A stretch of DNA of 63,101 nucleotides, filler included, from Collodictyon triciliatum (Eukaryota): the NCBI GenBank assembly GCA_043381765.1. It is 6 parts of 6 records of this genome, joined end to end, with 100 filler letters (N's around TTAATTAATTAA, not from the genome) between each part and the next. Parts side by side here need not be neighbours in the genome. Positions count along the whole stretch, not along the records: positions 11,208 to 23,112 come from JBHJMP010002283.1; 5 more parts are not named here. One strand, written 5' to 3'. The translations under genes were made by a program, and so were the position numbers. Below, in pieces: positions 1 to 63,101 of this stretch. Position 1 is the first letter of the stretch. Each line of letters begins with the position of its first letter. The notes below the pieces were generated by a model. It had not been told where the DNA came from, ran no database searches, and saw only the letters and a program-made list of their open reading frames with translations.

Positions 1-253
1 TCTTTCTTTCTTTTTTTCTTTCTTTCTTTCTTTTTTTCTTTCTTTCTTTCTTTCTTTCTTTCTTTCCTTTTTTTTTTCCCTTCTTTCTCTCTCTCTTTTT
101 TTTTTATGTCTACCACTGGCATCGGGGGCAGCCTCCTGTTTCCTTCTATCTTTCATGCCGATTTGCCCGTCCGTCCATCAACCCATGTATCTGTCCATCC
201 ATCTGCATCTCTGGATGACCGACCGACCCAGTCTCTAACTCAGCTTCCCCCAG

Positions 254-970
254 GCGCGTGTACTTTCACGTACCAACCCACGGCCGATGATCTCAGCTGC
301 ATCCTCTGTGCCCACGTCACTGTCTCGCATCCCACAAAGGCGGCTGTGACTGGCGAGGTCCAAGTCCCTAAAGAGCATTATACCATCGGTATGGTAACCT
401 GCCTCTGTGACTATGTGTGCAAATCGAGAAACCACACCCTTCCCAGTCCATTGCTTGTTCTATCGATGCATCCTTTAGAAAATTTGTAATTTACTTGTAA
501 CCTGCTCCCTTGTAATCACTATCTTGTTTACACATGACGTACCTCTAATAGACCCAACCGTGGCCAGTGAGGTTGAGCGCTGTGTCAAGTCCAAGGATGT
601 TTGTTGGGATGTTACCAGTGATGACTCTGCAGAGTTTCTCATATTGCGAGTCAATCTTCATTCTGTTCAGCTCTTCCTCAATCAGACTTCTATCTTTACA
701 GCCAACCACCTGCAAGATGTTCGGATACATATCGATCACTTCAACCCGTTTGGCTTTTATATCAAGATGGGTGCTCCAATCCCCCGCTCTATCTCTCTCC
801 TTGCGCAAACCCGTCTTCAAAGGGATATTATCATCCTAACCGTTCGGTCATATATTATACTGGACCAGGTAAGTTTTTTTTTTTAATCTCCTTTCCTCTT
901 CTCTCTAACTTATCTCGCGTCCAAAATGATATTGTTTCGCGCATAGGGTTCTTTCCTAATGATGATATAA
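254..970 (+). CDS. 3' part of a protein with an Ig-like (AIR9/SCAB-type) domain followed by a PH-like domain; 5' end outside window
   Basis: GT-AG exons 254-388, 552-868, 947-970 give ...GACTFTYQPTADDLSCILCAHV...YTI|DPTVASEVERCV...LLAQTRLQRDIIILTVRSY. The YxPtaDD motif, IDP linker and RDxIxLxxR helix recall the SCAB Ig-PH module. Last exon and TAA are tentative. Confidence 0.5.
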
Positions 971-1231
971 CTATTAGATGAGATCCACTGGCAACTTCAC
1001 TGCTGGAAGTACGCGATTAAGCATGAAGCCAAATTGACAACCCTTTGCAGCCCATATCTTATCTTATCTTTTCCTTTCCTTTCCTTTCCTTTTTTTCTTT
1101 TTAATATTTTCTTTAGCTGTTAGTCTTGAATATATAGTTTTCAGACAGCCATTGAATAAAAATTCATAATTATACTCATTCCTTCCACCTCTCGGCCAAC
1201 AAAAAAACAAAAAACAGAAAACAGCTACAAC

Positions 1232-1545
1232 TTAGTGAGATAATCACTCATTTAGTACAAGACTAAATTTGCAATCCTGTCTTGCGATTCTTGAATATCT
1301 TGACGAGCACACTCCAATCCACCTCACGTGTTGGCTATACTCTTGCTCGATGCTCAGCCTCCCGAAGGCTAGCCAGCTTGTCCATAAATCAGCCCTGCGA
1401 GTGTGTCCTCTTGGAGATTGAACAACCGGGACCAACTAGGCGGCGCACAGCATCGTTAGATGCCCTGCATTACAAAACCTTCGTCTGTCTACAACGATGC
1501 GCCGCCTTGCAAAAATGGCACAAGCCCTATCTTGGGCCTCACTAA
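1232..1545 (-). ncRNA. Candidate structured non-coding RNA of unknown family (~315 nt)
   Basis: Nested complementary segments 1232-1239/1538-1545, 1268-1274/1507-1513, 1308-1314/1399-1405, 1438-1457/1493-1507, plus hairpins at 1250-1268 and 1356-1370. T-runs follow on the minus strand. No convincing ORF. Strand inferred from G-U pairs and T-runs. Confidence 0.4.
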
Positions 1546-1817
1546 TTCCCTGTAAAGCTTTATGAAGAGAGCTGAAAACAGCATAGCCTGCTACGGAGTC
1601 AGATGCACGAACTGCAATACGTCGCTAAATTATTTTTTTTGAAAGGTTATGATTGCGCTCTGGAAGGGATTTGAAGCGAAGAAGCGAAAAAGCAAAATCC
1701 GGAGCATGTATTCCGCATTAGTAATTCAAATCTGGAAAATCGCTATGTGTCTGGATTTCTTATCTTGTGGAAAGTTCGGCATGATCGGGGTTTCTGTACT
1801 GTCAACAGCTTTTCGCA

Positions 1818-1917
1818 CAAAACAAAAAACAAAAAAACAAAAAACAAAAAACAAAAAACAAAAAACAAAAAACAAAAAACAAAAAACAAAAAACAAAAAA
1901 CAAAAAACAAAAAAAAA
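1818..1917. repeat. (AAAAAAC)n simple repeat next to a gap
   Basis: Tandem 7-mer visible directly. Confidence 0.9.
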
Positions 1918-2613
1918 NNNNNNNNNNNNNNNNNNNNNNNNNNNNNNNNNNNNNNNNNNNNNNNNNNNNNNNNNNNNNNNNNNNNNNNNNNNNNNNNNNN
2001 NNNNNNNNNNNNNNNNNNNNNNNNNNNNNNNNNNNNNNNNNNNNNNNNNNNNNNNNNNNNNNNNNNNNNNNNNNNNNNNNNNNNNNNNNNNNNNNNNNNN
2101 NNNNNNNNNNNNNNNNNNNNNNNNNNNNNNNNNNNNNNNNNNNNNNNNNNNNNNNNNNNNNNNNNNNNNNNNNNNNNNNNNNNNNNNNNNNNNNNNNNNN
2201 NNNNNNNNNNNNNNNNNNNNNNNNNNNNNNNNNNNNNNNNNNNNNNNNNNNNNNNNNNNNNNNNNNNNNNNNNNNNNNNNNNNNNNNNNNNNNNNNNNNN
2301 NNNNNNNNNNNNNNNNNNNNNNNNNNNNNNNNNNNNNNNNNNNNNNNNNNNNNNNNNNNNNNNNNNNNNNNNNNNNNNNNNNNNNNNNNNNNNNNNNNNN
2401 NNNNNNNNNNNNNNNNNNNNNNNNNNNNNNNNNNNNNNNNNNNNNNNNNNNNNNNNNNNNNNNNNNNNNNNNNNNNNNNNNNNNNNNNNNNNNNNNNNNN
2501 NNNNNNNNNNNNNNNNNNNNNNNNNNNNNNNNNNNNNNNNNNNNNNNNNNNNNNNNNNNNNNNNNNNNNNNNNNNNNNNNNNNNNNNNNNNNNNNNNNNN
2601 NNNNNNNNNNNNN

Positions 2614-2677
<64 letters not shown>

Positions 2678-2738
2678 AAAAAACAAAAAAAAAAAAAACA
2701 AAAAACCAACCAACCAACCAAACGACCCACAGACACCG

Positions 2739-3990
2739 ATGCAGAGCAACCACAGCCCCCAACCCGCCGCACCGGGCCTGCCGTCCACGCCGCCACTGCG
2801 CTTCATCCTCGCCGCACAGGCCGCCCTGACCGCGTGCGCCTCGGCAGCAAACAGCAAAGCCCTCGCCTCGCAGACGCAGCGGGCGTTCGAAGCATGCAGC
2901 GAGGCCGACCGAGACTACGCGCTGAGCCTGCCGCTCCGCTGGCCCGTCCCGCCCACCACGCGCGACCTGGCCGAGTGCGTCGACGCAGACCGCGGCTGCC
3001 CGCTGCTCTTCCAGCTGCTTGCACAGCGCCACTTCGACCTGGCGCGCTGGCTCGTTGCCCGCGGCGCGGACGCAAACGCAAAGACCGCCGACGGCCGCCC
3101 TCTGCTCATGGCGCTCATCACCGCAGCCGCCCGCAAGTCTCCGCCCCACCGCCTGCCGGCATCAGACTCCGAGGACCACGCGGCCCCGCTGGCTGCTGAT
3201 GGCGAAGGAAATCGTGGCGAGAACGGACGCCATACTGATGCTGATGCTGATATTGATGCTGATATTGATGCAGATGCAGACGCTGATGCTGATGCTGATG
3301 ACGGTCGGGTAGCAGAGGAAACCGATGAGGCAGACGATGATCTCGACATGGTCGGGCGCAACGGATACATGTCCTTGTCTGGCAATCGCTCAAAGTCGTT
3401 TGCAAATCCCTTTACAATCAAAAACACAAATGTCTTCAAGAGACCCTCGCTCCCTGGCGGTGGGATGGTCTCCATGGATGCCCCGTCCTCATGGAAATCG
3501 TGGCCCATAAAGCTCAAGAAGGTGGAATGGAGTGCCCAGGCGGACGCCTACTCAGATATGGGTACTCAGCATGTTATGTGTGATGACACAGCTTTATCTT
3601 CTATTCTTTTTCTTCTTGCTCTTACTCTTGCTCTTGTTCTTGCTCTTGCTCTTGCTCTTGTTCTTGTTCTTGTTCTTGTTCTTGTTCTTGTTCTTGTTCT
3701 TGTTCTTGTTCTTGTTCTTGTTCTTGTTCTTGTTCTTGTTCTTGTTCTTGTTCTTTTTATCCCAGCTGTTTTTCAATGGCCTATCCACTATTTTCTTGTT
3801 CTTTTTTTTTTCATCCACTCTCTCGTTGTTACTATAAGTATAAAGTTCGTTCAGGCAATACTGTATATTAATGTCTTATTTTTTTTTTATAAAAAATATA
3901 TATTCCTTATATATTAAATAAATTACTGCTTTTCTGTCTTATTTGAATAATACATAAACTCAAATGAAATAATTATATTATCATTATCAC

Positions 3991-4050
<60 letters not shown>

Positions 4051-5160
4051 AATATTTATGATGTGTATGCATATACTTACCAACACGCACGGCATGTAGT
4101 AAAATATCTCCTGGAACATGGTGCCTCTCCAAACGCGACTGATGCAGACGGAACGACATTGTTATCGGCAGCTTGCAAGATTGGACACATAGGTATTGTA
4201 TACGCACTGCTGCTCGACCATGGTGCAGACCCTCACTTGGAAAATAGAAATGGACAATCAGTGAGTATTGAACACCACATGTACAGCTACACTAGATCAT
4301 CCCATTCTATTTTCCTTTTTTTTTTCCTTTTTCTTTTTTCTCATGTACTCGCTTTCGCTCTGTCGCAGTTGCAGAATCGTCATCTCCCCTTAACATATTT
4401 ACCCTACCTAGTCATACAACTAATCTACTTTACCACAAAGCCACTCCACATCGCCGCGTCAAGGGGGAATATCCCAATAATGGAAATGTTGCTCTCTAAA
4501 AAAGTGTTACTAGACCACACAGACCATGAAGGGAAAACACCTCTCATGGAAGCCTGCCTTTCAAATCAAATCGGGGCAGTAAAGATCCTTATACTGAAGG
4601 GGGCAAACGTGAAGGCACAGAGTCAAATCGGAATGGTGAGAATTCGAAGCAAAATCACGTGTCTCAATCGTATTATGTAGTATTCATACAAACATAAAGA
4701 GAAAATAATGCAAGTAAACGGAAACAAACATCTTAATTTTACTCTAAACAAATTATCTGAAAGGAAGAAAAAACGACTACAAAAAAAATAAATAATAAAT
4801 ATCCCGTCAAATGACAGACGTTTGGTCCACTCACTTGTTACAATTGCATAGACACCGCTACACTATGCAGTTGTCCATGGTAATATGGAGTTGGTGGTTG
4901 CCCTGGTTGAAAACGATGCCGATGTTAACCAAACAAACGCAGCCAATAAAACAGCCCATGATCTGGCATTGGAGCGCAACGAAACAGAGATAGCCAGCTT
5001 CTTATCCATTTACTCCTCTGGTATATACTCAACCGATGCTCCAGAAAAGAAATCAACAAAAGAAGTTCCAAAAAGCTCCCCCAAATTCATTTCCAGCGAG
5101 TCGTTTGACTCAGAGGGAGAACAAATGGGAAAGGACAAAAAGCCTTGCATCATTTCGTGA
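2739..5160 (+). CDS. Ankyrin-repeat protein, 4 exons
   Basis: Exons 2739-3561, 4100-4260, 4441-4635, 4852-5160 splice in frame: DM|VKYLLEHGASPNATDADGTTLL, PLHIAASRGN, GKTPLMEA, TPLHYAVVHGN. Ends in TGA. Confidence 0.9.
3655..3752. repeat. Intronic (CTTGTT)n microsatellite
   Basis: Tandem hexamer in ankyrin gene intron 1. Confidence 0.9.
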
Positions 5161-6015
5161 GACAGATTCATTTGAAACATTCACCCTTTCATTACAAGAA
5201 AACTATCCCTCTATTTCCAACCAAAGTCAACATCTCCACCATCCTGCACAAAATTGAAAGGAAGAATAAAAAAAAAACTATATTTCCAAATAAATAAAAC
5301 AATTATCATCACCTTCATCTTACTCAAAAGAAGTGCCAATTTGTTGGCTAGTGTACTGGGTAGAAATACTATGCATGAATTATTCTCTTAATTATTATTA
5401 TTATTTATCCTTTCCTCCTCCTCCTCCCCCTTCACCTCCTCGGCTCAATGCCAAAGGTGTGAAAAAGAAAAGTATATTGTGATTATTATATTAAAGTGAA
5501 CAAAATCCTTCAATTTGAGTATTTTGAGAAACAATTTAAGTTTATAACCGTAGACAACAAATACATAATCGATCTATCAGAATCAAACAATTATGAGTTT
5601 GCGGCATATATCCCATTACCATTCGTTTTCTTCTTTTTTTTTCCCCCTCAGCAAGCATTACATCCTTACATATTTACCGTACAGGGCTTAGAAAAAAAAA
5701 ATCAAAGAATGGAAGAAGCGACTGATACAAGTATTGCTCATACCTATATATGTGGTTCACGCAAATGTTATCCACACGCCCCCCAACATATATATAAAAA
5801 AAAAAGTGTATAAATGGCAAATGTAAAATGATGTGTGATGACAGGACAATCTCCTGTATCCGCCCGAGTAACATTTTTGCTTCTTTTCCCTCACTTGATT
5901 GCACTCTATTTTACTTCATATTCCCATCAGCTAAGGATGGAAATATGGAAACCAGGGAACACCCATGGAGTTCTTGCTTTCATAACATCCGATACTAAAC
6001 ATTATTGCCACTTAT

Positions 6016-10641
<4,626 letters not shown>

Positions 10642-11107
10642 AGACTTGTCACCTGGACTAAGTGCAGCTATAATTCAGGTCAATACAGCCGACTCCCCTG
10701 TGAGTGTTTCAACTTCAGAATGTTTTTTTCTCATGTGACTCATTCTCCCCGATGTACTTTTCGATTGCCTGGATCGTGGTTTTTGTTGTACTATTTCATA
10801 TGTGTTAACTCATTTCTTCTTATTTTATTGCACACTGCCATTGTTATTTTCGAGTCACCCACGAAAATAAAATAAAAAAGGCTGCTTCAATTTCTTCGTG
10901 CGAGGCGAAGGAGCCATGACGTATGTGGCAAGCAGAAACTTTGTGGGGACAAGGGATAAGCACAAAAGGATAGGGAAAAAAGAAAAAGGATAAGGAAAAA
11001 AGAAAAAAGAAAAGAAAAAAGAAAAAAGAAAAAAGAAAAAAGAAAAAAGAAAAGAAAAAAGAAAAAAGAAAAAAGAAAAAAGAAAAGAAAAAAGAAAAGA
11101 AAAAGAA

Positions 11108-11207
11108 NNNNNNNNNNNNNNNNNNNNNNNNNNNNNNNNNNNNNNNNNNNNTTAATTAATTAANNNNNNNNNNNNNNNNNNNNNNNNNNNNNNNNNNNNN
11201 NNNNNNN
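11108..11207. other. Artificial scaffold spacer (44N-TTAATTAATTAA-44N); same spacer at 23113-23212, 35120-35219, 47128-47227, 56321-56420
   Basis: Five identical 100-nt spacers with a six-frame stop linker. Several adjacent genes are truncated at them. Confidence 0.97.
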
Positions 11208-11400
11208 GAAAAAAAGAAAAAAAGAAAAAAAGAAAAAAAGAAAAAAAGAAAAAAAGAAAAAAAGAAAAAAAGAAAAAAAGAAAAAAAGAAAAAAAGAAAA
11301 AAAAGGATGGAAATTAAAAGGAAAAGCTTTGCGACTTGTTTATCTAGCACCCGGCTTGGGCTGGGACTGTTGTAATCATCCGCCTAGACTCACCACTAAT

Positions 11401-14400
11401 ATGCACAGAACAAAGAAGATGGTGCGAGTACACCTTTTGGACTACGGCGCCGGAAATGTGAGAAGTGTTATCAACGCCATCCGCAGTCTTGGCCACGGTC
11501 AGCAACTTACTCTTTTCTTCTGAAATGTGCTGTCGTGAAATTACCGCACCAGACATAATCGACTATGCTTTGCTTCTCACTCCAACATGATTCACTTTGC
11601 TCTTCACTTGCTTCCTACTTCATTATCCACAATATCGAACATCACAAGTGCCCTATAGCATCCTCTTTCCCCCTCATTTGAGTCACAATACAAATCGAAT
11701 GATTGCCCTTGTTATTATTTCTATTTCTATTTCTATTTCTATTTCTATTTCTATTTCTATTTCTATTTCTATTTCTATTTCTATTTTTATCATCATTATT
11801 ATTTATTGCTATTTCTATATTTATTGTAATTAGCTTGATTTCATTTTAAGGCGCAATCAAAAGCAAGTTTTCTTTTTGTATCTTTTACATGCTTTTTCGT
11901 TGATCCTGACATATACCACACCTTTTCCTGACACACAAAAGAAATACCAACTTATGCTCTCATTTCACACAGACGTGGTAGTGATTGATAAGCCGGAGGA
12001 GATTGCTGATGCCGAGAGACTGGTTTTTCCTGGTGTAGGAAACTTTGGAAGTGCTATCACGCGATTGAGAGATAGAGTATGTATCTTATGACAATTGTTT
12101 TCACATAATTCTTAAGCCCAAAAAACACATCATTCTTTTTCTTTTTGCCTGAAAGTATTTGCCATGGTTATGCTCTCCCACTGTAGGGATATATAGCGCC
12201 ACTTTTGGAGTATATCGAAAGCAATAGACCATTCCTTGGAATATGCCTTGGAATGCAGGTATTTCTCTTTGATATTCGATTATACTAATGATTTTTCCAA
12301 TATCTTAATTAATATTACGCGGACGAAAAATAGGATTGACATAGCATATTCCGATGAAATTATTTTTTTCAATTTTGTAATAATTTGTGTATCAAGCTTC
12401 ACACTTACCTGATCTACGTAAACAGACTCTATTCGAGAGTAGTGAAGAATTCCAAGGTATCCCCGGCTTGGGCATTTTCCCTGGGAAAGTGGTTCGCTTT
12501 CAACCTTCTGAAAGTAACAGGCATGTTTCATATCTATCATTATTTGATATCCACAACAAAATGCTTTGCATTTAACAAAGGAGAGACCATTCGGAGTAGC
12601 TTTCTTTGATCCATAGTTATTCGTTCTAAAAATAATAACACATATTTGGAGCATATTCAATTGAGTGATTTTTATACTGACCTTGTCTCTTCCTTGACTA
12701 CCACTCTTTGGTATACCCGTAGAATTGCTGTTCCTCACATGGGATGGAATGGCATCACGTACAGAAAAACGGGCGTTTTTGAGGAGAAAGTTATTACCGA
12801 ATCAAAGGTTCAAAAAATCGAAAAAATTCTGAGTAAAGTCAACGAATATGAACACCATCCCAAACAGAAATCTACATAAGATGTATGAAATAACACTTGC
12901 GCGAAAAATAGGAAAAAGATCTGTACTTTGTGCATTCCTACTACGCTCAAATAGAAGAAGCAAACAAACCCTACATACTAACAACAACAGATTACGGAGA
13001 TTTCAAGTACCGGATTCTCATACCAAAAAAAAAATACACACATTGATACACTCATTATAAAATCCATTATATATCGCCAAGAATTATGGATACCCTAGAT
13101 GCGCGCATACTGTACAAACCACAGTATCTTTTATATGAATACAATTTGTGTGTGAAATAACATAAAAATATATTGAGCAGGTTCATTAGTTCTGTTCAAA
13201 GGGGACGAATTGTAGCGATGCAGTTCCATCCAGAGAAAAGCGGGCTTGTGGGACTTTCGCTGCTTGATGCATTTCTCAATATTCCCATTACTGACCCTAT
13301 CCCACAATCAATCCCATTTGATGGTATGTTTATGAGCGGGCAACAAAACAGTTTCTCAAACATCCTCGTGGTTGTTTTATTAATCAATGTTATTTTCCAC
13401 CATATAAATAAGTATAAAACATGTAAATAGGCACGGAGGACAAAACCACACAGTTTTGCAAAAGAATTATCGCTTGTTTGGATGTAAGGTCTAATGATTC
13501 TGGCGAGCTTGTTGTTACCAAGGGCGACCAATATGACGTCCGTGAAAAGAGTGGCAAGGTATTTTCATATTCACTTTTCCTGATTAAAAACTAAGAATAA
13601 AATGAGTTGCATAAGTTCTCTGAATTCGAGATTGTTCCTATAAAACAAAGTATAGTATATCCCTTACAGATGTCAAAATGTCTAGACTAACCTTTGAAGG
13701 TTACACATCTATAGGGGGATGTTCGTAATTTAGGAGACCCAACAGAGATGTCTCAGCGATATTACGAAGAAGGCTCGGATGAGATTACATTTTTGAACAT
13801 CACCAGCTTTCGAAACAACCCGCTTGAAGTACTTACTTCAAAACAAATATCCAACACCGATGAGTTATTTATGCAACTTAAATTATAATGCATAGAATAT
13901 TGCTTAACTTTGTCTATTTTCTTCTTTTATCTTTTCTAAAAAAGAAAAAAAGAAAAAAAGAAAAAAAAGAAGACAATAGCAGACCTTCTTTCAAACAAGA
14001 TCTTGAAATATTTGCTGTGCAATTCATCAGTTTCCTTACCCTATATCTTTCTTCTTCCTATGCAGGACTCCCCGACCCTGGAATTGCTAAAGCGAACATC
14101 AGAAAGAGTTTTTGTTCCTTTGACAATCGGCGGCGGTATTAGAGGCTACACGGACTCTAATGGAAAGTAAGAATAGTATATGCTAGCTGACATAACATTT
14201 GTATTTTCTAAGTAAATCTTTAGAAATTTTTTTCCCTAACGCTGTTATTTCCTGCCAGGCTATATTCAGCCCTGGACGTAGCCTCCGAATACTTTCGATA
14301 GGGTGCTGATAAAATCTCAATAGGAAGTGATGCTGTTATTGCTGCTGAGGTGGCTGTTTCTACTATTTTAAGCATGTGTACCAGGAACCATAGAATTTCC

Positions 14401-15754
14401 CCTATGAATGGATATCACAAAGACTGAATAGCCTTACTTAAGGGACGTACCAAACAAATATAATTATCTAACCATATGCATAACAGGAGTACTATGCAAA
14501 CGAGAAACAGCTCAGAGGCACCACAGCTATCGAACAAATATCGCGAGTGTACGGAAATCAGGTACGTATCACAATTCTTGTACTCAGGGCGCGACCAAAG
14601 TTATTGAATCAATGAGATAACCACTTTTTTTTAAAAAATAAAATAAAATCACTCTCCCATAAAATACTACTAATGATGTATTCAACGTGGCATTTATTAT
14701 CCAAAGGCTGTTGTTGTCTCTGTTGACCCGAGGCGTGTTTATGTGAGCGAACCGTCTGAAACAAAAAATCATACCATCCAAACAGCTCGACCGGGGCCAA
14801 ATGGAGAAAAGTACTGCTGGTATCAGGTTCGCATGGAACTCGTAGTTTTCATGATTTTAATGAAAAGGCGAGGCACCTAACCATACCGACGCATAATCAG
14901 TGTACCATCAAAGGAGGAAGGGAAGGGCGAGACATTGGAGCTTATGAACTTGTCCAAGTGAAGCACTTTAGATTCTTCTCTTTCTTTCCTTTATTTTCTT
15001 CTGCTTATACAACCATGTCTCTTGACTGATTTTTTTTTTTTGCCTATTTATGGTGTACTACTTAAATGCGATTGTCCAGGCATGTGAGGCTATGGGTGCT
15101 GGAGAAATCCTACTGAACTGCATGGATATGGATGGGCAAAACCAGGTATGGGTATTCCTGTCTGGTATATGCATTTGCCAACTTTGTTGTCTTTGTTGAT
15201 TGAAACCTCACAACCTCCAGTCAAGTTCAGAGAATTTTAATGTATGTGAGTGTTCGATGAATTCAGTTGCTGACTCGCATTTTCATCCACGCAGGGATAC
15301 GATTTGGAATTGATTGCTGATGTCAAGAGTGCCGTCACCATACCTGTCATCGCTTCTTCTGGTGCCTGGCGGCCTGTCCACTTCAGTGACGTTTTCAAAA
15401 GGTGCGTCCCATGGAATGACACAAAATAACCACAATTCTCTGTATATTTTCCACAGAACGATGCCTAGCGAAGGTTAAGTTTCCTTTTTTTTTTTTTTGC
15501 CTACAAATATCGATATATTTGTTGTTGTTATTGTTATTTTTTTATATTATTGTTATTGTTATTTAAAAAAAAAGTGAGGATTTAACCTTGGATGAGTCCC
15601 GTTCATTTATACCAATTCCAACGCTGAACAAACCTCATGCAGCACGGATGTGGAAGCTGCGCTCGCTGCAGGCATTTTCCATCGCCGTCAAGTGACTATT
15701 GCTGAGGTCAAAGCACACGTCCTTGAATTGGGTATTCCGGTCCGAAGAATCTAA
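11401..15754 (+). CDS. HIS7: Bifunctional imidazole glycerol phosphate synthase (glutaminase HisH + cyclase HisF) with an in-frame TAG at 14299-14301; possible young pseudogene, recoded gene or base error
   Basis: Spliced exons give [114 protein letters not shown]. Terminal TAA 15752-15754. Start ATG 11401 or 11419. Confidence 0.95.
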
Positions 15755-16066
15755 TGGCACAACACATTAAAATCTGGCGACACCACGAGCAATAAATCAA
15801 CATAACCAGAATCCCAGTGATAATCTGATTTAGACTAGTATCTTCAGGCAGATGTAAATCATAATGTTTAGATTATCATTGTTTCCTATAGTATTCTCTT
15901 ACATGGAATATCATGTTCAATATTGTCATACAATACCTCTTCTAATGCCTATTCTAATGCACATACCTATCACTATTCTGACAACGCTGGATTTCGTCCG
16001 GCTCCAAAAAGAAAAAACTCTCATTATTAGTATCATAAGAGTTAGACTTTCCCCTCACAATAAGAA

Positions 16067-16139
16067 GCTTCGATGGCTCAGTTGGTAGAGCGTGGGTCTC
16101 ATAATCCCAAGGTCGTGAGTTCGATCCTCACTCGGAGCA
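16067..16139 (+). tRNA. tRNA-Met(CAT), elongator type
   Basis: Acceptor stem GCTTCGA/TCGGAGC, D-arm GCTC-AGTTGGTA-GAGC, anticodon loop CT-CAT-AA with T31:T39, T-arm GTGAG-TTCGATC-CTCAC. G1-C72 and TTCG T-loop argue against initiator. TTTTT Pol III terminator follows at 16140. Confidence 0.95.
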
Positions 16140-17222
16140 TTTTTGCTTTTACTCCGGGATGAGTTCCACTTTTGGGTAAGAATATCGGAAGATCACACAC
16201 ACCCCCCACTTTTTTTTTTCGACAGCAATTCCGCACCTTGGAAGCGGCCGGGTGGGTGGGGAAATGTGGGTTATGGGCATTTGGCCAATCGAGTGGCAAG
16301 TTTGGATGCGCATACAGGGGCACTCGTGCGCCCAATAGAGAAAGCGAAACCTACTGTACCTCCATGATCTCTTCTGTGCGGCGCGTCTGATTGCTTTCTC
16401 CAAACGCTTTGGGCGCCTCAAGGAAGCTGACTTTGCAAGGCGGTTGTTCGCGAGTACGACGGGACACAGACGAAAGGGAAAGTCTGCACAAGAAGGATTG
16501 CAACGCCCGAATGCGCCCTCAGAATCCCCGCCACGTCAAGAAAATAAAAGTTGGAATCAGATTAATCTGAAAAAACAACAACAACAACAACAACAACACC
16601 CACGAAGGACACTTGATCGAAGTCCGACCCTCACGCGCTGCGAGGCACCTGTGGAAGAAAAAACAAAAGAGAAGGGACAGCAAAAAAAAGAGAGGCTTTG
16701 CATATTGTCTCGTGACCTTCCGCAGCGAGGCTTGTGGCGGGGCTTTGGTTTGTTGGCTGGGCGGCGGGGTTCACAGCGGCTTAAGCTTGGCGCGACTTCA
16801 GAAGGTTATCTGCTATGCAGCTGGCGAAAAACTTGCCGAGTGATTATCACGAGCGGGCCATGACTGCAACTCTAGGTGCTCTCTATTATCCAGAGACACT
16901 GACTTCCGTGACACATTACTGATGTTCAATATGAGCCGACTATTAGCCTAACCTCACTCAATCGCCAGCGCGCCTGTAATGACCTCGTTGGGCGATAACA
17001 CTGAACACTGAACCTCTCATCACCTTAGCTCTGTTCCCTTTTGTGCCCTCGTCTATCCTCAAATATCTTTCATAAACTCTTATACCGAATGATTCTCAAG
17101 AATGCATGAGTTGTCTTCTAATATACCCCGTGTCTCTTTCGTACAAAACTTTGCCTTCTGTGCATATACATAATACCAACATTCCTGACTCAATAAAACG
17201 ACTTGCAGGGCCGACCCAACCA

Positions 17223-20200
17223 ATGGCGCAGGCGACAAACCCATTCCTCGCAGCCATCCAGCGGCATCCCATACGGACTCCTGCGCTTCATTCAGACTTT
17301 GACGACCCAATCCAGACTCATTGGGCCTCATACAAAGCTCGCAGCTTGGCCCCTAAGTCCAAGGAACGCAACCTGGAGGAAAAGCCAGCCTCTTCACAGC
17401 AACAACTCCAATCTGTCCAGCTGAAGCGAGTTTGCGAGCTCATTCCTCCATTCTTTCATGAAACAGACTATGGAAAGGTACTTCGCCTCTCTAATCACTT
17501 GACTGATGCGCGATATGATGATTTACTATATGATGGTCTGCATATAAATATCTATAAAACAAAAGGCTATGGTCCAAATAAGGGTTAAGCGGCTCTTGTA
17601 CCACGCCACTCATAAGGAAAATCGAAAGATTGCGAAACTGGATTTTCCGAAGGTGATTTTTTTTTTCGGATTACCTCTAAATTACGTGTAGTATATAATC
17701 ATAAAACTGCCATCGACTCGCAACAAAATTCAATTATATATTGATAATCGACTTTGATGCTTAACCGCTATCACAGGGCCGGTTCGCATTAAGCGAAGAA
17801 GAGCTGAGGAAAATAGAAGAAGACAACAAGGCAGAGTTTATAAAGTCGTGGAAGGCATTTTGCAGAAGAGACGCAGCGAAGGTTCCATTTATCAACACCT
17901 TCTTTCGATTGAATATTATATCAATGCCAAACATATATTCTCTCAGTTACAAACTATTGAAGTTCATTTTCTTTTTCTCTTACTTTTCTCCTTCTTCATC
18001 ATATGTAGGCATACCGAGACTTCAATCTCAAGAAATTAGCTATCATGGCGTAAGATTCTACTATATATGTATTCAACCATATGAAGATAAGGGTGCAACC
18101 TAAAAACCATTCATTTTCAATGTTTCTCAATCTGGTTTCTACGCTCACTCGGAATTCGGACTGCAAAAGCATTTCTATTGTATTTTTAATCCAAGTAACG
18201 AAAATATTCACGAGTTTTTATATGTTTGACTCTCAAATATAGCATGGCAAAAAAGAATGCGCAATTATGCCAAAAAGAAGTGAAGAGGCGCACTCAAAGG
18301 TCAATCAAGCTATACCGAGATGCACCTATTCGCGCAAAAAAATTGATAAGAGAAGTATGTCCCATTTCATGTATTCTTAAGAAACAATAAGTCAATTTCA
18401 AAATACCTGAAATATTTTTCCTCTCAATAAGTGTTAATTTTTTTCTTATCACGTTTTGACACCCTTGAATATTTCTTGAAAAATTTGCTTGAAAATTTTA
18501 CCATGCTAGAATTTCTATATTGCACTCTGCTACCTGTCTATTCTATTGTAAGAAAACCTTATTTAGATGCTACAATATTGGAAGCGAACTGAAAAGGAGG
18601 CGATGGAAAACAGAAAGAAGGCCATGAAGGAGGCCGAAGAGGAGAGAAAAAGAAAGGTCATCTGGAATTATACAAACATTTGTCCCTTTCATTAACAGGA
18701 AAGTATCCTTTATCGTGTATTCTTATTATCTGCGGTGTGAAAATATTAGGAGGAACTACGAGAAGCCAAGAGACAGCAGATGAAACTAAACTTCCTTCTA
18801 ACCCAAACAGAGCTTTTCAGCCATTTCATTGCTCGGAAGATTCAAAGTTTTTTAATGAAAAAATCACGATTTAGACTTTATCTTATCTTAGTTATGCAAT
18901 TATCATCATTTTTGTCTTCTTCTCCTTGAGTCAGTAGTAACCGTTCGTGACGAATTAAACATTTAAACAGAAGAACCCGGAGATGAATCAGAAACGGAAA
19001 ATAACCCAGACAGTATCGATGTTTTGGATTCTGATATTAAAACTGGTATATATTTTTATTTATTTTTTGCTTCGCCCTTATGGTAATTTAAATATTACGG
19101 TAAATGTGCGATAATATCACAATTCTAATAGTGATTTTTGAGAAAGTTAAGGGTGGTTTGGCAAGGAAATAAGATGAATCAAGTACATTTGATAGTACGA
19201 TATTCTACGTACTTAATTAAATATTCCATACAGATTTTGCGGACATAACAGAAGAGGAGTTGATGAAGCGCGCGCAACAAAAGTCTCAAATGGCTTTGCA
19301 GAATCATAATGAAAGAACAAAAATGTTTGACGAGGATTCGAAGGTGAAAAAATAAACATATGAGTCTACATCGAAGAATAATAGTAAGAATGTAAAAACA
19401 GCATAACGTAAATGAACTTTGGTTTATGTTCAACAGAGACGTAAAGAGGAATCAGAGCAGGCCCATCTCCAGGCAAGCCAATCAAATACTTTATTTTACG
19501 TTTGCTTTTATATCAGGAGCGCTCTTGTTCCCATCCGTTAAAAAATAAAAATAAAATAGTAATAAGAGTATATTTTACTATCTTTGAGCTGGCATTGGTG
19601 CTAATTGTAATTTATAACCTATCTGCAGAGAAAGGGACATAATCATAGCAACAGCACGGCCATCGGCCAGTCAAGTAAGTCTAAAAAATATGATTTAATG
19701 GTGTGGCTATCATATATGAAATACTTATCTGAATATAAATAATATCTGAAAATAGTTGATGAAGTGGATTTCCTCAATCCCTCCAGTTTGCAGTCAGATG
19801 AACTTATTTCTCAGGTTGGTAATTAAAAATTCACACATACAATTTCTTCAATCCTTTTCTGGTCCAGTTGAAGAAAAAAAAACATTCGAAAAATAAGAAA
19901 ACCAGGCGACCTGAAGATTATCTCATATGAACGTAGCCGAAGACTTTCAAGGGAGATTTAAAGCAGTACCAGTTGAAAGGGTTGACTTGGTTGGCCAATC
20001 TATACGAGCAGGTAATAGTCCAAGGAAAAATTTCCTAGTTCACCCTTATTTAAAATTTTGATCATTAAAAGCAACGCTTTAAACATTTTGTAAAATAAAC
20101 TCTTCAACAAACTTAAAATGCTGATAATTCTGAAGGGTATCAATGGGATACTTGCGGACGAAATGGGTCTTGGAAAGACCGTTCAAACCATATCTTTCTT

Positions 20201-20728
20201 GTGCCATTTGGCTGAGGTAAATCAATATCAAATAAATTTATATAATGTAATATTTACCACTAACTTCTTCTGAGTATGGAAAATATTTATCCTATAACTT
20301 AAATAATTTACTGGTATGTATATTCATAGGATGTTTTTCTCATTTTTATTTTTATTTTCCGGATAGAATCGCGACATTTGGGGACCTTTTCTTATAATTT
20401 CTCCATTTTCTACACTGCACAATTGGCAACAAGAATTGTCAAAGTTTGCTCCTCATTTCCGGGTTCGAATCTATTTGACATTTTCACCATACCCTTCCGT
20501 ATGTGACACATACAGTACTTACTTTGTCAAAAAATATTTTTGAGTACCAGTTAATTCAATCCCAAAATTAAATTATGCTATATCTGTGATAACATCTTTT
20601 ATTTAATTCATACCTCTATAGACAATACCATATTGGGGGCCAGTAAATGACAGGAAAATTCTGCGAAAATACTTCAACCCGAAGCTCCTATATAGCGCCG
20701 ATGCACCTTTTCACGTATTAATCACCAG
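17223..20728 (+). CDS. INO80: INO80 chromatin-remodelling ATPase, 5' part (DBINO + start of SNF2 ATPase), truncated at gap
   Basis: [23 protein letters not shown] (DBINO), [67 protein letters not shown]. Confidence 0.93.
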
Positions 20729-21373
20729 GTTTTGAGGAAACTAGCTTTATTTTGATAGAAGCTTGCTNNNNNNNNNNNNNNNNNNNNNNNNNNNNNNNNN
20801 NNNNNNNNNNNNNNNNNNNNNNNNNNNNNNNNNNNNNNNNNNNNNNNNNNNNNNNNNNNNNNNNNNNNNNNNNNNNNNNNNNNNNNNNNNNNNNNNNNNN
20901 NNNNNNNNNNNNNNNNNNNNNNNNNNNNNNNNNNNNNNNNNNNNNNNNNNNNNNNNNNNNNNNNNNNNNNNNNNNNNNNNNNNNNNNNNNNNNNNNNNNN
21001 NNNNNNNNNNNNNNNNNNNNNNNNNNNNNNNNNNNNNNNNNNNNNNNNNNNNNNNNNNNNNNNNNNNNNNNNNNNNNNNNNNNNNNNNNNNNNNNNNNNN
21101 NNNNNNNNNNNNNNNNNNNNNNNNNNNNNNNNNNNNNNNNNNNNNNNNNNNNNNNNNNNNNNNNNNNNNNNNNNNNNNNNNNNNNNNNNNNNNNNNNNNN
21201 NNNNNNNNNNNNNNNNNNNNNNNNNNNNNNNNNNNNNNNNNNNNNNNNNNNNGTTTGGTTTGGTTTGCCTTTGTATGATTTTCTTTTTTCTTTTTCTTCT
21301 GCACAATCGTAAAGCCTCTGACCGCATTATTCTTGTGGGAGCCAAAGAGAAACCCCAACAAAGAGCTACACGG

Positions 21374-23047
21374 ATGACCGAGGACGAGTCTGATCAGACG
21401 GTGTTTGTGCTCTTGGCCACGGTTGCTCCGCTGCTTTCGGGGCTGATTCCGCTTCTGTGTCTGCAGGCTTCGCAAGGCCGATTCTTTCGCTGGATGTTGG
21501 CGCTCTCTGCCGGGCTTTTGCTGGGCATCGGCACGCTGGATTTGATTCCCGAGGCTTTGCAGCTGGCGTTGAAGGTGCATAGGGATAACAGCATTTCTTT
21601 TCGACGTCACTAAGGCGGGAGGAATCATCTCTAACCATATTTTTCTGTCATGAATGATAATAATTATTCTTATTCTTATTCTTATTCTTATTCTTATTCT
21701 TACAATTATTCTTATTCTTATTCTTATTCTTATTCTTACTATTATTCTTATTCTTATTCTTATTCTTATTATCTGGATTTCAATTTACCTAAAATTTTCA
21801 CTTTTATTTTATGCTCTGTTCCTCATATTAGATAAATCTATTATCAGAACCACACAGAAAATGGTGTATCTGGTGGCACTAAAACTGGCATCGATAGTTT
21901 TGAACATCTTGACCATCATGATGCACACGAAATTAATCAACATTTATCTGTCACATGGATGCATCCTGTCAGAGTGTAATTTTTTTTATTGAAAAAAATC
22001 ATTACATACCTTGAGCTACATATATATTCACAAGAGTGATTTCTTTTTTTCCTCCATTATTTTCCTCTCTAAATTGCCGTTTACTGGAGATTTTGCTGAT
22101 TTGTTGGTATTGTTGTCATTTTTATTTTCCTCAAGATGACATATGCATGCTATTACATGTTTACTGTTTTATATGGATAGCTATTGCTGGGTTGTATGCT
22201 TTTCTAGTATTCAGAGGCTTTTGAGAATACTGATTTGAATCTGCTCGCTCCAACTTAAACATTTTTAAAAGAAAATTTGAAACTTTTGCTCATGTTTTGC
22301 GCAGCCTTTTACGTGCTACGAAGCAATGCCTAAAAAATATGTCGTGGGCCTCACTAAATCATGTATAAATTTTCACATAATGTTATCATTTGGAAAGTTT
22401 ATTAAGAAAACAAAAATAGTAAAAGTAGAAGGTCGTAAAAATAAGTAAAATAAAAAAATAATCTTTTTTTTAACGTCATGTGGAAAATAACGCAAAGAAA
22501 GAGCAGCTTTCTGACGAAGATGTTGAAACCAACCATGAGCACGGCCATCGTCACATCCATGAACCCAGCGTACCGAATGTAATGGTGGGCATATTTATGG
22601 GCTATATGGTTTTGCTGGGATTGGAAAAGCTATTCATGGGTCACCATTCTCACGGAACCGGAAAGAGGAGTGGTTCTGACGGCGAATGCGACGACCATTC
22701 AGACCACAGAAAGGTCAAATATTTTTCTTCTCATCTTTGCGCATTCTATTCATATGTCTATTTTCTTGTTCAACTTGAAACTTTTGTCCGTCATATTATG
22801 TATAATATTGATTGTTGTCGTCTTTCATCTGCCATTTTATTAATAAAAAGAAAAAAAACATGGGTAAAAGGGATCAACTTCTCTGTCATCGGGGTTTTCA
22901 TACACCGTTTTTCTTGCTTTCATCGTTCACTCATTTGCCGATGGATTTTTGATATCCGGAGGGTTTGAGTCATCCCACAGCATCGGCACGCGCGTGGCTC
23001 TTGCTGTTGTATCACACAAGTTTCCAGACGGTTTTGTCCTTGCATCG
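21374..23047 (+). CDS. ZIP (SLC39/ZupT) metal transporter, 3' truncated by spacer
   Basis: ALSAGLLLGIGTLDLIPEA, His-rich loops (HEHGHRHIH, HHSH), TM4 HSFADG and TM5 HKFPDG. Confidence 0.88.
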
Positions 23048-23427
23048 GTCTGCATAATTATTCTCTTATGATGCCAACACCAAAAAAAAAAAAAAAAAAA
23101 AAAAAAATAAAANNNNNNNNNNNNNNNNNNNNNNNNNNNNNNNNNNNNNNNNNNNNTTAATTAATTAANNNNNNNNNNNNNNNNNNNNNNNNNNNNNNNN
23201 NNNNNNNNNNNNGAATAAAAAAGAATAAAAAAGAATAAAAAAGAATAAAAAAGAATAAAAAAGAATAAAAAAGAATAAAAAAGAATAAAAAAGAATAAAA
23301 AAGAACAAAAACAAGAACAAAAACAAGAACAAAAACAAAAAAGAAAAAAGAAAAAAGGGATGAAACAGGAACAAAAGAAAAGCAGCCAGCGATCGGACAA
23401 TGTCATATTGGCGTGTATCCTGTCACT

Positions 23428-26400
23428 TCACACCGACGCGGTTTTATATTCGTCGAGAAGCATGAAGGCAACTCCGTTTGTCCAGCCGAAGCCAATCTGC
23501 GGCTCGTACTCTCCGCCGCCGCCAACGGCTCCGAGAGACCGGGCATCATATTTCTCATGCATGAAGCCCGTGTCCGCGTAGGCAAGGTAGGTTGTTTGCA
23601 GCCACGTTTCGGCCAAAGAGCGGGCGGTGGTGGGGCCTCTTGGGTCCGAAGAGATGGCAGCGAGGGCTTCGATAACCATCTGCTGAAGCGGCGCCCAGGC
23701 GTTGGGGAAGTCCCACTGGAGCCCGGTCTGCGTGATGGTGGTTGTGATGCCTCCTTGCAATATCAAGCGCGATTGCAGAAGAGAGCTCAACACGCTCGAC
23801 TCGTCAACCAAGTCTGGGTGATATGACTTGCTCCACAACGGAAGGAACTGGGAAATAGACGAGATGGCGTCCTTCTGCGTTTCGACAAACGCGCAAGTGG
23901 TGCGGTTTACATGCCCAGGCGTTTCGGCAGAGAGTATACAATCAGACCATGCTTGTATCGACCTGTTCCAAAGATACTTGTGGATGGCCTCTCTGCGAAG
24001 CTCTGCCAACCTCGCATACCGGGTCGCCTTTTCCTACGGTGGTCAGATAAAACAATTGTCATAGTAAAAAAAAAAAAAAAATGAATGAAAAAAGGGAATA
24101 TTCCATAGCTATATTTGCGCTATTCCTTGTTGGGGTTCATATCTATATCATTTTTTTTCCTTTATTCGATTCTGGTTCATATCTATATCATGATTATCAC
24201 ATGAGATGTTGTCAAAGAAAACAAACCTGGTCCCCAAGGATACGATAGAGGTATTGCATATTCTGCTCCATCCGATGAAGAATGGCATTCAACTCGACTG
24301 GAATGATTTCTCGAGTATTTGCAGTATCAAGATTAAAGCCGTCTCTTAACCACCGAGAGGAGAAATCCCATCTATTCGGATAAAAAGAGCGTTTTTTTTT
24401 TTTTGGACAAGAATTTCATACTGAGATATTGTGCGTAGCAGCGAATAAAAACCCTGCATATTCCACTTAAAATATAGAAATATTGATGTTTTCCAATAAA
24501 AAAGCAAATAGATTTTGGAAAATACCCCCTTCCCTCTCTTCATGATTAGGAGTAGAAACAGAAAAATAAGGACAATCAATACAAGAGAGGGTTAAAGTGA
24601 GTTTATATTCACCAAAAAAAAAAAAAAAAGTGCTATAAATGAGCATACCCGCTTTCGGCCGCAGCTGCAATATTGCTATAAAAGGTTGATTTCTGGAACG
24701 AGGCGCGATATTAGTCTTGTAAAGAATTCAAGAATATTAATCCAAGAAATGAGAGAATGTGTATTCGTGTGAATAGAATAACCTCGTTGGGAGGCAAATC
24801 CTTGCCTATTTCTTCGTCTTCATAGTAGGATTCTGGCCTTGGCTGATCGGTGGAAACGTAATATCTGTTCAGAGCATATTTCTCTCTGTGTACAGACCCC
24901 CCAAGTTATATTAATACGGTCGAATGTATTTTGTATTTTTAGTCTTTGTTTAGCTATTCTAGAATTATTTGCATATAATTAAAGGCAAGAAGATTAACCC
25001 TGCTTCGTCGACGAAATAGACGACATGACCGAGACTCTCATCCATCCAGAATGCATACTCGATTTCAAGGGCAGATGCACACAGTTGAATAAAATCAGGA
25101 GAATAGTGCCCGCTCTTCACGTATGCAACAATCATTTCACTCAGTAGAGGGGGTTGCGATCTATTTAAGTAATAAATCCGGAGTCCGTTTGGCATGAAGC
25201 CATACGTCATGACCACTTGGATTATATTCTCAATAGTTTGAAGGGCAGTCTGGCGCATGCCACACGCAATTAATCTATAGCAAAATGTATCAATAAAAAT
25301 TTGAAAATAATATAATTAGGTAAGAAATATATTACATTAGATAGATAGAAAAAAATTTAAAAAAACTTATATCGAATTATAATTGCAATAACTATATTTC
25401 GATAAACCAAACAAAAGTCAATATGTTATTTTTATATGATATCTCACTCATTCGAATGAAAAAAAAAAGGAATTATGAACATAGAAATAGTCTTAGAATT
25501 AGATTAAAAAAACACCCCCTCAAAATCCAGTAAGAGTCCCAGTAGTATACTTCACGAAATCGCCCACCAGCTATAAATAATTATTTATTTATTTTTAAAA
25601 AAATGCAAATGCAAATGCAAATACATGTTTGCTGATGTAAAATAAAGTCGGTTATTTTGTTATTTACTTATTTACAATTCGTGTACAAAAGAGTCTGAAA
25701 CGAAAACATTTTCAAATATTGATGCTTACCAACGATAAACGGATTTCCTGAGAGTATATAAGAGTGCCGTTGTGGGTTTTTGTAAGCATCATCAGTCAAC
25801 TTTCTTCCTAGTACAAGCCATAACTGGTTCAACTCTCGAGCCCATTCCTTCAGAATAGGATCGGATATTCTTCGTATGAGCGAGGGTTCATCTTGAAAAT
25901 CAACCGGAACCTGTATAATATTGAATCATTTATTCGTATATTATAATGTAAATGTAAGAATAAAGAAAGATATCAACGAGAGCACCAACATGAGAGGGGA
26001 GAGGGTTTAATAATAAAGGAAAAAAGAAGAATATGATACGAATAAATAAACCTAAGAACTTTTTTTTTCCAGAAAAAAAAAAAAACAGACCCATTCCTCA
26101 AGGTCAGAGCCAGCTGGATGAAAGTAGGCTTCGAGAAATGTAGTGAGCTGCTCTTTTGTAGGATGTTTTGGAAGTTTTTCAAACTCCTGAAGAACAACTT
26201 CCGGATCAAACTTCATGGGCATATCCACAAAGGTCTTGCTGTCATTAAAGACCCTGTATGAGAAGATATATGATTAACTAATAGGCATAGCCAAGACATC
26301 AAAAAATGAATAATAGGAAAAGAAAAAGAAAAAGAAAAAGAAAAAGAAAAAAGAAAAAGAAAAAAGAAAAAGAAAAAAGAAAAAGAAAAAAGAAAAAGAA

Positions 26401-26707
26401 AAAAGAAAAAGAAAAAAGAAAAAGAAAAAGAAAAAGAAAAAGAAAAAGAAAAACGAAAAAAGAAAAAAGAAAAAAGAAAAAGAAAAAAGAAAAAAGAAAA
26501 AAGAAAAAAGAAAAAAGAAAAAAGATGAAAGAAAAAAAGAAAAAACCGAGTCATCTGAACGGCCTCCAGTATTGGGCCCTCGCAGTAAACGCTGCATGCC
26601 TCTGGTGTTGTCAGCCCTGCACGATAAGTCCCACCTCTCGTCATGGAGGCGAAGCAAACGGCAGAGGCGCACATCAAAAGAACAGAAGCAAGGAGGCGCT
26701 CTCTCAT
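23428..26707 (-). CDS. TREH: Alpha,alpha-trehalase (GH37) with putative signal peptide
   Basis: DSKTFVDMP, GGRFREVYYWDSYW, YYLNRSQPP, PRPESY, AAESGWDFSSRW, QWDFPNAWAPLQ, MHEKYDA, GGGGEYEPQIGFGWTNG. Hydrophobic N-terminus. Ends in TGA. Confidence 0.96.
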
Positions 26708-27170
26708 GATCCTATGAACAATGCAAACTTACTGACTCTCTACTCTACCGCTTGCCGCCGGGTGCTTCTTGCCCAACCCCTAGCTTTGCTTCGTTTGACG
26801 AAACACACTTCCGTCCCCATCGCAAACCCTGTATGACAAGCCTTATTCTGCTCTTTGCTAGACACTACTTATGACAGCCCCAAAGGTATCGCACAAAGGC
26901 AAACAGAATCTTGCCTTCTTGCTGTACTTGAAGTTTATAGTCTTGTTTTGTTTCTCGCTCTCGTGCTTTCTATTCTTCTCCTAATTATATATATATACAT
27001 ATTATATTTTCGTTCTTTTCTTGATTTGTTTTCTTTTTNNNNNNNNNNNNNNNNNNNNNNNNNNNNNNNNNNNNNNNNNNNNNNNNNNNNNNNNNNNNNN
27101 NNNNNNNNNNNNNNNNNNNNNNNNNNNNNNNNNNNNNNNNNNNNNNNNNNNNNNNNNNNNNNNNNNNNNN

Positions 27171-30100
27171 GTCCAGGAGTCGGATGGCAAGGTAGCTGGC
27201 AAGCGACCGATAAAAGCGCAAAGGCAAGCCAGACTGCGTGGACTGGAGCAGAGACTCTAGAAACGAAGCTTCCAGACGATAGCATTGAACCTGGAATCAG
27301 TAAGGGCAAACCAGCATTCAGAATCACATAAATAAACCGATGCAAGCTTCTTACCTGGAACTTATTTTATTGGGGACCGTACAGTAAAAGCCCAAAAAAA
27401 AAAAAAAAAAACACAACCACACTAACAAAATTACAAAAAAAAAAAACGAAACGGATTGTATTATACTGAATATTAGAGATAAAAAATTATTATATATTTA
27501 TCTGCCAAGAGACTGACTGTGTCATCATCGGCGCGAACAGATGCTGCTCGCGTTCCTCCAGTTATAAAGGTCATTTCCCCAAACATGTCGTTCTCTTGTA
27601 ATATCCTGACGACAGAAATTGGTGTATCGCGGAAACCACCTGTCTCTACACGAACTTTGCCCTTGGCCACCTGGCGGAAGAAAAAAAAAAGAGAAAGAGT
27701 TTGTTAATACTAAATACTGCTTGTTGCACGACCGATTCATATCTTGAGTTGAATATACAGGAGCCATTCAATTGAGAACTGATACCATCGAAGGACATGT
27801 ATTATTAGACAACCTGATAGACAACTTGGTCATCATCTCCTTCTTTGATTATATATGCATCTTTTCTGTAGCTCACTAATTTTGCGCCTGTGCAGAGAAT
27901 AAATGAAAATTACTCATAAAAAATTATAAGAGAGAAAAAAAGAGTGAAACCAATACAATAAGATATTATAAAGAACCTTGAATGAAGAGGCTGTAATCAT
28001 CCGAACTTAGTGGTGGAATCTTGAAAGACGAAGAGGCTGGATCAGACACGCTGCATGACATGATACATTTAGTCCCTGTTGGTTCGCTAGCTTTCTTGGA
28101 AAGGGACATGTCACCGGAAAAAAAACCATGGAAGCAATATTATCATTAACGTTTTAATGCCCCACGTACCTTGAGTTTGGATTAGTTGCAACGTTCGATG
28201 CACCAAAAGAATGAACTCTGCCTCTATAAAATTATTGATAAATAGTACCATCAAATCAAATGAGTAAGCTCGTTAAAAAAAAAAACGAAATAACTTGAAA
28301 GGCATTCATCATCATAGCAGTTGTCAAAAGCAGTTTTTGTGTTACTGTTGCGTTGGTCTAAATATATCAGTCATTGCTTTGGACTTTGCAGTTCTCCATT
28401 TTTTCATGATTTCATCTCCAACCATAGCCGCGTCCATAAAGTCGATGAATGAAAACTACAAGGATGTTAAAAAAAAAATTAACAGCAATCACTATGGTTA
28501 AATTATTTTTATTTTTTTTTTTGATTAAAGCAACTATGGGTAGGAATTTAGAGATAACAATGAATTATTATTTTTTTTTATTCATGTGTTTAGGTTATGG
28601 TATGAGAGTTTGAATTACTGAGCGCTCGCCATGTTCAATATCAATAGAGTCATTGGTGACTTGAATAGATGTGATTGTTTTAAAGGGAATAACTTCCTGT
28701 GTATTTTCAAAAAAAATAATTAATGGGAGATGATTTTTTCTTTTCTTTTTTGGTTTCTGCGAGATGTAAGGGTATCGCCTCGGTAGTTGGTTGTGATTAA
28801 TAAAATATTTAAAAAAGAAAAAAAAGGATATGGACATTCGAGCTATAGGAGAATATCAAATGAAAAGGCCATAAGTAAAGATGAAATATAAACCAAGAAA
28901 TAATACCTTCATTGAAATACCAAGGACTTTTGCCTGGAAGGATATGGACTCATCTGAAATTGACAGCACACCCAAAACATGAACCATCTTGACAAGAACG
29001 CAGCTGTGCGTGAGACCTTCGCATTTATCATGAACAAAGTGTGTGATTCATGCTGGCTGGATTACAAATATGCATGATAAATGTATTTTGATAGTCTCAT
29101 ACTTGACTCATTTTCGGAACCTTGATTCTGTACATTTGGCACTTTAGAAGCTTTTTCTTCTGCCTGTTTTATGGCAGTGTGATTAAAATCATCACATTGA
29201 GGCCTATGGAACGGGGAATGGAGATATTATCAAGAAAGCACCTTTGATGAACCAGGATTCTGCTGCTTATCCGCAATAACAGCAGGTTTTGCAAGGTGCC
29301 CAGCAAAGCGGAACGACTTTACGATTTTCAAAGCCAGGTATGCGTGCAGGCGTCCACCAAGTCCGGGATTTTGATTGCACAAGGAGTATATGGAGCTTGG
29401 AGATATCTCATATATGGTAGCTGATTCACCGTAACCATATCAGAATATGAAAAAAAATTACAAGTATTGACATGATTAAGAATGGGAAAAAAAAATCAGT
29501 TTGTACATGTTTCGTGGGCGATGTAGCTCCATGGTGGATTCGACTGGGAAACGAAGCGAAATTCTCCAAAGAATTCGCCTGCATTAAGCGTATCAAGACA
29601 CTTCATCCCTTGTTGCTCGAGTTTCACTTGCCCAGCAGCAACATAATACAGACCGGAGAACGTGGAGTCAGGAGACATCAAGATATCTCCTGAGGCGCAA
29701 GTAAACATATTTGCCCCTTCGATTAAAGTCTATAAATGTTTGTTTAGATCATTTAATGTACGCAATAACAACAAAAAGAAAAATTAAAAGGGAATATAAT
29801 CTGACCTACTTTTTTATTCTTGAAAATGGCTGACAATGCGTTGAATACAACAGATATATATATATATAGTATTTTAAAAAGAAACACACTAAACAACAAT
29901 TCAACATGTCCAACCTGAATGTCATCGCTTTTAATGACTCCATTTAAAACTGCTGTGGATGAAGCAGGAATGACTATTTCCCTCTTTCTTTGGGTACCAG
30001 TGCGAGATGGCAACCAATATCTTGAATTATTATATTTTGTCCGTCATTACTAACACAAAATATATGTGAATATCATGCTATGTTGAAAGGAAAATAATTT

Positions 30101-31494
30101 GGGCTTTGGTGTCATATAACCTTCTCATCCACACGAAAGCCTCGAAAGCATTGGAAATAGAAAATGACAACACTCTCTCTCCACTAACTACTTCAATTGA
30201 CTCAGTCTCCTCTATCGAGACCGAGGATATACTTTTAAAAGTGAGCATCTATGATAACAAAAACAAACAATTTGTCAACTGACTATCATACACCTGAAAA
30301 AAATATGGAAAAAAAAAGTTAAACGAGAGATTTTAGCTACCTCTTTTTTTTTAATCCCAAACTTGGATGACATGAATGTAATACACGTTTCCCAAATACA
30401 AATATGAACAGAAATAGGATTTCGTTTCCGCTCAATAGCAGTACCTGTACCAAAATAAAAACAAAAACATTTAAATCCATAATTGATCTCTAACGAGAGG
30501 AGGATTCGTGTGCCTGACAATTTCGCTACAACAAACCATTAAATTCGGCCGCAAACACATCTTCGTCCGTCATTCCATAGCGTTCTCGTAAATCTTGCAA
30601 TTTTTTAAAAGATTCTGCTGATTCGTGCGTCTGAAGATGAAAATTCAAGTCAAGCGTAAGTTATGCAACCAAGGCTGTTGCAGGACAAATCAGGTTGTAT
30701 ATCACTCGTAATGAAAAAGACATACCGCATTTTGAACTGTTGCTGTATTATCTAATTTCAGCAACGTCGCTTCAGATATTTGTTTGGTGATTTTCACGCT
30801 GACCAATGACAGGAATTGCCCAATTATGTCTTTAGGGACACCAAGTTGGTTCATAATGAATTCTAAGGATTTTTAAAAATCTTTTTAAAAAAAGGAACAT
30901 ATATAAAGTCACAGGTCAGTAGCAACAAAATAGTTTGGTACTAAATGTGAACGTTCACAAAAATGACAGAAAAATTAGGTTACGTATGTTTTTGCAGAGA
31001 CTGCTTTGTCCAGTATCTTGGCTAGATGTAGATAAGACTGTTCCTGATCGATCGCGTTTCCATGCCAATAAAGCTTCGGTCATGGCGTTTGATTCTATAA
31101 TGATTAAGCATACAACTCAGATTTAAGATGATAAGAATAAGTCGCAATCAGTTATACCTATTAAATAATGATATTATCATTAATAAATATCAATATATCA
31201 AGTAAATGTATCAGTATATCGGATACCTGGCTTTGTGTCTGTCTGAAGATTGACCCAAAATTGAACGTTTGCCCAGCAAGGATGTTGTCTCAAATGTGAC
31301 TAAAGGGATAATAATTACAATGCAATCGAAAGTCTTGTTTCATTTCTCATAGAATAAAATTTGAAATTCACTAAAGAATAACACTTTGAAAAAATTTAAA
31401 AATAAAAAGACAAGAGGCTCTAGATGACTTGTAGTATTAGATAACGAGAGATAATATATGAGGAAAACCTTTTTAGGGAGAAAAAAAAAAGAGA

Positions 31495-31593
<99 letters not shown>

Positions 31594-34500
31594 GAGGCTG
31601 GTGTTTTTTTTTTCTTTAAAGAAAAAATTACCAATAAACTGTAGGATAACGGAATGTCTTCAGAGTTATATGTAATAGCGATTCTAAGAATCATTCTCAG
31701 GACTTCTTGATGCCCTTTTTTTGGTGCCGAATCCAAAATGTCGAGGATAATGTTGAGTATGTCACTCAACTGATAAAATGATTCAGCTGGGAAAGAAAAC
31801 ACCTCGCACTGTTACAGGTTTATAATTATTATTATTATAATACAGATGAAAAGGAGCAAACGGGGGAAATGAGCCAATATAATGGAATAGAAAATAATGA
31901 CGAAATAATAGTATATGATGGGTAAAAAAAAACTGAAAGTTTACAGTCAGTGAGGCTCGGATTGTAATTTCGAGAAAGTAAGAAATAAATTGTGCTTCTC
32001 CAAATATTTCTCTGTGTTGTTATTTGTTTGAGTTCCAACAAAATATGTAAGTAGCCATCAATTATTTATAGTCGAGTTTAACAGGAATTTTTTTATTCAA
32101 CAATTAAGGAAATACCTCATTTGAGAAAATCTTTCTAAGTCTATCCTTTTGTCATTGAATAATCTGGCAACTGACTCTCGCAGAACATTCATGGCTGATT
32201 CTCTATCATCCTCGATGAATCTGTCACGCTGCTTTTTTGGTAGAAGCTTTTCATCCTAGTTATTGATATTGTGAGGGAATTCACGCATCATGCGTTTCAT
32301 ATAACTTCAAAAAATAAAGATAAAATTGGTGTAGTTAATGATAGAATTCAATAATTGATGTGCTATTTGTTATAAGTATCATAATTTACAATTATTATGA
32401 TCGACATGTCCTCTTCGTTCAGGAGAGAATGATCCAATGACTGAATATTGCTATAGTCATAGGCTAAAGGAAAAATATTACCAAAGAGAACGAAGAATGA
32501 AGAACGAAGAATGAAGAATGAAGAATGAAGAATGAAGAATGAAGAATGAAGAATGAAGAATGAAGAATGAATAATGAAGAATGAAGAATGAAGAATGAAG
32601 AATGAATAATGAAGAATGAAGAATGAAGAATGAATAATGAAGCAAGAAAAGAAGAAAAAAGAGAATAGAGACTGAAAAGATATTTTAGAGTTCCTCTTAT
32701 TCCCAAAATTTCAAATGTGGTGGAATGAAATATAAAAATGACCCAGCTCTGACGTATAATTGATGGGCTCCACCAAAAAACTAAGTGGCTGTCTGTCAAA
32801 ATGCTCAAACATGACTTCTTCAAACGGTTTCATTAAAATATCATGTCCTTCAGCAGCTCGAAGCTGTTTGTCGAGAAATGTAGCCATGAGCTGCGTTTCG
32901 AGCAAGGCGCTCCAGAACTGAGATATAAAAAAGAGAATAAAACCCGAACGGTCATATAGGAGATTAAATACACGACCTTTTTTTTTAAAAGGCGAAAATG
33001 GAGTTATAGAATAAATATGAGATAACCTAATAATAAAGGGGATAAACCTCATCATTTCCACGATTTTTTAGAAAATTGATATGGTTGAACACAATCACAG
33101 GTGTATTTCCCTCTTCCAAGTAAACAAGAAACTCGCGGTAGTCTCTCAATAGGTCTTGATAGGTATTAAAGAAAGCCTTCTTTATCGTGTTGAATATCTC
33201 CGCAGGAAACCCATCTTTCATCATGGTCTATAAGGAATAAAGTATGAGGGCCGAATTTAGACAGAAAGGGTATATCATAAAAAGGATAAGAATTTTTTTT
33301 TATAAAGAACGCAGCAGTGAAAAATTGGATATCGATAGCTTTTCTTTCATGACGTGCTATCATGAGAAAGGAATTGAAATAAAAGTTGAAATTAAATACT
33401 GGGTTTTGTTTCCTCCATGAGATTTCATCGAATCTAGTCGTTGTTGGGCTGGTCAATGGAACAATGATTTCTCTCAGTTTTTCAATATAGCGAGATGGAA
33501 TCAAGGTAATTGGAGAGGCGCTACAAACTTTATTCTCGTCGAGGAGAACAACTGTGGCCTGGCATGTTAAGAGAATAAAAGAAATAGAAGACTTCTTTAG
33601 TGACAAAGCGCCTATGCGGCGTACAAGAAATTAAGGAAGTATTCATGAATCAGCCAAGCATACCCCTATATCCAAGATGGAATCTAAGGGCATCGATTGC
33701 ATAAGTTCGTCTGAAATCCCCATTAAGAAAGTTCCCGGAGCATGTATATAGTCGACCAATTCTGCAGGCAAGCAGGGTATGTAGGCATGTTGCCATTCAA
33801 AAGGAAATAGGAGCTGCAAGAAAGTCTGAAGATACAAGGCAATAAAAAAAAAAAAGCCAAAGATAATCCGGCATGGAAACAGGATTACGAGAATGAGAAT
33901 GAGAATGAGAATGATGTACTGAAATAAAATAATCAACAAGAATAGTGTCGAGAATAAATAACAATAATAATGGCAGTAATAATGGCAGTAATAATAGTAA
34001 AACCTCTGTGACCATCGTCATGAGCCCACTCTGAGAAGAACAAAAAATGACTTTTTGCTCAGTTAATAGAGCTGAAATGACACGCATGATATTCATGAAA
34101 TCTAGACATCTGAACACGGACCACCAAGAGAGCTATATTTAAATGAAAATAAATTGTCGACTGTGCAGAATTTTTTCCCTTTCTTTTCCAATTTGAAAAA
34201 AAATTAAACAGATTTTATCAAATCTAAAGCACTTCAATTACGGGCGTATATTAGTTGCCATTTACATCGACTTATGTATGGTATTTTATAAAATACCCTA
34301 TTATTTGGATTGTTGCTTGGATCACGACTATCAAAACTAAATCCAGAGAACGAAAACTGGATAGAGTCTCGAGTGCCGAACATAGGCACACGACCAACTA
34401 ATGAATGGACAAAGGTCTCAAGAGGGAAGCTCGGAAGTCGAGACTGTGTTGTTACAATCTTATGTAGAATAGAAAAAAAAATTAAAATTAAAACTAAAAA

Positions 34501-34870
34501 ATGATAACTACAAATGGAAATGAAGGTTTGAGTTGATATTGAGGAGAGTTGGTTAAATAGATGAATTATGGGATGGACATGCATAAGAAACCTTGAAAGC
34601 ATGAAGAGCAAAATCTTTCAATAAATTCATGATTGGCTTCCTTGATAGAAATCCCATACATTTCGGAACATAAAAGACGCGGGTCTGCATTTTGAAGCAC
34701 AAAATGGTGAAATGATATAGCATCGGAGCAGTGAGGAGGAAATAATTGCGCATAATATAATTTCCCGTAGAACGTAAATTGAGGGTTTGCATATTATAAT
34801 TTAAAAATTAATGTTGAAATACCCTGATAGGCAATGCCGGCAGATCTGAAGATTCAGAGTCATTTGTGGT
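27171..34870 (-). CDS. DENN-domain protein with SBF2-like region, two GRAM-like and two cyclic-nucleotide-binding domains (both ends truncated)
   Basis: DENN: FYVPKCMGFLSRKP, ALLTEQKVIFCS, LLFPFEWQHAYIPCLP, APGTFLMG, LLETQLMATF. SBF2-like: LRQHPCWANVQFW. GRAM: CITFMSSKFG and GVLSISDESISFQAKVLG. cNBD: LNAGEFFGE and IIKEGD..KGKVRV..MFGEMTFITGGTRAASVRA. Confidence 0.85.
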
Positions 34871-35219
34871 CTATTATAAAAATAGTATATTGCTGATTTA
34901 AATAGTGCGTTTATAAAATTTGATCAGTTTCGCTTGGTAAGGCAAACGAATTGAACAGAGCATAGGCTGCTCTGTAAAGAAGCCATTTAGGCATGCAAAA
35001 ACAACTCTTCCAAAGGAAAATATAATCCTAGAGAATGAGTCCAAACTTTTTTTAAAAAAAGAAAAAAGTTGAATCAAATAAGGGGGAAAATATCTTTTTT
35101 TTTTTTTTTTAAAAAAAAANNNNNNNNNNNNNNNNNNNNNNNNNNNNNNNNNNNNNNNNNNNNTTAATTAATTAANNNNNNNNNNNNNNNNNNNNNNNNN
35201 NNNNNNNNNNNNNNNNNNN

Positions 35220-35360
35220 ATACATACATACATACATACATACATACATACATACATACATACATACATACATACATACATACATACATACATACATACA
35301 TACATACATACATACATACATACATACATACATACATACATACATACATACATACATACA
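35220..35360. repeat. (TACA)n microsatellite at scaffold end
   Basis: Perfect tetranucleotide array. Confidence 0.95.
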
Positions 35361-35867
35361 ATGACGCGCTAGAGGCTAATTGTATGTTCGCGAAATAAGT
35401 TTATCTCTTAATATGGATTAAATGTCAACGAAATAATTCATGAACTTGTGGGTTTACCTATTTTGGCGATTGGCGGAGTCCACAACGAACACCCAAAAAA
35501 ATCAAACTGTCAAAAAAGTGCTGTTATTGTGTGGCATACGCTAGCTTTAGCACAACGCAACGTAACACAACAATTCAGCAAAAGCGCTGGCTGCCCCGTG
35601 AGCAATAACAGACTTCATTTTTTTTTAAGCGTGTCCATATGTTAACTCATATTATTTATTTGAACATCATATCAAGGGGCAGGAGGCTAATCGAGTGCTA
35701 ATCACAAGTATATATACATTTAATTTCTTGATATATTCTATAAAGAAAACAGAACTGATAAATCTCTATTGCCCAAGTGAAATGAAAACCTTGGTAGATA
35801 CTGATCCACCAACAACAACACCAACAACAACAACAAAAAAATAATAATAAATTAATCATGAAAGTCT

Positions 35868-41201
<5,334 letters not shown>

Positions 41202-41716
41202 NNNNNNNNNNNNNNNNNNNNNNNNNNNNNNNNNNNNNNNNNNNNNNNNNNNNNNNNNNNNNNNNNNNNNNNNNNNNNNNNNNNNNNNNNNNNNNNNNNN
41301 NNNNNNNNNNNNNNNNNNNNNNNNNNNNNNNNNNNNNNNNNNNNNNNNNNNNNNNNNNNNNNNNNNNNNNNNNNNNNNNNNNNNNNNNNNNNNNNNNNNN
41401 NNNNNNNNNNNNNNNNNNNNNNNNNNNNNNNNNNNNNNNNNNNNNNNNNNNNNNNNNNNNNNNNNNNNNNNNNNNNNNNNNNNNNNNNNNNNNNNNNNNN
41501 NNNNNNNNNNNNNNNNNNNNNNNNNNNNNNNNNNNNNNNNNNNNNNNNNNNNNNNNNNNNNNNNNNNNNNNNNNNNNNNNNNNNNNNNNNNNNNNNNNNN
41601 NNNNNNNNNNNNNNNNNNNNNNNNNNNNNNTTCACATCCGTTGCTCTCTTCTCCTGTTAGTCCCTCCCCTCTTCACCTTCACAGCAGGACCCCGTCTCAA
41701 CCTCCTCCCACCCTAG

Positions 41717-44646
41717 CAACAAGAACCTCGATGCTCTGGTCAAGCGCTTCCGCCAGCGTGAGTCCTTCCTCACTAGCTGGGCTGCAGAGAAGACTTCTGC
41801 CCTTGAGGACGGAAACCTCGGAGACTCGCTCTATGCCGTCCAGGTAGAGAGACAGCCAAATCCCCGTCCCTGATCAGCGCCACATGGCAACCCAGTGCCT
41901 CTCTCTGAACAAACTCTTTTGCTGCTTCAGGGTCTGATCAAGAAGCACGAAGCCCTCGTTGACGAAATCCAGGCCAATGACACCCGCTTTGAGTCCATCG
42001 ACAATATTGCTAAGCAGATCGCTGCCCTCGATGCCTCTCACCCCGTCCTTGCTGACCTCCCCGTATGACATGCTGCTTGATTTTATCGCTCCCAATCCAA
42101 CCTATTTCACTAGTGAAACGTCCAGCCTGCATCGATGCTTCTATAACTAACCCTTCTCCTTGATTGTATAGGCCGTCCTTGCCAAGAAGGATTCTGTCCG
42201 CGCCGCCGCCGATAGCAAGAACACCCAGCTTCAGGTTCCGTCATATACGTGGACTTGATCTGTTGGCTCTCACCAGTGACGTGGTGTCGTTACATGAGCT
42301 GTTCACGTTTACCTAACCCCGCATTTCCATACTGTTTATTACCCTCAGGCGCAACTCGCTGTCATGCAGCAGCGTGAGAATACCTTCTACGAACTCGCCA
42401 AGCGTGCCGAGGTAATTTCTATTCAAGATCTAAACTTTACTCTTGTGCTATGTCCATCAAGGGATGACCCTCCTCATTCCTGCACTCCCGGTGCTCCCCT
42501 CGTATCCCTATTCACTCGACCAAATAAACTCACTTTATGCAGCGCCTTAACTTGTGGACTGAGGATGCTGTTGATACTTTGACAAACCCCATCCTTGCTG
42601 AGAGCACTGCTGACGTCGAGGTATAACATCCACCATGCTATGTCACATAATCGTGGTAAATTGTCCTAATACTATCCCGCTGCGAAGTACTAATTCAGAC
42701 ACAATCTCCTGTAGAAACTCCGTGCTGACCTTGCCACTTTCAAGACTGAGTTTGACGGAAAGAGTATGCTTTATTAAGATCTCTCTCCCCCAGTACTAGA
42801 TAACACACTCTTCATCCCATTATTTGTTTTTACCTTGACATATTGATATCTAAATGTATATCTGACCAAACAGACGGTGAACTCGCCACATTCATCAGTG
42901 AGAATCAGGCCCTTGATATCACCAACCCCCACTCTCGTTACTCCACTGAGCAGCTCTCTGCTTCCTTCCAGGTCAGCTTCATCCCTTCTTGGCTCATGTC
43001 ATCATATATACCCTGAATTTTCTTCCTTGACCATAATCCCCACAGTTTTTTTGTACTTTAACACAATAATATCATTCCATCAATTTCCATTAGAAAGTCC
43101 AAGAGGAGTACAACACCCGCACCTCTGCGCTGGACCAGGAGCACTCGCAGCAATCCAGTGAGCGCACACCACTTCTACCTTCTATCCCACTTCTCCATCT
43201 TACAGCCTTATCTTCCCCTTATCTAATGTCGCAACTGACTATTAGTCATCTCACTAATGCCAACTTCTTTCTCTGCAGAGCTTGATGTCCTCCGTAAGGC
43301 TTTCGCTGCCAAGGCTGACGAACTCGCTGCCTTCAGCTCGAAGATTGCAGAGAACCTGAAGACCATTGAGGGAACTCAAGAGGTTTGTTCCCTCCTCTTT
43401 CCGAATACATTTGGGAATCATCATTGATATATACTCTCCACGCTTCGTTTCCTACAGTGCAGATATCTCTAACATTCCCACTCATCGGACATGATGCAAT
43501 TATAGGAGCAACTTGTCAAGCTCGAGGCCGCTCGCGTTGAAAAGGAAGGCAGTGCTTCCCTTCTCGATGCTGCTCAGGCTGCCCACCAGGACACCACTGC
43601 CGCTGGCATTAGCGAGAATCCTTACACCAAATACACCTTTGAGGTAGCCTAGTACCCAACCCACCACCCTCTCACTCTTACCCATTACACTAAACGATGA
43701 AAGATAACCCCTCTAATCTATTATCAATCTCAGTGAGGCTGCTACTTTCTCTTGTTCTTTTTATTATATTTATTATTATTACATACTGAGTCGCAGTGCG
43801 TATTCTAGGAACTCCGCGAGGAATGGAGCCTTCTTGACCAGTCTATTGTCGACAAGCGCTCTGCTCTTGAGAAGGAAGTATGTCTAACTATTTTAACGGC
43901 TCTTTTCTATTTCCATCACGGGGTTTTCAAGTGCATGGGATTAGCCTGTGGTTCATCTTCCCGACTTATTATTCAGTAACACACTTAACCGTCCTGCTAG
44001 ATCCTCCTTCGCCAGAACAGCGATGTCTCTCCCCAGCAGCTCCAGGAGTTCCGTGACTCCTTCAACCACTTTGACAAGACCAAGAACGGAACCCTCTCCC
44101 GCCACGAATTTGCGGCCTGCCTGCAAACCCTCGGAGAGGAGCTCACCGTAAGGCGAAGCAGCGTTCACCTCTTCTATATGACGCTTAACTTCCACTCCAC
44201 ACCGCTCCTCAATTCATTTCCCCTTCCTTATCATCAGGAATCCATCTGGACAACTGTTGCCAGCACTGACAACGCCGTCGACTTCGATGAGTATGTGCGC
44301 TTCATGTCCGCCCGTGTCCGCGACTCCGAGTCCAAGGCCCAGGTCGCCGACTCGTTCAAGATTCTCAGCAAGGACAAGGTACTCTCCCTGCCCCACCGCA
44401 GCAGATCCTATCACCTCCCTCCCTCTCATACCCCCACCAATAACAACCCAAGGCTAAGAGAAGCCGTGCGCTGTGTGCCATGAAGCCACCCTAACTCGGG
44501 TTACCCGAATCAAAAAGGACTACATCACCGAGGCCGACCTCCGCTCCGTCCTCGAGCCCGCTCAAGTTGAGTATCTCGTCGCCAACCTCCCACCCAAGGG
44601 TGACGGCTACGACTACCAGGCCTTCCTTGACACCCTCTACAAATAA
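41717..44646 (+). CDS. ACTN: Alpha-actinin (spectrin repeats 2-4 + EF hands); actin-binding domain missing in upstream gap
   Basis: LDALVKRFRQRESFLTSW, GDSLYAVQGLIKKHEA, AKRAERLNLWTEDA, ENPYTKYT, QLQEFRDSFNHFDKTKNGTL..EFAACLQTLG, DYITEADLR, GYDYQAF. Ends in TAA. Strong C-ending codon bias. Confidence 0.88.
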
Positions 44647-44952
44647 GTTACGCCCACTCTGAGCCAAAAGCTGGCATATCGAACACAGAATAAAGGGTCA
44701 GGAAAAAAAGAGCGCCGCCCTTTTCAATCCGTTAGCCTCGACCCTATTCTGGAAGCGCACCTGCGTCCGAATCCGCCTATGTCCTTATTTTGCATGTGCG
44801 AGCGTGGTTCTCTTCGCTGTGCAGATCCACAACCCTACGCAGCAACCACTCCGAATCCACAGCGGTTCTCACACACAAGCCTACTAACGCATCTTTGGCG
44901 ATTCCTTCCTGCATTGCGCGGAAACAGAAGGCTTTGTCTTTGACATCCAGCG

Positions 44953-45405
44953 ATGCAATCCCCTAATGAAAGGCTGCCAGTCTCTTGCCTTGTCCTCGGG
45001 GATGCCCGCTCTGGTAACTCTTTCTTTTTCTTTTATATCACTTAGACAAGATCATTTCCTCAAGATGTTAATCAGAAGGTACTTTGAATCGAATAAAGGA
45101 AAAAAAAAAAAAGTTAAAGAGAAGGTAAGGCCCCCATATAGCATATGGCCATTGTTCGTCATAAACCATTGGGTTTTTTTTTCCCTATTGAGTGTAGGGA
45201 AGACAGCACTAATTGATTGCTTCTTACAAAAGCGATTTAATCGGCTTTATAATGGTTTGGAAAGTTTTGCGTGCTCTATTATGCTTTTCCTTTTCACGCT
45301 TCTTTGTCACTTCTCTTGTTTGTTTGTTTGTTTGTTTGTTTGTTTGTTTGTTTGTTTGTTTGTTTGTTTGTTTGTTTGTTTGTTTGTTTGTTTGTTTGTT
45401 TGTTT

Positions 45406-45447
<42 letters not shown>

Positions 45448-46951
45448 GCTCTTGCTCTTGCTCTTGCTCTTGCTCTTACCTATATCCACAACACATTTAT
45501 TTATAGTTTTAATTTGAATCAGAAACGAAAAGCCCGCAGACCCGCCAATGCCGCCTGCATGATCCAGTTCTTCACCAAACTGCAGTCCTTACTTTTGTCG
45601 AGTTGGGCAACACACCTATTTCAAAGATATATGATTACACCGAATCGACTGTTGTTGCAGCCCTGCTTACTTATGATATAACGGATCGCATTTCCTTTCA
45701 AAATGCGTCTGGAAAGTGAATTTTCAATTCATATATTTTTGAAATATCATTCTGAATACCGCAACCGCATTCTGATTTCCCCCAACAAATTATATCGCTT
45801 CTAGTATATATCTTGCCTCTTCCTCCAAGGGAGCAAGTTTCTAAACAAAAATTTAAACACCAAGATGGTTGAGAATCGCTGAAAGCCTCTCATCAATATC
45901 CATCATTATGCTTGTTGGAACAAAGTATGACCTTCGAAGTCAACGTGCTGTGCCGATTGACGAGGTATTTAGCAAGTGAAAGTCTATCTATTTCATCTCT
46001 AATTTATTTATGAATATACATTCAGAAAGGACTATGCTTTTCTTTTTCTCCAAACAGGCCAGTGAATTTGCAACAGAGTCAGGAGTATCCTTTGTTGAGA
46101 CGTCTTCACTCGACCAATCAAACATCAGCCTATGTCTGCGTTTGTTGAGAATTCGTGTGCAACATAGCAACAGCTCAGAACCAAAAGATGACTTTGTAAG
46201 CAGCGATGAGATGCAAAGTGGCACAGAAGATGACTCAGAAGGAGATGATACGAGCGAAAGTATAGAAGAGAATTACCAAGAGTACACTCCACACAAATCC
46301 AGACCAGTGGCATGGGATGGCAACCCTATCCGTGATGACACTTCTGTCCTTCATGTAAGTTTACCCGGTCAGCCATAATGCTACACACCTTTATATAAGT
46401 TATCAAAAATATTATCGGGTAACTTATTCATTACCTTATTAACTCTTATCTCAAAAGAGACCCACACAGGGCTCCATTCACTCTAATGATTCAGGGTCAT
46501 CCGGAGCCAATTCTGTAAGATCATATATGAATACCTTGTTAAATCACAATTTCCCCTGACGAACGATACAAATACCAAAATTTGTTTAATTAAAGGGAAC
46601 CAAAAATCTATGTCTAATGTGTGAGCTAAATTGAATGCTATATTACGCAAGGACTGGAAGGTATATGGAACAGGAGTTCAGAGCCAACTTCTAACGGATA
46701 GAAACGTGCCCCCAAATAAGTCTATCAAGACACTCTCCGCTTTGAAAGAATCACAACCGACATCTATTATACCATCGAGTGACTTTGTCGTGGAGGATGA
46801 CTCAAGGTTAGGAAAGGCTGATCTAGTCTCCTCATCCACAGTCATTCAAAGAGCGAAAAGAGATGCATCCCAAAGCCAATCTACGTTCAATGCGTTTAAA
46901 CTTTCCCTCAAACCTTTTATCGAGAGAAATGGTACAATATTCATAACATGA
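44953..46951 (+). CDS. Divergent Rab-like small GTPase with long acidic/Ser-rich C-terminal extension
   Basis: G1 LVLGDARSG|KT, YDITDRISF, G4 MLVGTKYDL, G5 FVETSS; G3 region reads FVELGN. C-terminal end tentative. Confidence 0.72.
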
Positions 46952-47489
46952 GAAATATGTAACTATTCATCCAAAAAAGATAACCCCCCCCTCCCTTTTT
47001 TTAAAAACCAATAAAAAAAAATATAAAAAAATAAAATAAAAAACAAAAAAAAAAATACTAAAAGCAATAAAATCAATATAATAAAAAACAACAAAAAATG
47101 GCATAAAATCAAACAATAATAGAAGCANNNNNNNNNNNNNNNNNNNNNNNNNNNNNNNNNNNNNNNNNNNNTTAATTAATTAANNNNNNNNNNNNNNNNN
47201 NNNNNNNNNNNNNNNNNNNNNNNNNNNGGGGGGGCGGGGGGGAGAGGAGAGGGATGGGGGGGAGGGGATGAGTTGGACTCTTTTTTTTTTTTTTTTTTTT
47301 TTTTGAAGGATTTCTTTTTTTATGTAGTCGTTCACTATCTATTCTTTTTTTCTTTCTTTCTCTTTTCTTCCTTTTTAACAAACAAAAAGCAATCAAGTGA
47401 TAGCACACAAATGCTTAACATTAGTAAATTAGATTTAAATAAAACGAATCAAGAGATATGATTTATTAATATGCTGATGCATCAATAAG

Positions 47490-49078
47490 GAACTTGAGGA
47501 GCAAATGGAGCAGAATAAGAAAAATGCAAGGGATAGTTCGATTGACTACTCTGTGAGTTAATTCTTGATTGAGTTTTGGTTGAATACCAATCATCATGTT
47601 AACTACGGTGTTTTTGTTGTTATTTCAAATAACTAAGGAGTATGATATTTCGATGAATTCACTCAATTAGCCTCCGCCGATGGCCAAAGGCATTCCCTTT
47701 CAAGATCGAATTCGAGAAGACAGAACACAATATTTGGTATAGATAGTATAATTATTTTTGTATTCTATGCATAGTATATAGAACTGTACTGCCTCTCATT
47801 CATTCGTTCATTCATTCATTCTTTGGACTGGTTTATTCCTTGACCCTTATGTGATGTTTTTTTTATTACACAAAGGGGGATTTACTCTCGCAAATACTTG
47901 AAAATAAAAGAATACGAGAAGAAGCTCAAAACAAAAAGCAGAGAGAAGAGGATGAGCACGTAAACTCTAATCAACTTATACTTATGGGCATATATGTTTT
48001 GATTATATGTTATGCATCGATTATTTGAACTCACCCAATCATTTTGATCATTATAATTGGTAGTATTTTGGGTGTTTTGAATGAGGTCTCATTTACTCAA
48101 TATTGCATGTATATATATATATATATACTTTGGATATGGGAAGAATCGCTTCTTGATAGAGTCACAAAATGAAGCTGTGAGGCGAGCTCGGCAATTGGAA
48201 GAGCAAAGGCGAAAGCAGCACCAACAAGAAATGACAGACTTTCTGCAACTCCTTGAAAAGAAACAAATGGCATCTGCTCTTAAAAGAGAGCAAGAAGCGA
48301 AAGAAAGGATCGAAGCAGAAAAGTACCTTTGTTATAAATATGTGAACTTGAATATTATATGCGATTTTATTTTTCTCTTCTTTCTCTTTTACATTTACAT
48401 TTACTTTTTTTTTTAATATATAAATATAATTATTTATATTCATTTAAACGTCATGCGATGCAATAATAATGTACTATTCATCACTCTTTTTTTTATTTAA
48501 CTACTTCCTGGTTTACCTACTGTGCATGAATCTGTTACTCCGATGAGACTCATGTCCTAATATCCGCTCCGTACATGATTTCCAAGGCGAAGACAACATC
48601 AAAATGAGCTACAAATGCAACGAGCACGTGAAAACGTTCAGTCAGAAAGACAGTCCCGACTGGCTGATTTGGCTAATTACCACGCCAGAAAACAGAGAGA
48701 AATCGGCCGAGAAGAGCACAGTTATCAAATGGAGCCAGTAAGTTGGACATATGCATCCATATGTCTCCCCTTTTTGAGAGGCATACTCACTATATATGTG
48801 TGAAAATCAACATTCTCCCATGTTCCATATTGATAAAGAAAGAAGATAGTAGAAGGAATCCATCTAAAGATGACTATCCTTTTACCTCACACACGGCGCA
48901 TTTATTTATTTATTATATTTTTTTGCGATTGATTTTTTTTTTTTTGCTTCGATTTGTGCTGCACTTGAAATAGAGAGTGAGACATACCCTTTATGAGTGC
49001 CCGAGTTGCCTTCGCGCTGTGCCGCCGAAAGAATTATCATCCATCACAGCAGATGTGCGGCGCATCGTCATCCAATAA
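47490..49078 (+). CDS. Charged coiled-coil protein with C-terminal CxxC, 5' truncated
   Basis: E/R/Q/K-rich exons spliced in frame, ending ...YECPSCLRAVPP...VIQ-TAA. Confidence 0.65.
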
Positions 49079-49405
49079 AGTTGCGCACTGCGCGTTTTAA
49101 ATCATGTATTTTATGGTTGTACATACCATAGATTGTACATTTTTGTGGTCTTTACACTTAACATATAAATGAATATGTAATAGTTCGGCGAGATTCCCGG
49201 TATCAGATTTTTACTTATTTATTTATTAACTCTAAATCATGAAATGAAATTGCTGTGGAAAATAAAGGTTTGTTCTTTCTCTCTCATTATGACGATATCT
49301 TTCCCTCATTTTCCAGTGAATAGCATGCTTAAAAAAAAGAAAAAAAAAGGTAATTTGCTCGTCGATTGACAAGGTGCCTCGAACAGATGCAGAAAGAAGT
49401 CTATC

Positions 49406-52409
<3,004 letters not shown>

Positions 52410-52911
52410 GCGACCTTCGGATCACCCGCTTGCCAAAACTTTGCTCCTTAGAAAGGTTGAAAACCAAGATATGTCTTCAAAGATTGCTGTGCGGCAAACA
52501 AAGCCCGAAAAAAAAAGAAAGAAAGAAAGAAACAAACAAATATATTGAATGTAACAAAAGGAAGAAAAAGAATAAAGAGTGGTGAAGATTAACCATACAC
52601 AAACAGCGCCGCTCCTTTTTTTTTTTTTTTTCATTTATTCTGTTCGGCCACTTAGTTTCATTTTTTTTTTTTGGCAGAAACCGACTTATCTCCATGTCGT
52701 TTATGACGTGGCTATAAGCGCTATGCACGTCTCCCTTCAAAACGGCGGAGGAAAGGTGTGTGCTTTTTTATTTTTGGGCGGACAACAACGCCGAAAGGAA
52801 TTCGCTGCGCGGCGCAACCTTCTGGACTTGCGATGCGGGAGAAAAGCGGCGGAGCAGACGAAACAGCGGGGTCGACGTGCGGAGAACAAAGAAGAGCAGA
52901 AGGCGGTCTTC

Positions 52912-53819
52912 TCAATAGTATTTGTTTATGCTTATCCCTCGAGAAGCAAGAAGGAGCTGCAAGATGGGCCGCACAGGAGAGGCGGAGGGAAGTTGTAAAT
53001 GCCCGTGGACAAGAACGAAACGAGGGAAGACGGACAGAAAAGGTATTCGTTCAGTATGTTATGCTATGGCATATCTTACAGGTCACCCACATATCTTTCT
53101 TCTTTTTTTTTCCCTCTCTCTCTCTCTTTTACTAATTCATCAGGACTTACAATCTCAATAAAAAAGAAATTTAATAATAATAGTAAGATGAACTAGCTAT
53201 ATGCGGCGTATTAGAAGAATAAAAACTTGATGTTTTTCAAGAAGAGTTGTGGGAGTTACGAATGTACCTCGTGTGTGAGAATCGTGGAAACAGGTAGTTG
53301 GAGCTTCTCGATTGTCGACCCAAACACGGCCTGATAAAGAAATAAACACAGCAGAGATGTACAATGGTTACAGTAGTGGTATAAAATAGGAAAATATTGA
53401 GTACCAGCAAGTACATAATTAGTTTGGTCTTTTTCTTTTTACTTTACATTTGTATCGTCGAATCTCACAAAGGTCGATGTAAATACTGATATTTTAATTT
53501 TTTCATGGGTTTTATTTTCTTTTTCGCTTTTTAGTAATTACATTGAGAATATTTCCGGCCATGTTAAGTAGTCCAAGGATAGGAAAGAAAGTCCCCACGA
53601 TTCTGTATCAAATTATAAAAGATAAAGAAAAATATACACATTAAAAAAACCAAACCTCCCCAAAAAATAAAATAAAAATAAAATAAAATAAAAAAATTGG
53701 ACTTTTGCTACTTTTCACCAATCGAAAACGTCGCTGATTCAAAGGGATATACTGAATGGTTTGGCGGTATATTGTGGGAAAAAAAAAAACAATTTATTCA
53801 TGAAACACAAACAGTCAAA

Positions 53820-53877
<58 letters not shown>

Positions 53878-63101: not shown

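What the first reader, a model, noticed from the sequence alone, without database searches (positions are those of the whole stretch)
14299..14301. In-frame TAG at a conserved Ser position in an otherwise intact HisHF (HIS7)
Seen: the exon reads GAA TAC TTT CGA TAG GGT GCT GAT AAA (EYFR*GADK). All downstream exons keep frame and splice sites to a normal TAA, and the glutaminase triad (GICLG, HPE) is intact. Known: plant/fungal HisHF reads EYFRSGADK, and TAG is one C>A change from TCG. Inference, five options: (a) very recent pseudogenisation of histidine biosynthesis; (b) base-call error; (c) rare UAG recoding or readthrough; (d) A-to-I editing UAG>UGG, as in fungal premature-stop correction; (e) removal as a 24-nt GT..AG mini-intron (14278-14301), which would delete the conserved VASEYFRS helix. 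Every other gene end I could assign uses TAA or TGA; the only possible TAG terminator is an ambiguous one at 62500-62502.
Basis: partly seen in the sequence, partly recalled or inferred. Interest (0 to 1): 0.7.

Follow-up and report, generated by a model that had tools for sequence, protein, structure and literature searches.

The report
Private stop codon in histidine gene
The stop codon inside this protist's histidine-synthesis gene belongs to the assembled copy only, because transcripts of near-identical cells read the normal serine codon, so it is an ordinary broken allele or sequence error and not a new genetic code; the same check showed in passing that the gene's messenger RNA appears to carry a trans-spliced leader.

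Summary
The TAG at 14299-14301 is real in the assembly. It is codon 353 of a 17-exon, single-copy HisHF gene, 81.5% identical to Diphylleia rotans; the column is Ser in 116 of 119 homologues. TAG ends HSP70, IGPD and HisA, eRF1 is canonical, and no exonic stop was seen in 162 conserved matches. This excludes the mini-intron and UGG editing in those cells and makes recoding very unlikely. Best reading: a private null allele (0.55); rival: two base errors (0.37). No DNA read covers the site. HisG, HisIE, HisA, HisB and HisD show no exonic stop. The scan noted one similar stop (TGA at Cys) elsewhere in this genome. Side result, worth more than the finding: the cDNA starts with a leader absent in cis but present 39 times in the genome, 19 as SL-RNA-like genes. 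This points to spliced-leader trans-splicing in a CRuMs protist, which my searches did not find in print; one earlier scan note mentions a trans-spliced mRNA here.

The parts
14299..14301 (+). In-frame TAG at codon 353 (Ser in homologues); cDNA of X1 and X2 reads C at 14300 (TCG)
15367..15369 (+). Second lesion: TGG (Trp) at codon 500 of the SSGAG motif, Gly in 119 of 119 homologues; cDNA of X1 and X2 reads G at 15367 (GGG)
11419..15754 (+). Fused HisHF (imidazole glycerol phosphate synthase) gene, 17 exons, 547 codons, ends TAA; single copy in the assembly
14259..14349 (+). Exon 11, both borders seen as cDNA joints; the 24 nt 14278-14301 are retained in cDNA
   Evidence: tables 5 and 8
15295..15401 (+). 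Exon 16: 4 differences from both cDNAs (listed: synonymous 15333 and 15357, and 15367; one unlisted), a more divergent block than the rest of the gene
14712..14712 (+). Synonymous T where RNA run X2 and DNA run X3 both read C
12521..12722 (+). GC-AG intron 4
   Evidence: joint 12518/12721 with 2-nt ambiguity
11396..11408 (+). Branch-point-like CTAAT and CAG acceptor 11 nt before the start codon; the X1 cDNA is joined here to a leader not encoded in the window (probable trans-splice acceptor)
   Evidence: (table 7)

Best explanation
The TAG is a private change of the assembled haplotype, not a property of the species' code. Most likely it is a real, recent nonsense allele (TCG>TAG, S353*) of HisHF that also carries G500W at an invariant glycine: one decaying copy, while a functional TCG/GGG allele is expressed in near-identical cells and may exist in the sequenced strain too, collapsed out of a heterozygous assembly. 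Shown: the DNA letters, the cDNA letters, standard use of TAG, and no exonic stop in five other His genes. Inferred: the lesions are biological; a 352-residue product would keep the glutaminase domain but lack more than half of the cyclase barrel; the stop lies 473 nt before the last exon junction, so the mRNA would be a nonsense-mediated-decay candidate; a prey-eating protist (recalled biology of collodictyonids) can tolerate the loss.
For: Two independent damaging changes in one 1,644-nt CDS, both absent from the cDNA. G500W sits 10 and 34 nt from two synonymous transitions, so exon 16 is a truly divergent haplotype: P about 0.013 after correction for 17 exons, post hoc, assuming 7 differences in about 1,500 nt. 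The assembly holds haplotig-like pairs of 92-98% identity with mostly transitions, 57 of 92 substitutions. No exonic stop in 162 Pfam matches (11,735 model positions) plus about 1,000 His-gene codons. A uniform C>A/G>T error rate of 1 or 2 per HisHF-sized gene predicts 2.7 or 5.4 stops, P(0) = 0.067 or 0.005.
Against: No DNA read or contig covers 14300 or 15367; JGI metagenome scans found no conspecific DNA. Both lesions are C:G>A:T, the class typical of oxidative damage artefacts (recalled, no call), although that class made only 17 of 92 haplotig differences. Exon 11 shows no linked synonymous difference. No second haplotig of the gene exists in the assembly. The error test assumes evenly spread errors, uses housekeeping genes, judged stops as intronic by eye, and dropped one multi-intron row (C5025:823-2652). 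Ploidy is not shown.
Confidence: 0.55

Rival explanations
1. Both changes are consensus errors (base-call or DNA-damage/amplification artefacts) and the strain's gene is intact.
For: cDNA of two runs restores both conserved residues. Both are C:G>A:T. The gene is single-copy in an otherwise stop-free pathway. The assembly is fragmented (14,576 contigs). An earlier scan note reports a TGA at a conserved Cys in this genome (e1-7302055, not tested here).
Against: No exonic stop in about 12,700 surveyed positions. Synonymous transitions flank G500W. Two errors within 1.1 kb need local clustering.
Confidence: 0.37
2. Restorative substitution editing: the DNA has TAG and TGG, and the mRNA is edited A-to-C and U-to-G to restore Ser and Gly.
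For: Both DNA/RNA differences restore near-invariant residues, and no DNA run shows TCG.
Against: The cDNAs also differ at synonymous sites, and one of these (14712) is shared by DNA run X3, which marks them as other haplotypes. Four different change types would be needed. A literature search (listing only) showed no title on such a nuclear repair system outside reports of mixed-type nuclear editing in a dinoflagellate (PMC5357065, listing only).
Confidence: 0.03
3. UAG is reassigned or read through as Ser.
For: The TAG lies at a near-invariant Ser column. The tRNA search was incomplete (63 of 2,646 candidates scored).
Against: cDNA has TCG. TAG ends HSP70 (after EVD), IGPD (after PSTKGVL) and HisA. 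eRF1 has intact GTS, E55, TASNIKS, L69, S70 and YLCDNKF. No tRNA-CUA in 42 of 63 tRNA hits checked or in 29 pattern loci. G500W would remain unexplained.
Confidence: 0.02
4. A-to-I editing to UGG, or removal of a 24-nt mini-intron (14278-14301).
For: UAG is the preferred target of fungal restorative editing (PMC11156358, PMC10776026; search listings only). The 24 nt begin GT and end AG.
Against: The cDNA letter is C, not G. 0 of 119 homologues have Trp. X2's contig retains the 24 nt. The gene's introns are 74-475 nt.
Confidence: 0.02

Closest known systems
Diphylleia rotans HisHF (EukProt EP00002, P0003) and yeast His7 (PDB 1JVN)
   Same: Fused glutaminase-cyclase of the same length; 81.5% identity to P0003; GICLG and HPE intact.
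   Different: The assembled copy has a stop at Ser353 and Trp at Gly500; both relatives have Ser and Gly.
Nuclear UAG-only reassignments (rhizarian exLh and Iotanema, PMC5304391, passages read; phyllopharyngean ciliates, PMC11687900, abstract read)
   Same: An in-frame UAG at a conserved column with UAA as terminator.
   Different: There UAG is widespread as a sense codon, with suppressor tRNAs or altered eRF1. Here it is a single site, absent from cDNA, and TAG still ends genes.
Fungal restorative A-to-I editing of premature stops (PMC10776026, PMC11156358; search listings only)
   Same: A premature TAG in a conserved gene whose transcript is open.
   Different: The transcript codon is UCG (Ser), not UGG (Trp), and the RNA comes from cells with other haplotypes.
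Spliced-leader trans-splicing of cryptomonads (Roy 2017, PMC5619915, part 1 of 3 read) - for the side result
   Same: Leader not encoded in cis, AG acceptor on the gene, about 20 genomic copies with a GT donor, clustered on both strands, U-rich tract behind the donor.
   Different: Inferred exon 51 nt against 17 nt; U-tract preceded by C, not a purine; copies interleaved with U2 genes; seen on only one mRNA contig here.

Membership tests
Nuclear UAG stop-to-sense reassignment | UAG widespread at conserved sense positions | tested here: not met
   0 exonic stops in 162 matches (11,735 model positions) and five other His genes
Nuclear UAG stop-to-sense reassignment | UAG not used as terminator | tested here: not met
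   Of 15 ends read, 4 were TAG: HSP70 C4220, IGPD C1289, HisA C2454, and an ambiguous CCT end on C2013; several of the other rows ran into introns or were blank
Nuclear UAG stop-to-sense reassignment | mRNA retains UAG | tested here: not met
   X1 and X2 contigs read TCG; they are not shown to be the assembled strain
Nuclear UAG stop-to-sense reassignment | Cognate tRNA-CUA | tested here: inconclusive
   None in 42 of 63 scored hits or 29 pattern loci; only 63 of 2,646 candidates were scored
Nuclear UAG stop-to-sense reassignment | Altered eRF1 stop-recognition motifs | tested here: not met
   C2305 eRF1 has GTS, E55, TASNIKS, L69, S70, YLCDNKF (motif list from PMC5304391; residue numbers matched by recalled human numbering)
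Fungal-type A-to-I premature-stop correction | Transcript reads UGG and orthologues have Trp | tested here: not met
   cDNA reads TCG; 0 of 119 homologues have Trp
Fused HisHF (His7-type IGP synthase) | Glutaminase domain with Cys-His-Glu triad fused to the cyclase barrel | tested here: met
Fused HisHF (His7-type IGP synthase) | Open full-length frame with intact SSGAG motif | tested here: inconclusive
   Not met in the assembly, met at both sites in the cDNA of X1 and X2
Spliced-leader trans-splicing (side result) | 5' leader on mRNA, not encoded in cis, joined at an AG acceptor | tested here: met
   One X1 contig; 0 matches in the window at up to 3 mismatches, but N gaps lie upstream; CAG at 11406-11408
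Spliced-leader trans-splicing (side result) | Multi-copy SL RNA genes with a GT donor right after the leader | tested here: met
   19 of 39 genomic copies; shared upstream element; U2 genes in 4 of 8 loci scanned
Spliced-leader trans-splicing (side result) | Sm-type U-rich site flanked by purines, and stem-loops | tested here: inconclusive
   U5 tract preceded by C; hairpin kept by 3 one-sided changes, 0 compensatory pairs in 10 copies
Spliced-leader trans-splicing (side result) | Same leader on many unrelated mRNAs; trimethyl cap | not testable with these tools

The most novel reading that the evidence does not exclude
The DNA of these cells really carries TAG and TGG, and a nuclear substitution-editing system rewrites them A-to-C and U-to-G to restore Ser353 and Gly500. 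It is not excluded only because no DNA from the RNA-sequenced cells covers the two sites. (The spliced-leader result is separate from the TAG; I put it at about 0.85 probability and 0.55 interest, see Noticed in passing.)
Probability: 0.03. Interest if true: 0.9.

Novelty: already known. Interest (0 to 1): 0.25.

Why it matters
The TAG itself matters little (about 0.1): a private null allele or an error in a draft assembly. It is a warning that single in-frame stops in this genome should not be read as recoding. If both lesions were fixed in the strain, it would be a small example of a prey-eating protist starting to lose histidine synthesis. The side result matters more (about 0.55 on its own): spliced-leader trans-splicing in a collodictyonid would add CRuMs to the patchy list of lineages with this mechanism and bear on whether it arose once or many times. 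It would also offer a simple way to express tightly packed same-strand genes here, such as hisB-hisIE 62 nt apart. The overall score of 0.25 reflects both.

Tried and rejected
JGI metagenome scan with a 26-nt pattern open at the middle base of the codon: 0 hits. Scan with the D. rotans protein: the best 80 of 556 loci were 44-72% identical, none conspecific. PF00977 in the own genome hit only an IMP dehydrogenase on C5895, not HisA and not this gene, which shows the family search can miss short exons; HisA was found with TIGR02129. tRNA-CUA pattern: 34 matches against 72 in the backwards control, no tRNA-CUA. Paralogue or second haplotig of HisHF: none. Other departures from homologue consensus, such as A280S (TCT, also a G>T-type change), were rejected as lesions because X1 and X8 agree with the assembly there. 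Readthrough of the IGPD TAG would not fuse it to HisIE, which starts in another frame. HisC, the histidinol phosphatase and the first 37 codons of HisD and first 100 of HisG against the E. coli protein were not checked by alignment. A Pfam scan of the neighbouring genes was not obtained. A literature search on damage artefacts gave nothing useful, so that point is recalled. No supplements were read.

Full report
Observation. Window 14299-14301 is TAG, in frame in the exon 14259-14349. A 17-exon model from 11419 to TAA 15752-15754 gives 547 codons with this one internal stop at codon 353; GICLG and HPE are intact. A spliced alignment of the closest protein finds the same 16 introns, the same stop and no frameshift. 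That protein is the Diphylleia rotans HisHF (EukProt; 81.5% identity), so the genome is probably a collodictyonid (CRuMs); a gene-rich mitochondrial contig fits. The column is Ser in 116 and Ala in 3 of 119 aligned homologues. The gene is single-copy in the assembly.

Transcripts. I laid 4 of 21 listed runs on 11380-15900. Spliced contigs of X1 and X2 (one study; RNA by their intron joints) read C at 14300, giving TCG, and G at 15367, giving GGG. They support 14 of the 16 introns, including both borders of exon 11, and X2 runs through 14274-14347 with one changed letter. So the 24-nt mini-intron and editing to UGG are excluded in these cells. The same contigs differ from the assembly at synonymous sites 15333 and 15357, and X2 at 14712, where DNA run X3 agrees with X2. 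They are therefore other haplotypes than the assembled one. No DNA contig covers 14300 or 15367, and two JGI scans found no conspecific DNA. Contigs also drop rare variants, so a minor UAG transcript would be missed.

Genetic code. TAG is an ordinary terminator here: it follows EVD in an HSP70, PSTKGVL in IGPD, and the end of HisA. eRF1 on C2305 has canonical GTS, E55, TASNIKS, L69, S70 and YxCxxxF (motifs from PMC5304391, passages read). No tRNA-CUA appeared in 42 of 63 tRNA hits or 29 pattern loci, but only 63 of 2,646 candidates were scored. In 162 matches to chaperonin, proteasome, tRNA-synthetase and HSP70 families (11,735 model positions; one multi-intron row dropped), every stop lay at a splice border or in intron-like sequence, judged by eye. 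Known UAG reassignments show widespread sense use (PMC11687900, abstract read).

Pathway. HisD (391 codons aligned), IGPD (189), HisG (191 against E. coli, plus a stop-free N-terminal Pfam match), HisA (5 exon matches) and HisIE show no exonic stop. HisC and the phosphatase were not checked. The pathway is not eroding as a whole.

Null allele or error. For a real allele: two damaging changes in one gene; G500W lies within 34 nt of two synonymous transitions, in an exon with 4 differences from both cDNAs while the rest of the covered gene has about 3 (post hoc P about 0.013); the assembly holds allele-like pairs of 92-98% identity; and an evenly spread C>A/G>T error rate of one or two per gene predicts 2.7 or 5.4 stops in the surveyed set, where none was seen (P 0.067 or 0.005). 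For error: both changes are C:G>A:T, the class typical of oxidative artefacts (recalled); exon 11 has no linked synonymous change; no second haplotig exists; errors may cluster locally; and an earlier scan note reports a TGA at a conserved Cys in this genome (e1-7302055, not tested). I put the null allele at 0.55 and error at 0.37. If real, the product would stop at residue 352 inside the cyclase barrel, and the stop lies 473 nt before the last junction, a decay target by inference.

Side result. One X1 contig carries 20 loose letters before 11407, where the genome has a branch-point-like CTAAT and a CAG acceptor. The motif is absent from the window but occurs 39 times in the genome, with 0 matches for the backwards control. 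Of the 39 copies, 19 look like SL RNA genes: shared upstream element with a TATA-like box, an inferred 51-nt exon, a GT donor exactly at the junction, a hairpin and a U-tract. U2 snRNA genes lie in 4 of 8 loci scanned. The other 20 lack the donor; nearly all have the leader plus AG repeats fused to a LINE-like or other sequence, and one locus has two leaders in tandem, as expected of retroposed trans-spliced RNAs. This matches the evidence used for cryptomonads (PMC5619915, part 1 of 3 read), except that I have only one mRNA and the U-tract is not a canonical Sm site. IGPD and HisIE lie 62 nt apart on one strand with an AG before the second start codon, an operon-like layout. Searches for spliced leader with CRuMs (0 papers), with Diphylleia, Collodictyon, Rigifila or Mantamonas (25 of 61 listed; 2 of these held the term, one checked and irrelevant) and two reviews of its distribution (PMC7986045 Background, PMC5619915 Introduction) do not name this group. 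Subscription journals and supplements were not seen. One earlier scan note calls an mRNA of this genome trans-spliced (e1-7246639); a look-up by the SL sequence found nothing.

Verdict. The TAG is a private null allele or an error, an already known kind of thing, about 0.1 on its own. The probable spliced leader is the result worth following. Overall interest 0.25.

Noticed in passing
window 11396-11408; G000 C4254, C5890, C3106, C532 (L342, L343, L344, L336) and other contigs: Probable spliced-leader trans-splicing: the HisHF cDNA of X1 begins with a leader absent in cis; 39 genomic copies, 19 as SL-RNA-like genes (inferred 51-nt exon, GT donor, hairpin, U-tract, shared promoter), interleaved with U2 snRNA genes. 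Not found in print for CRuMs in my searches. Probability about 0.85, interest about 0.55.
   Followed up: partly
L334, L335, L337, L339, L347, L349, L351, L355, L357, L362, L365-L367 and others: 20 of 39 leader copies lack the donor; most are followed by AG repeats of variable length and the 5' end of one LINE-like element (408-aa frame in L339); L335 has two leaders in tandem. They look like retroposed trans-spliced retroelement RNAs.
   Followed up: partly
G000:C1289:1550-1617 (L241, L368): IGPD (hisB) ends in TAG 62 nt before the probable HisIE start on the same strand, with an AG just upstream: an operon-like pair that SL trans-splicing could resolve. It may bear on the earlier trpC/trpF overlap note e1-7199741.
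   Followed up: partly
window 15367-15369: Second lesion G500W in HisHF, inside an exon with clustered differences from both cDNAs.
   Followed up: yes
window 12521-12722: GC-AG intron in HisHF; HisD and HisG models also use one GC donor each.
   Followed up: partly
G000 C4468/C8552, C12766/C1317, C5314/C2576; C4557/C3661, C4474/C6288: Allele-like contig pairs at 92-98% identity including introns, and older duplicate pairs of CCT and proteasome genes at about 80-90% exon identity; in the CCT pair the exon borders coincide. Heterozygosity, a mixed sample or old duplication.
   Followed up: partly
G000:C834 (L063-L070): 85.5-kb gene-rich mitochondrial contig with rRNAs, many tRNAs, group II intron fragments and frames that read by eye as cox11, sdh2, ccm, nad11 and tatC.
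   Followed up: no
window 16067-16139; about 17000-20700 (+); about 21300-23100 (+): tRNA-Met(CAT), identical to three other copies; an INO80/SNF2-like helicase gene and a ZIP-like transporter gene follow (named by eye from a translation, no family search).
   Followed up: no
window 11108-11208: Scaffold gap holding the spacer TTAATTAATTAA between N runs; the HisHF contig starts right after it, so a cis 5' exon hidden in a gap cannot be strictly excluded.
   Followed up: no
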